Source of the DNA: an uncultured Rhodospirillaceae bacterium
GTDB taxonomy: Bacteria; Pseudomonadota; Alphaproteobacteria; UBA8366; GCA-2717185
Reading direction: 5' to 3'
NCBI GenBank assembly: GCA_964474755.1
Contig: CAYYUG010000008.1
Location: forward strand, 13,360 to 77,359
Length of the DNA: 64,000 bases
The stretch's first letter is position 1; the number at the start of each line of letters is the position of its first letter. Positions 1 to 64,000 of this stretch are shown here, piece after piece. The position numbers were made by a program, and so were the translations under genes. The notes below the pieces were generated by a model that searched no databases, had not been told where the DNA came from, and saw only the letters and a program-made list of their open reading frames with translations.

Positions 1-217
1 CCCTACGGCACCTGATCAGCGGTCAGCCGAAAAACGAACCGATTGATCATGCCGATACTAAAAAGCCATTCACCCAGACCAATTACTATTGCTGCGACCT
101 CCATTGCTTTACCTGGCCGCATAGAGGCCTGCGCTTTACTGGTCCGTGAGGTGCGCTGAGAAATAGCAGAAATCATAACCTATCGCTAAAGTGCATCTAA
201 CAGAGAGGGAAAAGACG

Positions 218-1762
218 ATGCCCGCGACAAAAGACGCCCCGAATATTCTGGTGATACAGCTCGACCAGATGACGCCCGGCGCACTGCCTCCCTACGGGCA
301 CCCGCTGGTAAAGGCTCCGCATATCGCTGGCCTGGCGGCCGATGGGGTGGTTTTCGAAAACGCTTACTGTAATTTTCCGCTCTGCGTGCCGTCGCGTATG
401 TCGATGCTGGCGGGCCGATACACAAGTGCGATCAGACAATGGGACAACGCGGTCGAACTTCCAGCTGCCGTCCCCACATTAGCACACTACCTTCGTTCAG
501 CAGACTATCACACCGTACTGTGCGGCAAGATGCATTTCATCGGGCCCGATCAGATGCACGGCTTTAACGAACGCATTACCACAGACATATACCCAGCTAA
601 TTTCGCTTGGACGCCAGATTGGGTCATCGGCGAGCGCTATCGGCCAACCGGTATCAACCCACGGGCCGTCATTGAGGCAGGGGTCTGCGCGCGGTCGCTA
701 CAAATCGATTTTGACGACGAAGTCGAACATGCAGGTATCCAGAAAATCTACGACCTGGCCCGCTTCAACAAGGGTTCGCCCTTTCTTCTCTGGGTATCCT
801 TCACACATCCCCATTCGCCCTTCGTCACAACTCAAAAATACTGGGATTTATACGACCACGACGAAATCGATATGCCAAAGGTCGACCCGATCTCAATCGA
901 AGACCAGGATGCGATGAGCCGCATGCTGCATTACGGGCATGCGCAGGATTTACTTACTATCACCGACGACCATGTCCGCAACGCACGGCACGCCTATTAC
1001 GGAATGACTTCCTACATGGACGACAAGGTCGGCCGCATCCTGGCCGCACTAGGCGAAATGGATTTAGCGGAAAATACCGTCGTCGTGCTAACCGCCGATC
1101 ATGGCGAAATGCTCGGCGAGCGAGGCGGCTGGTTTAAACAGTATTTCTACGAGCCGTCAATCGGCGTCCCACTGATTGTCCGCGCTCCAGGCCGCTTCAA
1201 GCCGGGCCGTGTCTCTGAACTAGTTTCATTGGTCGATCTGCTTCCGACCTTCATGAATATCGCCTCCAACGGCGACGCCCCGGAGCCGGCTTCGCCGCTC
1301 GACGGTCATTCCTTGACCAGGCTTCTTGGTGACGGCGACCCCGACTGGGACAACAAGGTCATCTCCGAATATACCGGTGAGGGCGTCTCTGCGCCCTGTC
1401 GCATGGTTCGGCGCGACCATTACAAATACATCTACACGCATGGGCAACCGCCACTGCTTTATGATCTACGTTTTGATCCTCTGGAGCTCGAAAACCTATC
1501 GGGCCATCCAGACGTATCCGATGTCGAGGCGTCGCTAGCGATGGAACTTATGGACAATTACGACCCAGAGGTGGTTAACAAAGCCTGCATTCAAAGCCAA
1601 AAAGAGCGTCGTTTCATCACCGAAGCGACAGATGGCAGACCATCCTGGGCCTATGTCGCCCGCATTGGCGATGACCTGCGTTATGTCCGCAACGCAAGCG
1701 CGACTGCCGCAAAGGGTGCGGCCCGCTATCCTTTCATCGAGCCCACACCCTTCGAGCGCTAA
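218..1762 (+). CDS. betC: Choline-sulfatase-type sulfatase (formylglycine-dependent, alkaline phosphatase superfamily)
   Basis: ORF 191..1762. An internal ATG at 218 lies 7 nt after GAGAGGGA. The sulfatase signature C-x-P-S-R is present (FPLCVPSRMSMLAGRY). Blocks GKMHFIGPDQMHGF, VSFTHPHSPF, LTADHGEMLGERG and YDLRFDPLELENL resemble BetC choline sulfatases. Confidence 0.8.
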   Translation: MPATKDAPNILVIQLDQMTPGALPPYGHPLVKAPHIAGLAADGVVFENAYCNFPLCVPSRMSMLAGRYTSAIRQWDNAVELPAAVPTLAHYLRSADYHTVLCGKMHFIGPDQMHGFNERITTDIYPANFAWTPDWVIGERYRPTGINPRAVIEAGVCARSLQIDFDDEVEHAGIQKIYDLARFNKGSPFLLWVSFTHPHSPFVTTQKYWDLYDHDEIDMPKVDPISIEDQDAMSRMLHYGHAQDLLTITDDHVRNARHAYYGMTSYMDDKVGRILAALGEMDLAENTVVVLTADHGEMLGERGGWFKQYFYEPSIGVPLIVRAPGRFKPGRVSELVSLVDLLPTFMNIASNGDAPEPASPLDGHSLTRLLGDGDPDWDNKVISEYTGEGVSAPCRMVRRDHYKYIYTHGQPPLLYDLRFDPLELENLSGHPDVSDVEASLAMELMDNYDPEVVNKACIQSQKERRFITEATDGRPSWAYVARIGDDLRYVRNASATAAKGAARYPFIEPTPFER

Positions 1763-1771
1763 GCTAAAACA

Positions 1772-2893
1772 ATGTCCGACACGAAAAGACCCCTTCGCCT
1801 TTATCTACCAGGCCCGGTAACCACCGACCCGCGGACACGGGCGGCAATGGCCCGCGATTGGGGTGTATGGGATTTGGAGTTCCGGGCACTGACCTCAGAA
1901 GTCAGGGCATATCTGTTGACCCTCGCTGGCGGCGTGGACACTCACGGCTGCGTGCTGCTTCAAGGGAGTGGCTCTTTCGGCGTCGAGGCGATGGTACAAA
2001 CTTTTCTGCCGCGCGACGGCCGTCTGCTGATCCCTGTCAACGGCAAGTACGGCGAACGTGTGGTGTCAATCTGCAATAAATCCGATCGACGCCACACCGT
2101 TTTATCCGTCCCTCAGGACACCTCAGTCGATCCGGCAGCCATCGAGCGTCAACTCGCCGACGACGCCTCAATCAGTCACGTCTTGCTAGTGCATTGCGAA
2201 ACGAGTAGCGGCTCGCTAAATCCGCTCGAGGAGATCGCCCGCATCACCGCCGCTCAGGGTCGCAAACTCTTAATCGACGCGGTCAGTACCTTCGGCGCAT
2301 TTGACCTGAATGCCAAGCGACTTGACTACGAGGCAGTCGCGACGTCGCCAAATAAATGCCTCGAAGGGGTGCCTGGCTGCGCCATCGTTTTCGCCCCTAA
2401 GGAAGCCTTGCAGGCCTCGCTTGGCAATGCCCAATCGCATAGCCTTGATCTTGCAGATCAGTGGCAGCAGTTCGAGGAAACCGGACAGTGGCGCTTTACC
2501 CCGCCAACATTCGTCATCGCCGCCCTGGCCGAAGCCCTGCGCCTACACAAAGCCGAAGGTGGTAACATTGCCCGGCTCGCGCGCTACCGCGCCAATCACA
2601 AAGCACTGGCAGAAGCAATGGAGGGCCAAGGCTTCGTGCCCCTCATGGCCCGCACCAAACAGGCACCCGTGGTAATCAGCTACCGCAATCCAGCCGACCC
2701 TAATTTCGAATTCATAAATTTTTACACCAGTCTGCGCGACCGTGGCTTCATGATCTATCCTGGCCACTTGACAGATATACCGACCTTCCGTGTCGCCTGC
2801 ATCGGTGCGTTGCAGCCGCAAGACATGCGCGACGTGTCCACCGCCATCGGCGAGGTTTGCCATGAGATGGGCGTCACGGATTTTGCGCCATAA
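1772..2893 (+). CDS. phnW: PhnW-like class V aminotransferase (2-aminoethylphosphonate:pyruvate transaminase family)
   Basis: 373-aa ORF starting 9 nt after the betC stop. The N-terminal block LYLPGPVTTDPRTRAAMARDWGVWDLEF, LLQGSGSFGVEAM, VHCETSSGSLNP and the PLP-lysine block SPNKCLEGVPGC match the PhnW branch of class V aminotransferases. Confidence 0.65.
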   Translation: MSDTKRPLRLYLPGPVTTDPRTRAAMARDWGVWDLEFRALTSEVRAYLLTLAGGVDTHGCVLLQGSGSFGVEAMVQTFLPRDGRLLIPVNGKYGERVVSICNKSDRRHTVLSVPQDTSVDPAAIERQLADDASISHVLLVHCETSSGSLNPLEEIARITAAQGRKLLIDAVSTFGAFDLNAKRLDYEAVATSPNKCLEGVPGCAIVFAPKEALQASLGNAQSHSLDLADQWQQFEETGQWRFTPPTFVIAALAEALRLHKAEGGNIARLARYRANHKALAEAMEGQGFVPLMARTKQAPVVISYRNPADPNFEFINFYTSLRDRGFMIYPGHLTDIPTFRVACIGALQPQDMRDVSTAIGEVCHEMGVTDFAP

Positions 2894-2954
2894 TATTCCA
2901 ATCTTGACCTGATCTAAGGGCGATGGTTCGGCTCGTAACAATGAAACGACAAAA

Positions 2955-5048
2955 ATGAATGTTGAACAGCGACTGAAGGTAGCCGTCGATATCGGTGGCA
3001 CGTTCACCGATGTCATGGCTGTGCTCGGAGACACGGTCGCGGCGGCAAAAGTCCTGTCGACACCAGAGGACCTCAGCGTCGGTGTCATGTCTGGCATCGA
3101 CGCGGCGGTATCCCAGCTTGGCACCCAGGTCGCGGACATTTCCTTTTTAGTACATGCCACGACGGCGGCGACCAATGCGTTACTGGAGCGGCGGGGTGCA
3201 CGAGTAGGATTAATCGTCACCGATGGCTTCGGTGACATTCTGGAAATTGGGCGCCAGCGGCGCTTCGATCCCTATGATCTGCAACGCCCAAAGCTTACAC
3301 CGCTCGTGCCACGCAAGCAGGTATCGGAGGTGTCCGAACGACTGGATGCTGACGGAAATGTTCTTATCGCGCTTGATGAGACCGCGATCCTCTCGGCCTT
3401 TGATCATCTGTGCAAACAGGGTGTCGAGGCCTTAGCAGTATCATTTCTTCACGCTTACCAAGACCCACTTCACGAAAAGCGTGTGCTGGAAATGGCCACG
3501 CCAGATCTGATCGGTCCCAACACATCGATCTTCGCATCTCACCAGATCGCACCAGAGGCCCGAGAGTTCGAGCGGACCAGCACCACAGTTATCGCCGCCT
3601 ACCTGGCACCCGTGGTTAGCCGCTATCTCCAAGCGCTCGCGGTGCGTTTGTCGGATCGAGGGGCCCCGCAACGCTATTGGGTCATGAAGTCAAGCGGCGG
3701 TCTATTCGATTCCGATTCCGCCAGCGCCCACCCGGAAGAACTAGTGGAATCCGGACCCGCCGCGGGCGTCATCGGCGCCGCATCGGTGGCTCGGGAACTC
3801 GCAATCCCCGACATCATTTCCTTCGATATGGGCGGGACCACAGCCAAGGCCTCTCTGATTAGCGGTGGCGTGCCGGCGATGAACTTTGAGTACGAAGTGG
3901 GCGGTGCAGCGCATGCCGGTGGATTTCTGCAAAAGGGGACTGGATATCCTTTACGGGTTCCCGTGATTGATTTAGCCGAAGTGGGAACGGGCGGCGGCAG
4001 CATCGCGTGGATAGACGAAGGCGGCGCTCTGAGGGTCGGGCCGCGAAGCGCTGGCGCATCGCCTGGTCCGGTGTGTTATGGCCGCGGCGGCACGGAGCCC
4101 ACGGTTACGGATGCTGACCTTGTTCTGGGCTATCTCGATGAAGTGGGGTCCGGGCAGTATCTCGGGCAGATGTCTCTAGACGCGGCCCGCGATGCAATTA
4201 GGAAGCGCGTGGCCGAGCCCCTGGGCATCTCGATAGAAGCAGCCGCGCACGGAATTTTTGACCTTGCCAACGCACAGATGTCGGATGCTGTCCGGCTCGT
4301 TTCGGTCGCCCGGGGAGTGGATCCTAGAGAGCTGACGCTGGTCGCGTTCGGGGGCGCAGGCCCGGTTCATGCTTGGGCCATCGCACAACAGTTGCTTATC
4401 GGCACCGTCCTGATCCCGCCCTACCCCGGCGTTTATTCCGCGTTTGGTCTGCTGGGCGCCGATTTTCGTGTCGACAAGAGCCGCGGCGTGAGAATTGCGC
4501 TCTCAGCTACGACGTCCAGCACCGATTTGTCGCGTGAATTTGATACTCTGGAGGCGCAAGCCACGCAGGAAATAAACGCTCAAGGGCATGACACCAACAT
4601 GATCGAAACCCAGTACACCGCCGACATGCGGTACCAGGGACAATCCTACGAGGTAAACGTCGTTCTGCCTTTCCAAACTCCGGTCGATCCGGCGCAAGCG
4701 CAGGTTGCATTTCACGACGAACATACTCGCCTGTACGGACACGCCAATGACGGCGAGCCGGTAGAGGTCATCACTGTACGCGTCAGTGTGTGTATTACGG
4801 GTGTCCCACCAAATTTGTTGGGGGACACACCGGGGGCCGCTTCGTCGTCGCGTCAATCTCGAGACCTAATTTTTGACGGTGTCATGCTATCGACGCCCGT
4901 ATATTCACGGAGTGACATGAGCGCAACCATCAACGGCCCAGCTGCCATTGAGCAGTCCGATACCACCGTCATCATACCACCCAACGGAAGAGTTACACTG
5001 CTTGGTAACGGTTGTCTGCGGTTGGAACTGAAAGGACCGTCAAGATGA
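2955..5048 (+). CDS. Hydantoinase/oxoprolinase family protein, A subunit (HyuA-like)
   Basis: 697-aa ORF. It has the N-terminal ASKHA-type ATPase motif VAVDIGGTFTDV and a second phosphate motif SFDMGGTTAK. Length and order are typical of N-methylhydantoinase A / acetophenone carboxylase-type proteins. Its stop overlaps the next start (ATGA at 5045..5048). Confidence 0.85.
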   Translation: MNVEQRLKVAVDIGGTFTDVMAVLGDTVAAAKVLSTPEDLSVGVMSGIDAAVSQLGTQVADISFLVHATTAATNALLERRGARVGLIVTDGFGDILEIGRQRRFDPYDLQRPKLTPLVPRKQVSEVSERLDADGNVLIALDETAILSAFDHLCKQGVEALAVSFLHAYQDPLHEKRVLEMATPDLIGPNTSIFASHQIAPEAREFERTSTTVIAAYLAPVVSRYLQALAVRLSDRGAPQRYWVMKSSGGLFDSDSASAHPEELVESGPAAGVIGAASVARELAIPDIISFDMGGTTAKASLISGGVPAMNFEYEVGGAAHAGGFLQKGTGYPLRVPVIDLAEVGTGGGSIAWIDEGGALRVGPRSAGASPGPVCYGRGGTEPTVTDADLVLGYLDEVGSGQYLGQMSLDAARDAIRKRVAEPLGISIEAAAHGIFDLANAQMSDAVRLVSVARGVDPRELTLVAFGGAGPVHAWAIAQQLLIGTVLIPPYPGVYSAFGLLGADFRVDKSRGVRIALSATTSSTDLSREFDTLEAQATQEINAQGHDTNMIETQYTADMRYQGQSYEVNVVLPFQTPVDPAQAQVAFHDEHTRLYGHANDGEPVEVITVRVSVCITGVPPNLLGDTPGAASSSRQSRDLIFDGVMLSTPVYSRSDMSATINGPAAIEQSDTTVIIPPNGRVTLLGNGCLRLELKGPSR

Positions 5049-6703
5049 CGACGCACATCGACCCCGTCACGATGCAGGTGGTCGGCAACTACTGCCGGAC
5101 AGTGACCAACGAAGTGGAGGTGGCAATGATCCGAGCCGCCTACTCTCCAGTCACAAAGGAGGCGTTCGACTGTTCGGCCGGAATTATCGATCCGTCGAGC
5201 GAGTTCTGGGCCCTGGCAGATGCCATTCCGGTACAGTGTTCGGTGCTGGCCACCGTCCATCGCGCCATGCTTGAAAATTATGACCGGCCGCTTGAGCCCG
5301 GAGACATCCTGTTCACCAATGACCCTTGGTCCGGTTGCCCGCATCTGAACGACTTCGTGTCCATCGCCCCAGTCTTTGCGAATAATGAAATTATCGCCTA
5401 CATCGGAACGCTGATGCATCAGACAGATGTCGGCGGCAAGACGCCTGGCAGTATGCCAGCCGATGCCACGGAAATTTTTCAGGAGGGTTTCCGGGTGCCG
5501 GTACAACGATTGTTCACTCGGGACGGCTTCAATGAAGCGGTATTGAACATTCTGTTGGCGAATTCGCGCACCCCCACCAGTTTTCGGGGCGACCTGTCAG
5601 CTCAGGTAGCGGGTACGCGTCTCGGAATCCGGCGGATGCAGGAAGCAGTCGAACGCTTTGGTAAAGAGCAGTTCGTCAGCCACGCACGCGCTTATGTCGA
5701 CTACAGCGAGCGGCGCGTGCGCGACCAATTGCGGCAATTGCGATCAGGTACCTACAGTGCGGAACGCCGCGTCGACGGACCTGACTACGATAGCGAGGAC
5801 CAAGGCATCACCGTGAGGGTAGACGTCGTCATCGATGAGGGACAGGTGAACGTAGACTTCTCGCGATCCAGTGATCAGGTTCCACGACCGCTGAATTGCG
5901 TTCTGTCCAATGCCATTGCTCCAAGTCTGGTCGCTTTGCGCTGCATACTTGACAGTGACGTCCCCATGAATGGCGGGCTCCAGCGCGCGCTATCAGTAAG
6001 CTGTAGGCCGGGATCTATTCTCAATCCCGTGCTGCCGGCCCCAGTGGGAGCACGCGCCGTCGTCGCGTCCTTAGCCTATGACTGTGTTCTCGAATGTCTC
6101 GGTCAGGCGGCGCCCAAACAGGCCTGCGCGACGTCAAGCGGTGGCACCACTATGCCCTTTATCTGGGCCCCACAGACGATGCCCGGCGTGGAGCCGCGAA
6201 TCTTGGTGGACAATTCTCTCACCGGCGGAACCGGGGCCCGATCCGACACGGACGGCATGGATGCCGTGGACAATACGGTCACCAACGCGATGAACTATCC
6301 GGCGGAAATGCTAGAACAGGAGTATCCAGCCATAGTCGAGCGGCACGAACTCCGTGATGGTTCAGGCGGCGCAGGGCAATTTCATGGCGGATTGGGCTTG
6401 CGCCGCGTGCTGCGATTTCTCGCCCCAGGCAGCCTCGCGCTCCGAGGGCATCGCCATCAATTTCCGCCTCCAGGATTTGCCGGCGGCGAGGCTGGTGCAC
6501 CATCACGGTTCTCGCTCGAGCGCGACGGCGTCGCGAAACCCGTCTCGCCGCAATCCTCAGCAATTTCTACTGAGATTGGCGACCGCCTCATCGCGGAGAC
6601 GCCGGGCGGCGGCGGCTTTGGTCCCGTTGCCGAGAGAGGAGAGGAGAGCGTCGCGTCATCGCGGCCAAACGATGCGGTTTCGACTAAGCCAAGGGACAAC
6701 TAA
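5045..6703 (+). CDS. Hydantoinase B/oxoprolinase family protein (HyuB-like)
   Basis: ORF 5012..6703. The ATG at 5045 is translationally coupled to hyuA (ATGA). The N-terminus MTTHIDPVTMQVVGNYCRTVTNEVEVAMIRAAYSPVTKEAFDCSAGI and later NDPWSGCPHLND are typical of hydantoinase B proteins. Confidence 0.85.
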   Translation: MTTHIDPVTMQVVGNYCRTVTNEVEVAMIRAAYSPVTKEAFDCSAGIIDPSSEFWALADAIPVQCSVLATVHRAMLENYDRPLEPGDILFTNDPWSGCPHLNDFVSIAPVFANNEIIAYIGTLMHQTDVGGKTPGSMPADATEIFQEGFRVPVQRLFTRDGFNEAVLNILLANSRTPTSFRGDLSAQVAGTRLGIRRMQEAVERFGKEQFVSHARAYVDYSERRVRDQLRQLRSGTYSAERRVDGPDYDSEDQGITVRVDVVIDEGQVNVDFSRSSDQVPRPLNCVLSNAIAPSLVALRCILDSDVPMNGGLQRALSVSCRPGSILNPVLPAPVGARAVVASLAYDCVLECLGQAAPKQACATSSGGTTMPFIWAPQTMPGVEPRILVDNSLTGGTGARSDTDGMDAVDNTVTNAMNYPAEMLEQEYPAIVERHELRDGSGGAGQFHGGLGLRRVLRFLAPGSLALRGHRHQFPPPGFAGGEAGAPSRFSLERDGVAKPVSPQSSAISTEIGDRLIAETPGGGGFGPVAERGEESVASSRPNDAVSTKPRDN

Positions 6704-6727
6704 TTAACGGCTTGCTTAGACACCGCT

Positions 6728-6898
6728 TTCATAATCTATCCAAACCATCTGACTGATATCCCAATCTTTAGTGCCGCCTGTATCGGTGCCCTCTAGCCAC
6801 AAGAATTGTGTGAATTCGTTCGGGCAATCGAGAGGTATTATTATGAGTTAGTTGTCACAGACTTTGCACCCTTGGAGCCAGAGGACGCCATCGCCTAA
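6728..6898 (+). pseudogene. 3' relic of a second, diverged PhnW-like aminotransferase gene (last ~56 codons, in-frame TAG at 6794..6796)
   Basis: It translates as FIIYPNHLTDIPIFSAACIGAL*PQELCEFVRAIERYYYELVVTDFAPLEPEDAIA*. This aligns codon for codon with the C-terminus of the intact gene at 2749..2893 (FMIYPGHLTDIPTFRVACIGALQPQDMRDVSTAIGEVCHEMGVTDFAP*). My hand count is 94/144 identical nucleotides. The TAG corresponds to CAG in the intact copy. Confidence 0.7.
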
Positions 6899-6907
6899 GC
6901 TAACACC

Positions 6908-8518
6908 ATGCCAGAAACAAACGCTCAAACCTACGATTTCATCGTTGTCGGCGCTGGATCGGCCGGGGCTGCCGTCGCACATCGCCTATCAACGAATCCA
7001 AAGCACAAGGTGCTGCTTCTGGAGGCCGGGCCTGCGAGCCATCGCTGGTCGCGCATCCCAGCCGGCTACGCTAAGCTGCTGCACAATCCAAATGCAAATT
7101 GGTGCTATCAGTCAGAACCGATTCCCAATGCGAACGGTCGCTCGATCTATGTGCCGCGCGGCAAAATGCTCGGCGGGTCAAGCTCGATAAATGGCACAGC
7201 ATTCGTGCGTGGCCAGGCGCAGGACTATGACACTTGGGCGCAGATGGGTAATCGGGGCTGGAGCTATCGCGAAGTCCTGCCCTGCTTCAAGCGCATGGAA
7301 AGCTATGAAAGTGGCGGCGACGACGAATTTCGCGGCCGCGACGGGCCACTGCGTGTGACCGACCCGGACGCTAGCGATCCTCTGATGGCGACCATCATCA
7401 AGGCCGCTAGCGAGGTCGGCATCCCTCATAATCCGGACTACAATGGCGTACGGCAGGACGGTATCGCCATGAGCCAGGCAACCATCGCGGACGGGCGGCG
7501 GATGAGTACAGCGCATTGCTACCTGACACCGATCCGCAATCGCCCTAATCTACACATTGTCACCGACGCCCTGACAGAACGGATCCTTCTCGAAGGTACG
7601 CGTTGCATTGGCGTGCGCTATTCCGTCGGCGGTAAAACGCAGGAAGCCATGTCGGGACGCGATGTTGTGATCAGCGCCGGCTCAGTCAATTCACCGCAAC
7701 TTCTCGAATTGTCGGGCATCGGCCAGCCAAACCTATTGCAAGAGTTCGGCATCGAGGTCCAGCGCGCACTGCCGGGGGTCGGCGAGAATTTGCGCGATCA
7801 CTTCGCACCGCGCACGCGCTGGGCAATCAAGGCCAAAGGCTACACTTACAACGACCGCGGTCGTGGGCTCGGTCTCGTAAATCAGGTGCTGCGGTATCTG
7901 ACAACCGGCAAGGGGATGCTGGGTTCTGTCGCTGCTCCACTGCGCGCCTTCGTCCGCTCACGCGAGGGTTTGGAAGCACCGGACCTTCTACTTGGTTGGG
8001 TTCCGATGCTCACGTTGCCGGGCCCTAAGATATCCAAACAATCCGGTATGACCTGCTACGCTCACCCCATGCGCCCTGAAAGTACCGGCAATATCCACAT
8101 CAAGGCGGCTGATCCAAGGCAGGCACCGGCGATCAATTTCAACTTCTTGACGGCGCCCGTCGACGCCGAATTGACTATCAAGGCAGTGCGCATCGCCCGA
8201 TCGATTATGACCGCCCCCGCGATGGCGCCACTGCAGGTTGAGGAACTTTCGCCCGGATCGGAATTGCAGGCAGATGATGAAATCCTCAATTGGATCAAGG
8301 CTGCAGCGGAGACGACATACCACCCCGTCGGCACCTGCAAGATGGGCCAGGACGACCGCGCCGTTGTCGACGAGAGGCTTCGGGTGAAAGGCACGATGGG
8401 TTTGCGTATCGCAGACGCTTCCATCATGCCGACACTTATCTCCGGCAACACGAATGCACCCTCGATCATGATCGGCGAAAAAGCGGCCGAAATGGTGCTG
8501 GAAGACGCCGCAAACTGA
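6908..8518 (+). CDS. GMC family FAD-dependent oxidoreductase (choline/alcohol dehydrogenase-like)
   Basis: 536-aa ORF. It has the N-terminal FAD fold YDFIVVGAGSAGAAVAHRLS, the GMC block GKMLGGSSSINGTAFVRG and the C-terminal active-site region TTYHPVGTCKMG...DASIMP. Confidence 0.85.
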   Translation: MPETNAQTYDFIVVGAGSAGAAVAHRLSTNPKHKVLLLEAGPASHRWSRIPAGYAKLLHNPNANWCYQSEPIPNANGRSIYVPRGKMLGGSSSINGTAFVRGQAQDYDTWAQMGNRGWSYREVLPCFKRMESYESGGDDEFRGRDGPLRVTDPDASDPLMATIIKAASEVGIPHNPDYNGVRQDGIAMSQATIADGRRMSTAHCYLTPIRNRPNLHIVTDALTERILLEGTRCIGVRYSVGGKTQEAMSGRDVVISAGSVNSPQLLELSGIGQPNLLQEFGIEVQRALPGVGENLRDHFAPRTRWAIKAKGYTYNDRGRGLGLVNQVLRYLTTGKGMLGSVAAPLRAFVRSREGLEAPDLLLGWVPMLTLPGPKISKQSGMTCYAHPMRPESTGNIHIKAADPRQAPAINFNFLTAPVDAELTIKAVRIARSIMTAPAMAPLQVEELSPGSELQADDEILNWIKAAAETTYHPVGTCKMGQDDRAVVDERLRVKGTMGLRIADASIMPTLISGNTNAPSIMIGEKAAEMVLEDAAN

Positions 8519-8535
8519 TCCGAAAGACCTGACGC

Positions 8536-9558
8536 ATGACCTACAACCTCTTTATCATGATATCCGGCGAGGATCACATTGCCCGATTTTCGATGGACCC
8601 TGATTCCGGCGCGCTCGATCCTCGCGAAAATATCGCCCTGCCAGGCGGCCCGGCACCGGTCGCGATCTCACCGGACCGACAGTTCATGTATGTAGCGCAG
8701 CGCGCTGCGAACAAGCTTACCAGCTTCCGTATCAGCGCCACGGACGGCAGCCTGGCACCACTCGGAACGATCCCACTCCGCTCCGACCCCTGCTATCTGG
8801 CGATGGACCAGACCGGCCAGTTTCTGCTGGGTGCATACTATCTGGCAGAGAAGGCATCAGTGCATCGTATCGGCGCGAATGGTGCGGCGCTTGACCCGCC
8901 GGTCGAGTGGCGTACAACCGGCCGTGGAGCGCATTGCCTGCAGACTGATCGTTCCAACCGGTTCGCCTTTGTACCTCATATCGAAGGTAACGGTGCACCG
9001 AATGCAATTTTCCAGTTCCGGTTTAACCCGGAGACCGGACAGCTGGACCCGAATGTGCCAGACCGGTTCGCCACCTCAGAGATGCTCGGCCCACGGCACT
9101 TCTGCTTCCATCCTGCACTGGACATGGTCTATGTCTCGAACGAACAGGGCTGTAGCGTCAGCGTCCTCAACTTCGATCCCATCGCTGGAACCCTTTCGCA
9201 CCGGCAAACACTGACCACACTGCCGGCGGAATGGGACGGTGCCAATAAATGTTCACAGATCCGCATGACGCAGGATGGGCGTTTTCTCTACGCCCCCAAC
9301 CGGGGCCATGACAGCATCGCTTGCTTCACCGTCGACAAAGCCAACGGCTTGCTGACCGAGAATGGGCATGTCGCCGCGGAACCGGTACCCCGCGCCTTCG
9401 ATATCGACCCGGGTGGACATTTTTTGCTATCCGCCGGTTTAGAGTCGGGGCGTCTTACTGTTTATCGCATCGACGGCAACAATGGTGGTCTGGAGCGCGT
9501 CACGACGCACGAGGTCGGCGCAAGACCAATGTGGGTGACAATTTTACCAGCAAGCTGA
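8536..9558 (+). CDS. Lactonase family protein (7-bladed beta-propeller, 6-phosphogluconolactonase-like)
   Basis: 340-aa ORF with a recurring blade motif (SPDRQFMYVAQ, DQTGQFLLGAYY, HPALDMVYVSNEQGCSVSVLNFD, TQDGRFLYAPNRGHDSIACFTVD, DPGGHFLLSAGLESGRLTVYRID). It lies 17 nt downstream of the GMC gene. Confidence 0.75.
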   Translation: MTYNLFIMISGEDHIARFSMDPDSGALDPRENIALPGGPAPVAISPDRQFMYVAQRAANKLTSFRISATDGSLAPLGTIPLRSDPCYLAMDQTGQFLLGAYYLAEKASVHRIGANGAALDPPVEWRTTGRGAHCLQTDRSNRFAFVPHIEGNGAPNAIFQFRFNPETGQLDPNVPDRFATSEMLGPRHFCFHPALDMVYVSNEQGCSVSVLNFDPIAGTLSHRQTLTTLPAEWDGANKCSQIRMTQDGRFLYAPNRGHDSIACFTVDKANGLLTENGHVAAEPVPRAFDIDPGGHFLLSAGLESGRLTVYRIDGNNGGLERVTTHEVGARPMWVTILPAS

Positions 9559-9561
9559 CAG

Positions 9562-10383
9562 CTACGTTTCGTCCGCGAAACGGGCGTCGCGCCATGCAAT
9601 AGCCGCCTTCACCCCCTGCTCCTTGCGGATGCGGGCGAATTCACGTTTTTCCCAGGATGGCGTCGCGTTGATCTCAACATCGATATCAAGACTGGTCAGC
9701 AGCGCTTGACGCAGTCCCATGATTTCATAACTCCGGTTGATCGCCTGCTTGGTCAGTTGTACGGACACCGCCGCGGATTGCACCATCTTGCGTGCCATGC
9801 TTTTAGCCTTGAGCAACGCTTCATCTGACGGCACGACGCAATTTACGATTCCCATTCGCAGCGCGTCCTCTGCGCTGACCCGATCATCTCCGGTGAGCAG
9901 CAATTCCTTGGCTTGTTTAGGGCCAGTGATCCAAGGCAGCAACATGGCGACGATACCTGTGCCGAAACGCACCTCCGGCTCACCAAACATTGTGCCCTTG
10001 GCCGCTACCGTAATGTCGCAGGCGAGCGCCAGTTCAAACGCGCCGGCGAGGCAATACCCCTGCGCCACGGCGATGGTCGGTTTCGGGCAGTCCCAGAATT
10101 TGATGATGAAATCGAACTGCAACGCCATTTGCGAACGTATCTTGTCGACGCCGTCGAGATTGCGCTCCGCCGAGGCCTTAAGATCGAAGCCGGCGGAAAA
10201 TGCGCGGCCAGCACCCTGGACAATGACGGCTTTGACGCCGTCATCTGTAGAGAAGCGGTCCATCGCCGACATGCATTCGTACATCATCTCGTTGTTAAAC
10301 GCGTTTAATGCCTTGGGTCGGTTGAAAGTCAAATAACCTATGCCGTTCTTGACTTCCGTCTGGATAAATTTTTCGGTCATCAC
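9562..10383 (-). CDS. Enoyl-CoA hydratase/isomerase (crotonase) family protein
   Basis: 273-aa ORF with crotonase motifs LTFNRPKALNAFN and VIVQGAGRAFSAGFDLK. Its start overlaps the upstream LLM stop by 4 nt. It ends with a TAG stop. Confidence 0.85.
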   Translation of the reverse strand: MMTEKFIQTEVKNGIGYLTFNRPKALNAFNNEMMYECMSAMDRFSTDDGVKAVIVQGAGRAFSAGFDLKASAERNLDGVDKIRSQMALQFDFIIKFWDCPKPTIAVAQGYCLAGAFELALACDITVAAKGTMFGEPEVRFGTGIVAMLLPWITGPKQAKELLLTGDDRVSAEDALRMGIVNCVVPSDEALLKAKSMARKMVQSAAVSVQLTKQAINRSYEIMGLRQALLTSLDIDVEINATPSWEKREFARIRKEQGVKAAIAWRDARFADET

Positions 10384-11399
10384 GCCGCCCCAATTTCGAA
10401 CTCGTTCGCCAGCAATTTGTAGGAATGCTTGCGTGCATCGAGGCCGTGCGTCCAGGTCAACACAGAAATCTCTTCGACTCCTAACTGTTCCACAAGTTTC
10501 CGCAACTGTCTGCCAACGACGTCAGGTGTGCCGACAAGCGCGGTCTCGCGCAACTGATCTAACCGCGCCTGTTCCGCCGGGGTGTAGGCCTGTCCTGCCG
10601 CCATCTCTGGCGATTCAATCGGCTGCAGCTGGCCTTGATCCCTCAGTAGTCGCGAGCGGGCGCGCGACATGAACTGAAAGTGCGCCTCTTCATCGGTCTC
10701 GGCCAGGAGCGCCCAAACGCAGATTGCGGTCTCAGGTTCCGGATGGCGTTGGCTCGGCTGATAGTTTTCGCGATAAAGCGCCAGAGCCTGTGCGCAGGCC
10801 CGCCCCTCAGTAATGAAATGAGCGAAGCAATAGGGAATACCGAAATGTGCTGCGACCTGTGCGCCGTAATCGGACGTCCCCAACATCCACATCTCCGGAA
10901 CAGTTTCTCCGGTCGGGAAGGCTCGGATCGTGCCAAACGGATGTCCTTCGGGCAGCGCGTCGTCCGAAATCCAGGCTAGCAAATCACGCACTTGCGCCGG
11001 GAATTGCTCCGCCGCCTTCGCCGCATTGGGGTTAAGGGCGTAGGCTGTCCGCCCGTCCGAGCCCGGCGCGCGGCCGAGCCCTAGATCGATGCGTCCCGGC
11101 GCAATCGCGTCCAATACACGGAACTGTTCAGCCACCTTCAACGCTGAGTAGTGCGGCAGCATGACCCCCGCACTGCCGATGCGGATGCGTTTAGTTGTGG
11201 CTGCAATTGCCGACATGACGATCTCAGGTGCACTGCCCGCGATGGTGTCATGATTATGGTGCTCGGCGACCCAGAAGCGACTATAGCCGAGGTCCTCGCA
11301 GTATTTTGCCAGAGCGATGGTCTCACGGATCGATTCCGCCTGCGCGCGGCCAGCGATGGCGACGGATTGGTCTAGCACGGAGAGGCGGCGAACGGTCAT
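10380..11399 (-). CDS. Luciferase-like (LLM class) flavin-dependent oxidoreductase, YhbW/MsnO8-like
   Basis: 339-aa ORF with N-terminus LSVLDQSVAIAGRAQAESIRETIALAKYCEDLGYSRFWVAEHHN and GRIDLGLGRAPG, typical of this LLM subgroup. Confidence 0.8.
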   Translation of the reverse strand: MTVRRLSVLDQSVAIAGRAQAESIRETIALAKYCEDLGYSRFWVAEHHNHDTIAGSAPEIVMSAIAATTKRIRIGSAGVMLPHYSALKVAEQFRVLDAIAPGRIDLGLGRAPGSDGRTAYALNPNAAKAAEQFPAQVRDLLAWISDDALPEGHPFGTIRAFPTGETVPEMWMLGTSDYGAQVAAHFGIPYCFAHFITEGRACAQALALYRENYQPSQRHPEPETAICVWALLAETDEEAHFQFMSRARSRLLRDQGQLQPIESPEMAAGQAYTPAEQARLDQLRETALVGTPDVVGRQLRKLVEQLGVEEISVLTWTHGLDARKHSYKLLANEFEIGAA

Positions 11400-11585
11400 G
11401 GAACTGCAACGGCCTCAATACCGCGACACGCAATAACGCAACGCAAATCCCTTCATTTCCTTTCTTGAGCCGCTAAGGGCGAAAAGGAAACCTCGCGTCA
11501 ACAGAGCGTTATACCCATCTGCCTCGACGCGTGACGCTTGGGATAGGAGTAGACGACGGTTAGCTGCAGCAACAATGCGCATTCT

Positions 11586-12770
11586 CTAAATTACCTTCTC
11601 CTCGGCCAGAGCTGCGATCGCTGCATCGCCCATACCTAGCCAATCCACCAAAACGTCTTCATTATCTGCACCCGGTTCGTGAAAGAATTCCAACGGCACC
11701 GGCGGAAACTCCGACAGGCGGATCGGCGAGCTTGGCAGAACGATATCACCGATGTAGGAATGGCTCATCCGGTTCAGCATGCCGCGCTCATGCATGTGTT
11801 CATCGTTCATCACCTCGCCCACATCGCGCACCGGGGCAACCGGGATGCGGTTCTCACGGATTAGGCGGTAGGCCTCATCCTTACTGCGTTGCGCAGCCCA
11901 GGCGCCAATCATCTCGTTGATCTCCGCTTCGAAGCGATAGCGCAGCGCAGGGCTACCATACTCCGGATCGTGCGCCAATTCCGGGCGGCCGACCAGTTCC
12001 ACCAGTCGATGCCACTGCGGCTCACTTACCACAATCAACGCAATCCAGCCGTCCTGACACTCGTAACGTCCATAAGGCGCACTATTTGCCGCTGTTTTAT
12101 CGCCGCGTCGCTCCGGCAATTCACCGGTACGGTGATAGGAGGCGAACTCGCTGGATAATACGAAATACATTGCCTCCTGCATGGCAACCTCGACACGGGT
12201 GCCCTTACCGGTCGCATTACGCGCTATGAGCGCACTCAGGATGCCAGCATAGAAATGGATGCCACCCATAATATCGCTCGGCGTACCACCCGCCCGCGCA
12301 GGCGGTCCACCCGTCTCGCCAGTAATGCTCATGACACCCGCGGCCGCCTGCACAGTGTGGTCCATGGCAAGTTGGTCCTTGTCCGGACCGGTAACGCCGT
12401 AACCAGTCGCCGTTCCGTAGATTAGCTTCGGATTTACCTCCCGCATAACGTCCCAGCCAAGACCGAGCCGGTCCATCGTACCAGCCGCGAAATTCTCTAA
12501 CATTACATCGGCTTCCTTAGCCATTTCCTTCAGCAATTCCTTGCCCTTGGGATGCTTCAGATCAAGGGTGAGGCAACGCTTGTTGGAATTGAGCATCGCG
12601 AAGGCAAGCGGTGTCTCCGCGCCCTGGTTGCGTCTAATACGGTCGCCCGCATGGCTTTCTACCTTGACTACATCCGCCCCAGCCATGGCCATAAGAAACG
12701 AGGCGTAAGGGCCCTGATAAATTTGCGTAAGGTCAAGCACTTTGATGCCCTGAAGGGGTGTGTCCTGCAT
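11586..12770 (-). CDS. Family III CoA-transferase (CaiB/BaiF family)
   Basis: 394-aa ORF with N-terminus LQGIKVLDLTQIYQGPYASFLMAMAGADVVKVE and overall length characteristic of CaiB/BaiF/Frc-type CoA transferases. Confidence 0.85.
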   Translation of the reverse strand: MQDTPLQGIKVLDLTQIYQGPYASFLMAMAGADVVKVESHAGDRIRRNQGAETPLAFAMLNSNKRCLTLDLKHPKGKELLKEMAKEADVMLENFAAGTMDRLGLGWDVMREVNPKLIYGTATGYGVTGPDKDQLAMDHTVQAAAGVMSITGETGGPPARAGGTPSDIMGGIHFYAGILSALIARNATGKGTRVEVAMQEAMYFVLSSEFASYHRTGELPERRGDKTAANSAPYGRYECQDGWIALIVVSEPQWHRLVELVGRPELAHDPEYGSPALRYRFEAEINEMIGAWAAQRSKDEAYRLIRENRIPVAPVRDVGEVMNDEHMHERGMLNRMSHSYIGDIVLPSSPIRLSEFPPVPLEFFHEPGADNEDVLVDWLGMGDAAIAALAEEKVI

Positions 12771-12902
12771 AACGATCCTTGATTGTTGTGGCGCGCCATT
12801 AAAGACGCTGAAGCCGGAAGGGGGAAGTCCCCCACCACTGGCTCACCTCCAAGACACAGACTATCATGTAAAGCTCGGGCATCTCCGAAGGGGGCTTGAT
12901 GT

Positions 12903-13724
12903 ATGGCATCACCGCTGCATAGGGTGGACTGCAGTAGTTCAGCCGCTGACATCGTCCCCATCCTTGAACGCGATGGGGCCGTCATCGTCGAAAAAATGCT
13001 CGCGCCCAACTTGCTGACACGCCTCAATCATGATCTCGACAGCATAGTTGCGGAAACGCCGCCGGGTGTGCGACACCCGACTGAGGACGATATGGTCTCT
13101 TTCTATGGCAAAGCGACCGTGCGGGCCGATGGGTTGCCGGGAAAATCGAACGCGTTCCTCGACGTCATGCAGCATCCGCTGCTCTTGGGTGTCGCGGATC
13201 ATTTCCTGTTACCAAATTGTGACGACTACCTACTCAACACCGGCCAGCTTATCGAGATCGGCCCAGGCGAGAACGACCAGCGGCTGCATCGTGACGAGGG
13301 CGTGTGGCGGCATCTGAGCGATCCAAAGCCGGATCTACAAATCGAGGCACTGTTCGCACTGTCCGATTTCACCGAAGAGAATGGCGCAACGCGGGTCGCA
13401 CCCGGGAGCCATCGCTGGCATAAAGCTCGCGAAGCGAAAGCAAATGAAATCGTGCAGGCAGAGATGTCAGCAGGATGCGCCTTGTTTTATCTCGGCTCGA
13501 CAATCCATGGCGGTGGAGCCAATCGAACGAAGTCCATACGGCGGCGGGGCATGTTCATCGGCTACGTGCTCGGTTGGCTGCGCACCGAGGAAAATATGTT
13601 CCTCTCCGTGCCGCTGGAGAAAGTCCGCACAGCGCCGCGCCGCGTGCAGGAGCTTCTGGGCTACAAGGCGGTGCGAGCCCTGGGTGTTGTCGATGTCGGC
13701 GACCCAATGGCACTCCTCGACTGA
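12903..13724 (+). CDS. Phytanoyl-CoA dioxygenase (PhyH) family Fe(II)/2-oxoglutarate oxygenase
   Basis: 273-aa ORF with an H-x-D metal motif in QRLHRDEGVW, a distal His in LGSTIHGGGANRT and PhyH-like length. Confidence 0.75.
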   Translation: MASPLHRVDCSSSAADIVPILERDGAVIVEKMLAPNLLTRLNHDLDSIVAETPPGVRHPTEDDMVSFYGKATVRADGLPGKSNAFLDVMQHPLLLGVADHFLLPNCDDYLLNTGQLIEIGPGENDQRLHRDEGVWRHLSDPKPDLQIEALFALSDFTEENGATRVAPGSHRWHKAREAKANEIVQAEMSAGCALFYLGSTIHGGGANRTKSIRRRGMFIGYVLGWLRTEENMFLSVPLEKVRTAPRRVQELLGYKAVRALGVVDVGDPMALLD

Positions 13725-13761
13725 ACCAGACATTTTCAACAACCTGTCTGGCTGCTACGCT

Positions 13762-13791
13762 ATCACCCTCACTTCACTGAACGAGGGTGAT
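13762..13791 (+). promoter_or_regulatory. Perfect 9-bp stem hairpin whose 3' arm contains the Shine-Dalgarno-like GAGGGTGA of the downstream gene
   Basis: ATCACCCTC (13762..13770) and GAGGGTGAT (13783..13791) are exact reverse complements separated by 12 nt. The ATG at 13794 follows 2 nt later. A second hairpin, CAGACA-N12-TGTCTG, lies at 13727..13750. Confidence 0.5.
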
Positions 13792-13793
13792 AA

Positions 13794-14312
13794 ATGCCAT
13801 ACGTTCCCCCGACCGGACCACCCAGCCGGATGACTAGCCAGCGTGTACGCGCCCATTGCCCAGAACTGCTCGACGGGCTGAACAGTTTCTACGAGCGGAT
13901 ATGGCGCAGCACCCGCGTCGATGCAGGCATTAAAGAGCTAATTCGACTGCGCTGTGCGACGGTTAATAACTGCGGTTATTGACTAAACTTTCGCTACGCT
14001 GCGGGTCAGCGTGCCGGAATGACGGAAGAGAAGCTGAACCAAGTCCATGACCCGGAGAGCCGCATTTTTACGGAACGGGAACGGGCGGTACTACAATTCG
14101 CTGGCGCTATGGCGAAAAATGATACCGAGAATGCCGACGAACTGTTTGCCGAGATGCGCCGCTTTTTTGACGATGCACAACTGGTCGAAATCGGTTTCGT
14201 TGTAACGACGCTGCACGGCATGAACCAGTTCAACAACATGTTCGGGATCGAACCAGAAGAACAGCCCATGGTCAGCTATACGGGCACCGACCGGCCAGAA
14301 GCGGCTGAATAG
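13794..14312 (+). CDS. Carboxymuconolactone decarboxylase (CMD)/AhpD-family protein with in-frame UGA at 13980..13982; candidate selenoprotein (C-G-Y-U motif), otherwise a nonsense-disrupted pseudogene
   Basis: ORFs 13794..13982 and 14019..14312 share one frame, and no other stop lies between them. The joined sequence ...LIRLRCATVNNCGY[UGA]LNFRYAAGQRAGMTEEKL... places the UGA where the family has the second Cys of CxxC. A SECIS-like hairpin follows. Confidence 0.6.
13989..14019 (+). promoter_or_regulatory. SECIS-like stem-loop immediately 3' of the in-frame UGA
   Basis: UUUCGCUACGCUG (13989..14001) pairs with CAGCGUGCCGGAA (14007..14019). That is 10 Watson-Crick pairs, 2 G-U pairs and 1 C/C mismatch. 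The apical loop is CGGGU (14002..14006). The stem starts 7 nt after the UGA, and the loop begins 20 nt after it. Confidence 0.55.
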
Positions 14313-14350
14313 AACCAGCGCAAAGCTGGAAGACGAGACGGAGGATCACA

Positions 14351-15187
14351 TTGGCCCCAACATTTCAAAGCGCGCGCCTCGACATCGCCAACACAGGCGT
14401 CGCGACCTTTACCTTAAATCGACCTGAAGCGTTGAATGCCCTTTCGCCCGACCTAAAAGAAGACTTTCAGACGATGGTCGATTTCGTCGACGGCAATGCG
14501 GACATCAAGGCCTTGATCCTGACCGGCGAAGGCCGCGCCTTTTGCGCCGGTGGCGACGTAAAGGGAATGACAAACCGACTGGCCGATGGTCCGGGCGCTT
14601 CGCGCCAGGGTATTCTTGAAGTGCATGGCTGGCTGCAGCGTCTGCATAATATCGACTGCGCCGTCATCGCAGCAGTCGATGGTTTAGCCTTCGGCGGTGG
14701 TTTCAGTCTGGCGCTGGTCGCGGACTTCGTCTTCGCGTCGCCAAAAGCAAAATTCTGCTCCGTCTTTTCACGCATTGGACTAATGCCAGATATGGCGCTG
14801 GCCTACACACTGCCAAGGGTCGTTGGCGCCGCGATGGCGAAAGACCTGATGTTCACCGGCCGCAGCATTTCCGCCAGAGAAGCGAAAGAATTGGGCATTG
14901 TCCATTCGATCATTGAGGAAGGCGATGTGTTGACCGCAGCCCAGGACTATGCCGCGCGCATCGCCATAGGGCCAAAGACTGCGGTCGCCCTGTCAAAGCG
15001 CCTGGTGAACAAGACCTTTCAAAGCAATTACAACGACATCGCCGATGCCGAGGCTGACGGTCAAACCCTTCTATTCAACAGCGATTTCGCACAGGAAGCT
15101 GTCCGGCGTTTTGTTGAAAAGGAACCACCGCTATACAATTGGGACACGATGAATAAGAACGCAGACTGCCAAGACGATCAAATTTAG
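14351..15187 (+). CDS. Enoyl-CoA hydratase/isomerase (crotonase) family protein
   Basis: 278-aa ORF with a TTG start 5 nt after GGAGGA. Crotonase motifs are FTLNRPEALNAL and LILTGEGRAFCAGGDVK. Confidence 0.8.
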   Translation: MAPTFQSARLDIANTGVATFTLNRPEALNALSPDLKEDFQTMVDFVDGNADIKALILTGEGRAFCAGGDVKGMTNRLADGPGASRQGILEVHGWLQRLHNIDCAVIAAVDGLAFGGGFSLALVADFVFASPKAKFCSVFSRIGLMPDMALAYTLPRVVGAAMAKDLMFTGRSISAREAKELGIVHSIIEEGDVLTAAQDYAARIAIGPKTAVALSKRLVNKTFQSNYNDIADAEADGQTLLFNSDFAQEAVRRFVEKEPPLYNWDTMNKNADCQDDQI

Positions 15188-15378
15188 TGCAACGGGCCAG
15201 TTGGTTCTGTGTTTTCCAGCGCCTCAATCGCCATGATTATCTCGTGCCAGGTCGCGGCTTCACGCACGTCGCCCTTGTCGAGAAAATCCTCAGTCTTAAG
15301 CGCCGCGTAAACGGCGGCTTCATCGCCATACTTTTCCATCAGAAACTTGGCGCGCACCCATATTTCTCGACCGCTCAT
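15184..15378 (-). CDS. Small conserved hypothetical protein (64 aa)
   Basis: This is the C-terminal part of the 232-aa ORF 15184..15882. An ATG at 15378 is preceded by a perfect AGGAGG (complement of 15383..15388). The sequence MSGREIWVRAKFLMEKYGDEAAVYAALKTEDFLDKGDVREAATWHEIIMAIEAL resembles small helical proteins common in Alphaproteobacteria. The upstream part of the long ORF is antisense to the enolase-superfamily gene. Confidence 0.55.
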   Translation of the reverse strand: MSGREIWVRAKFLMEKYGDEAAVYAALKTEDFLDKGDVREAATWHEIIMAIEALENTEPTGPLH

Positions 15379-15525
15379 CGAACCTCCTAACCTTCGGATG
15401 TCCCGAAGCGAGCAGCAAAAGAATACCCGATCTTCACATGTGCTGACTACCATGAACACACTGACTTGCGCACCACGCGCCGGCAGCCGAGGATATCGTG
15501 TCGTGCAAACATGGGAGCCAAAGCC

Positions 15526-16614
15526 ATGAAAATCGCTGCCGTCGCCGTTGAAGTCCTGGAGGTCTCCGTCGAAGACGCCTATGTCGCAGCCGGCCGGATG
15601 GTTGATGCCAACTGGCATGTTTTGGCGCGGATCCGCACCACGGATGGCACAGAAGGCTTCGGCTACGTCGTAAAACTCGGCGCCCAGTTGGTGCAGCCGA
15701 TTGCGCAAGCAGCTCGAGAATTGGGCGAAAGCTTGGTTGGGATGGACGTGCTCGACACCGAAGCTGCGTGGCAACAGATGGTCCGGACCGGCAAATGGGT
15801 CGGGCCAGGGGGCCTCTTGCACTGGGCCATCGCACCATTGGACATTGCGATGTGGGACGCGGCGGGCAAGGTCCAGGGGCAACCTATCTGGCGGCTGCTC
15901 GGCGGATTTCGTGACTTTATCCCCGCCTATGCAAGCGACCGTTTATGGTACAGCCTTAGCTATGACGAATTGGCTGAATCGGCCCGCAATCACGCAGCAA
16001 ACGGCTATTCCAGCATCAAGCTACGGCTCGGAAAAGATATCAGCCCAGCGGCGCAAGCGGAGCGGGCTAAGATTGCGATTGATGCGGCCGGTCCAGGTGT
16101 CGCCGTCATGGTCGATGGGACGGAAAGCTGGGATCTGTCCTACGCTCGGGCAACCGGCAGGGCATTACAAGAAGTCGGCGTGACCTGGCTGGAGGATCCG
16201 CTGCACCACGAAAACCTAGAAGGTCTGGCCTGCCTCGCCAGCGTACTCGATCTGTCGGTAACCGGTGGCGAAAACCTATACACGCTGCACCAATTCCGCC
16301 ACACCTTAGAGGCGCGGGCCGTAGATATCCTGATCCTCGACTTGTTCCGGGTCGGCGGCATCACGCCCTGGCGCAAGGCGGCGGCGCTCGCCGAAACACA
16401 TAGGGTACCGTTGAGCGGTCATGTTGCGCCCGAATTCCATCTGCACCTGCTGGCCGCTGTGCCACATGGCGAAATCCTAGAATACATGCCGCGCAGCAGC
16501 GCTATCCTGAAGGCAATGCCGGAACCGGTAAACGGTGTGTTGACCGCGCCGAACGGGCCAGGGCACGGACTGGCGTTGGACGAGACAGCAGTCAAAAAAT
16601 ATCGGGTCGGATAG
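15526..16614 (+). CDS. Mandelate racemase/muconate lactonizing enzyme family protein (enolase superfamily)
   Basis: ORF 15466..16614, with a likely start at MKIAAVAVEVL (15526). Blocks SSIKLRLGK, VAVMVDGTESWD, VTWLEDPL and ILDLFRVGGIT fit the enolase-superfamily barrel with its metal ligands. Confidence 0.8.
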   Translation: MKIAAVAVEVLEVSVEDAYVAAGRMVDANWHVLARIRTTDGTEGFGYVVKLGAQLVQPIAQAARELGESLVGMDVLDTEAAWQQMVRTGKWVGPGGLLHWAIAPLDIAMWDAAGKVQGQPIWRLLGGFRDFIPAYASDRLWYSLSYDELAESARNHAANGYSSIKLRLGKDISPAAQAERAKIAIDAAGPGVAVMVDGTESWDLSYARATGRALQEVGVTWLEDPLHHENLEGLACLASVLDLSVTGGENLYTLHQFRHTLEARAVDILILDLFRVGGITPWRKAAALAETHRVPLSGHVAPEFHLHLLAAVPHGEILEYMPRSSAILKAMPEPVNGVLTAPNGPGHGLALDETAVKKYRVG

Positions 16615-16640
16615 ACCCTATCGACACATAGGATCCACAC

Positions 16641-17837
16641 GTGCCTGGTGAATCGCATACCCTGACACGCCCTGGCGCCGCCGCCTTCCTGGTGATGTTC
16701 ACGCTCGATGCGACGGCACGGGCACTCCTCATCACAGTATTGCCCCTGCAGGCCTACGCGTTGCTCAAGGATGCACAACTGGTCAGCGTTCTCTATTTTG
16801 GCGCCAGCGGGCTCGGGCTTTGCGCCAGCCTCTCCGTACCGTGGCTAGTTCAGATAGTCGGCCGCCAGGGTGCCGTGATTGTTGGCAGCCTATGCCTTGC
16901 GATCGCTGCAGCTCTGTTCAGCCTGCAGGAACTCTGGGCGTTACCGGCTGGTCTTGTTCTACAAATGTTTGGCGGCGCGGCAATTACAATCTGTCTCAAT
17001 CTGTACGTCCTCGAAATCGTACCCACCTCGACCTTTACCCGCTTTGAACCCAACCGGATGCTGCTAGCTGGGATCGGCTGGATGACTGGCCCACTGCTTG
17101 GCATCACCCTGGCGGAACGCGTCACCCCTTGGCTGCCATTCGCCTTGAGTGGCTCAATTTCACTACTACTGCTCGCCTATCTACTTCTGATCGGCGCACC
17201 ACGTAATCCTTCCAGCCGCAAAAGCGCCAGCATGGGCACCAATCCCCTTCGCTTCGTGCGCCGTTACTTTGCACAACCGCGGCTCACTTTGGCCTGGCTA
17301 CTGTCGGTCGGGCGTTCCGCCTGGTGGAACATGTTTTTCATCTATGCACCAATCTATGCAGTCGAGACCGGGCTCGGCAAAGAGGCAGGCGGCCTCATCA
17401 CTTCGGTTGGGTCCGCCGGACTGTTTACGGTCACCTTCTGGGGTTGGATGGGACGGCGCAATGGTATCCGCTGGCTACTGATTTTGGGCTACGTGGCAAC
17501 CGCCATCACGAGCGCGTTTGCCGGTCTAACGATGGCGTGGCCGCTGGTCGGTGCAGCGTTCCTGATCACATCCGCCTTCGCTGCCAGCATCACCGACGGC
17601 CCCGGGAACGTTCCCTTCCTGCGCGCGGTGCACCCACACGAGCGCGCTGGAATGACGAGCATCTACTCGACATATCGTGAAGCCGGACGGTTGGCGGTTC
17701 CCGCCGTCTACTCGGTTGTGCTACTGGTCTTACCGCTATCCGCGGTGTTCATTGCAAGCGGTGCCACGATGCTCGTCCTAGCCCACTTCTCTCGCTATCT
17801 GCCCCGCCGTTTCGGCCGCGACCGCCACACGGGTTAG
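16641..17837 (+). CDS. MFS transporter
   Basis: 398-aa ORF (GTG start) that is highly hydrophobic with about 12 predicted membrane spans. The composition and length are MFS-like. Confidence 0.7.
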   Translation: MPGESHTLTRPGAAAFLVMFTLDATARALLITVLPLQAYALLKDAQLVSVLYFGASGLGLCASLSVPWLVQIVGRQGAVIVGSLCLAIAAALFSLQELWALPAGLVLQMFGGAAITICLNLYVLEIVPTSTFTRFEPNRMLLAGIGWMTGPLLGITLAERVTPWLPFALSGSISLLLLAYLLLIGAPRNPSSRKSASMGTNPLRFVRRYFAQPRLTLAWLLSVGRSAWWNMFFIYAPIYAVETGLGKEAGGLITSVGSAGLFTVTFWGWMGRRNGIRWLLILGYVATAITSAFAGLTMAWPLVGAAFLITSAFAASITDGPGNVPFLRAVHPHERAGMTSIYSTYREAGRLAVPAVYSVVLLVLPLSAVFIASGATMLVLAHFSRYLPRRFGRDRHTG

Positions 17838-17886
17838 CAGCAACATTGGGTTCACATACCATCCTGGTTTATCGTAAAGGAGAACG

Positions 17887-18309
17887 TTGCAAACGAAACG
17901 GATCCCTTGGATGCTAAACCGAGACGAACTGATTGATCTGGTCGAGAAGCGCTATTTCAACGCGATGGATCAGGGACGACTTGACGAAACGCTTGCCTGT
18001 CTGTCCCCAGATTGCGTCTGGCGTGTCTATCCGGCTGGTGCGGTATTGAATGGGCGAGATGGCGAAATCCGCGATGCTTTCGCAGACGCTATTGCTCATT
18101 ACAAAAGCATGTGGCATGGCAATTTCGAATGGACCATCGACGAAGCGGCACAACGTGTTGCCGCGAGCTTCGACGTGCGCCTAATCGACAAGGCAGGCAA
18201 GGAGACCAAACTAAAAAACGTCAAGTTATTTCAAGTGGAAGAGGGCCGCTTCACCCATCTCGACCTTTATTTTTCAACCACAGAAATCATTGTTTCCAAA
18301 CCAAATTAA
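17887..18309 (+). CDS. SnoaL-like / NTF2-fold protein
   Basis: 140-aa ORF. LIDLVEKRYFNAMDQGRLDETLACLSPDCVW fits the NTF2-like cone-fold family. Function is unknown. Confidence 0.55.
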   Translation: MQTKRIPWMLNRDELIDLVEKRYFNAMDQGRLDETLACLSPDCVWRVYPAGAVLNGRDGEIRDAFADAIAHYKSMWHGNFEWTIDEAAQRVAASFDVRLIDKAGKETKLKNVKLFQVEEGRFTHLDLYFSTTEIIVSKPN

Positions 18310-18319
18310 GTGAAAACGC

Positions 18320-19165
18320 ATGAAAACCAAATATCGCCACTTCATTGCCAAACCGCTCAGCGGTTCCGTCGGCGCTCTCATCGAAGGGATTGACATTACC
18401 CGTGAATTGGATGCGGACGTGATCGCAGAAATTCGTAGGGCCTGGCTCGACCATTTGGTGATCTTTTTTCGCAATCAACATCTTAATGACGAGCGACTTA
18501 TGACATTCGGACGCTATTTCGGTGAGCTCTACCTGCACCCTAATTTGGCCAAAAAAGGCCCATACCCTGAGGTCATCCATGTCGTCAAAGAACCAAACGC
18601 GACGCGGGTCGTCGGTGCGGAATGGCATACAGATACAGCCCATGTGGAATGCCCACCAATGGCAGCAATTCTGCATGCACTGGAAGTTCCGCCGCGAGGA
18701 GGCGATACACTGTTCGCCAATCAATACCTCGCATACGAAGCGCTGTCAGACAGGCTAAAGGCGACCCTCGATGGAATGCGTGCCGTACATGACGACAGCC
18801 GCGTCGCAGGTCCGAACGCTAATAAAGGACGCTCGACTCAAACCCGAGACGATGCTGAATGGCGCCCGACGGTCAACACTCACCCAGTGATCCGCACCCA
18901 TCCAGAAACCGGCCGCAAGGCGCTCTACGTCAACATCGCCTCAGCGCATAAATTCGAGGGCATGACAAACGAAGAAAGTGCGCCACTTTTGCGCTACCTA
19001 TTCGATCATGCAACGCGTCCAGAGTTCACCTGCCGGTTCAGATGGGCACCCAACTCCGTTGCATTCTGGGACAATCGCTGCCTAAAACACATCGCGATCA
19101 ACGATTACCATGGCTATCGTCGCGACATGCGACGCGTGCAGATCGCTGGCAACCGGCCAGTTTAG
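18320..19165 (+). CDS. TauD/TfdA family Fe(II)/2-oxoglutarate dioxygenase
   Basis: 281-aa ORF with an H-x-D motif in GAEWHTDTAHVECPPMAAILHALEVPPRGGDTLFAN and C-terminal WDNRCLKHIAINDY, typical of taurine dioxygenase-like enzymes. Confidence 0.85.
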   Translation: MKTKYRHFIAKPLSGSVGALIEGIDITRELDADVIAEIRRAWLDHLVIFFRNQHLNDERLMTFGRYFGELYLHPNLAKKGPYPEVIHVVKEPNATRVVGAEWHTDTAHVECPPMAAILHALEVPPRGGDTLFANQYLAYEALSDRLKATLDGMRAVHDDSRVAGPNANKGRSTQTRDDAEWRPTVNTHPVIRTHPETGRKALYVNIASAHKFEGMTNEESAPLLRYLFDHATRPEFTCRFRWAPNSVAFWDNRCLKHIAINDYHGYRRDMRRVQIAGNRPV

Positions 19166-19233
19166 TTCAAACGGCGGCGGTGTCGCTGCTAAACTGCGGC
19201 AAATATAACATCAACCCAAAAAGGCAGGAGCTT

Positions 19234-20124
19234 ATGGCAAAAATTGGATTCATAGGGGTAGGCAATATGGGCGGCCCGATGGCGCGCAACCTGATCAGCG
19301 CAGGGCACAGTCTCAAAGTGTTCGATCTGTCGGAAGAAGCCGTAAACTTCGTCGTTCAATCCGGCGCGGAACGGGCGACCTCGGTACAAGAGGCCGCAAA
19401 GGAGGTCGATATAGTTGTAACGATGTTGCCAGTTGGCAGCAACGTTCGCGAGGTATTCCTAAATGATGGCGTCGTGGCCGCAGCTAATCCAGGCACGCTT
19501 TTAATCGATTCCTCTACCATCGACGTGGAGAGTGCAGTCGTTGTGCACGAGACCGCTTCGGCCGCGGGTTTCGAGATGGTGGATGCGCCCGTTTCCGGCG
19601 GCACGGTCGGAGCGGAGCAAGCGACACTCACCTTTATGTGTGGCGGCGAGAAGGCCGCTTTCGAAAATGCGCGGCCAATTTTGGAAGATATGGGCAAAAA
19701 CATCGTGCATTGCGGCGGTCCTGGGAAGGGTCAGGTTGTAAAAATTTGTAATAATATGATCGCTGCAATAGCCACCCTTGCGACCTCTGAAGCGTTCGTA
19801 ATGGGTGAAAAGTTGGGTGTCGACAGGCAAGTGCTATTCGACGTGATCTCTACTTCAACCGGTAGTACGCGAATACTTGAAATGGGCTGTCCTGTGCCGG
19901 GGCCGTTGCCGGCTTCACCATCGAGTAATAATTTCAAGCCGGGCTTCATGGCCAAACTCATGCTTAAAGATTTGCGCCTGTCGCAGTCGGCATCACAATT
20001 GGCAGGCACACCGACGCCACTCGGTGCCGTTGCCACTGCTTCGTATCAGCAGCATGTCAACAATGGCTTCGGCAACCTGGACAATGCAAGTATTTGCAAG
20101 CTAATCGACCCGGACATCGCATGA
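19234..20124 (+). CDS. mmsB: 3-hydroxyisobutyrate dehydrogenase family NAD-binding oxidoreductase
   Basis: ORF 19042..20124, with the real start at MAKIGFIGVGNMGGPMARNL (19234) after AGGAG. It carries a Rossmann motif, a DAPVSGG block and a KICNNM block characteristic of MmsB/HIBADH. Confidence 0.8.
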   Translation: MAKIGFIGVGNMGGPMARNLISAGHSLKVFDLSEEAVNFVVQSGAERATSVQEAAKEVDIVVTMLPVGSNVREVFLNDGVVAAANPGTLLIDSSTIDVESAVVVHETASAAGFEMVDAPVSGGTVGAEQATLTFMCGGEKAAFENARPILEDMGKNIVHCGGPGKGQVVKICNNMIAAIATLATSEAFVMGEKLGVDRQVLFDVISTSTGSTRILEMGCPVPGPLPASPSSNNFKPGFMAKLMLKDLRLSQSASQLAGTPTPLGAVATASYQQHVNNGFGNLDNASICKLIDPDIA

Positions 20125-20261
20125 CTACCGAGAAAACAACTGAACCTACGCCGAAAATCATAGAACCTTACGAGACCTTGCGGCCTTGTCGGAACCGCAT
20201 CATTGCCGGTGGTGTGATCATACTAATCGCGTTTGGTTTGATTTTACTAATATCGGATTAG
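20121..20261 (+). CDS. Putative 46-aa single-pass membrane micro-protein, translationally coupled to mmsB
   Basis: The ATG at 20121 overlaps the mmsB TGA (ATGA). The product is MTTEKTTEPTPKIIEPYETLRPCRNRIIAGGVIILIAFGLILLISD, with a polar N-terminus followed by one hydrophobic helix. It falls below the ORF-track size cutoff. Confidence 0.35.
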   Translation: MTTEKTTEPTPKIIEPYETLRPCRNRIIAGGVIILIAFGLILLISD

Positions 20262-20277
20262 GCGGGAGACATTAGGC

Positions 20278-21006
20278 ATGAGTATGGAAACGCCAGGCGC
20301 AAAGATGCTGTATCTAATCAGGCGTAAGTCCACGACTAGCCGTGAGGAATTGATCGCGCATTGGTACGCAAATCACATGCCGCCAGTGATCCAGCGAAAT
20401 CATGAAAAAGAAGCTGCAGGCGAGCAACACGCTACACGCTATATCGTTGGCTTATTCGATCCGAAAAACGATGCGTCTTTGACCTGGGACGGCGTAGCGC
20501 AGCTTTGGTACAGGGAACCGTTGCCGCACCCGGCACAGGCGAGTGCAATCGTGCCAAACGATAGTTTTCACGAAAAAGTAGAGCCCTACTGGCCATGGGC
20601 GACAAGGGAATATATCGCTATCGACGGCGTGCTACCAGTTGAACCTCTGACACTGAATGCGCCATTCCCCTGTACACGGAGTGGCTTCCATAAGCGCACT
20701 TCGCTTGTCGCTGCAAAGCCTGGCACAGATATTGAGGCCATGTTTTCCCATTGGCGTGATGTCCATCTGCCAAACGTACGGCAGACGATGGAGGAGGTCA
20801 GCGGGTTTCGCTATGTGGTGAGCCTAAGCACAAACTTGGCACACGCGCCCTACGCTGGAATGGCAGAGCTCTATTTCCGAGACGCGGTGGGTTGGTCGGA
20901 ATTTCAGACAGCCTACAGACCCGACGGCTTTGAAAATTTCGTCGATGACGCTGCCAGTCACCGTTTCGCCGGTGGCACGGAGATGCTGGGGATCGACCGG
21001 CCCTGA
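20278..21006 (+). CDS. EthD domain-containing protein (tandem dimeric alpha/beta-barrel)
   Basis: 242-aa ORF. MLYLIRRKSTTSREELIAHWYANHMP, and a second copy of the pattern around TSLVAAKPGTDIEAMFSHWRDVHLPNV, fit two EthD-like repeats. Confidence 0.6.
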   Translation: MSMETPGAKMLYLIRRKSTTSREELIAHWYANHMPPVIQRNHEKEAAGEQHATRYIVGLFDPKNDASLTWDGVAQLWYREPLPHPAQASAIVPNDSFHEKVEPYWPWATREYIAIDGVLPVEPLTLNAPFPCTRSGFHKRTSLVAAKPGTDIEAMFSHWRDVHLPNVRQTMEEVSGFRYVVSLSTNLAHAPYAGMAELYFRDAVGWSEFQTAYRPDGFENFVDDAASHRFAGGTEMLGIDRP

Positions 21007-21043
21007 CGTTCCCAACGCAGAAGAGAATTTTTGGGAGTTTGCC

Positions 21044-21493
21044 ATGGAATGGCATAGGGACACTTTCACCATTACCGATGACCACAAAAAAATTGACGTG
21101 CCCATCGTGGTGCGTCTTCTGCACGAACAAACTTACTGGGCCCACGACATACCATCAGATGCAATCCAACGTGCGATCGAGCATTCAGTTTGTTTCAGCA
21201 TGTTCGAAGGCAAAAAACTGATCGGCTTTGCCCGCTTCATCACCGACCACGCAGTCTTCGGCTATTTGGAAGACGTCATCATTGATTCCAAATTTCGTGG
21301 GCGTGGCTTAGGACAATGGCTGCTCGACTGCATGCTCGCCCACCCTACTATAGCTTCATTGAAGAAGCTTATGCTCGCGACAGAAGACGCGCACGGCCTT
21401 TACAAAAAATACGGGTTCGCAGCGCCAGCGCATTCAGAATGGATTATGGAACGCTACAACCGACGCGCTTTCCAGACTGGCCCTAATAATTAG
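21044..21493 (+). CDS. GNAT family N-acetyltransferase
   Basis: ORF 20930..21493, with a likely start at MEWHRDTF (21044). The acetyl-CoA binding motif is VIIDSKFRGRGLGQWLLDCML. Confidence 0.8.
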   Translation: MEWHRDTFTITDDHKKIDVPIVVRLLHEQTYWAHDIPSDAIQRAIEHSVCFSMFEGKKLIGFARFITDHAVFGYLEDVIIDSKFRGRGLGQWLLDCMLAHPTIASLKKLMLATEDAHGLYKKYGFAAPAHSEWIMERYNRRAFQTGPNN

Positions 21494-21733
21494 GATCATC
21501 ACACTGGTCGTGCGCATAAGAATAATCCCGAATGAGACGTCCTGTCGGTAGCGCTATTTGCCAACTATTGGCAACCAGCGAAGGCACGATGAGCAGGAGG
21601 ATCGCCTCCCGCAGTCCCAACCAGTACCAAGCAAACGAATGGCTGTCGTCTGCAATTCGACACCAACCGCCCCTTTGATGGTCCCTGCAATTAAGAATGC
21701 GGCGACTATGAGGACGATCAGCGTCGGATCCAC
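21483..21733 (-). pseudogene. Truncated, frameshifted N-terminal relic of a TauE/SafE (TSUP) family anion exporter gene
   Basis: The minus strand from the GTG at 21733 reads VDPTLIVLIVAAFLIAGTIKGAVGVELQTTAIRLLG. After a frameshift near 21620 it reads LGLREAILLLIVPSLVANSWQIALPTGRLIRDY. Both segments match the conserved N-terminus of TSUP proteins. Only about 80 of roughly 250 codons remain, and the relic runs into the 3' end of the GNAT gene. Confidence 0.5.
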
Positions 21734-21749
21734 TTAAGACACACCTTGG

Positions 21750-22862
21750 TCAGGCAGCCCGCGGCAAGACGTCGGACAAGCGTCCCTTAAAGTGCGGCAT
21801 GACTTTATCCGAAAACAGACGTGCAGCCTTTGCATGCGGATAACCAGACAGGCAGAAGCTGGTGCAACCGGCGTCCACGAATTCATCTAATGTGTCGGCG
21901 ATCTGTTTAGACGTACCCACAACCGCAATACCCGCACCGGATCGGACCATCGAAATACCGGTCCAGAGATGTGGATGGATCTTCATCTCGTCCCCAGATT
22001 CCTCCAGCAGCTGCCACACCCGTTGATTTGCTTCCGACGTCTTACGGATACTCTCGACCCCGTCCTGACCTTTGTTGGAATTGAACAGCTGAAATTTAGC
22101 CGCGCCAGCAACCAAACTATGCGCATCGTCCCAGGCTTCCTCCTCGCTTTCAGCGCAGACGATTTGTAGCCGCATGCCAAAGCCGAGGGCGTCCTCGCGG
22201 CCATGCTTGGCAGCGCGTTTGCGCATGTCCTTGATGTTTTCTGCGATTACATCCGGCTTGTCGCCCCAGAACAGGTGAACCGTAGAATGTTTGGCAGAGA
22301 TATCCTTGGCCTGGTCGGAGCCCCCACCGAGGAAAAACGGCGGATGCGGCTTTTGCAGCGGCTTCGGCTCAATCACTTGATTGACCTGATAATGCTTGCC
22401 CTCATAGCTGATCGGTTCGTTCGACGCCCACAGTCGCTTCATTATCTCGACTTCCTCGTCCATCTTCTCGTAACGGACCTGTTTACTGTCCGAAATCCCG
22501 TCGGCTTGCGTATCGGCATCGCTTATCCCGGCGATCAAATTGATGCACAACCGTCCGCCAGTCAGTTGATCCAAAGTCGCGTACATCTTGGCCGACAGGG
22601 AAGGATTACAGTAGCCGGAACGCAGCGCGATGAGCGGCGCTATATGCTTGCTGCGGGCGGCATAGAAAGACGCGGTTACCGTCGCCTCCCAGCAAGTTGC
22701 ATTAACTGGCATCAGGAGATATTTAAATCCACCTTCGTCGGCCGCCGTCACGACCTCTTCAAACATTTCCGGGCTTTGTGCTATGCGTTGGTTTGGATCG
22801 GCTAAGCAGGTGCTGTCGCCACTGGTGGGCAGAAACCATCCGAATGTCAGGTCAGTCATCAT
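21750..22862 (-). CDS. LLM class flavin-dependent monooxygenase, SsuD/SfnG-like
   Basis: ORF 21750..22895, with a likely start at MMTDLTFGWFLPTSGD (22862 or 22859) after AAGGA. FGWFLPT...GD, the LIALRSGY block and LDQLTGGRLCINLIAG resemble alkanesulfonate/dimethylsulfone monooxygenases. Confidence 0.75.
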   Translation of the reverse strand: MMTDLTFGWFLPTSGDSTCLADPNQRIAQSPEMFEEVVTAADEGGFKYLLMPVNATCWEATVTASFYAARSKHIAPLIALRSGYCNPSLSAKMYATLDQLTGGRLCINLIAGISDADTQADGISDSKQVRYEKMDEEVEIMKRLWASNEPISYEGKHYQVNQVIEPKPLQKPHPPFFLGGGSDQAKDISAKHSTVHLFWGDKPDVIAENIKDMRKRAAKHGREDALGFGMRLQIVCAESEEEAWDDAHSLVAGAAKFQLFNSNKGQDGVESIRKTSEANQRVWQLLEESGDEMKIHPHLWTGISMVRSGAGIAVVGTSKQIADTLDEFVDAGCTSFCLSGYPHAKAARLFSDKVMPHFKGRLSDVLPRAA

Positions 22863-22922
22863 GTCATCCTTTATCGTTGGAGCAAAGGAATGCAAAGCGA
22901 CATTGAACCCGGCAAGCTTCGC

Positions 22923-23798
22923 TCAACAACCTTTATAGTTCTTCAGGAGGCACTCGTGGGCTAGCTTTTTAGCTGCAGCTACCTCCGCCTTGCTCATCAG
23001 CTTAGTCAGGTGATGCTTTACCTCGGTACCGTACTTATTCCCCCTGGCAGATGCCAGACTAGCCCACATATAGGAGTACTTCCGATCCTTCCGGACCCCT
23101 CTCCCAATATTGTACATCACAGCTAAATTGAACATGGCCTTGAGGTATCCATCTTCGGCGGACCGCTGGAACCACATCACCGCCGTCTTATAGTCTTTCT
23201 CGACGCTAATCCCTTTGCGATACATCCAGCCCAATTTGAACTGCGACGCACCGTGTCCATTTTTTGCAGCGCGCCGGTACCACGATTCTGCCATCTCCTG
23301 GCTTCGGTCAACGCCTCTCGCCAATTCGTAGAGCAAGCCTAGTCTGTACTCAGCATCAGCATATCCCTGTTCGGCGGCCAGCTCCCAAAATTTGCGTGCA
23401 TTCTCATAGCCTACCGGCACGCCGAGGCCCCGATAATGCATAACGCCAAGATTGAATTGCGCCCGCGCATAACCTTGTGCGACCGCGCGCCGATACCATC
23501 GCAGAGCCTCTGCGCGATCCCAAGGAACGCCAATGCCAAAAGTATAGAGGAAACCTAGCCGGTCCTGGGCTTCCGGCAGGCCTTGTTTCGCAGCCTGTTT
23601 ATGCCACTTCGCTGCCATCTCATAACTTTGCGAGACGCCATCCCCTTCCTGGTACATCAGTCCCAATTTGAACTGAGCACGAGGACTGCCTTTTTCGGCA
23701 GCTTCCAGGAGATCTTGTAGGCTGTTGGCCCATCCGCTACTGACGAGCCCGACGAGCAAAGCTACCATCAGGCAAAGTGACAAAATAGTGGGTCGCAT
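22923..23798 (-). CDS. Secreted Sel1-like repeat (SLR/TPR-type) protein
   Basis: 291-aa ORF with an N-terminal signal-like segment MRPTILSLCLMVALLVGLVSSGWA. About seven repeats follow, of the form A..W(Y/F)..AA.QG...AQ..LG.MY..G.GV..D. Confidence 0.8.
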   Translation of the reverse strand: MRPTILSLCLMVALLVGLVSSGWANSLQDLLEAAEKGSPRAQFKLGLMYQEGDGVSQSYEMAAKWHKQAAKQGLPEAQDRLGFLYTFGIGVPWDRAEALRWYRRAVAQGYARAQFNLGVMHYRGLGVPVGYENARKFWELAAEQGYADAEYRLGLLYELARGVDRSQEMAESWYRRAAKNGHGASQFKLGWMYRKGISVEKDYKTAVMWFQRSAEDGYLKAMFNLAVMYNIGRGVRKDRKYSYMWASLASARGNKYGTEVKHHLTKLMSKAEVAAAKKLAHECLLKNYKGC

Positions 23799-23871
23799 GA
23801 GTTTACCTGACAGAAATATGGGTAAAAAATGGCTCTACGAGCGCAAAACGGCGGAACTCGCCTTATCTCTT

Positions 23872-24906
23872 CTAAAGAAAGTGCGGTATTACGTCCTCGG
23901 TGAACCGGACAAAACTTTCGTGCCCGAGAGGCGCTATCATGAGGTATTCCATATTGTTCGTTTCGCGCAACCGTTCAATGTCATCGATAATCTTTTCTGG
24001 CGAGCCACACAACGCACAATCGTTGACATAACGCTCTACCGGATCAACATTATCGCGCTCGGCAGCGAGCATCGCCTCGTTGGACTGGGTCTTGCCTTCC
24101 GCTGCGGCCTTCTCTCCGCCTCGGATATTACTGTTTTTTTTCAAATAACTGCCGAACATAAACTCAGCCCCGCGGCGCCCCAAATCAAAACCCTCTTCCA
24201 TCGTCTTACCGATGCCAACAGTTCGGGTCAGCGGAATGCTGCGACCCTCAAAACTGTAGCCCGATGACTCTAGAGCAGCCTTATAAAGTTCCCTTTTCAA
24301 AAAGCTGTCCGCATGCGTGGAATGCGGTCCCTGTAGAATTGAAAAACCTTGTGTCGCCGCCCACTCAATCGAACCCTCGGAAGTCGCACCAATCCATACC
24401 GGCATATCTTTCTGATAGGGTTTGGGCAAGACTTCTATATCGTTGTAACTGAAGTACTTGCCTTTGTGTGTGAAGGATCCTTCCTGCCAAGCCTTCACCA
24501 CGACTTCAACGCTTTCACGAAATTTCGGATAACTGTCCTCCGGCGGCACGCCAAAGGCCTCATGCTCCTTGGCATCGAATCCCCGACCGGCCCCCCAATT
24601 GACCCGGCCATGCGTTAACTGATCAAGAAGAGCAACCTCTTCGGCCAACCGCAGGGGGTGATAGAAGGACGCCAATGAAATGCCAGTACCAATACGAATG
24701 TTTTTGGTGTTTGCTGCCAGATGCGCACCCATGATGTGGACTGAAGGACATACGCTGTAGGTGCTGAAGTGATGCTCCGCCAGCCACACCGCGTCGTATC
24801 CAGTCTTATCCATCAACTCTATTCGGTTGAAGGCGCGTTCATAAACTTGTTCTAGCGGAATTCGCCGACCAGGCCAGGCGAAGAACTGCAAAACTCCAAA
24901 CTTCAT
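23872..24906 (-). CDS. LLM class flavin-dependent oxidoreductase
   Basis: ORF 23872..24921, with a likely start at MKFGVLQFFAWPG (24906). YDAVWLAEHHFS and GRVNWGAGRG blocks are typical of the luciferase-like family. Confidence 0.8.
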   Translation of the reverse strand: MKFGVLQFFAWPGRRIPLEQVYERAFNRIELMDKTGYDAVWLAEHHFSTYSVCPSVHIMGAHLAANTKNIRIGTGISLASFYHPLRLAEEVALLDQLTHGRVNWGAGRGFDAKEHEAFGVPPEDSYPKFRESVEVVVKAWQEGSFTHKGKYFSYNDIEVLPKPYQKDMPVWIGATSEGSIEWAATQGFSILQGPHSTHADSFLKRELYKAALESSGYSFEGRSIPLTRTVGIGKTMEEGFDLGRRGAEFMFGSYLKKNSNIRGGEKAAAEGKTQSNEAMLAAERDNVDPVERYVNDCALCGSPEKIIDDIERLRETNNMEYLMIAPLGHESFVRFTEDVIPHFL

Positions 24907-25257
24907 GGCGTCCCCACGCAATTACATGAGAGGCTAAGGTAACAGAGGACAGTTGTAGCAGCCAGCGGCGGACATGAAAGCAGCATGCTGAAAGTTACGC
25001 CGTTTTTGAGAAGGACATTCGCGACACCTGCTCGTTGATATTATCATTCCCTTCATCAGCCCTGCTTTTTGTTGCACAGCAACCTATCGGTATGGAACTA
25101 GCTTTGGCAGCCAACGTCTGCTGCGTCAAAACCCGCTAAGCCTGTATCCACGCCGTACTATTTGCAGAATCATCAAGTCGGTCTGAAACTAGCAATTTGA
25201 GATATCGCGCCTATCCGGCTATTTCAAATAATTAGTGTCCCATTTGCGGCGCTACCT

Positions 25258-26277
25258 CTAAAGCCCTTGACGGACCCTCGGAAACACCTCTTCTGACAAA
25301 AGCTGCATGGTCTCTATCGACCGCGCGACCTCCAGCCCCGGCCAGTGCATGCTCATCACGATGTGGTTCATACCGACACGCTTGTTGAAGGCAATGATCT
25401 GCTCCGCCACATCGTCAGGCGAACCGATAAAGAAGCGATCCTTGAGTAGCTCCTCAAAAGGCTGACCCAACTCGTCTCTGTTGTCCGGACGCGAACGACC
25501 CAGACCCCAGGCATGATAGGCTTTGTATTTGGTCATGATCGGCTCCTTAGCGAGCCTATAGGCTTCTTCTCGCGTCGGTGCGCAGAATACCTCGCGCCGG
25601 AACGGAAACTCCTCCGGAAAGGGCCGGTCCATGGTGTCGAGTGCCCGCTTGTAGGTGTCGACCTGCCTTTCCAGTTCGTCCAGCCGGTCATTCGGACCGG
25701 GATACCAGCAGGTTCCCATCTTCGCCGCACGCTTGATCACCGCATCCGCACTACCTCCGATCCAGATCGGGGGGGTCGGTTTCTGCACCGGCAAAGCGGA
25801 ACAGCTCGCCTCTTTAAGTTCGAAATGCGAACCCTTAATGGTGACTGTCTCTTCCAGCCAGAGCCGCTTGATCGCGTCCAAATTTTCCTCAAAACGCTTG
25901 GCCCTATCCCGCGGCGTCGTCCCAAAAGCCAAAAACTCGACTTCGCGATAGCCGACACCACAACCAAAGATCAACCTGCCGTTGGTCATAATATCAAGGG
26001 TGCCTAATTGCTCGGCCACATCGAGCGGCTTGTGCATCGGCAGCAGCAAGACACCCGTGTTGAGCCGCAGGCTTGGCGCCTCGGCCGCGACACGACACAG
26101 AAACGGAATTTGCTGCAGATCCTGCAACGGATGTGTGCTGTAATGTGCGCCTTTGGTGATCGAGTGATAGCCCCATTTTTCTGCTAGCCGCGCCTGCTCA
26201 AGCATCTCTCCAAACCGCGCCGCGACATCATCTCCCTTCGGAAACTGGCCACGCATCATAATCCCAAATTGCATCAT
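25258..26277 (-). CDS. LLM class flavin-dependent oxidoreductase
   Basis: 339-aa ORF whose start MMQFGIMM is preceded by AAGGAG. GRLIFGCGVGYREVEF and TIM-barrel LLM features are present. Confidence 0.8.
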   Translation of the reverse strand: MMQFGIMMRGQFPKGDDVAARFGEMLEQARLAEKWGYHSITKGAHYSTHPLQDLQQIPFLCRVAAEAPSLRLNTGVLLLPMHKPLDVAEQLGTLDIMTNGRLIFGCGVGYREVEFLAFGTTPRDRAKRFEENLDAIKRLWLEETVTIKGSHFELKEASCSALPVQKPTPPIWIGGSADAVIKRAAKMGTCWYPGPNDRLDELERQVDTYKRALDTMDRPFPEEFPFRREVFCAPTREEAYRLAKEPIMTKYKAYHAWGLGRSRPDNRDELGQPFEELLKDRFFIGSPDDVAEQIIAFNKRVGMNHIVMSMHWPGLEVARSIETMQLLSEEVFPRVRQGL

Positions 26278-26579
26278 GCTTTAACTCCTTTAGAGCGCCC
26301 ATACTTGTCTCCGATGACCAAAAAACACGGTCATCAACTCATAGGTGACAGCAAGTTAAGCGATAACCTTTAGGCCGCAGCTTCAACCTTTTTTGTATTA
26401 ACCTGACCGAAGGTCAACGTCAGTTAGCCGCAGAATTCGAAGCCTTCGTTGAGGGCTTTGATTATTCGATGACAAAACGCGTGGTTACCTTCACCGGCGA
26501 TATATCTGCAGACATTCTATCTGATTTTACTTTGCGGCCTGCATACCGATGAACCAGTTTTTGCTAGTTACACTCATCT

Positions 26580-28136
26580 TCACGCCGCTGCTGCCGACCA
26601 TTGTTCGTCAGATATAAATTGCGGACAACTGTTGATCTTCAGCCTATCTTCCGGCTTCGGGTCCTTCACCAGCGCACATTCATTGTCAAAAATCATTGTC
26701 GTCCGATCGGACGCATTGTAGTGCTGCCAGTCCGGTAGGCACGGGTTGTTTGGGTTTCCCGTCCGCGCGAACGCGAGCCACGTTTCCATCACGGTATCCA
26801 TCAGCGCCACCTGTTCCGATCCAGTGCCGACAAATTCCTTCGCGACGTCCACATTACCGAAAACGAAGGGGATGCAAAGCGTGTGCGGCGTCTTCAGCAT
26901 GCCGCCCAACACCGGGGTTTTCCAAGTGAACTCGTATAGCCATGCAGGTGCGCCATTCTGCTTGGATTTGCGCTCAGCCGCTTCGATCGCATTGCGGCGA
27001 TACATATGATCGCTAGAAATATAGTTGTAGAGATCGCGCTCCGACGCATCATCGCGTCGCGTTCTGTAATCAGTAATCAAGTCACTTGCCACGTCATCCT
27101 CGATACCGACAAAACGCGCGATATCGGCCCGCAGCTGTGCCGGGGTAAGCGGGAGTTTCTCTGGCTCAAGCACGATGTCGTAGAAGCTCTTCTCCGTTTC
27201 GCATGAACCTATTAGCAAAGGTATGTCGGCGGCCAGATCCGGCGCGTCGAGACGGAAAGGGTGATTGTGTATTGATCGCCCGTCTACGACTGGCCGGAAG
27301 CTGTCGTTGCCGTTATTAGCCTGAACTACGGCCTTGTAACCGGCCAGCAGCACATCCGCTGCGACGCCGCGCATCGCATCTGCGCTATCGACACCGATCT
27401 CCCGCATCAGTTGCCGGGCGGCACGGTCCGCATTTTCCGCTGAGGCGAGGTGCAGATGTGAGGAACTACTCTGCATAATCGCCTTATGGAACAGCCCCCT
27501 GGCCACCGGCATGGTCATCATCACCGCTACCTTGGAGCCGCCGCCTGACTGGCCAAAGATCGTCACATTGCCGTCATCACCTCCGAATTCACCTATATTG
27601 TCGCGTACCCACTCTAACGCCATTACGATGTCGAGCATGCCCGCATTGCCACTGTCGGCGAATTTTTCCCCACCAGCACCAGCCAAATAGCAATAGCCGA
27701 ACGCGTTCAAGCGATGGTTCAAGGTTACAACGATCACGTCGCCACGACGAGCGAGATTGCTGCCGTCGAGACCATTCGCGCCGCCGGACCCGGCGGTATA
27801 GCCGCCGCCATGTAACCAGACCATGACTGGTCGCCTGCCGCCGTCGTTTACAGCCGGCGTGTAAACATTGAGCGTCAGGCAGTTCTCTCCGGATTGTGTC
27901 GTGTCCCGGATCCACGCATTGGCGGGACGAATGGCTCGGTCTAACTGAGGAGCTTGATCCCCCAGCGCCATCGCATCACGTATACCGGTCCATTGCTGCG
28001 GCTTGCGTGGCCGCATGAACCGTCCCGGCCCGGCGGTCGACTGAGCGTAAGGGATCCCCTTAAAGCTGTGTATGCCATTCTTTTGAGTGCCACGCAGGTG
28101 GCCTGGTTCAATTTCAACGGTAGTGTCGGCGGTCAT
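26580..28136 (-). CDS. Carboxylesterase/lipase family protein (type B, para-nitrobenzyl esterase-like)
   Basis: 518-aa ORF with FKGIPYAQ, an oxyanion region VMVWLHGGGYTAGSG and a nucleophile elbow FGQSGGGS. Confidence 0.85.
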   Translation of the reverse strand: MTADTTVEIEPGHLRGTQKNGIHSFKGIPYAQSTAGPGRFMRPRKPQQWTGIRDAMALGDQAPQLDRAIRPANAWIRDTTQSGENCLTLNVYTPAVNDGGRRPVMVWLHGGGYTAGSGGANGLDGSNLARRGDVIVVTLNHRLNAFGYCYLAGAGGEKFADSGNAGMLDIVMALEWVRDNIGEFGGDDGNVTIFGQSGGGSKVAVMMTMPVARGLFHKAIMQSSSSHLHLASAENADRAARQLMREIGVDSADAMRGVAADVLLAGYKAVVQANNGNDSFRPVVDGRSIHNHPFRLDAPDLAADIPLLIGSCETEKSFYDIVLEPEKLPLTPAQLRADIARFVGIEDDVASDLITDYRTRRDDASERDLYNYISSDHMYRRNAIEAAERKSKQNGAPAWLYEFTWKTPVLGGMLKTPHTLCIPFVFGNVDVAKEFVGTGSEQVALMDTVMETWLAFARTGNPNNPCLPDWQHYNASDRTTMIFDNECALVKDPKPEDRLKINSCPQFISDEQWSAAAA

Positions 28137-28148
28137 ACGCTTTTTCTC

Positions 28149-28961
28149 TCACCCAATACGATTAATCCGAGCCTCGGTCGCAACCTTCCTATCCCTGGCG
28201 AGGCAGATCGAGGTCCAAGTCTCGTCTCCATCGTCGACGCAGAGCGACAACCGGTCATCCCAAAAAATCGGTCGGCGGAAATAAATCTCTAGGTCGACAT
28301 TTTGCGGATTGAACTCGCGCCAGATCGCCGCTGTGAGATAGTGCACACCCATACCGCCACCAATGATTGGTGCACGAAAACCACCTGCCTTGGCAGCGGC
28401 CAGGTCGTAATGGATTGGATTGCCGGTCGACCGGTAGCCTGTCACCCGCTCCGGCGTCATTTCGACTTCGCCAATGTGGCGCAGGGCCATGGGATCTTCG
28501 ATGACGGGCGGTGGCCGGTCGCCAGCACCGCGTGCATCCAACTTGGCTGGATCCGGCCGCAGCGAGCGCCGCCTTGCTGTCAGTGCCAAATCACCATCTG
28601 CTCCAGTGAAATGGACCTCGCTGGTCACAGCCTGGCCTCGCGGCACCTCCTCAACGTTGGTCACTCTGCCGGTAATCCGGATTTCAGTATCCAACTTCAG
28701 CGGCGCGTATTGCTCCAGTTTTTGAACCATGTTGACATTGCCATCCGCGGTGATGCCGCTTTCAACGCCAGCATGAATGGCAATTCCGATAAAAAAGGAC
28801 GGGTCGGCCACGTCGCCAAAGTCCGACGGATCGATACCGCAAACAGATAGCGCGCGCACCTGCTCGGAGCGCGGCACCATCGTTGTTTGCGGCCGATATT
28901 CGAACCCCTTATAGGGCACGATCCATTCAATATCGGCTGATTGTTCCCACATAATCTTCAC
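28149..28961 (-). CDS. MaoC-like / double hot-dog fold protein (acyl dehydratase family)
   Basis: 270-aa ORF. The second half (GNPIHYDLAAAKAGGFRAPIIGGGMGVHYL) fits the MaoC dehydratase motif. Its start overlaps the upstream LLM stop by 4 nt. Confidence 0.65.
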   Translation of the reverse strand: MKIMWEQSADIEWIVPYKGFEYRPQTTMVPRSEQVRALSVCGIDPSDFGDVADPSFFIGIAIHAGVESGITADGNVNMVQKLEQYAPLKLDTEIRITGRVTNVEEVPRGQAVTSEVHFTGADGDLALTARRRSLRPDPAKLDARGAGDRPPPVIEDPMALRHIGEVEMTPERVTGYRSTGNPIHYDLAAAKAGGFRAPIIGGGMGVHYLTAAIWREFNPQNVDLEIYFRRPIFWDDRLSLCVDDGDETWTSICLARDRKVATEARINRIG

Positions 28962-29827
28962 ACGTCTCGGTACTTATCGATGATGTCGGCCCACTGTGCC
29001 ACCTCACCAACACTGTTGATGATGCCGGCTACACCAAACATTGGCAGAACAGGCACCAGCAGCCGCGTCACCCCTCGGGCTGCAAGCTCTGGAACCATAT
29101 CGAGGTCTTCCGGCAGGCTTGCGGTGATCTCAATAGCATCCGGGTCACGACCATGTTTATCTGCCGTCTGACGCGCCAAGTCTATCAGTTCCAGCGATGC
29201 CCCACGCGCTGGGAAGAACCCGTTGCCAAGCCGTCCAGCACGCCGTGCCGCCGCCTTAGAATGGCCGCCGACAATGATGGGGATCGACCGGTTGATTGGT
29301 TTGGGTTGGCTGTGCACGGCAGTGAAATTGGTGAATTCACTTGTATATGTCGACTGATCCGTAGCCCACAGTTCCTGCATAGCATAAATGTAATCGTCGG
29401 TTCGCTGACCGCGGTCCCCAAAGGGCACGCCGATTGCGTTGAATTCCTCCTCAAGCCAGCCGACGCCAATGCCCAGGAGTACCCTTCCGCCGGACATTAG
29501 ATCCAACGTAGCGATCTGCTTCGCCGCAACCACCGGGTTACGCTGTGGCACAATCAGGATACCAGTGGCCAGATTGATCTGGCTAGTTGCAGCCGCGGCA
29601 TAGGCCATCCAAATCAGCGGATCCGGAATAGCCATATCGTTCTTACCACCGGCCATCTTACCATCGTCGGAATAGGGATAAGCTGATTTATAGCCCTCCG
29701 GCACGACCACATGATCGACCGTCCACGCCGACTCGAAGCCCGCCGCCTCGCCCGCCTGTAACAGCTCGACCGCGTTTGCCGGATATATGTAACGGCCAGC
29801 ATTGCAGTAGCGAAGTCCGAATTTCAT
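28958..29827 (-). CDS. LLM class oxidoreductase (F420-dependent-type subgroup by similarity; cofactor not determinable here)
   Basis: 289-aa ORF. It has MKFGLRY..., FESAWTVDHVVVP and GGRVLLGIGVGWLEEEF, and ends with the short C-terminus typical of the about-290-aa LLM subgroup. Confidence 0.75.
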   Translation of the reverse strand: MKFGLRYCNAGRYIYPANAVELLQAGEAAGFESAWTVDHVVVPEGYKSAYPYSDDGKMAGGKNDMAIPDPLIWMAYAAAATSQINLATGILIVPQRNPVVAAKQIATLDLMSGGRVLLGIGVGWLEEEFNAIGVPFGDRGQRTDDYIYAMQELWATDQSTYTSEFTNFTAVHSQPKPINRSIPIIVGGHSKAAARRAGRLGNGFFPARGASLELIDLARQTADKHGRDPDAIEITASLPEDLDMVPELAARGVTRLLVPVLPMFGVAGIINSVGEVAQWADIIDKYRDV

Positions 29828-29857
29828 GTAACGATCCTCCCTGTATTCGCGGAGGTA

Positions 29858-31468
29858 CTATAGGGTCTTGGCTTGAAGCGTCCTAGGCTGCTGCCTTTGC
29901 CCTCCTCGTTGGGGCGCCAGATTATTCATCATACGCGCCATGGCCATGGCTGGAATGATCGCGAGGAAGGCCATGATAGCTAGGATCATAAACGCATCCT
30001 GGAAGCCTCTCGTACTAGCCTGAGCCAAGATTACGTCGCTCATAAATTGCAAAGCGGCTGGTTCGCGAGCAACCTCTGGTATGCCGGCCTCAGTAAACAA
30101 GCGGACGATCGCGTCGCGCAGTTCGCGACTAGTCTGGTTGACGCTGGTCTGAAGGGACACAAAGGCGTCGCCGTGGAATGGGATGCGCAGTTCCAGGAAT
30201 ACAATGACCGCGTTCGCGCCGACAGCTCCGCCAAGCTTACGCGTGAAGTTGAGCGAACTTGAACCCTGATGGATCTGGTCCTTCGGCAGTGAGCTCAGTG
30301 CAGTAGCGTTGGTAACGGGTCTCGTGAATGCCGATCCGGCACGCATCACCATGGTGAACATCACGACGGTCCAAAATGGCGTATTGACATCCATGCTGGC
30401 CATAAGCGCAAAGGATAGAGAGTAGGACAGTAGGCCGGCATAGACGAGGTATTGTGGTGGCAGCATGTCCCCGAGACGGCCGGATAGCGGGAATAACACA
30501 AGCATAAGTAAGCCCGACGGTACGAGCAGTAGACCGGAATATAGCGGTGTGAATCCCTGAATTTGCTGCACGAACAGCGGCAACATAATGGTCGAAGACA
30601 GGAATGCGCATTCGGTAAAGAAAGCGATCAACGCCGCTGCAGTGAACTGAAGGTTGGTGAAAAGTTTTAGGTTTACCAGCGGCTCAGCGATGGTGACTTG
30701 TCGGTAGATGAACCCGACGCAACATATTGTACCGACGGTGAAAAGGATAAGGATATCGTTTGACGTCCAGCCAAGCCGCTGTCCGTAGCTGAAGCCGAGT
30801 AGCAAACCAAGCAGTGCCACGGCGAGCAGTGCGACGCCAAGGAAATCAAACTTAGGCAAGAAGCGAGGAATTGGCCGGCTCGGCAAGAAAACTGCACTCA
30901 GCAACATTGCTGCAAAAGCCGAAGGCAGAGTTAGCAGGAATATATAGCGCCAGTTGAAGATATCGATTGCTAATCCGCCCAATGTCGGCCCTAGTGTCGG
31001 CGCAATGACCATGCCAGTGGCAAAGATGCCCATGGACAAGCTCTTACGCCCTTCTGGAAATACGGAGAAGACAACGGCCATGCCGAGTGGTTGCAATATG
31101 CCAGCGGATACTCCCTGCGTAACGCGACCAACGATCAACGTTGCAGTATCAATGGCCAGGCCGCTCATGGCCGCGCCGAGCAGAAACAGGCTTAGGGCCA
31201 CGATATTAGCGATACGTTCGCCAAACGCCTTGATCATCCATGCGCTGAGCAGCATACCCAAGGTTTGTGAAGCGAAATAGCCGGTCGATAACAGTTGCGC
31301 CTGATCGCGGCCCAGTCCGAATGCGCCCATCAGATCAGGGAAGGCGACGTTCACCGTCGTGCTCGCAAGTCCTCCCGTCATGGCCCCCATGACACACGTA
31401 ATCGTCGCTAACCACCGATAAGCGGGGCCGTAGCGGCGGAAGAGGGTATCAAAATTCTCTGCGGGCAA
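29858..31468 (-). CDS. MFS transporter, DHA2 (EmrB/QacA-like, 14-span) family
   Basis: 536-aa hydrophobic ORF. The N-terminus has WLATITCVMGAMTGGLASTTVNVAFPDLMGAFG, and the length fits 14-TMS drug:H+ antiporters. Confidence 0.8.
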   Translation of the reverse strand: MPAENFDTLFRRYGPAYRWLATITCVMGAMTGGLASTTVNVAFPDLMGAFGLGRDQAQLLSTGYFASQTLGMLLSAWMIKAFGERIANIVALSLFLLGAAMSGLAIDTATLIVGRVTQGVSAGILQPLGMAVVFSVFPEGRKSLSMGIFATGMVIAPTLGPTLGGLAIDIFNWRYIFLLTLPSAFAAMLLSAVFLPSRPIPRFLPKFDFLGVALLAVALLGLLLGFSYGQRLGWTSNDILILFTVGTICCVGFIYRQVTIAEPLVNLKLFTNLQFTAAALIAFFTECAFLSSTIMLPLFVQQIQGFTPLYSGLLLVPSGLLMLVLFPLSGRLGDMLPPQYLVYAGLLSYSLSFALMASMDVNTPFWTVVMFTMVMRAGSAFTRPVTNATALSSLPKDQIHQGSSSLNFTRKLGGAVGANAVIVFLELRIPFHGDAFVSLQTSVNQTSRELRDAIVRLFTEAGIPEVAREPAALQFMSDVILAQASTRGFQDAFMILAIMAFLAIIPAMAMARMMNNLAPQRGGQRQQPRTLQAKTL

Positions 31469-31612
31469 TGCGGTGCAATTTGTCGTTGGTGATAGGTCTG
31501 ATCTTAAAGACGAACGTCATTTCGGACAAAAGGGGCGCGCGCGCCAGACTTTGCCAGTCATATCGATTGCTATACAATCTGTCTAAATCCCGACCTTCAC
31601 AGGAGTTTAGCC

Positions 31613-33292
31613 ATGCCCGACTCGGCAATTGCGGCTGACGAGTCACTTATTCTGCCCGATCTACTAAGTACCTGCGCCGAAGCGCAGAAATCCGTTGACG
31701 CATTTGCAGAAGCTGCCCGCGCCCGGATGGCCGTGATGGTATCGGTCGATGGTAAGATCAGCGGCGGACGCTTGAACGAAGAACAGTTCGCTGGTCATGG
31801 TCTGTCCTGGATCATGACCTATGCGACTGGTTTGCGGGAACTCCTACATTGGGCCAAACGGCTGGACCAAGTGGGGCAGCGCGGCGAGATCGAAAATCTA
31901 ATACTGCAGGCAGCCTTCGGGGAATACATAAACCAGCTGCAGTCAGGCGTTGCAATTAGCCAGGGTGAGATTGTCCGGCCGGGCGACATGGGAATGAAAG
32001 ATCCAGACACGGCAACCCTGTCAATGGGCGCGGCGGGGCTATTGGTTAAGGAAGGCAACACCAACAAGGTGCGTATGCGGATTGCCGCACTAATCGAAGC
32101 GGGTGAATTCGGCAATCCCGGTTATGGTGACGAAATGCTGGAGATGATCGCCGATCAATTCCATCGTTTCGCCGACGAACAGATCATCCCGCACGCTCAT
32201 GACTGGCACCGCCAGGATCAGCTTATCCCAATCGAATTAATTGGCCAGATGTCGGAGATGGGCGTCTTCGGGCTTACTGTACCGGAAATTTTCGGTGGTC
32301 ACGGGCTCGGCAAGGTAGCCATGTGTATCGTCACGGAAGAGCTATCGCGCGGCTATATCGGCGTCGGCTCGCTGGGCACACGGCCGGAGATCGCCTGCGA
32401 ACTGATTCGGTTAGGCGGCACTGAAGAGCAAAAGAAGTATTGGCTACCGAAGATCGCCTCCGGCGAGATCCTGCCAACCGCCGTGTTCACAGAGCCCGGC
32501 ACCGGCTCAGACTTGGGCAGCCTGAAAACTCGCGCAATCCTTAAGAACGGTACATACAAGGTATACGGAAACAAGACTTGGATCACACACGCAGCTCGCA
32601 CCGACGTCATGACCTTGCTGGCACGAACCAATCCGGACCAACCGGGCTACAAGGGCCTTTCCATGTTTATCGCGCCAAAACCGCGAGGCAGCGACGAAAA
32701 CCCCTTTCCCGCTGTTGGCATGACCGGGGGTGAGATCAACGTGCTTGGCTATAGAGGAATGAAGGAATATGAAATCGCCTTCGACGGGTTCGAAATAACC
32801 CCAGAAAACCTGCTTGGCCAGCAGGAAGGCGAGGGCTTTAAACAGCTTATGGCGACCTTCGAGTCAGCCCGTATCCAGACCGCCGCCCGCTCCGTTGGTG
32901 TCGCACAACGTGCTATGGAACTGGCACTGCAATACGCCACCGACCGGCAACAATTTGGCCAGGCAATCTATAGTTTCCCAAGGGTTGCCGGGAAGGTCGC
33001 GTGGATGGCGGTCGAGACGATGATAGCTCGTCAGCTCAGCTATTTTGCCGCGCGAGAGAAGGATTCTGGCAGGCGCTGCGATATTGAAGCTGGCATGGCC
33101 AAACTGCTGGCTGCCCGCGTCGCCTGGGCCAACGCCGACAATAGCGTCCAGGTACATGGCGGCAACGGCTATGCCGAGGAATTCGAAATCAGTCGGGTAT
33201 TGTGCGATGCTCGCATCCTCAACATATTCGAGGGCGCCGCGGAAATTCAGGCGCATGTCATCGCACGCGGCCTACTGGAACGGCGTAATTGA
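31613..33292 (+). CDS. Acyl-CoA dehydrogenase with about 170-aa N-terminal extension, (2S)-methylsuccinyl-CoA dehydrogenase (Mcd)-like
   Basis: 559-aa ORF after CAGGAG. The C-terminal 380 aa are a canonical ACAD (TEPGTGSDLGSLKTRA, IFEGAAEIQ). The N-terminal extension with AAFGEYINQLQSGVAISQGEI resembles that of Mcd-type enzymes. Confidence 0.6.
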   Translation: MPDSAIAADESLILPDLLSTCAEAQKSVDAFAEAARARMAVMVSVDGKISGGRLNEEQFAGHGLSWIMTYATGLRELLHWAKRLDQVGQRGEIENLILQAAFGEYINQLQSGVAISQGEIVRPGDMGMKDPDTATLSMGAAGLLVKEGNTNKVRMRIAALIEAGEFGNPGYGDEMLEMIADQFHRFADEQIIPHAHDWHRQDQLIPIELIGQMSEMGVFGLTVPEIFGGHGLGKVAMCIVTEELSRGYIGVGSLGTRPEIACELIRLGGTEEQKKYWLPKIASGEILPTAVFTEPGTGSDLGSLKTRAILKNGTYKVYGNKTWITHAARTDVMTLLARTNPDQPGYKGLSMFIAPKPRGSDENPFPAVGMTGGEINVLGYRGMKEYEIAFDGFEITPENLLGQQEGEGFKQLMATFESARIQTAARSVGVAQRAMELALQYATDRQQFGQAIYSFPRVAGKVAWMAVETMIARQLSYFAAREKDSGRRCDIEAGMAKLLAARVAWANADNSVQVHGGNGYAEEFEISRVLCDARILNIFEGAAEIQAHVIARGLLERRN

Positions 33293-33308
33293 CGGAGGGA
33301 GAAAATCA

Positions 33309-33716
33309 ATGAAGATCAAGCGTATCGAACATGTCGCCATAGCGGTGAATGACATTGCAAATTCGATGAAAATGCTTGAAGACACGTTCGATCTCAAACT
33401 CGATTTCGACGAACAGATTGGCCAAACCAAGCTCGCCATGTATCCAGTCGGCGAAACATATATCGAGCTGTTGCAGGCTTTAGGACCAGAATCCGGCACG
33501 TCGAAATGGGTTGAGGAGAAGGGCCAAAGCCTTTACCACCTCTGCTTCGAGGTGGAGGATATCGATGAAGCGCTCGATGAATTGCGCGAAAAGGGTGTCA
33601 AGCTGCTTGACGAGACGCCTCGCACCGGTCACGGCGGTGCCCGCATAGCCTTCCTCAATCCGGAATCGACTGGCAACATTCTAATCGAATTGGCAGAGAT
33701 TCCAGTGGGACACTAG
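33309..33716 (+). CDS. Methylmalonyl-CoA/ethylmalonyl-CoA epimerase (VOC/glyoxalase fold)
   Basis: ORF 33045..33716, with the real start at MKIKRIEHVAIAV (33309) after GGAGGGAG. Metal-ligand pattern: H in IEHVAIAV, H in LYHLCFEV, E in LIELAE. Confidence 0.8.
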   Translation: MKIKRIEHVAIAVNDIANSMKMLEDTFDLKLDFDEQIGQTKLAMYPVGETYIELLQALGPESGTSKWVEEKGQSLYHLCFEVEDIDEALDELREKGVKLLDETPRTGHGGARIAFLNPESTGNILIELAEIPVGH

Positions 33717-33726
33717 GGAGGCTATC

Positions 33727-34557
33727 ATGTTGGCCGCGACAAAATCTGAAACCGTTACCGCACCTGTCACATTCTCTGTCGATACAGGTAAGACCCCGGT
33801 CACCCTGGTTACCAAACCTGGCGTGCCTCAAATTCCCCCTAGCAACGAGTATGAATCGCACGACGTTGACATCGTCAACGCGCGTCCGAATGCCGACCGG
33901 TTCGACCTCGATCGCCAGGGGTTCGCTTTTAAGAAATATGACAGTGCAGTCCAGGATTTTTTCGACGATGACGAGGTCCGTGCTGTCTACTACCCAGAGA
34001 TGGAGCAGTTGGTTGCGCAGGCGGTGGGTGCAGCCAAGGTCATTGTATTTGATCATACAATCCGCCTACAGGACGAAGCGGCGCGGGTCGCGCGGGAGGT
34101 CCGCGGGCCGGTCAATGGTGTGCATAACGATTTTACGGTTAATTCCGCGCGGCACCGAGTACGCGACCTGTTACCGGCGGACGAAGCCGAAGCGCGGCTG
34201 CAAAAGCGATTCGGCTCAATCAATATCTGGCGGCCGTTGCGCGAGCCAGTGCAGAACCGGCATCTCGTAATTTGTGGATATGGCGATATGGATGACGCTA
34301 ATCTGATTGCTTCTGAGAGGCACTATGGCGATCGGATCGGCGGCGTCTATCGACTGACTTATAACCCGGCTCAGCGCTGGCACTATTTCCCTGACATGAT
34401 GTGTAATGAGGTCATCCTGCTGAAATGCTTCGACTCGCTGACCGATGGTACCGCCCGCTGGACGGCGCACGGCTCGTTTAACGACCCGAATGCGCCGGCG
34501 GACGCCGCGGGTCGCGAGAGCATCGAGATCCGGACCCTGTATTTCTTCGATGACTGA
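33727..34557 (+). CDS. CmcJ/NvfI-family oxygenase-like protein
   Basis: 276-aa ORF. The block FDLDRQGFAFKKYDSAVQDFFDDDEVRAVYYPEMEQLVAQAVGAAKVIVFDHTIR matches what I recall of the bacterial CmcJ/NvfI family. Confidence 0.5.
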   Translation: MLAATKSETVTAPVTFSVDTGKTPVTLVTKPGVPQIPPSNEYESHDVDIVNARPNADRFDLDRQGFAFKKYDSAVQDFFDDDEVRAVYYPEMEQLVAQAVGAAKVIVFDHTIRLQDEAARVAREVRGPVNGVHNDFTVNSARHRVRDLLPADEAEARLQKRFGSINIWRPLREPVQNRHLVICGYGDMDDANLIASERHYGDRIGGVYRLTYNPAQRWHYFPDMMCNEVILLKCFDSLTDGTARWTAHGSFNDPNAPADAAGRESIEIRTLYFFDD

Positions 34558-35781
34558 TTAGTTGCCGGCGGAAACGGTTACAACCCGGCCACCACGCAAT
34601 TGCGTCACGCTAGCAACGCAGAGCAAATACATAACTGCGCCCGCGAAGAACACGCCGCGATACTGGCCGCCATCCATCAACCAGCCAAACAGCAGCGGCG
34701 CCAAGGCGCCACCCAGGTCGAGACCGGAATAAACGAACCCGAACACCTTTCCGGTCGCACCTTCCGGCGCTGCAGCCCGAACCAGGATATCGCGGGAGGC
34801 ATGGGTCACACCGCTGCAGAAACCAACGCAGCCGAGTAGCACGATGTTGATCACCATCGGCAGAGCGAAAAATGCGACGGCCGCTATACTGACTGCGCAG
34901 AGGAACAGACCGATGCCGGCAATCAGCGCGTGCCTTTGATAGCGGTCGGCGAGCTCGCCGCCAATCAGGTTACCCACCGCGGAAGCGCCGAGATATGCGG
35001 TCATACCTGCCGTCGCCAACGCTAGGGGTGCTTTGTAAATTTCAATAAACGCTGTGCTGGAAAAGCTTTGAATGCCGATCATCGCCGCAGAGACAAGCGC
35101 AAAATAAGTAAATGCAGCCATCAGGGGTCTACTGAGAATGAGGCTCAGATAGAAGCGTACACCAGGTATCGTTGTCGCTTCGGGCGTCCCCACGGGCATG
35201 CGAAGTACCGCGCGATAGCGGTAAATCAGCGAAGCAGCGACAAGACCTATCAATCCAGCCGTCATCAAGGCGACCCGCCATCCCGCTACGCTGGCAACGC
35301 CGTAAAAAATCACGATAGGAGACAATACGTAGCCGCAGCTTCCAGCAAAACCATGTACTGCGTAGGCCCGTCCCATACGTCGCGGGTCCACTTTAGCGGA
35401 CAGGATAGAAAGGTCCGCCGGGTGGAAGACGCTGTTGCCAACAGCCGCGATCATGGTGAGCGGCAACAACATCCAATAACTCGATACTAACCCCATGAGG
35501 AAGACGCAGATTGCCATCGTGGAGACGCCAAACAGCATCAGCCGATCGCCACCATAGCGGTCCACAAGAACTCCAGCGAAGGACTGACAAATTCCTGATG
35601 TCCCGTACAACACCGTTACGAGCAGGCCCAATTCTGTGTAGCTCACATCGAACTCCGCCTTGAGCAGCGGAAAGAGCGGCGCTAACGAAATCTGATAGAA
35701 ATGCGACATCAGATGCGCGAATCCAACGAGCGCTATAATCAGGCCATCGGAGCGCTCCGGCTGTGAGGTTGCTTCTGCCAT
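34558..35781 (-). CDS. MFS transporter
   Basis: 407-aa hydrophobic ORF with about 12 spans. Its stop codon directly abuts the stop of the convergent gene (34557/34558). Confidence 0.75.
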   Translation of the reverse strand: MAEATSQPERSDGLIIALVGFAHLMSHFYQISLAPLFPLLKAEFDVSYTELGLLVTVLYGTSGICQSFAGVLVDRYGGDRLMLFGVSTMAICVFLMGLVSSYWMLLPLTMIAAVGNSVFHPADLSILSAKVDPRRMGRAYAVHGFAGSCGYVLSPIVIFYGVASVAGWRVALMTAGLIGLVAASLIYRYRAVLRMPVGTPEATTIPGVRFYLSLILSRPLMAAFTYFALVSAAMIGIQSFSSTAFIEIYKAPLALATAGMTAYLGASAVGNLIGGELADRYQRHALIAGIGLFLCAVSIAAVAFFALPMVINIVLLGCVGFCSGVTHASRDILVRAAAPEGATGKVFGFVYSGLDLGGALAPLLFGWLMDGGQYRGVFFAGAVMYLLCVASVTQLRGGRVVTVSAGN

Positions 35782-35793
35782 TAGGTTCGCCCG

Positions 35794-37413
35794 TTATGCG
35801 CCCCGCACCTTAGGCAGCATCAGAAACGGCCAAGGACTTGGAACATCGCCCATAGGAACTTCAATGATCGCCGGCCGCTCCATTGTCAGTGCCTTCTTGA
35901 TGGTACCTTCCAACAGTTCCGGCTTTTCGGCTCGCAGGCCGACGGCGCCAAAACTTTCCGCATATGCGACAAAATCCGGATTAGTCAATTCACTGGCGAT
36001 TACTTTGTTATCATACATCTGCTGCTGAATTCGCCGAACATTGCCGTAGGCTCCGTCGGTGAAAACAATCGTAACCAAGTTAATACCGTGATGAACGGCG
36101 GTCGCAATCTCGTTACCGGTAAACAGGAACCCTCCATCACCAGAGACGGAAACCACAGGCTCGTCCGGTTTCGCGACCTTAACGCCAAGTGCCGTCGCAT
36201 AGCCCCAACCGAGTGTACCCATATAGCCAGAGGAAACGAAGGTGCGCGGCTTATATGTCGGGTAGGCTAGACGGCTGACATATCCAGGCTGTGTCAGCTC
36301 GTCGACATAAATACCATCTTCGCCAAGTGCTTCACGAATTGCCGCGAGCCAATCGATCTGCGGCGTTAAGCCGCCGACCTCTTCCGCGAGCGCATCCGCC
36401 GTCTCCGCGATCCTCTGCCAGCGCTTCCGCTGCACGTTGCGCCCTTCGAGTGCGGAGACGAGCCTGCCAGTTTCCGTCGCGGCATCGCCGATGATCGCAA
36501 TATCTGCCGGAGCAATCCGGATCACCTCCTCCGGATCGATATCAATCCGGAGAACTTTCAGATTGTCGTCGACCCCCCAGCCCTGAAGCTGTGCACTCAG
36601 CCGCGTTCCGATGCCAATGACCAAATCGATCTCCGGCCATAGGCGGTGCCCGAAGGGACCATTTTGTGCCAGCGGATGACGACCATCTAGTACACCTTGC
36701 CCGTTACGGTAACATACAACCGGCGCCTCGAGCCGCTCAGCCAGAGCTTGGACCTCCTTACTAGCACCCTGTGCGCCACCGCCGACGACGATCAGGATAT
36801 GCTCGGATTGATCGATCAGCGCCGCTGCGCCCAAAATATCTTCCTTATCAGCCTGCGGCACCGCGACCGGTTCTGCCGTCTTGATACTTCCTACATCGGC
36901 TTTGTCGTTCCAAACATCCATCGGGACTTCGATGCCGACGGGCCGTGGCCGTCCTGATAGCATCTCCTGGAACGCTGTTGTTAACTGAGACGATGCATCA
37001 ACTGCGGAAGAGATGCGGCCGGACCATTTTGTCAGTCGCGACATGATACCCATTTGGTCCGGCAACTCATGCAGTTGACCATACCCTTTGCCTATCGCTG
37101 ACGTGGCAACCTCGCCCGCGAGACAAAGCACTGGCGCGCCGGTCGCATAGGCTGTTGCCAAGGCCGACGTGGTATTCAAAAACCCTGGTCCAGGCACGAC
37201 AGCGAAGGCTTGTGGTTTGCCAGTCGCCAGTGCAGCGCCGAGTGCCATGTAGGCCACGCCCTGCTCGTGCCGCGCGTTAATCGCCCGGATGCCGCTGTCA
37301 TAGAGAGCAGCGAAAAATGGGTCGTTTTGGATGCCAGGAAGACAGAACAGCGTGCCGACACCGTTTACGGCGAGCCCCTCGACTACGATTTCCGCTGCTG
37401 ATTTCACTGCCAT
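35794..37413 (-). CDS. Thiamine pyrophosphate-dependent enzyme (acetolactate synthase large subunit-like; AruI-type 2-oxoacid decarboxylase-like)
   Basis: 539-aa ORF with N-terminal Pyr domain NARHEQGVAYMALG, the GYGQLHELPDQ block seen in 5-guanidino-2-oxopentanoate decarboxylase-like proteins and the TPP motif GDGGFLFTGNE...TDGAYGNV. Confidence 0.8.
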   Translation of the reverse strand: MAVKSAAEIVVEGLAVNGVGTLFCLPGIQNDPFFAALYDSGIRAINARHEQGVAYMALGAALATGKPQAFAVVPGPGFLNTTSALATAYATGAPVLCLAGEVATSAIGKGYGQLHELPDQMGIMSRLTKWSGRISSAVDASSQLTTAFQEMLSGRPRPVGIEVPMDVWNDKADVGSIKTAEPVAVPQADKEDILGAAALIDQSEHILIVVGGGAQGASKEVQALAERLEAPVVCYRNGQGVLDGRHPLAQNGPFGHRLWPEIDLVIGIGTRLSAQLQGWGVDDNLKVLRIDIDPEEVIRIAPADIAIIGDAATETGRLVSALEGRNVQRKRWQRIAETADALAEEVGGLTPQIDWLAAIREALGEDGIYVDELTQPGYVSRLAYPTYKPRTFVSSGYMGTLGWGYATALGVKVAKPDEPVVSVSGDGGFLFTGNEIATAVHHGINLVTIVFTDGAYGNVRRIQQQMYDNKVIASELTNPDFVAYAESFGAVGLRAEKPELLEGTIKKALTMERPAIIEVPMGDVPSPWPFLMLPKVRGA

Positions 37414-37547
37414 AATTCGAGCCCCCCCTTAATCACGCGGCCTTTGATTCTTCTATACCGCCTGGAACGACACGCACATGCAAGTTTTCGTTGCCGTACC
37501 GGCATATGAGAACGATCATGACGCTCCTAACCGGAAGGAATGACGAT

Positions 37548-39155
37548 ATGCTCGAACTCACCAACGCGGATTGGTCATTGGGTGGTCGGTCGACCGTACG
37601 GTCGTTAAACGGAATAGTCGCCGCAGCCCATCCGCTCGCCGCAAACGCCGGCGCGGAAATGCTGCGCCGTGGGGGCAATGCCTTCGACGCCGTCGCCGCA
37701 ACCGCAGCGGCACTCAACGTCGTCGAGCCCTTCATGTCGGGACTAGCGGGTGCTGGCGCAGCGACGTATTTGTACGCGGATACGGGTGAGGTTTCCTGCA
37801 TCGATTTCATTCCACCAGCCCCGGCGGGTTTGAAGTCGGCCGAGATGGATGGTGAAGTGACGCAAACCGGACCCCTGGCGCCCTGCACGCCGGGTAACCT
37901 AGCAGGCTGGCATGAGCTGCAGAGCCGTTTCGGCAAACTCAGCTTCGCCGATGTGCTTCAGCCGGCCATAAAACTGGCATCAGACGGCTACCCAATTTCA
38001 AATTTTTTCATCGCCGAGACTAACGACCATAAAGATCGCATCAAGGATCCAGAGTGGCACCGGGTGTTCCAGCCTAACTGCGGCTGGAAGCCAGGTGATG
38101 TGCTGAAATTGACGGATCTTGCCGGTACCCTGGGGATGATAGCTGAACGGGGCATCGAGTATCTCTATGGCGGCGAACTCGGCGAAAAGCTGGACCGGCA
38201 TATGAAAGGGGCCGGCGGCGTCATCGCGCTGAGTGACCTAGAAGCGGTCGCCCCGCTCCACGAAACCCCCGTCAAAACAGCCTATCGAGACCGCTTGATC
38301 CATGTTCCGCCACCGCCTGCAGAGTCATTTCAGTTCCTGCTCGCCCTGCGCATTCTGGATTCCTTCGATATAGGCTCGCTCGGTCTGCTCAGCGCACCAC
38401 ATCTCGACATCGTCTTCCGGGCGATACGAATTGCTGCGGGTTTACGGATCCAAAATAATCGCTGTAGCCCAAAAGACGCGGACGCGCTGTTAGCAGATGT
38501 AAGCACGCATGTTGCCCGGGCCGCCGATGGCGTTCCTGTCACCGGCCCCACGGAAAAATGGTCCAACGACGCCGACTTCACCGCAGATGCCCCAAAGGAA
38601 AATACCACTTCTATGTCGATTGCCGACGCTGACGGCAACATGGTCTGCCTGACGCAAAGCCTTGGTTCTGCTTATGGTTCCGGCGTCATGGTTCCTGGCA
38701 CCGGCATGATCCTGAATAATTTCCTGAATTGGACGGATCTCGATCCGGCTTCCCCCAACGCCCTTGAGCCTGGCCAACGCATGGCTATGTGCTTAGCGCC
38801 ATCGATCTCAACCCGCGACGGCAAAGGCGTGCTGGCGCTCGGTACGCCAGGTAGCTACGGCATCCTGCAGACCCAGGTTCAGGCGATGGTCGGACATCTG
38901 GATTTCGGCCTAGATATCCAGGCAGCGATCGACATGCCACGCGCACGTTTGTGGGACGGCAGGCAAATCTATCTGGAGCGCCGGGTGGCCCATCCCGTTT
39001 GCGTCGAACTCTCTGCCCTCGGCCATGAAGTTTCGCTGCTGCCGGAATATTCGTGGCGCACTGGAGGCATGCAAGCAGTTGCGCGCGACCCCGAAAGCGG
39101 CACATTGGCCGGCGCGGCCGACAATCGGCGTGACGGCGCTGTAATTCCAGCCTAG
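37548..39155 (+). CDS. Gamma-glutamyltransferase family protein (no obvious signal peptide)
   Basis: ORF 37491..39155. The ATG at 37548 follows GGAAGGA. It has the N-terminal GIVAAAHPLAANAGAEMLRRGGNAFDA and an autoprocessing/nucleophile region ENTTSMSIADADGNMV. Confidence 0.8.
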   Translation: MLELTNADWSLGGRSTVRSLNGIVAAAHPLAANAGAEMLRRGGNAFDAVAATAAALNVVEPFMSGLAGAGAATYLYADTGEVSCIDFIPPAPAGLKSAEMDGEVTQTGPLAPCTPGNLAGWHELQSRFGKLSFADVLQPAIKLASDGYPISNFFIAETNDHKDRIKDPEWHRVFQPNCGWKPGDVLKLTDLAGTLGMIAERGIEYLYGGELGEKLDRHMKGAGGVIALSDLEAVAPLHETPVKTAYRDRLIHVPPPPAESFQFLLALRILDSFDIGSLGLLSAPHLDIVFRAIRIAAGLRIQNNRCSPKDADALLADVSTHVARAADGVPVTGPTEKWSNDADFTADAPKENTTSMSIADADGNMVCLTQSLGSAYGSGVMVPGTGMILNNFLNWTDLDPASPNALEPGQRMAMCLAPSISTRDGKGVLALGTPGSYGILQTQVQAMVGHLDFGLDIQAAIDMPRARLWDGRQIYLERRVAHPVCVELSALGHEVSLLPEYSWRTGGMQAVARDPESGTLAGAADNRRDGAVIPA

Positions 39156-39166
39156 GACAAGCGGAT

Positions 39167-40246
39167 ATGGATAAGTATTTCTCTATTGACTACGCGGAAG
39201 CCCGAGCCAAGTTTCTCGCCGCTGTCGAAAAAGCCAACGTGTCGCTATGGCAATTCGACCATCCCATGGCAGGACCAAATAGTGAGGCGCTTGGCACTGA
39301 CATCGCTTGGCTTGGCGACAGCGATGCCCAGAATATTGTCGTAGCGGGCTCTGCAACACACGGAATCGAAGGGTTCTGCGGATCCGCCTGCCAGACCGGG
39401 TTCCTGACGGAGAATTGGAAGGACCGACTCCAAACTGGAACCGCATTGTTGTTGGTACATGCCAACAACCCACATGGCTTCGCACATCAGCGGCGGGTCA
39501 ACGAGGACAATATCGATCTCAACCGTAATTTCATCGATTTCGACGCGGGACTGCCAGACAGCCCCGGCTACCCTGAACTTCACCCGGCTCTTGTGCCGGA
39601 AGCGTGGGACGGACCGGCCCGTAACAAAGCCGACGCGGCAATCGCCGCCTATAAGGTGCGCGAAGGTTTAGCGGCATTCCAGCAAGTCACGTCGCGCGGC
39701 CAATACACTTTCCCCGATGGCCTGTTCTATGGGGGCACAGGACCAAGCTGGTCGCGACACACCATCGAAAAATTTGCCCACGAACATCTAGCTCATGCTG
39801 CACGCATCGCATTGGTCGACTTCCATACTGGTCTCGGGCCGCGCGGCTATGGCGAGATTATTGGCCGCGGCGGCCCTGGCGATCCCCAATACGAACGCAC
39901 GATCGCCTGGTACGGTCCAGATGTGAAAAGCGCCGCGGTCGGCAATTCAGCATCGGTGCGGCTTAGCGGCACCATCGATTTCGGCTACCGTCGCGCCTGT
40001 CCTGCAGCGGAGCAAACCGCAATCACACTCGAATTCGGGACGCTGCCGCTGGAGGAAGTACATGAAGCTATCCGCGCCGATAATTGGCTTTATGCAAAAG
40101 GCGGCGCCGAAGCCTCCCCACATTTCAAAGCGATCAAAGCAAATATGCGCGCGGCCTTTTATGGCGAGGATAGTCAATGGAAAGCCAACATCTGGGCCCG
40201 AGGCCAGGAGATCGTTAAACAAGCGCTGGAGGGCGTGAATACCTGA
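39167..40246 (+). CDS. DUF2817-type M14-like metallopeptidase family protein
   Basis: 359-aa ORF. GSATHGIEGFCGSA, LLVHANNPHGFAHQRRVNEDNIDLNRNF and VDFHTGLGPRG fit the zinc-carboxypeptidase/succinylglutamate desuccinylase-like fold. Confidence 0.6.
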   Translation: MDKYFSIDYAEARAKFLAAVEKANVSLWQFDHPMAGPNSEALGTDIAWLGDSDAQNIVVAGSATHGIEGFCGSACQTGFLTENWKDRLQTGTALLLVHANNPHGFAHQRRVNEDNIDLNRNFIDFDAGLPDSPGYPELHPALVPEAWDGPARNKADAAIAAYKVREGLAAFQQVTSRGQYTFPDGLFYGGTGPSWSRHTIEKFAHEHLAHAARIALVDFHTGLGPRGYGEIIGRGGPGDPQYERTIAWYGPDVKSAAVGNSASVRLSGTIDFGYRRACPAAEQTAITLEFGTLPLEEVHEAIRADNWLYAKGGAEASPHFKAIKANMRAAFYGEDSQWKANIWARGQEIVKQALEGVNT

Positions 40247-40604
40247 CCAGTTCCTACCAATCCAAAAACGCTTTGAACACGACCTCATCGTAAATACGTT
40301 TAGTTCGACATAACAACTAAGTAATAGCAGCATAGATGGTGGGTTCGAGGTGTTAGATGACCATTTAGCAAACCATCTCCTGGAAAAGCGCATTGAGTGC
40401 GGTGTTTCCTACCTCGCGGCAGTGGAACCTGTGGACGTTTCCCGAGGATAAATTTCTTCGCGCTAAGTCGGATGATTTGCTCCCGATATATGAAGAGAAT
40501 CTGGAATAGTCGTCCGCCCGCCAGAAATAACAATCTCACTGTCTTAAACTTTCAATGCAATGATATGCTCCGACTAGGGAGTCAAAAATGACCGGGGGGT
40601 AATT

Positions 40605-41984
40605 ATGTCTATAGCCAACACCTATGCTGGCTCAAACGAAGCCGCGTTGCGGGAGGCCGGTAGCAAGCACGTCTTTATGCACGCATCGCCATATCGTGCG
40701 CTCGCCAAAGATATGGGCAAACGAATTCTAGTCGAAGGCAAAGGTTGCATCGTCAAGGATATTGACGGCAACGAATTTATCGACGCGTTGGCCGGGCTTT
40801 GGCTGGTCAATGTAGGTCATGGCCGACCGGAAATCGGCGAAGCAATGGCAAAGCAGGCGGGAGCGCTAGCCTACGCCAGTTCAACCCAGGCGACTACGAT
40901 ACCGGCAATTCAGCTGGCTACCCATCTGGCGGAGATTACACCGGGCGATCTTGGAACGGCCTTCTTCTGTTCCGGTGGGTCAGAGGCGGTGGAGTCGGCG
41001 ATCAAAATCGCGCGGCAATTCCACTACCACAATGGAGAACCGAAGCGGCAAAAAGTGATTGGTCGGCGCGGTTCCTATCACGGCGCGACCTATGGTGCGA
41101 TGAGCGTCAGCGGCACACGGCCGAACGCTGAACCCTATCACAGTCCCTTCATGCACGGAGTGCTGCACGCCTCGCCACCCTATTGCTATCGCTGTGATTT
41201 CCGGCAGACCTATCCGGCCTGTGATTTGCTATGCGCTGATCAAATCGACCAGATGATCCGCTATGAAAGTCCAGAGACTGTCGCTGCAGTCATTGCCGAA
41301 CCGGTCTCCGCCTCGAACGGCATTGTCATACCGCCGGAAGGTTACTGGAAGCGGCTACGCGAAATCTGCGACGAGCATGGCGTATTGCTGATCACAGATG
41401 AGGTCATCAACGGTTTCGGGCGCACTGGCAAGATGTTCGCTTCAGAACATTGGGATCTAGTTGGCGATATCCTGACGATGGCCAAGGGCCTTTCGAGTGG
41501 CTACGCGCCCATCGGCGCCGTAATGTGCCGGCCACATGTGGTAGGCGCGTTTGAGGGCGATAATAAACTTACCCATCTGCTGACCTATGGTGGACACGCC
41601 GCCGCTTGCGCCGCTGCGTTGGCTAATATCACGATAATTGAGAATGAAGGGCTAGTCGACAATTCAGCCAAGATGGGGGCCCATCTGCTGGAGGGGCTGA
41701 ATAGCTTGCGCGACCACCCAACCCTAGGCGACGTGCGGGGCCTCGGCCTGATCGCTGGGGTTGAACTGATCAAAGATAGAGAAACAAAAGAGAAGTTCGC
41801 CGAATCGAGCGCCGAGATCAAATATTTGAATTCGGGGTTACTAGATCGTGGCCTGCTGACGCGAGCCAGCCACATCATCTCACTCTCACCACCACTTTGC
41901 ATCACAAAAGAAGAAGTTGAGCGCGTCGTCGCCATCATCGAGGATGCGATTAGCGACCTGGAACGGAAGTTCGGCTACACCTGA
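40605..41984 (+). CDS. Class III (omega) aminotransferase
   Basis: 459-aa ORF. It has GLWLVNVGHGRPEI, FFCSGGSEAVESAIK and ITDEVINGFGRTGKMFA, with the PLP-lysine in LTMAKGLSSGYAP. Confidence 0.85.
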   Translation: MSIANTYAGSNEAALREAGSKHVFMHASPYRALAKDMGKRILVEGKGCIVKDIDGNEFIDALAGLWLVNVGHGRPEIGEAMAKQAGALAYASSTQATTIPAIQLATHLAEITPGDLGTAFFCSGGSEAVESAIKIARQFHYHNGEPKRQKVIGRRGSYHGATYGAMSVSGTRPNAEPYHSPFMHGVLHASPPYCYRCDFRQTYPACDLLCADQIDQMIRYESPETVAAVIAEPVSASNGIVIPPEGYWKRLREICDEHGVLLITDEVINGFGRTGKMFASEHWDLVGDILTMAKGLSSGYAPIGAVMCRPHVVGAFEGDNKLTHLLTYGGHAAACAAALANITIIENEGLVDNSAKMGAHLLEGLNSLRDHPTLGDVRGLGLIAGVELIKDRETKEKFAESSAEIKYLNSGLLDRGLLTRASHIISLSPPLCITKEEVERVVAIIEDAISDLERKFGYT

Positions 41985-42369
41985 CGGTACCCCTATTTCG
42001 TCAGCGCCTTTTCGACCTTTTTCAGCGCGTCAAGCAGCGTATCCCGCTGATACCTACCCATGGACGGTTGCCCAGTCAGAAGCTCCGAGCAAAATTCCAG
42101 TATGGACCAAAAGATGATGATTTAGCGGAAATTCTGCATCACGATGATCCTCAACTGTCTTTAAAAACTTTATGAAGAGACCATCATTTTAGCCCGCACG
42201 TCGAAGGACAAGTTGCACATAAATAAACCCTTGTTGACCTGGTTCGGAAACCTTACTGCGATTTCGGCTTTGTCATGGATCGTGTTTGATACGTTTCATC
42301 GTACTGCTCCTCTTTGACAAGCTGTACAATTGCGCCTTTCACAAAACAATATTGCCCCTGGTCAAAGAG

Positions 42370-43176
42370 TTATCCGTTGCCACCATCGAGCCAGGTAGCA
42401 GAGCGGCCACGATCGATCGGGATCGCCGCGCCGGTGATATCGCTAGCCTCCTCGCGGCACAGAAAGGCGACTAGATTGGCGACGCGGGCGGGTTCGATAT
42501 AACCCGTCGTCTGACCGCGACGGCGCAGATACTCGCCCCTCGCTTCGTCAAAATTAAGGCCAGTCTCCTCGGCCAATTCGCCAATTTTAATCTCCGTATT
42601 CGGCGTTAGCACCGAACCCGGACAGATCGCATTGCATGTAATGTTCGGTTCCAAGCGCGTCTCTGCGGCCGTGGCCCGCGTGATGCCAAGCATCGCCGTC
42701 TTCGCCATAACATAGTCAGCTCGGCCAGACCGGGCCGCTAGCCCCAGCACCGACGAAAAATTGACAATCCGTCCCCAGCCACGCTGGCGCATGCTAGGCA
42801 AGACGTTCTGTGTCAGCAGAAAAGGGGCCGTGACGTTGACCGCCAGCGCATGGTTCCAGTCTTTGCGGTTGAAATTATCAATGTTGTGGAAATAGCGAAT
42901 AACCGCATTGTTAACGAGAATATCGACCGATCCAAAGGCATCTTCCGTCGCTCGGGTTAGCGCGTCGACATCGCTTTCCATCCCCAAATCTGCACCGTTG
43001 TATCGAACATCGACGCCATGCTCTTCAGCCAAGGCCGCGCGGTCCTTTTCGATCGCGTCAGCATCGCCGAAACCATTCAACATTACGTTGCAGCCTTCGA
43101 CCGCTAGCGCTCTCGCGATGGCTTGGCCAATTCCGCGCGTTGATCCAGTAACCAACGCGGCTTTCCCCTTCGACAT
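42370..43176 (-). CDS. 3-hydroxybutyrate dehydrogenase-like short-chain dehydrogenase/reductase
   Basis: 268-aa ORF. It has KAALVTGSTRGIGQAIA, LNGFGDADAIEK and catalytic Y-x-x-x-K in ADYVMAK. NNAG is altered to NNAV. Confidence 0.7.
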   Translation of the reverse strand: MSKGKAALVTGSTRGIGQAIARALAVEGCNVMLNGFGDADAIEKDRAALAEEHGVDVRYNGADLGMESDVDALTRATEDAFGSVDILVNNAVIRYFHNIDNFNRKDWNHALAVNVTAPFLLTQNVLPSMRQRGWGRIVNFSSVLGLAARSGRADYVMAKTAMLGITRATAAETRLEPNITCNAICPGSVLTPNTEIKIGELAEETGLNFDEARGEYLRRRGQTTGYIEPARVANLVAFLCREEASDITGAAIPIDRGRSATWLDGGNG

Positions 43177-43190
43177 AGCGCCTCACTTTT

Positions 43191-43706
43191 CTATCTGTCG
43201 ATCCCAAAACTTTCGATACCACCCTTGAATTCGGTCGGCGCAAAGATATCCGGTTGCATGCTCTTCAGCCATTCACGATCCATATTGATGTCATTGGCCT
43301 TGAGATAGATCGCGCCTTCATCGAGCACAATGTCCCAGTCCTGCTGGAGTCGGCAAAGCTTGTTCAAATCGACATATACTGTTTCGCCCAACGCCTCGAC
43401 CACCAGATCGGTCCAATTCAAGGGCTCGAACCGTCCTCGCTTTTCCTCATTAGCTAGCTGACCATGGCAGGCCGGGATACAGAGCCCGCACCCATTGCAC
43501 TGATGCGCCCAAACCTAGGTATCACCAGCTAACGGCGACCCACCAACAAACTATCTGAAGATCTCGTAGGCGATTTCGGACAATCGGTTAACGTCAATCC
43601 CTGCAAACAGCGCTATTGGGCAATTCTCGACGCATTTTCAGCAGTGCGGACAGGCATCGCAATACGCCTCGTTCGCGTCTTTACGATAGCTTGCCAGTGG
43701 TGTCAT
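43191..43706 (-). pseudogene. 2x[4Fe-4S] ferredoxin-like gene with three in-frame stops (TGA 43638..43640, TAG 43551..43553, TAG 43515..43517) and no frameshift
   Basis: The minus strand from the ATG at 43706 reads MTPLASYRKDANEAYCDACPHC*KCVENCPIALFAGIDVNRLSEIAYEIFR*FVGGSPLAGDT*VWAHQCNGCGLCIPACHGQLANEEKRGRFEP. It continues in the same frame into ORF 43191..43421. It has two cluster motifs: CPHC*KCVENCP fits CxxCxxCxxxCP, and CNGCGLCIPAC fits CxxCxxCxxxC. Confidence 0.65.
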
Positions 43707-43764
43707 GATGTTTTTTTCCGGACATCACCTTAGCTGTGAACCGTTACCCTGTCAGGGCAGAACG

Positions 43765-44664
43765 CTAATCAAGCTCCATGCCATCCATACCAGAATTTTT
43801 GCGAACCTGACTGCACATTTCGCGGATCTTCGGACCGAGTGCAACAGGATCGGCCATCGCATCGACTTCAGCACCACGCTTCCAGCCTTCGCAGACTGCG
43901 ACCATACCAGCGCCGGACTGGATCACCCGGCCGGTTATATCACCAGCATCCTCGCTGGCAAGCCACACCACGGTTGGCGAAACCCAAGCCGGAGCCCGTT
44001 CCTCAATTTCGTCTTCGGTGTATTCGCGTAGATAGTCGGTCATACGAGTATAGGCACTCGGCGAGATTGCATTGACAGTAACACCAAGACGGCCCAACTC
44101 ACGTGCCGCAATAATGGTGAAAGACGCGATACCGGCCTTCGCCGCACCATAATTCGTCTGTCCGACATTGCCATAGATGCCCGACGTCGAGCTGGTGTTG
44201 ATCACACGACCAAAGACGGGAGCGTCATTCTGCTTTGACATCGCGCGCCAATAGGCTGCAGCGTGCCGGGTCGGCGCGAAGGTACCCTTAAGGTGCACGT
44301 GTATGACCGCGTCCCATTCTTCTTCGGTCATGTTGACTAACATACGGTCGCGCAGGATGCCCGCATTGTTGACCAGGATATCGAGTTGACCAAAATGCTT
44401 GATCGTCTGGTCAATCATGTTCTTGGCACCGTCGAAATTGCCGACATCATCGCCATTAACTATTGCCTCGCCACCCATCGCCTCGATCTCATGGGCCACT
44501 TCCTGCGCCGGTGTCGTATCACCGCCGGTGCCGTCAACCGCACCACCCAGATCATTGACCACAACCTTGGCGCCATGTTTGGCGAATAGCAGAGCATGCT
44601 CTCGGCCGATCCCGCGCGCCGCTCCCGTGATGATCGCGACTTTGCCTTCACATAGAAGAGTCAT
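43765..44664 (-). CDS. SDR family oxidoreductase (MFE-2/Rv0148-type 3-hydroxyacyl-CoA dehydrogenase-like)
   Basis: ORF 43765..44940, with the real start at MTLLCEGKVAIITGAARGIG (44664) after GAGGAA. It has NNAGILRD and YGAAK. It is a paralogue of 53289..54218. Confidence 0.8.
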   Translation of the reverse strand: MTLLCEGKVAIITGAARGIGREHALLFAKHGAKVVVNDLGGAVDGTGGDTTPAQEVAHEIEAMGGEAIVNGDDVGNFDGAKNMIDQTIKHFGQLDILVNNAGILRDRMLVNMTEEEWDAVIHVHLKGTFAPTRHAAAYWRAMSKQNDAPVFGRVINTSSTSGIYGNVGQTNYGAAKAGIASFTIIAARELGRLGVTVNAISPSAYTRMTDYLREYTEDEIEERAPAWVSPTVVWLASEDAGDITGRVIQSGAGMVAVCEGWKRGAEVDAMADPVALGPKIREMCSQVRKNSGMDGMELD

Positions 44665-44848
44665 TCGTTCCTCGCTCAATGTATTATGTTCTGTTACGCA
44701 ACTAATACACGCTGGGGCCAACGAGACAAAGAGGCCATTACCACGACCGATCGTTGATTTGTCCCTACCTTTCAGAGTGATTAGACTGCTAGAAATTCGC
44801 ACTCGACAATTAGCGGGCTGAATTAGGCCCTCGCGTAAGGAAAATAGC

Positions 44849-46210
44849 ATGCGCCAAGTCCATTTCGTCGCCTTCCTGCAAGCGCAAAACTGCACCACGC
44901 TGCCTGCTTCCTGGCGGCATCCGGACGCTCGAACCGACACATACTCACCAGAGTATTATCAGCATATCGCCCGCGTACTAGAGGAAGGCAAATTCGATAT
45001 CGGCTTCTTTGACGACCGGCTGGCAATGCCGGACATGTATGGCGGAGACCATGCGGAAACGGTGAAAAACGGCATTCGTTGCGTGAAGATGGACGCCGTC
45101 ACCTGCCTGATGACAATGGCGGCGGCAACCGAGCGGCTCGGCCTCGGCGCAACATACTCGACGACCTATTACGAGCCCTTCCATGTGGCTCGGCTGTTCC
45201 AGACCGTAGATTTGATGACTAAGGGTCGGGCCGCCTGGAACGTGGTCACATCAGTCAATGACAAGGAAGCCGAAAACATGGGTAAGGAGCTCCATATGGA
45301 GCACGACACCCGCTACGACGAAGGCGATGAATTTATGGAAATCGTACTCGGCCACTGGGACAGCTGGGATGATGACGCGATCGCCGCCGACAAGGCAAAT
45401 AATCTTTACGCTCATCCAGAGAAGGTTCGGCGCATAGACTACAAAGGTAAGTTCATGTCCTCGCGCGGACCGTTTACGGTACCTCGTTCACCGCAGGGCC
45501 ACCCCGTCGTCATCCAGGCCGGCATGAGTGGCCGCGGCCAGAAATTTGCGGCCCGTTGGGGCGAATTGCTGTTTGTGGTGTATCACGATCTGTCGCAAGC
45601 ACAGGCGCGCTATAAATCCCAAAAGGAGATGACTGCGGCGGCCGGTCGCGACCCAGACGGCATGAAAATTTGTAGCCTGTTCTACCCGATTACCGGCGAG
45701 AGCCGGTCTGAGGCGGAGGATAAGGCCGCAGAATACGAAAAGCTGCCAAACGATATGGATCAACTTTTGCTACTATCCGAAGCGCTGAACTTCGATTTCG
45801 CCGCTAAGGGAATCGACGAACCGTTTACTGATGAGGAGATCGAGGGTATCCACGGCATGCAGTCGATGCGTGATCGCGTTGTCGTGGAAGCGGGCATCAA
45901 GAACCCAACACCGCGTGACTTCATGGAAGTTACCGGACGCGGGCTCCTACGCAACGCTTGGGTAGGTGGCCCGAAGGACATCGCTGATCGCATCGAAGAA
46001 TGGTGGGAAAGCCGCGGCTGCGACGGCTTTGTCATCGGCCCTACCCATCAGCCCGGTTGTTTCGAGGAGTTTGTGAAACACGTCATCCCCGAATTGCAGA
46101 AACGCGGCATCTATCGCAAAGAATATACGGGCGCGACCCTGCGCGACCATCTCGGGCTAAAGCGCCCCGCGATTGGTGATTGGCGTGGCAACACGGATGC
46201 AGCGGATTGA
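44849..46210 (+). CDS. NtaA/SnaA/DszA-family FMN-dependent monooxygenase (LLM class)
   Basis: 453-aa ORF. The N-terminus is MRQVHFVAFLQAQNCTTLPASWRHPDA. The length and the long insertion are typical of nitrilotriacetate monooxygenase component A-like proteins. Confidence 0.8.
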   Translation: MRQVHFVAFLQAQNCTTLPASWRHPDARTDTYSPEYYQHIARVLEEGKFDIGFFDDRLAMPDMYGGDHAETVKNGIRCVKMDAVTCLMTMAAATERLGLGATYSTTYYEPFHVARLFQTVDLMTKGRAAWNVVTSVNDKEAENMGKELHMEHDTRYDEGDEFMEIVLGHWDSWDDDAIAADKANNLYAHPEKVRRIDYKGKFMSSRGPFTVPRSPQGHPVVIQAGMSGRGQKFAARWGELLFVVYHDLSQAQARYKSQKEMTAAAGRDPDGMKICSLFYPITGESRSEAEDKAAEYEKLPNDMDQLLLLSEALNFDFAAKGIDEPFTDEEIEGIHGMQSMRDRVVVEAGIKNPTPRDFMEVTGRGLLRNAWVGGPKDIADRIEEWWESRGCDGFVIGPTHQPGCFEEFVKHVIPELQKRGIYRKEYTGATLRDHLGLKRPAIGDWRGNTDAAD

Positions 46211-46324
46211 GGTTCGTCGCTGCAGGCATAGGCCACTGCAAAGGGCACAAGGAGCGCCGTTATTTAAGTTTTGTTTTGGGCAAATTCGGGAAACCATACA
46301 ACCAAGCGACTAAGGTATCACGCC

Positions 46325-47221
46325 ATGACTGCATTGAAACAACCATTATGGCGCTCGCTGCTCTTTGTGCCTGCAACGGCGGAGCGCTTCGTCGCTAAAG
46401 CGCATACCCGTGACGCAGATGGTATCATTATTGATCTCGAAGATGCCGTAGCACCGGACGAAAAAGAGCGCGCACGCAGCCTCTTGCCGGAAGTCATGAA
46501 GAAAGTCGGCCAATCGGGGGCTGACATACTGGTAAGAATTAACAGGCCCTGGCGAATGACGATGGCTGATCTCGAAGCCTCGGTCTTAAACGGTATTTCG
46601 GCGATCGTTCTGACAAAGACTGAATCAGCTGATCATGTGATATTCGTGGATGAAGTAATCTCTGAGTTGGAAGTCGAGCGCGGGATAAATCGCGGCGCCA
46701 TTGATCTCTTCGTTCTCATAGAAACGGCCAAAGGCTATTTGAACGTAAGAGAAATTGTGCACTCCAGCACTCGCCTTCGTGCCGTGAGCCTTGGCATGGA
46801 AGACTTTGCCGAAGTGATCGGGATGCCGGAAGTCGATACCGAAGCAATTCTCGGTTACAACAGAGAGGTACATGTAGCCGCGCGAGAGGCCGGAATTCTC
46901 ATGATGGGTTATCCCGGTTCGATTGCTGATTTCTCGGACCTCGAGATGTTTCGAAACAACATTCGCCGTGCCCGCCGTCTCGGGTTTGATGGAGGGGCGT
47001 GTATCCATCCGGCCCAGGTGGCAATTTTGAACGAAGAGTTCTCTCCGTCTGACACTGACGTTGAGCGGGCGGAACAGATCATCGCGCTGTACGACGAGGC
47101 AAAATCAGATGGCGCGGGTGCCGTAGCCTTTGAGGGCAAAATGATAGACGAGCCGATCGTTCGACGGGCAAAACGAACGCTCACGCGTCGTCGTCGTATC
47201 GAAAACAAATCTGTGGTATGA
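46325..47221 (+). CDS. HpcH/HpaI aldolase / citrate lyase beta (CitE)-like, malyl-CoA lyase/thioesterase-type protein
   Basis: ORF 46271..47221, with a likely start at MTALKQPLWRSLLFVPA (46325). It has LFVPATAERFVAKAH, IIDLEDAV and GGACIHPAQV motifs. Confidence 0.75.
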   Translation: MTALKQPLWRSLLFVPATAERFVAKAHTRDADGIIIDLEDAVAPDEKERARSLLPEVMKKVGQSGADILVRINRPWRMTMADLEASVLNGISAIVLTKTESADHVIFVDEVISELEVERGINRGAIDLFVLIETAKGYLNVREIVHSSTRLRAVSLGMEDFAEVIGMPEVDTEAILGYNREVHVAAREAGILMMGYPGSIADFSDLEMFRNNIRRARRLGFDGGACIHPAQVAILNEEFSPSDTDVERAEQIIALYDEAKSDGAGAVAFEGKMIDEPIVRRAKRTLTRRRRIENKSVV

Positions 47222-47392
47222 TCGCGTCATAAGTAGTTTTAGACGTATCCCGGACGGGTCTTCCGCACAAAACAATTTCGCGATGGTCTACCTCGCCGTA
47301 ACCTGTTTATTTTCCAGCTTGTTTATCGGCTCGCAGCTACTCAAACTCAAAATTTATCACACGCCATCGTCAGACAATCTCCGAGGCAACTG

Positions 47393-49714
47393 CTAATTAG
47401 GCTGTGCCGCGTCTATCGCCTTCCACACTCTGTCCGAGGTGGCTGGCATTTCTAAATGCTCGATGCCGAGCGGGGATAGCGCGTTGTTGATCGCATTCAT
47501 AACCGCAGCTAACGCACCAACAGTCCCTGCCTCACCAACGCCCTTCACACCCAACGGGTTGGTCGCCGTCGGCACCGGATGCGCAGCCACATCGTAGTCG
47601 CACAGATCGCCTGCACGCGGCATGCTGTAATCCATAAAGGAACCGCTCAGAAGCTGCCCACTCCCCCGCTCATAAACCATATTCTCCATCAAGGCTTGAC
47701 CGACACCCTGCGCAATACCGCCATGCACCTGCCCTTTCACCAGTAGCGGGTTCAGCTCGGTGCCGCAATCATCGACGACCGAATAGCGGTCGAGGGAAAT
47801 TTCCCCCGTCCCCGGCGTAATTTCCACCTCGACGATGTGACAACCATTCGGAAAATTTTCGACCTCCGGCGCGTAGCTCGCCAATTCGGCCAGTGTCGGC
47901 TCGATGCTCGCCGGCAAATTTAATGGATCAAAAGCGAGAGCCGCCACGTCCAGGAACGGCATTGTTCGGTCTGTTCCTGCGATAGTGAACTGGCCCTCTT
48001 CAAAGGAAACGTCCGCTTCTGCTACTTCCATCGCATGCGCCGCGATCTTTTTGGTTTTACTGATCACCTTTTCCATTGCGCACAACACAGCTGCTGACCC
48101 GATCGTCGCCGTTCGTGATCCACCGGTGCCGGTGCCGAAGGATACAGCATCCGTATCGCCCTCGATCACGCGTACACGGTCCGGGTCCAGGCCCAACGTG
48201 CCGCAGACGATCTGCTTATATATTGTCTCGTGTCCCTGGCCGTGTGGCGTGGTTCCGATCAGAATTGTGGCATCGCCCGATGGATCGAAACGCAGCTCCG
48301 CCGTCTCCAGCTGTGCCGCTGCTGCGCGCTCGATGGTGCAGGACACCCCGATGCCGCGGAGCCTGCCCAACGCCTCGGACTGCAATCGGCGTTTTGCGAA
48401 CCCATCGTAGTCTGCTTTCGCGAGCGTCTTGTCCAGAACTGCTTCGAACTCCCCGCAATCGTATGTGAAGGTAAGCGGTGTCTCGTATGGAAGCTGATCC
48501 GTCGGAATTATGTTGCGCCGGCGCAGTTCGACTGGATCGATACCTAAACGACCGGCCGCGATATCGATCGTCCGCTCCAAAATGTAGGAGGCCTCCGGCC
48601 GTCCTGCACCGCGATAGGGCGAAGTCGGCGAGGTGTTGGTCATTACGGCCGAGACTGCGACGTGCATCGCCGGTGTCGTATAGACCCCCGCCAGTCCGCC
48701 AACATTGCCCGTCGGCGCCCCCATCCCAAGAAAGGCGACATAGCCGCCCAGCGCTGCACTCGTCTCAACGCCCAGTGCTAAGAACTTACCTTCCCCATCA
48801 AGTGCCAGAGTTACATTGCTAACATTGTCGCGAGCGTGATCATCGGCGGGGAACCCTTCGCTTCGCTCGCAAAGCCATTTAACAGGCCGGCCTAGGCGCT
48901 TAGCGGCCCAGGCGACCAGCGGAACCTCCGGATAAATCGCGCCCTTCATCCCGAAGGAGCCGCCGAGATCGCCAGTTACAAAGCGGATCTGGCTTTCACG
49001 CACATGGAATAGGTTCTTTGCCAAGGTAGCTCGCCAAGCATATGGACGCTGCACTCCTGTATAAATGGTGTAGCGCTCAGTACCCGGATCCCATTCTGCA
49101 AGCGCGCCGCGCGGCTCCATCGTATTCGCCGTAATCCGATTGATGACGTAGCGCTGTCGCACCACATGTGCCGCACTAGCGACCGCCGCATCAACCGCCT
49201 GCTTATCGCCAACCTGATAATAGAATGCCTCGTTGTCAGGACAATCGTCCCAGATCGCCAGAGTTTGGAGCGCGTCCTCGGTCACGACATTAACCGGCAG
49301 CAGTTCGTAATCAACCAAAACTGCCTCCGCCGCATCCTTCGCCTGATCAACAGTCTGAGCAACGACCATAGCCACAATTTGCCCCACATGCCGGACCCGA
49401 TCCAAAGTCAAGGCTGGGCGTGGCGGCCGATACATTGCGGACCCGTCACGCCTTTTGAAAGGTGTCGGCCCCGTGATCCAGCCCAGCCCATCCGCCTCGT
49501 AGTCGGCACCGGTCATTATCGCCAGCACGCCTGGCATTATCGACGCTTCACTGATTTCAATCATTTTGATCGTCGCGTGGGCGTGCGGCGATCGCACCAT
49601 ATAGGCATACGCCTGGTTCGGCTGGTTGAAATCATCCACGTAGTTGCCGGTCCCGCGCAGTAGGCGCGGGTCCTCGGTGCGCGGCACCGCCTGACCAACG
49701 GCGTACTTCGTCAT
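47393..49714 (-). CDS. Xanthine dehydrogenase family molybdopterin-binding large subunit (CoxL form II-like)
   Basis: 773-aa ORF. The N-terminus is VGQAVPRTEDPRLLRGTGNYVDD. The active-site loop is TSPYRGAGRPE (AYRGAGR type, not the AYxCSFR of true CO dehydrogenases). No adjacent FAD or 2Fe-2S subunit genes. Confidence 0.85.
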   Translation of the reverse strand: MTKYAVGQAVPRTEDPRLLRGTGNYVDDFNQPNQAYAYMVRSPHAHATIKMIEISEASIMPGVLAIMTGADYEADGLGWITGPTPFKRRDGSAMYRPPRPALTLDRVRHVGQIVAMVVAQTVDQAKDAAEAVLVDYELLPVNVVTEDALQTLAIWDDCPDNEAFYYQVGDKQAVDAAVASAAHVVRQRYVINRITANTMEPRGALAEWDPGTERYTIYTGVQRPYAWRATLAKNLFHVRESQIRFVTGDLGGSFGMKGAIYPEVPLVAWAAKRLGRPVKWLCERSEGFPADDHARDNVSNVTLALDGEGKFLALGVETSAALGGYVAFLGMGAPTGNVGGLAGVYTTPAMHVAVSAVMTNTSPTSPYRGAGRPEASYILERTIDIAAGRLGIDPVELRRRNIIPTDQLPYETPLTFTYDCGEFEAVLDKTLAKADYDGFAKRRLQSEALGRLRGIGVSCTIERAAAAQLETAELRFDPSGDATILIGTTPHGQGHETIYKQIVCGTLGLDPDRVRVIEGDTDAVSFGTGTGGSRTATIGSAAVLCAMEKVISKTKKIAAHAMEVAEADVSFEEGQFTIAGTDRTMPFLDVAALAFDPLNLPASIEPTLAELASYAPEVENFPNGCHIVEVEITPGTGEISLDRYSVVDDCGTELNPLLVKGQVHGGIAQGVGQALMENMVYERGSGQLLSGSFMDYSMPRAGDLCDYDVAAHPVPTATNPLGVKGVGEAGTVGALAAVMNAINNALSPLGIEHLEMPATSDRVWKAIDAAQPN

Positions 49715-49739
49715 TTTGCAGTTCCCTTATTTGGTGAGC

Positions 49740-50486
49740 TTACCCTTCCATGACCCCCGCGATGGTGAAACCGCCATCGGCATAGAATACATGGCCCGTC
49801 GTAAAACTGCATTCGTCGGAAGCAAGAAACGCCGCAACCGATGCGATCTCCTTTGTAGTCCCGTAACGCTTCAATGGCATGCGGTTCTGCGCGCTAGCCA
49901 TCAATTCACCCTGAACCTCCGGCCGGGTCAGGGTCGGGCCAGGTCCGACCGCATTGACTAAGATGCCGTGCTCAGCAAGCTCAATCGCCATCGTTTGAGT
50001 CAGGTTAATGACACCGGCCTTGCTAGCACCATAAGCCGCTCGACCACGGCCACCGAATACGCCGGAGTTGGATGCGACATTGACAATCCTGCCTCCATTC
50101 CCCTGCACTACCATCTGCCTCGCCGCCAACTGCCCACACAGAAAAGTCCCACGCAGATTGATACCAGAAACCTTTTCCCAATGGCTATCGGAAGCCTCGA
50201 GGAATGGTTCGCGATCCATCACACCGGCGCTACAAACCAGAATATCGAGCCGCGACCAGCGCGACACAGCATCGTCGACCGCACGTTGCACATCATCACG
50301 CCGGGCTACATCAATCGCGCATAACGCGGCGCAATCTCCCATCTCAGCAACTAGAGCAGCCACTCGATCTGCATCGATATCACAGACCAAAACTTTGGCA
50401 CCTTCAGTAGCCAAACGCGTTGCTATCGCCGCGCCGATCCCGTGGCCGGCACCTGTGACCATTGCAGTTTTGCCTTGGAAGCGCAT
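49740..50486 (-). CDS. SDR family oxidoreductase
   Basis: 248-aa ORF with TAMVTGAGHGIGAAIA, a CSAGV variant of NNAG and YGASKAG. Confidence 0.85.
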   Translation of the reverse strand: MRFQGKTAMVTGAGHGIGAAIATRLATEGAKVLVCDIDADRVAALVAEMGDCAALCAIDVARRDDVQRAVDDAVSRWSRLDILVCSAGVMDREPFLEASDSHWEKVSGINLRGTFLCGQLAARQMVVQGNGGRIVNVASNSGVFGGRGRAAYGASKAGVINLTQTMAIELAEHGILVNAVGPGPTLTRPEVQGELMASAQNRMPLKRYGTTKEIASVAAFLASDECSFTTGHVFYADGGFTIAGVMEG

Positions 50487-50494
50487 GGATCCGC

Positions 50495-51367
50495 TCAGCT
50501 TGCCCAGGCCGCTAGCGGCCGCGCCTCGTCCTGCACCTGGGTCCTATGCATATGGCGCCGCGTTGTCGGGTCGAGGGCATTGCGGCGATGCAGAGCGCAA
50601 CGATTGTCCCAGATTACCAAATCGCCAACCCGCCAGTTCTGCGTCCAGTGGTGCGGCCCGTTGTTGATGTGATCCCATAGCGCATCGAGCAGCGCATCTC
50701 CTTCTTCGACATGCAAATCCGGCACAAAAGCGTTCGGCCGGCGGCCGAGGAACAAGGCAGGCTTTCTTGTTGCCGGATGACGAATGACGAACGGATGAAC
50801 CGCGCCCGGACGTTCTTCATGGCTGTAGGTTTCGTCATAACCGTGCCGCAAGTCGCCTGAAGAGGTGCGCGTCGCGTCATGTTTACAGGCAAGACCTTGA
50901 ATTCGCTGCCGCAAATCATCCGGCAGCGTCGCGTAGGCCTTGTACATGTTATAGAATGAGGTGTCCCCACCAGTATCCGGCACCTCCCTCGCGTGCAGCA
51001 AACTCGCCTTCGGAGGGATATCGTTGTAGGTCATGTCCTGGTGCCATACGAGTTCCGAATTGCCCAGTGCACCAAGCTCCATACCATCTTCGACAATGTT
51101 GGAAAGCACCGTGATCTCAGGCCGCGACGGATTGTACGGCGCACCTCCCTTCCCGGTTGGTGCCATGTCGAGGATGCCAAACCGAGCACTGAATTCCGCC
51201 AGACTGTCGTCGTCAAGTTGCTGGCCGCGAAACCGCAGTATTAGATTGTCGTGCCAGGCATCCTCGATCATTTTGAAGGTGGTATCGTCGATATCCCGCA
51301 GATCGACCCCTTCGACATCGGCACCCAAAGCGGCACCGGTCGGAACGATAGTGAGCATTTTGGACAT
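50495..51367 (-). CDS. TauD/TfdA family Fe(II)/2-oxoglutarate dioxygenase
   Basis: ORF 50495..51394. The ATG at 51367 is preceded by AAGGAGG. It has an H-x-D motif in LVWHQDMTYNDIPPKASLLHAREVPDTGGDTSFYN and C-terminal WDNRCALHRR. Confidence 0.85.
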   Translation of the reverse strand: MSKMLTIVPTGAALGADVEGVDLRDIDDTTFKMIEDAWHDNLILRFRGQQLDDDSLAEFSARFGILDMAPTGKGGAPYNPSRPEITVLSNIVEDGMELGALGNSELVWHQDMTYNDIPPKASLLHAREVPDTGGDTSFYNMYKAYATLPDDLRQRIQGLACKHDATRTSSGDLRHGYDETYSHEERPGAVHPFVIRHPATRKPALFLGRRPNAFVPDLHVEEGDALLDALWDHINNGPHHWTQNWRVGDLVIWDNRCALHRRNALDPTTRRHMHRTQVQDEARPLAAWAS

Positions 51368-51390
51368 GGAACCTCCTTTAGTTCTAACTT

Positions 51391-52236
51391 TCAATCGGTC
51401 GGCAACGCATCGCGCAATAGGGTACCAAACACAACCATTTCAGGGCTCGTGCCCCTATAGGTCCGAATCGCAGAGACAATCGCCTTCCCCTGGGCCATCG
51501 TCGGCGGTGCATAGCCCTTAGGCACAGGCGGCAGCCTCGCAATAATACCATCCGCGGCCGCGATAATCTCCTCCGCAATCGACGCCCGCGCACGCTTTGC
51601 GTTGACATTGTGGAGAAGTGGTGCGATCAACGTCGCCGCATGTGCCAGATATCCCGGCCAATCGGATAACAGGCGATACAGGCCCGGCACGAATGGCTTG
51701 CCACCTATTTCCGATTTCATCTGCATCAGGACAGCTGCAATATCAGGCGGGGCAGCGGCGATATCTGCCATCATTGGCATCGGCGTCAGCATCGCCGGAG
51801 GTGCCCAGGGAGTCTGTGACATACCCGCGCCACCCGGCTCAGAGCCATCAATTAGACGTTCTACGATGCCGGCGAACAGCAAATTAATCGGCGAAACCCT
51901 TACAAAATTTTCACAGATATTGCGGATTGCCAGTACCCCATCAACATCAACGCCAAGTAGGCGCAACGCCGCGTCCGAGAGCGATGGAAAGGGGGCAATA
52001 TCGAGCATCTTCACCCGCTGCCAGGCGGTCTCCGGGATCGAGCCATCTAGGAAAGCCGGTCTGCACGCAGCCCAGGCATATTCCAGGCAACCAGGCATGG
52101 TTGCCACGTGTCGTTGCAGCGACGAAACATAGGGAACACCGCTATAAACCCTAATCTCTTCATAGATCCGTGCGTGTTCACCCCTTGCCGCCGATTCCGG
52201 CAGTTCGGCCATAGTCGTATAAGCTGATGCATTCAT
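51391..52236 (-). CDS. DehI-family (group I alpha-haloacid dehalogenase-like) protein
   Basis: 281-aa ORF. ARIYEEIRVYSGVPYVSSLQRHVATMPGCLEYAWA parallels the N-terminal STYEDIR...VPWV...ATFPGYLPLAW block I recall from Pseudomonas DehI. A second pseudo-repeat is present. Confidence 0.55.
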   Translation of the reverse strand: MNASAYTTMAELPESAARGEHARIYEEIRVYSGVPYVSSLQRHVATMPGCLEYAWAACRPAFLDGSIPETAWQRVKMLDIAPFPSLSDAALRLLGVDVDGVLAIRNICENFVRVSPINLLFAGIVERLIDGSEPGGAGMSQTPWAPPAMLTPMPMMADIAAAPPDIAAVLMQMKSEIGGKPFVPGLYRLLSDWPGYLAHAATLIAPLLHNVNAKRARASIAEEIIAAADGIIARLPPVPKGYAPPTMAQGKAIVSAIRTYRGTSPEMVVFGTLLRDALPTD

Positions 52237-52332
52237 TCTGTCACGTCCTCGACAATCTACTGCAATTCTTGCATTAGCAATTGTCGGTTTCAGGAAGCAG
52301 TATGCGCCGCAACGCCGAAAAGAGAAAAGCCT

Positions 52333-52989
52333 ATGCCCCGAATTTCCCTAATTCATGCCGTGCCTGTTGCTATTGATCCGGTAGTCGAAACCTTCCAGTT
52401 GGAATGGCCCGAAGCGGAGGTGTACAGCCTACTAGAAAACTCTTTACCCAACGATCTACAAAACACCGGCAAAATCGACAATGCCATGATAAAACGCTTC
52501 AAGAGGCTCGCTGACTACGCAGCCGATACTGGAGCAGACGGAATCCTATTTACGTGCTCCGCGTTTGGAATAGCGATTGAGGCGGCTGCAGCAGCACACG
52601 CACCGCTTCCGGTTCTCAAACCTAACGAAGCCATGTTCGAAGAAGCAATGAGTATGGGCGGTCGCATTGGCATGATCGCAACTTTCCAACCCAGTATCCC
52701 ATCAATGGCCCAGGAATTCGATGAGATGGCAGCGGCTGCCCGATCATTGGCAAAGCTTGAAACCACCTGCGTCCCGGAAGCAATGACAGCCTTGCTCGAT
52801 GGGGACACGGAGACCCATAACCGCTTGGTCGCAGGCGCCGTCGACCAACTTGCCGATACCGATGTGCTGCTCTTAGCACAATTCTCTACCGCACAAGCCC
52901 ATGCGGCTGTCAAAGTCCGGTACAACAAACCGATTTTAACTAGCCCCGGCAGTGCTGTGCGCAAATTGCGCGAATTGCTCGGCAGCTAG
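52333..52989 (+). CDS. Asp/Glu/hydantoin racemase family protein (arylmalonate decarboxylase-like)
   Basis: 218-aa ORF with MPRISLIHAVPVAIDPV and GADGILFTCSAFG (Cys-containing motif), and size typical of this family. Confidence 0.65.
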   Translation: MPRISLIHAVPVAIDPVVETFQLEWPEAEVYSLLENSLPNDLQNTGKIDNAMIKRFKRLADYAADTGADGILFTCSAFGIAIEAAAAAHAPLPVLKPNEAMFEEAMSMGGRIGMIATFQPSIPSMAQEFDEMAAAARSLAKLETTCVPEAMTALLDGDTETHNRLVAGAVDQLADTDVLLLAQFSTAQAHAAVKVRYNKPILTSPGSAVRKLRELLGS

Positions 52990-53240
52990 GACTGCGCATC
53001 AACGGCGCGACCCAGCGATTGACTTTCGATAACATTGACAGAGAGCCCGCCATTACCTTTGGACACGCACTATTCTTTGAACTGCATAGTTGAAACCCGA
53101 GAGTAGGTCATCGACACGCATAAGGGTATTATCGAAACTACCCTCGCCTCCCAAACGCCTAAACACCAGATGTTTTCGATGCGATTCCTTATAGTTTCCT
53201 GTTCAATATTCACTGAGACGGTAACTATGAGACTACAAAG

Positions 53241-53278
53241 CAAAAGGGCCGGCCACAGGGCCGACCCTCTTTAATTTT
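53241..53278. terminator. Bidirectional rho-independent terminator
   Basis: AGGGCCGGCC (53245..53254) pairs with GGCCGACCCT (53259..53268), with 9 of 10 positions paired and loop ACAG. It is followed by CTTTAATTTT on the plus strand and by TTTTGCTTTG on the minus strand. It lies 21 nt downstream of the stop of the minus-strand SDR gene (53289). Confidence 0.65.
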
Positions 53279-53288
53279 GAACAACAAA

Positions 53289-54218
53289 CTAGTTCATCGG
53301 CAAGCCCGGATGCACATCGCGCGAGTTAGCAATGTCAAAAAATTGCGGAGCCAAAGCCGGCATCGCACTTTCGGCGATAAGTTCCGGCGTCCACCCACCA
53401 CCATGATGTACCATGCGCGTCGGCCGCGGCTGTCCGTAGAGCGACAGTTCGCCTCCCCGCTGGTGGAATATTTGACCGGTGACATGACCCGCGCCTTCCG
53501 ACGCTAGAAAGGTGATCAACGAGGCGATCGCATCAGCTGGGCTCCGCGTCAAACGCTCCTCCCGCATCTTGGCTGCGTCCGGATCCTTCGGTGTAGGAAC
53601 CGAGCGGGTCATGCGGGTGTCGGCCGAAGGGCAGATCACGTTGCTAGTTACATTCTTGTTCTTACTTTCCATCGCAACGATGCGCGACAAGCCGACAATG
53701 CCCATCTTTGCCGCCCCATAATTCGCCTGGCCGATATTACCGAGCAGGCCAGAGGTCGAACTGCACATAATAATGCGGCCATATTCCTGCTCACGGAATA
53801 GATTGATCGCCGACCTATTGACGTTGAAATGACCGGTCAGATGTACGTCGATCACGTCCTGCCAATCGTCCGGTGACATCTTGTGGAACATGCGGTCCCG
53901 CAAAATTCCAGCAGGATTGAAGATGATGTGCAGACCGCCAAGTTCGTCTCGTGCCTGCTGCACCATGCCAAGGCAATCTTCGTAGCTGGCCACTGAGCCG
54001 AAATTCGGCGCAGCCTCGCCGCCACCGGCCTTAATGATGTTGGCAATTTCTTCCGCGGGGCCCTGCTCTCCACCCTCGCCGCCGCCGCCGACGCCCGGAT
54101 CATTGACCAGTACCTTGGCCCCATTGGCGGCAAACATTTTGGCAACTTCAGCACCTACGCCCCGGCCACCTCCTGCTACGATCGCCACGCGACCATCCAG
54201 CATGCCCATTTTTTGCAT
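53289..54218 (-). CDS. SDR family oxidoreductase (MFE-2/Rv0148-type), paralogue of 43765..44664
   Basis: 309-aa ORF with GRVAIVAGGGRGVGAEVA, NPAGILRD and YGAAKMG. It shares a Gly-rich insertion with the paralogue. Confidence 0.8.
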   Translation of the reverse strand: MQKMGMLDGRVAIVAGGGRGVGAEVAKMFAANGAKVLVNDPGVGGGGEGGEQGPAEEIANIIKAGGGEAAPNFGSVASYEDCLGMVQQARDELGGLHIIFNPAGILRDRMFHKMSPDDWQDVIDVHLTGHFNVNRSAINLFREQEYGRIIMCSSTSGLLGNIGQANYGAAKMGIVGLSRIVAMESKNKNVTSNVICPSADTRMTRSVPTPKDPDAAKMREERLTRSPADAIASLITFLASEGAGHVTGQIFHQRGGELSLYGQPRPTRMVHHGGGWTPELIAESAMPALAPQFFDIANSRDVHPGLPMN

Positions 54219-54394
54219 TCCTCCTGTGAAATATCGAATTATCTGTTTAACTTAGGCCTCCAGGGTGCGTTTGCACCCCGATCCTGTCAACTAACCGCGC
54301 CCACGTTATCGATCAATAACAGAGCCCGCTACAGGCTGCCTAGGGTCTGCTCGCCCTGTTGAATGTGCGCCGCGACCGTTGCATGAACGTGGAT

Positions 54395-54634
54395 CTAATC
54401 GTCCTTCCGCCTGAAGCCATCAACAGAACCGGTAATGGCCAACGTGTCGCCACAGAAATCAAGACGCAGGAACTTGGCGTCAATGCGGCCGCCGACTAGG
54501 AATCCTTCGTCAACCGATTGTGTAATCAAAATGAATACACAGGCTTTGCCCATCATCTCCTGAGTAATCGTCGTGCAAAGCCACTATGCCAGCGCCCAAT
54601 CTGCGTTGGTGTAAATGGTAGAGGGGACAAACTC
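54395..54634 (-). pseudogene. Possible relic of a MaoC-like hot-dog dehydratase gene (in-frame TAGs at 54584..54586 and 54635..54637)
   Basis: The minus-strand frame reads *EFVPSTIYTNADWALA*WLCTTITQEMMGKACVFILITQSVDEGFLVGGRIDAKFLRLDFCGDTLAITGSVDGFRRKDD*. The (I)(Y/H)T(N/D)...A and F..(P)(V)..GDTL spacing is reminiscent of MaoC domains. Alternatively, a free-standing 53-aa ORF at 54395..54556. Confidence 0.3.
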
Positions 54635-55621
54635 CTAAATGCGTGTCGATCTGTCGATGGGGCAGTGCACGAGTCAGGGGCATTAACGCTTATTACATCT
54701 CCAGGACACCACCACGGCCATCGGCCGTTTGAACTCAGGGTCGAAGGAGGAACCAGTGGTCTTATCGTGCCACCTACTGCCGGATAAGGGCGAGCTCTCA
54801 TTCTTAAACAGCAACTGCACGAAGCGGCCTGACAGCAACAAAATCCCATTTTGCAGCGCTGTCTAATATTCGGTGACCATGCTGCCCTTGTTCCACGCAT
54901 GTAAATTTCATTCAAAACACCCCAGTGTCCGGCCCCACACGTCGTGCCGGAGAAGGGCAGCAAACTGTCCAATCATCTGTGCATGCAACCCAGCAGGGTA
55001 ACACAGCTTTTATGTCTCAACACGAGCCCTTATTGGCCAGAATTGTCGGGTCTAAGAACCGATCGCCTCTTAACCCAGCGCAAAGAACCTTTTGATCGTA
55101 AACTTTTACTGCATAAGTAAAAGTCGCCACACCATAGGGCCGAAGCAGCCGACCGTCGAAGCGGAATAGGGCCCTAATATTCAAAATGCCTTATTAAATT
55201 CCTGGAATTCCGGCTTGCATGAGGGTTTCAGGCGAATAGGTCTGTCAGCCGGCATATGCAACCACCGCTAGAGCATAGACCAAAAACGCGGCACACTTGA
55301 GAATACTGGAAACATCGTCTTCCTTCAATTCTTGTTTTTCTTCAGATACTTATAAAATATAAATTTAACAAGTCTATACAACTTTCGCGAGCACTCCGTC
55401 CTAAAAACAATGTTCCCTCGTCAAACGTCCGACTATCTAGCGATACTGAAGCATAAATTGCGCACGATGAACCAAAGGCATAGAATATGACGTCGGAATG
55501 ATTAGAATCCGTCTGATAATGACTACCTTTTTGTAAGGCATAGGCGCCGCTCTTTTGGGCATTTTCCAAAATTTTGGCAAATAATTTCTGATGATGCATA
55601 GAACTTGATGAGTGGCTGATA

Positions 55622-56650
55622 ATGAGGCTTTTGTTGATTGGCTTAATCCTTCTTGCAGTTGTCGCTGCCGGCGGTGCTGCACTGATGGTCAAGCGCCTGT
55701 TGGACGCGCAGATTGAGCAACAAGCCCAGAATGCTGCAGAGATAAAAACGGTTGAGATTAAGGGTGTATATGTGCTTGTTGCAGACGAACGAATATCCAT
55801 CGGTACCACTCTCACAAAGGGTAAGCTCCGATGGCAAAAATGGCCGGATGATGCTTTAGAAACAATTTTTCTTTCTTCAGAAAAGCGCGACACAAATCTT
55901 ATGCAACAATTCGTTGGCAAAATAACACGGCAAAGTATAGCAGAAGGAACGCCAATAACTGACGATATGGTATTTAGTCGCGGGAAAGCTGGCTTCCTTT
56001 CCGGCATACTTGACAAAGGCTTCCGGGCTGTTTCTATAAAAGTCGATTTACAATCAGGTGTCGGCGGCTTCGTGCTGCCAGGCGACCGGGTGGATATATT
56101 AGTTACATTTGATGCGCGACAATTGACGCAGGGACTGTCTCGTTCGAACAGCGGCAATTATGACGAAGGTGTCGAAGAAAATGGCGGGCCAATTGATATT
56201 GGACCAGTCAAATACAGTACCGAAACAATTTTGCAGGGCATCCGCGTACTAGGCATTGACCAGCAGTTCAAAGAAGTCAAAGGCGAGGCCTCGGTTGCAA
56301 AATCCACAACCTTGGAAGTTTCACCAAAGCAAGCCGAAATTTTGGCAGTGGCACGTGCTATGGGAAAACTTAGTTTAACCTTACGTAGCAAGGAAAATGA
56401 TAACTCCGAATTGACTACTAAGTCTCTCACTACGGACGTTGACTTCAGCCCGACACTGCAAAATATTGTTGCCCGCATAGCTGAGGCTAAACAAAGAAAG
56501 AAGCGAGCGGATTACAAAAAAACAAAAGACCTTCCTCACTCTAAAGCCAAACCGGTTGAGATAGCACCCAAACCGGTTGAGCCAATATTAAAAGAAGTTA
56601 GAGTGATTCGTGGCGATGTTCAGTCAATTCAAAAGTTTCCTTCTAAATGA
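55622..56650 (+). CDS. cpaB: Flp pilus assembly protein CpaB (RcpC-like, SAF domain)
   Basis: 342-aa ORF with an N-terminal membrane anchor MRLLLIGLILLAVVAAGGAALMV. It contains a SAF-like region and a Lys/Pro-rich C-terminus. It is the first gene of the co-directional tad cluster. Confidence 0.8.
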   Translation: MRLLLIGLILLAVVAAGGAALMVKRLLDAQIEQQAQNAAEIKTVEIKGVYVLVADERISIGTTLTKGKLRWQKWPDDALETIFLSSEKRDTNLMQQFVGKITRQSIAEGTPITDDMVFSRGKAGFLSGILDKGFRAVSIKVDLQSGVGGFVLPGDRVDILVTFDARQLTQGLSRSNSGNYDEGVEENGGPIDIGPVKYSTETILQGIRVLGIDQQFKEVKGEASVAKSTTLEVSPKQAEILAVARAMGKLSLTLRSKENDNSELTTKSLTTDVDFSPTLQNIVARIAEAKQRKKRADYKKTKDLPHSKAKPVEIAPKPVEPILKEVRVIRGDVQSIQKFPSK

Positions 56651-58131
56651 ACATGTTCAAAATTTTTTGTTTTCTGTTCAGGTTCCGAAAGCAAATCATT
56701 ACGTGGCCAATTTTTGGCTTAACGTTTGCGGTATTAGTTTCCGGCGTCGTCTATGCGCAGAATAGTTCGACGACGATAGTTCCGGAGCCTTTAACATCAG
56801 TAGAAAAAAAATCACCATCAAAGGACATCCCCACGCTCAACGCCGAAACAATTTCTATTCCCCTTAATAAAGCTCATTTTATTCAACTTCTAGAGCCAAT
56901 AAGGGATGTTATAATCGCGAATCCAAATATCGCTGACGTGCTTGTTAAAACGCCGAACGACCTCTACCTAATCGGGAAAGCACTCGGAAGAACTAACGTA
57001 TTCCTACTGGGAGCTGACGGACAAATAACAAGACATATTGTTATTGATGTCGAAAGCGATATCATTGCTGCTCGCAAAGCAATTAAGTCACTATTGCCAG
57101 ATGCGAATGTCGATGTAAAAGGTATTGGTGATAGCTTAGTTCTTACAGGAACAGTTCGTTCCGCTAACGAATCCGTGGATGCCGCTACGGTTGCGCGACG
57201 GTTTGTCGAGCAAGATAGCAACGTCATTAACATGTTGCGTATCTTAAAGGACCTTCAAGTACTCCTTCAAGTCCGCGTAGCAGAAATGCAACGAACGACA
57301 ATTAAAAATTTATCAGTGAGTGCTTCATTTAATAAGATCCTTAGAAACAGGGCCCTTAATGCTTTAACGACCGCAATTGTTCCTTCAGGGTCTATTCCCG
57401 CTATAACTGGGACAGTAACTTTCAACAAATTAGGGTTACAGGCTGCGACTTTCTCAGCACTTGAGCGCCAAGGCCTCATTAAGACTCTGGCAGAGCCAGC
57501 ATTGACGGCAATTTCAGGTGAAACGGCGAATTTTTTAGCCGGTGGTGAGATCCCAACGCCGTCGGGTGTCGATAATCAAGGCCGATTAATCATAGATTTC
57601 CGAGAATTTGGTGTCGCCCTTAGTTTTACACCAACAGTATTAGATCATGATCAAATTAATCTTAGGATATCAACAGAAGTTAGCCGCCAGTCTAACGAAA
57701 ATAGATTAGTTCTCCCATTTGGAACCGTTAATCAATCAGTCGACGTCCTCGGCCTTTCCATCAGGCGAGCGCAAAGTACAGTAAATTTGACTAGCGGAAC
57801 CAGCATGATGATTGCTGGAATGCTTCAAAGAGACGAAGTCAACCAAACAGATGGAACCCCTTGGCTGAAGGACGTTCCTATTCTGGGGGCACTTTTCAGA
57901 AGTCAAGCATTCCAAAACAACGAAACCGAACTTGTTGTTTTGGTTACTCCCTATATCGTTCGACCAGTAAAACCAACTAACAAACTTAACCTGCCCACTG
58001 ACGGTTTTGCTTCTGCCAGCGACACCGATCTTTATCTGTTAGGCCGGTTATATAAGCAATATGGTCGTAATAAGAGCGGGCGACAGAAAATTCCTTTAAT
58101 TCAAGGACCCGTCGGGTATGTTTTAAAATGA
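56647..58131 (+). CDS. cpaC: Tad secretin CpaC/RcpA (type II/III secretion system secretin family)
   Basis: 494-aa ORF with a 4-nt overlap with cpaB. It has a signal/anchor segment. The secretin core is LAEPALTAISGETANFLAGGEIP ... VPILGALFRS ... ELVVLVTPYIV. Confidence 0.9.
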   Translation: MNMFKIFCFLFRFRKQIITWPIFGLTFAVLVSGVVYAQNSSTTIVPEPLTSVEKKSPSKDIPTLNAETISIPLNKAHFIQLLEPIRDVIIANPNIADVLVKTPNDLYLIGKALGRTNVFLLGADGQITRHIVIDVESDIIAARKAIKSLLPDANVDVKGIGDSLVLTGTVRSANESVDAATVARRFVEQDSNVINMLRILKDLQVLLQVRVAEMQRTTIKNLSVSASFNKILRNRALNALTTAIVPSGSIPAITGTVTFNKLGLQAATFSALERQGLIKTLAEPALTAISGETANFLAGGEIPTPSGVDNQGRLIIDFREFGVALSFTPTVLDHDQINLRISTEVSRQSNENRLVLPFGTVNQSVDVLGLSIRRAQSTVNLTSGTSMMIAGMLQRDEVNQTDGTPWLKDVPILGALFRSQAFQNNETELVVLVTPYIVRPVKPTNKLNLPTDGFASASDTDLYLLGRLYKQYGRNKSGRQKIPLIQGPVGYVLK

Positions 58132-58811
58132 CCTTGTTTTATCAAAAATATCTCTGCATCAATCACGTATTGCAGCTGTTAGCCGTAGCTTGTGTAGCAG
58201 GAATTTGTGCTGCCTGTGTTAGTTCAAATAATGAGGCTAAACCTATTCAACACTACCCCATAAATTCTGAACTTGTAACTTTTACAGTTGGCTTGAGATT
58301 TGATAGCCAGGAAAACTTAGCTTTTGCTCACGACGAACAAACATTCAAAAAGTTTTTAAGGGAATTTGCGCGACGTGGACGCAGTCCACTTACTGTGTCG
58401 ACAACTCCTCAGTCAAAACTTGAAAATGAGAAATCAGTGATCATGCGCCTGGTGGCCGAAGGAGTTGACCGCCAGTCTATTATACTAAAACAAGGAGCAG
58501 CGCCTAAAACAGATGCATTTGGTGTGATGTTTAGCTTCCGTGGTTATATGGTAGATGTACCAATTTGTGAGAATTGGCTTGAAGCAAAGAATCATAATCA
58601 AACAAATTTACCGCATGCTAATTACGGATGTTCTTATCAACGCAATATCGGCTTAATGTTGGCTGATCCAGGTGACTTAGTAGCACCAAAAGGCATATCC
58701 GGCACCGATGCACGCAGAATGGATGAAGTTATTCGGGTCTTCAGACGAGGAGAAGCCGCAGGCGCTGCTGTTCCAAAGGATGAAAAATCTACGTTCGCGG
58801 ATCCGACCTAG
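58128..58811 (+). CDS. cpaD: Pilus assembly protein CpaD-like (probable lipoprotein)
   Basis: 227-aa ORF overlapping cpaC by 4 nt. It has an N-terminal hydrophobic segment with Cys residues (LLAVACVAGICAACVSSNN). Position and size match CpaD. The C-terminal ANYGCSYQRNIGLMLADPGDL block is CpaD-like. Confidence 0.65.
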   Translation: MTLFYQKYLCINHVLQLLAVACVAGICAACVSSNNEAKPIQHYPINSELVTFTVGLRFDSQENLAFAHDEQTFKKFLREFARRGRSPLTVSTTPQSKLENEKSVIMRLVAEGVDRQSIILKQGAAPKTDAFGVMFSFRGYMVDVPICENWLEAKNHNQTNLPHANYGCSYQRNIGLMLADPGDLVAPKGISGTDARRMDEVIRVFRRGEAAGAAVPKDEKSTFADPT

Positions 58812-58851
58812 TAACAATAAGTTCTCGGCAGATAAATTAACGGCTAGAACC

Positions 58852-60045
58852 ATGACCCTCCGGATTTCCATAGCGGCATTTTCTATAGAAAGTGAAACCG
58901 TCAACGTCGTAGAAGCACTCCGGAACCAACGGCAGTATTCACGTTGTGAAATTATTAATCAGGAAGGCGGTATAGGGGCGGCAAGAAATTTTCTTGCAGA
59001 AAATGAAACTCCAAACTTGCTAATTATCGAAACTGATTTAGTTGGAACCCCTTTATTCGAAGAATTGGAATCACTTGCAAGTGTGTTTGATCCGAACAGT
59101 CGTTTAATGCTCATTGGACAAGAGAATGACATTCAATTGTACCGCCAGCTTATAGAAATGGGTATTAGTGAGTATCTCTGCGGTCCTATAAACGAAGATC
59201 AGTTAAAAAACAGTATCAACGAGTTATATGCGGACCCTGAAGCCATTGATCTCGGTCGCGTAATCGCTTGCGTTGGAGCCAGAGGAGGTGCCGGCAGTAG
59301 TACGGTAGCTTCTAATCTTGCCTACACTTTAGGCCAGCAATATTTGAACGAGGTAATATTAGTCGACCTTGACCTTTGTTTTGGTACAGCTGCGTTAGCA
59401 CTCAATCTACAACAACGGCAGAGTATTTCCGATGCATTGGCGCAGCCGAACCGTCTTGACGATGTACTGATAGAAAGGTTCATGCTGAAGTATAATGAAT
59501 ACCTTTCTGTCGTGGCCGCACCGACTGTCCTGGGTAGTGACTATGAAATACCGTTAAATGCATTCGAAATTTTTCTCGAACTTGTGCGCAAAATGTCACC
59601 TTTCATTGTTCTCGATGTTCCCCATCAATGGTCACCCTGGGTGAGTGAAGTTCTTTTGGATGCGAATGAGGTTTTGGTGGTTGCCTATCCCGACCTGGCT
59701 AACCTTCGTGATGCACAAGCAATTTTTGAAAGGCTGATGGAGAAACGAAATGTCGACGAACCAACACGTTTAGTGCTTAATCGCGTTGGTATGGCCAAGG
59801 GATCTGAGGTTGGTCCAAAAGATTTTGAGGGCGCCACCAAAGTAGAGCCGACATTAAACATTCCATTTGATCCCAAACTTTTCAGCATAGCTCTAAATAA
59901 TGGCCAATCCATTGCAGAAGTTAGCAAGCGAGCAAAGTCGACTAAATTGTTTAGTGAACTTGCAACGATTGTGAGTGGTAAAATGAAGGCTAAGCAACAA
60001 CGTTCAGGGCGAGGGCTTATTAACTTTATGAAATCTAAAAAATGA
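58852..60045 (+). CDS. cpaE: CpaE/TadZ pilus assembly protein (receiver-like N-domain + ParA/MinD-type ATPase fold)
   Basis: ORF 58708..60045, with a likely start at MTLRISIAAFS (58852) just after cpaD. The deviant Walker A is VGARGGAGSSTVASNLAY. Confidence 0.8.
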   Translation: MTLRISIAAFSIESETVNVVEALRNQRQYSRCEIINQEGGIGAARNFLAENETPNLLIIETDLVGTPLFEELESLASVFDPNSRLMLIGQENDIQLYRQLIEMGISEYLCGPINEDQLKNSINELYADPEAIDLGRVIACVGARGGAGSSTVASNLAYTLGQQYLNEVILVDLDLCFGTAALALNLQQRQSISDALAQPNRLDDVLIERFMLKYNEYLSVVAAPTVLGSDYEIPLNAFEIFLELVRKMSPFIVLDVPHQWSPWVSEVLLDANEVLVVAYPDLANLRDAQAIFERLMEKRNVDEPTRLVLNRVGMAKGSEVGPKDFEGATKVEPTLNIPFDPKLFSIALNNGQSIAEVSKRAKSTKLFSELATIVSGKMKAKQQRSGRGLINFMKSKK

Positions 60046-61586
60046 CTACTTTTGGACGTAGAGTTAAAACACCGGAAACAAAGGACTCAACCTTACTGGC
60101 AGAGCCCGTTGACGACACGCCTACTGCAGATAGTCCGGTCACCTTAGTGACTTCCCCGGAATATTCTGACCCACAGCCAACAGTCCAGCCAGAAAAAATC
60201 AATGAGCCAAAATCTGCGACAGTACCCGTGCTTGATATGGCTAAACTCGAGGGCGGGGAACAGGAAACGCAAAAAAGTGTGGATAGTGAACCACTACCGA
60301 GGCAAGGGCCGCTTGATGAAAAGCTACAAGAAATAAAAGTTAGTGTTTTTAATTACCTAATTGAAGCGGTAGACCTTTCGCAACTCGCGTCTCTCGAACA
60401 TTCAGAGGTGCGCGAAGAAATTAGTGACATTGCTAGTGAAATAATTGGCATGCGAGGCTTTGTACTTAGTGCACAAGAGCAGCAACACGTAATAGAAGAT
60501 ATTTGCAACGATGTACTGGGTCTCGGACCTTTGGAACCACTACTGGCCCGTGATGATATCACTGATATCATGGTGAATGGTCCGGATAAAGTCTATATCG
60601 AAACCAAGGGAAAACTGGAGCTTACCGACGTTAAGTTCCGCGATGCTGCACAACTCATGAACGTATGTCAGCGTATTGTTACAGCTGTTGGGCGCCGCGT
60701 TGATGAAGCTAGCCCAATCTGTGATGCGCGCTTGCTTGATGGATCACGAGTGAATGTCATAGCAAACCCGTTGTCAGTTGATGGGGCGACACTCACAATT
60801 CGAAAATTCCAGAAGGAAAAATTAACACTCGATAACCTAATAGACTTCAAAAGCGTATCGCCAGAATGCGCACAGGTCTTAGAGGTCATCGGGGGTTGCC
60901 GGCTAAACATCTTAGTTTCGGGTGGAACGGGATCGGGTAAGACCACGTTACTTAATTGTCTCACAAACTTTATCGAGGACGGCGAGCGTGTTGTCACTTG
61001 TGAGGATGCCGCAGAACTACAACTGAAAAACCCACACGTCGTGCGTTTAGAAACTCGTCCGGCAAACCTCGAAGGCGCAGGCGAGGTAACAATGCGCGAT
61101 CTCGTACGGAATTGCCTTCGAATGCGCCCGGAACGCATTATCGTTGGAGAGGTCCGCGGCTCCGAAGCATTTGACCTTTTACAAGCGATGAACACTGGTC
61201 ACGACGGCTCGATGGGTACCGTGCACGCTAACAACCCACGTGAAGGAATCTCTCGTATCGAAAACATGATCGCTATGGGTGGCTTCAACCTTCCCGCAAA
61301 GGCAATGAGGGAACAAATTGCTTCAGCTATCAACGTCGTAGTGCAAGCCGCGCGTTTGCGTGACGGCTCACGAAAAATTACTCACGTGACCGAGGTAATC
61401 GGCATGGAAGGTGATGTAGTAACCATGCAAGACCTCTTTGTCTTTGAGATAGAGGGCGAGGACGCGGATGGAAACATTATCGGCCAACATAAGGCAACAG
61501 GCCTTCGTCCCACATTTTGGGATAAGGCTCGATATTTTGGTCTCGAAGAAAAATTAGCCAACGCATTAGAAGCTTCTAATGTTTGA
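60042..61586 (+). CDS. cpaF: CpaF/TadA family secretion ATPase
   Basis: 514-aa ORF with a 4-nt overlap with cpaE. Walker A is SGGTGSGKTTLLN, the Asp box is VTCEDAAEL, Walker B is RIIVGEVRG and the His box is AMNTGHDGSMGTVHAN. Confidence 0.92.
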   Translation: MTTFGRRVKTPETKDSTLLAEPVDDTPTADSPVTLVTSPEYSDPQPTVQPEKINEPKSATVPVLDMAKLEGGEQETQKSVDSEPLPRQGPLDEKLQEIKVSVFNYLIEAVDLSQLASLEHSEVREEISDIASEIIGMRGFVLSAQEQQHVIEDICNDVLGLGPLEPLLARDDITDIMVNGPDKVYIETKGKLELTDVKFRDAAQLMNVCQRIVTAVGRRVDEASPICDARLLDGSRVNVIANPLSVDGATLTIRKFQKEKLTLDNLIDFKSVSPECAQVLEVIGGCRLNILVSGGTGSGKTTLLNCLTNFIEDGERVVTCEDAAELQLKNPHVVRLETRPANLEGAGEVTMRDLVRNCLRMRPERIIVGEVRGSEAFDLLQAMNTGHDGSMGTVHANNPREGISRIENMIAMGGFNLPAKAMREQIASAINVVVQAARLRDGSRKITHVTEVIGMEGDVVTMQDLFVFEIEGEDADGNIIGQHKATGLRPTFWDKARYFGLEEKLANALEASNV

Positions 61587-62586
61587 CTCGTTAGCAATGA
61601 CAGAAGCCGGAACACTAATCGCCGTTACGGTGCTAATGATTATAATCATGTTTACGTTCATCGGCGGCCTCGGTTACGTGATCATATTGCGCCCAAGATT
61701 GCGTTTACGGCGTCGAATGACCGAATTTAATTTAGTTGCGAGCGGTGCAGGTAAAAAAAACAAAGCCGCTGCCAACCCACGCCAGAGTCAAATACAACAA
61801 AAACTAAAGGAACTTGAAGATAAAGCTGATAAGAAAAAGCAAAGGAACGAGATTCGAACAGAGTTACTCCAGGCAGGTCTTAGTATTAGTGTTCGACAAT
61901 ATTTTATACTAACAGGTATTGCTGGTCTCGGAGTAGGCGGAATAGCGATGCTATTCAATTTTAGCATAGTTATAGCCATCCCATTGGCGCTTATAGGGAC
62001 TTTTGGCTTACCAAAACTTTTCATTCGCTTAATGGCTAAATCTCGTAGAAAAAAGTTCACCCAAAATTTCGCGAACGCAGTCGATATTATGGTTCGTGGT
62101 GTTAAATCGGGACTACCGGTAAGCGAGTGTTTAACAATTATAGGCCGTGAATCTCCGGAGCCAGTTGGTGAAATTGTTCGTATCTTAGTTGAAGGCCAGA
62201 AAATTGGAATTGGCATGGAGGACCTGTTGGCGAGAGGTCTGGAAAGAATGCCTACCTCCGAATTCAAGTTTTTTACCATCGTATTGCTGATTCAACAGCA
62301 AACTGGGGGGAACCTAGCAGAAACACTGGAAGGTCTCTCTACCGTTCTTCGTGAACGAAAAAAACTCAAAGACAAGGCAAAAGCACTTTCCAGCGAAGCA
62401 AAATCATCAGCTGGAATTATCGGTTCCCTTCCATTTCTAGTCGGGGGCTTAGTCTGGCTTCTTAACCCCGACTACATCGGTTTACTATTCACCGAACAGG
62501 CCGGCAATATCGCGTTAATTGGAGGCCTATGCTGGATGGGAATAGGTGTCCTAGTTATGTCAAAAATGATCAATTTTGATATCTAA
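61579..62586 (+). CDS. tadB: Type II secretion system F family protein TadB
   Basis: 335-aa ORF overlapping cpaF by 8 nt. It has an N-terminal TM segment, a cytoplasmic T2SSF domain (FANAVDIMVRGVKSGLPVSECL) and C-terminal TM helices. Confidence 0.85.
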   Translation: MFDSLAMTEAGTLIAVTVLMIIIMFTFIGGLGYVIILRPRLRLRRRMTEFNLVASGAGKKNKAAANPRQSQIQQKLKELEDKADKKKQRNEIRTELLQAGLSISVRQYFILTGIAGLGVGGIAMLFNFSIVIAIPLALIGTFGLPKLFIRLMAKSRRKKFTQNFANAVDIMVRGVKSGLPVSECLTIIGRESPEPVGEIVRILVEGQKIGIGMEDLLARGLERMPTSEFKFFTIVLLIQQQTGGNLAETLEGLSTVLRERKKLKDKAKALSSEAKSSAGIIGSLPFLVGGLVWLLNPDYIGLLFTEQAGNIALIGGLCWMGIGVLVMSKMINFDI

Positions 62587-62589
62587 ACT

Positions 62590-63546
62590 ATGTCTACCCT
62601 TTTTGAATCCGAAACTATCATCCTCTTACTTAGCGCTATAGTTGCCTTCGCGTCAGTCATGGCATTTGTATTACCGTTTATAAAACGAAACAAAGGTGAC
62701 GCCCGCCGGCGAGAAATTGCCGAACGGCGAAATGAACTCAGTCGTGAACAACGCGAAGAACTGGTGCGCAAGCGCTCCCGTGAACGTCCACTAGCGCGCG
62801 TAAATATGATGAAGCAGTTGCTGGAACGGTTTAACCTATCCAGGCTCGCAGCCTCGCCAGAGTTACGCCGTAAGTTAATGATCGCCGGCTATAGACAGCA
62901 GTCCGCTGTTTTAACCTTCATATTCCTGCGTTTCGGGCTAGCACTTGGTTTCCTGGTTTTGGCAATTCTATTTTTTTTGTTGGATAAAGATTCCGAACTA
63001 ACCGGTATTGTTCGATCCGGTATTGTATTTTTTGCAGGGTTAGTCGGTTTCTATCTACCCGCTCTCTTGGTCAAAAGTATAACACAGAAACGACAGGATG
63101 AAATGCGGCTAGCATTCCCTGATGCGGTTGACCTGCTGGTAATTTGTGTTCAAGCAGGCCTCTCTATCGAGGCAGCCTTTGCTCGAGTAACGGAGGAAAT
63201 CTCAAGTACAAGCGAAGCACTTTCACAGGAAATTAGTTTGACGGCGGCAGAATTGGCTTTCCTAGGAGATAGGCACAAGGCCTACGCAAACTTCGCCGAA
63301 CGCACTGGGTTGGAAGGTGCAAAATCCTTGGGTACGGCGCTTTCACAAGCGGATAAATATGGGACACCTGTGGGCACTGCGCTCAAAGTACTTTCCGAAG
63401 AAAGCCGAAATGAGCGGATGTCGAGGGCTGAAACAAAAGCAGCAGGTTTACCAGCTCAGCTTACTGTTCCAATGATTTTATTTTTTCTGCCAGTTCTTTT
63501 CATAGTGATCATTGGTCCTGCTGTCCTACAATTCCTGGTTTCTTAG
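62590..63546 (+). CDS. tadC: Type II secretion system F family protein TadC
   Basis: 318-aa ORF with a T2SSF domain (LAFPDAVDLLVICVQAGLSIEAAF). Membrane topology is similar to TadB. Confidence 0.85.
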   Translation: MSTLFESETIILLLSAIVAFASVMAFVLPFIKRNKGDARRREIAERRNELSREQREELVRKRSRERPLARVNMMKQLLERFNLSRLAASPELRRKLMIAGYRQQSAVLTFIFLRFGLALGFLVLAILFFLLDKDSELTGIVRSGIVFFAGLVGFYLPALLVKSITQKRQDEMRLAFPDAVDLLVICVQAGLSIEAAFARVTEEISSTSEALSQEISLTAAELAFLGDRHKAYANFAERTGLEGAKSLGTALSQADKYGTPVGTALKVLSEESRNERMSRAETKAAGLPAQLTVPMILFFLPVLFIVIIGPAVLQFLVS

Positions 63547-64000
63547 GCGAATCAGTTTTTTGTAATAGTTTGTGATCTATATAACCTCGGCTTCCATTAG
63601 GGAGTTCAACGAACACCCACTTCTTATCCAGGGAATAACCGAGTAGTCGAACTTCGTCACCCTTTTTTAACAGTCCGACAGACTTATGACTGACGGCTGG
63701 GCCCGGATGAACATTGGTTTCCCCTAATGTAAAGTATACACCATCCAACATTGGCGTATTTTGTTGAGTCCGATGCTGTCGTGCATCAGCTTGTCTTACA
63801 TTGGCTGCCAACAATTTTTTAGACTTTGATAATGCAAACTTTGAAACAATAGGATCATTGGACGCGTGCAACTCCTTCAAGACCGAAATATTTTGATCAA
63901 CGATGAGATCTGTTAGATCAGCTTTGCCAAGTTCTTTTGCCTTATTTAACTGGCCGCTCAGCCCATACAGCAGAGCTAAGTTTTGGCGAGATTGCATAGA
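63509..64000 (-). CDS. TPR-repeat protein with C-terminal SH3b domain (TadD-like accessory protein?), N-terminus beyond window end
   Basis: The frame is open from the window edge to the TGA at 63509. It has a TPR-like QNLALLYGLSGQLNKAKELG and an SH3b-like TNVHPGPAVSHKSVGLLKKGDEVRLLGYSLDKKWVFVELPNGSRGYIDHKLL. It overlaps the 3' end of tadC by 38 nt on the opposite strand. Confidence 0.6.
   Translation of the reverse strand, partial: SMQSRQNLALLYGLSGQLNKAKELGKADLTDLIVDQNISVLKELHASNDPIVSKFALSKSKKLLAANVRQADARQHRTQQNTPMLDGVYFTLGETNVHPGPAVSHKSVGLLKKGDEVRLLGYSLDKKWVFVELPNGSRGYIDHKLLQKTDSPKKPGIVGQQDQ

Follow-up and report, generated by a model that had tools for sequence, protein, structure and literature searches.

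The window analysed here, a 64-kb stretch of DNA, contains two short ORFs that lie in a common frame between the genes for a dioxygenase and an enoyl-CoA hydratase/isomerase (Table 1). From the sequence and the ORF listing, a 62-aa ORF occupies 13794..13982, where it ends in TGA (13980..13982), and a 97-aa ORF occupies 14019..14312. Translation of 13794..14312 gave 172 sense codons with this TGA as the sole internal stop and a terminal TAG at 14310..14312, reproducing the single interrupted frame that a first-pass annotation of this DNA had described. The same annotation had assigned the joined product to the carboxymuconolactone decarboxylase (CMD)/AhpD type. This assignment was confirmed when Cys was written at the UGA: the Pfam CMD profile PF02627 matched the joined product with 39.7 bits (gathering score 23; E = 4.9e-10) over profile positions 1-82 of 84, the match spanning the UGA, and homologues of solved structure also aligned straight across this codon. 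The two small ORFs are almost certainly a single 172-codon gene for an AhpD/CMD-type redox protein.

Table 1. Features of the UGA-interrupted CMD/AhpD-like gene and its flanking genes (window coordinates)
Feature	Position	Strand	Remarks
PhyH-family dioxygenase gene	12903..13724	+	69 nt upstream; Pfam PhyH E = 2.4e-29
Shine-Dalgarno-like GAGGG	13783..13787	+	6 nt upstream of ATG 13794; read from sequence
Selenoprotein CDS (predicted)	13794..14312	+	172 codons including Sec63; CMD/AhpD-like domain
Cys60 codon TGC	13971..13973	+	First residue of C-x-x-U; invariant in orthologues
In-frame UGA, predicted Sec63 codon	13980..13982	+	TGA in 45/45 loci; second-Cys column
Bacterial SECIS-type hairpin	13989..14019	+	Centroid fold, RNAalifold, covariation
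Lower stem	13989..13993 / 14015..14019	+	Below C/C mismatch 13994/14014
Upper stem	13995..14001 / 14007..14013	+	7 bp
Apical loop CGGGU	14002..14006	+	Starts 20 nt after UGA
Met75 codon, gene callers' start of 97-aa ORF	14019..14021	+	No real start
Enoyl-CoA hydratase/isomerase (ECH) gene	14351..15187	+	38 nt downstream; Pfam ECH_1 E = 1.8e-54

The best NCBIfam match of the joined product was NF053654, a 'YciW-related (seleno)protein' model (E = 1.9e-21), with further AhpD-type selenoprotein models next in rank. No NCBIfam selenoprotein model reached its curated cut-off with the joined protein, the scores being 76.6 bits against a cut-off of 310 for NF053654, 31.4 against 81.8 for TIGR01926, 29.9 against 110 for NF041047 and 27.6 against 175 for NF041238. 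The general AhpD domain model, TIGR00778 (ahpD_dom), scored 31.1 bits and exceeded its cut-off of 27.8.

Comparison with solved structures located the UGA within the active site. The best matches, PA0269 (2o4d, 2ijc, 7xw1) and Atu0492 (2gmy), covered residues 40-155 with E = 5e-14, and NGCAYCVNMH of PA0269 aligned with NNCGY-U-LNFR, which places the UGA at the second Cys of CxxC. P0033, the closest full-length homologue with Cys, aligned over 142 residues at 38% identity, and its NQCPSCLAVRF fell on NNCGY-U-LNFRY. Both CAYC of PA0269 and CPSC of P0033 therefore agree with the earlier placement of the UGA at the second redox Cys. The active-site motif here reads C60-G-Y-U63-L-N-F-R. The CxxCxxxH motif is absent as such, its second Cys being the predicted Sec and its His being Arg in all orthologues. 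As the nearest Cys homologues, P0033 and P0042, carry this Arg too, the change from His to Arg is a trait of the subfamily. Cys60, which falls on the first Cys of CxxC in both PA0269 and P0033, is invariant among the orthologues, as is an extra Cys nine residues before the Sec position.

Conservation of the UGA and translation on both sides of it

A search of 5.8 billion proteins produced 17 close homologues with 60-93% identity, all of which are C-terminal fragments of about 97 aa. This indicated that gene callers split the gene at the same place everywhere. A set of 45 related loci (numbered with the prefix L) was assembled from exact-protein look-ups, a scan in which each species was represented by one genome (12 MAGs, with the labels Rhodospirillaceae, Rickettsiales, Alphaproteobacteria, Gammaproteobacteria and Pseudomonadota) and a scan of metagenome contigs (18 loci). 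These loci amount to 23-27 distinct DNA versions with 58-98% amino-acid identity, recovered from alphaproteobacterial and gammaproteobacterial MAGs of marine and sponge origin. TGA was present at the homologous codon in every one of the 45 loci and a Cys codon in none. When 1.84 billion cluster representatives were searched with HMMER, using the 109 residues downstream of the UGA as query, the matches with at least 54% identity were all short fragments that start at or just past the UGA, and full-length proteins containing the Cys appeared only at 41% identity or below. No Cys-codon orthologue was found in any collection searched, whether by the 5.8-billion-protein, species-genome, metagenome or cluster-representative searches.

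At least five different gene neighbourhoods occur across the related loci. PhyH and ECH genes flank the gene in the window and in L007, and the ECH neighbour is present throughout L007-L013. PhyH and an FMN dehydrogenase lie downstream in L001, whereas L004 and L014 have an FAD monooxygenase (FAD_binding_3) downstream. In L015 the gene has an adenosine deaminase-like gene on one side and a dienelactone hydrolase on the other, and in L006 it lies between divergent and convergent neighbours. These differences indicate independent genomic settings rather than copies of one fragment.

The pattern of substitution among 27 distinct versions was examined on either side of the UGA. The pN/pS ratio was 0.19 over the 48 codons upstream and 0.23 over codons 13-93 downstream, with pS at about 0.72 outside the hairpin codons, such that synonymous sites are near saturation. 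Ratios of about 0.2 on both sides at this level of divergence imply that both halves are translated and constrained. Within the 12 codons that carry the hairpin pS was halved, to 0.33, a drop that is expected where an RNA constraint overlies the coding constraint. Variation in the two codons that separate the UGA from the stem is synonymous and confined to their third positions (Leu as CTA, CTT or CTG; Asn as AAC or AAT), which is indicative of in-frame translation immediately downstream of the UGA.

Codon +13 after the UGA, which is Met75 in the window, is GTG in L006. It is ATT (Ile) in both L020 and L035, and there the frame offers no canonical start until 36-43 codons downstream of the UGA. 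The second ORF thus cannot be an independent gene in these two loci. No Shine-Dalgarno-like motif was found upstream of codon +13 in any locus; purine-rich motifs of this type precede the N-terminal ATG in nearly all orthologues.

Three further observations concern individual loci. In L020 and L035 the C-terminal half is probably absent from, or mis-started in, the annotations. In L019 (about 10001..10650; a Rhodospirillaceae MAG) the usual stop is absent and the frame extends for some 45 residues of low-complexity sequence. In L017 the N-terminal part of the orthologue, at 28..160 and near the contig start, is out of register (…WRPKSTHRPELL…), pointing to a frameshift or to misassembly at the end of the contig.

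The hairpin downstream of the UGA

The stem pairs 13989..14001 with 14007..14019 through 10 Watson-Crick pairs and 2 G-U pairs, interrupted by one C/C mismatch. Its geometry is exactly that drawn in the first-pass annotation: it equals the centroid structure of the region and the per-pair table agrees. The energy is about -13.2 to -13.5 kcal/mol, and for the window sequence taken singly this stability does not exceed that of shuffled sequence (z = 0.43; 132 of 200 shuffles at least as stable). As energy did not discriminate the hairpin from shuffled sequence, we used covariation as evidence instead, and it is the conserved UGA together with covariation in 23 distinct homologous sequences that lifts the hairpin above chance.

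In an ungapped alignment of these 23 sequences the 12 proposed pairs were formed in 98.6% of cells. Three pairs have undergone compensatory double changes without unpaired intermediates, namely alignment columns 41:69 (U-A in 13 sequences, A-U in 10), 48:62 (U-A in 16, C-G in 7) and 51:59 (C-G in 18, U-A in 5). Neither the pairing nor the covariation score was reached in any of 500 column shuffles, pairing fell to 27-51% when the 3' arm was displaced by 1-3 nt, and RNAalifold returned an identical helix with no structure supplied. Moreover, the covariation joins synonymous changes on one arm to amino-acid changes on the other (TAC/TAT with CGT/CAT; GCT/GCC with CAG/CGG; TTT/TAT, encoding Phe/Tyr, with GGA/GGT), a pattern that would be difficult to account for without selection for pairing. 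The loop G at 14003, which occupies the third position of an Ala codon, does not vary. The first-pass annotation had named retention of the UGA and compensatory stem changes in relatives as a check on its reading; the UGA is retained down to about 58% identity across the 45 loci, and the compensatory changes are present among the 23 distinct hairpin sequences.

An Rfam scan of the window gave no family match; to our knowledge, Rfam holds no general bacterial SECIS model. The hairpin was also compared with the published bSECIS model, which describes a loop of 3-9 nt with G in its first two positions, an upper stem of 4-16 bp, a distance of 16-37 nt from UGA to loop and an MFE of -7.5 kcal/mol or lower (PMC13188914). 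The element in the window lies within all of these limits, with a 5-nt loop that has G at position 2 followed by another G, an upper stem of 7 bp, 19 nt between UGA and loop, and an energy of -13.2 kcal/mol. In having a hairpin inside the coding sequence 3' of the UGA, with a small G-containing apical loop at the consensus distance, it resembles the SECIS element of Escherichia coli fdhF (PMC13188914), and this likeness extends to a lower stem that must be melted by the translating ribosome. It differs from the fdhF-type element in having no sequence similarity to it.

Selenocysteine and other readings of the UGA

Taken together, the conserved UGA, its position on the Cys column, the covarying hairpin and selection on both halves of the gene support the candidate selenoprotein proposed in the first-pass annotation. 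We predict, with a probability of roughly 0.9, that UGA 13980..13982 encodes selenocysteine and that the hairpin is a functional SECIS element; the remaining tenth reflects Sec machinery that neither the window nor 422 kb of related loci revealed. ARAGORN detected no tRNA-Sec in the 64-kb window or in 23 related loci, and tblastn with E. coli SelA, SelB and SelD queries (approximate sequences) found no match in the 422 kb of related DNA. Absence from the window and these 422 kb says little about whole genomes. In some alphaproteobacteria selC lies within selB (PMC8124441). A protein database search with SelA had only enterobacterial proteins among the matches listed.

Under the predicted mechanism, translation would begin at ATG 13794 and, at UGA 13980..13982, the hairpin at 13989..14019 would act as a bacterial SECIS element that recruits SelB-GTP-Sec-tRNA(Sec). 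Sec would be inserted and translation would run on to TAG 14310..14312. Comparison with Cys-containing homologues points to Sec as residue 63, where it would form, together with Cys60, a C-x-x-U redox centre at the CxxC position of AhpD-type proteins. The product would then be a 172-residue CMD/AhpD-like thiol-selenol oxidoreductase. We infer its redox chemistry and substrate, and the activity is most likely a peroxidase or disulfide-reductase type of cycle that passes through a selenenylsulfide.

A nonsense pseudogene, in which a change from TGY to TGA has inactivated a CMD gene and the hairpin is a coincidence, would be in keeping with the non-significant stability of the single-sequence hairpin (z = 0.43) and with the lack of visible Sec machinery in the window and the 422 kb of related loci. 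Such a history would not, however, preserve the TGA in 45 of 45 loci down to 58% identity, in different genomic contexts and in two proteobacterial classes, and the divergence of the loci excludes copies of one recent pseudogene. There are also no frameshifts or further stops, pN/pS remains at about 0.2 on both sides with synonymous sites near saturation, the hairpin covaries, and none of the collections searched holds an orthologue with a Cys codon. The conserved TGA, the covarying hairpin and purifying selection on both halves thus uphold the earlier argument against a pseudogene, and we consider the chance of one to be negligible. A division into two separate small proteins of 62 and 97 aa, forming a split CMD domain and with the hairpin serving translational coupling or mRNA stability, draws on the constancy of the 62 + 97 geometry across loci and on the presence of ATG or GTG at codon +13 in most orthologues. 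This arrangement is very improbable, because in L020 and L035 this codon is ATT and a canonical start follows only 23-30 codons later, the codon lacks an upstream Shine-Dalgarno-like motif, the codons directly after the UGA vary only synonymously, as is the signature of translation, and the interruption coincides exactly with the catalytic Cys column within the active-site motif.

Selenium-free programmed read-through would give a full-length protein with no Sec, the hairpin promoting decoding of the UGA by Cys-tRNA(Sec) or by a suppressor or near-cognate tRNA (for Trp, Cys, Gly or Arg). The comparative data prove in-frame read-through and a functional hairpin but in themselves fit residues other than Sec at position 63, and the Sec machinery was not observed in the window or the 422 kb of related loci. 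Against this stand the position of the UGA on the redox Cys column, which is the classic Sec/Cys pattern of AhpD-like CxxU families (PMC1088965, PMC2398784), and the fit of the hairpin to a SelB-type bSECIS model, including the conserved loop G. Furthermore, if Cys were the intended residue, TGY would be expected in some of the 27 diverged versions and none has it. We therefore regard read-through of this type as improbable and selenocysteine as the preferred reading of the UGA.

There was no sign of a general reassignment of UGA. As the first-pass annotation had stated for neighbouring genes, TGA is an ordinary stop: of the 61 long stop-to-stop ORFs in the window, about half (28) terminate with it, among them the four genes that lie upstream on the same strand (hydantoinase, GMC, lactonase and PhyH). 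Neither codon-usage scoring of every in-frame TGA nor a motif scan revealed a further convincing case of a UGA-interrupted gene in the window; the codon-usage score did not separate real from spurious frames. When the scan for C..U and U..C motifs was applied to the window and the related loci, it detected only this family, a paralogue in L018 and L032, and a ferredoxin-like ORF in L024.

L018 (a Rhodospirillaceae MAG) and L032 (an independent metagenome contig) carry a 77%-identical orthologous locus. Directly downstream of the orthologue in each is a second CMD paralogue (6402..6941 in L018, from 2089 in L032), about 30% identical, in which TGA again occupies the second-Cys column of CxxC (…RLNSCSY-U-LGSL…) and is followed on its 3' side by a strong hairpin of -22.6 kcal/mol. 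The two form a tandem pair of candidate selenoprotein genes and provide some indirect support for Sec usage; the second paralogue is absent from the window. In L024, a thioredoxin-like [2Fe-2S] ferredoxin-like ORF at 349..705 has a single in-frame TGA (…ALESSI-U-DCGLKV…CLGKCAGGPNL…). This ORF has weak family matches, no orthologue among the related loci and no convincing hairpin, and could be a selenoprotein, a pseudogene or a sequencing error.

Relationship to known families and genomic context

In 2005 the Sargasso Sea metagenome yielded 27 sequences of AhpD-like (COG2128) CxxU proteins, which were recognized there as a new selenoprotein family (PMC1088965), and in the GOS data 'AhpD-like 1', at 299 sequences, ranked fourth in abundance among selenoprotein families (PMC2398784). 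Later reviews list the AhpD-like family alongside CMD-like and other AhpD-related selenoproteins (PMC9312934, PMC13188914). The gene in the window has the two attributes by which this class is recognized in the literature, a CMD-type domain (from Pfam) and a predicted CxxU motif (C60-G-Y-U63). It shares with the AhpD-like family (COG2128/YciW, TIGR01926) the CMD/AhpD fold, C-x-x-U, a 3' SECIS hairpin and an origin in marine bacteria, as well as a history of routine mis-annotation as truncated ORFs (PMC1088965, PMC2398784, PMC9312934). It differs in scoring far below the TIGR01926 and NF053654 cut-offs, in having Arg for His and in the extra invariant Cys before the Sec. A further difference is that AhpD-like 1 has many Cys homologues, whereas no Cys orthologue above about 41% identity was found here. 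We conclude that the gene is predicted to work like the AhpD-like CxxU selenoproteins, the comparison with the AhpD-like 1 set being by its published description. Because it misses the NCBIfam cut-offs and has Arg in place of His, we file it as a member or branch of a known kind, homologous to the curated families but outside each of them.

The active-site stretch also aligns with that of the CMD proteins of the PA0269/Atu0492 type (2o4d, 2ijc, 7xw1, 2gmy) over residues 40-155. Those proteins differ in having Cys rather than Sec and, four residues past the second Cys, His rather than Arg, and they are without the N-terminal extension of about 40 residues, with a conserved HCPELL motif, that is found here. 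Mycobacterium tuberculosis AhpD is similar in belonging to the CMD Pfam superfamily and in having its CxxC-type redox motif on the corresponding helix. True AhpD, which reduces AhpC, is the larger of the two proteins and depends on a Cys-Cys-His-Glu relay. In the gene described here the relay His is Arg, and an ahpC neighbour is absent from every locus examined for neighbours.

These features may define a Sec-only CMD subfamily, with Arg for the catalytic His and a third invariant Cys, which is confined to marine and sponge-associated Alpha- and Gammaproteobacteria, falls outside the curated selenoprotein models and recurs beside oxygenase genes. Its signature would be R-C-A-[TS]-[VI]-N-x-C-x-Y-U-L-N-[FY]-R-Y-A-A-G. 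We put this proposal forward tentatively, at somewhat less than even odds. If true, the position of a Sec-only subfamily beside PhyH and FAD monooxygenase genes would suggest a catalytic role that differs from the classical peroxide reduction of AhpD. A literature search returned nothing specific on selenoproteins in sponge symbionts.

In the public records examined the gene is filed as a 97-aa hypothetical protein, sometimes accompanied by the 62-aa ORF. Being filed as a fragment and scoring below the NCBIfam cut-offs, the family escapes the count in selenoproteome surveys built on annotated proteins. The practical value of our analysis is thus a correction of annotation, which adds a well-supported and apparently Sec-only branch to the AhpD-like selenoproteins; the alignment of 23 SECIS sequences also provides a clean example of covariation. 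Existing knowledge of Sec decoding and of AhpD-type chemistry is unchanged, and this is a kind of selenoprotein that is already familiar from ocean data and would not surprise a specialist.

Within the window, no promoter-like site and no terminator-like site on the + strand was found between the PhyH, CMD and ECH genes, and these three genes are possibly co-transcribed. Oxygenase genes recur beside the CMD gene, as PhyH in the window and L001 and as an FAD_binding_3 monooxygenase in L004 and L014. Finally, a Tad/Flp pilus cluster (RcpC/CpaB, secretin, AAA_31 ATPase, T2SSE ATPase and two T2SSF genes) is located at 55622..63546 of the window. Its GC content is 44-46%, as compared to 52-59% in the rest of the window, and its GC3 is 0.38-0.44, as compared to 0.53-0.69 for the genes upstream of about 54.5 kb. 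This cluster is probably a compositionally foreign island that was acquired horizontally.
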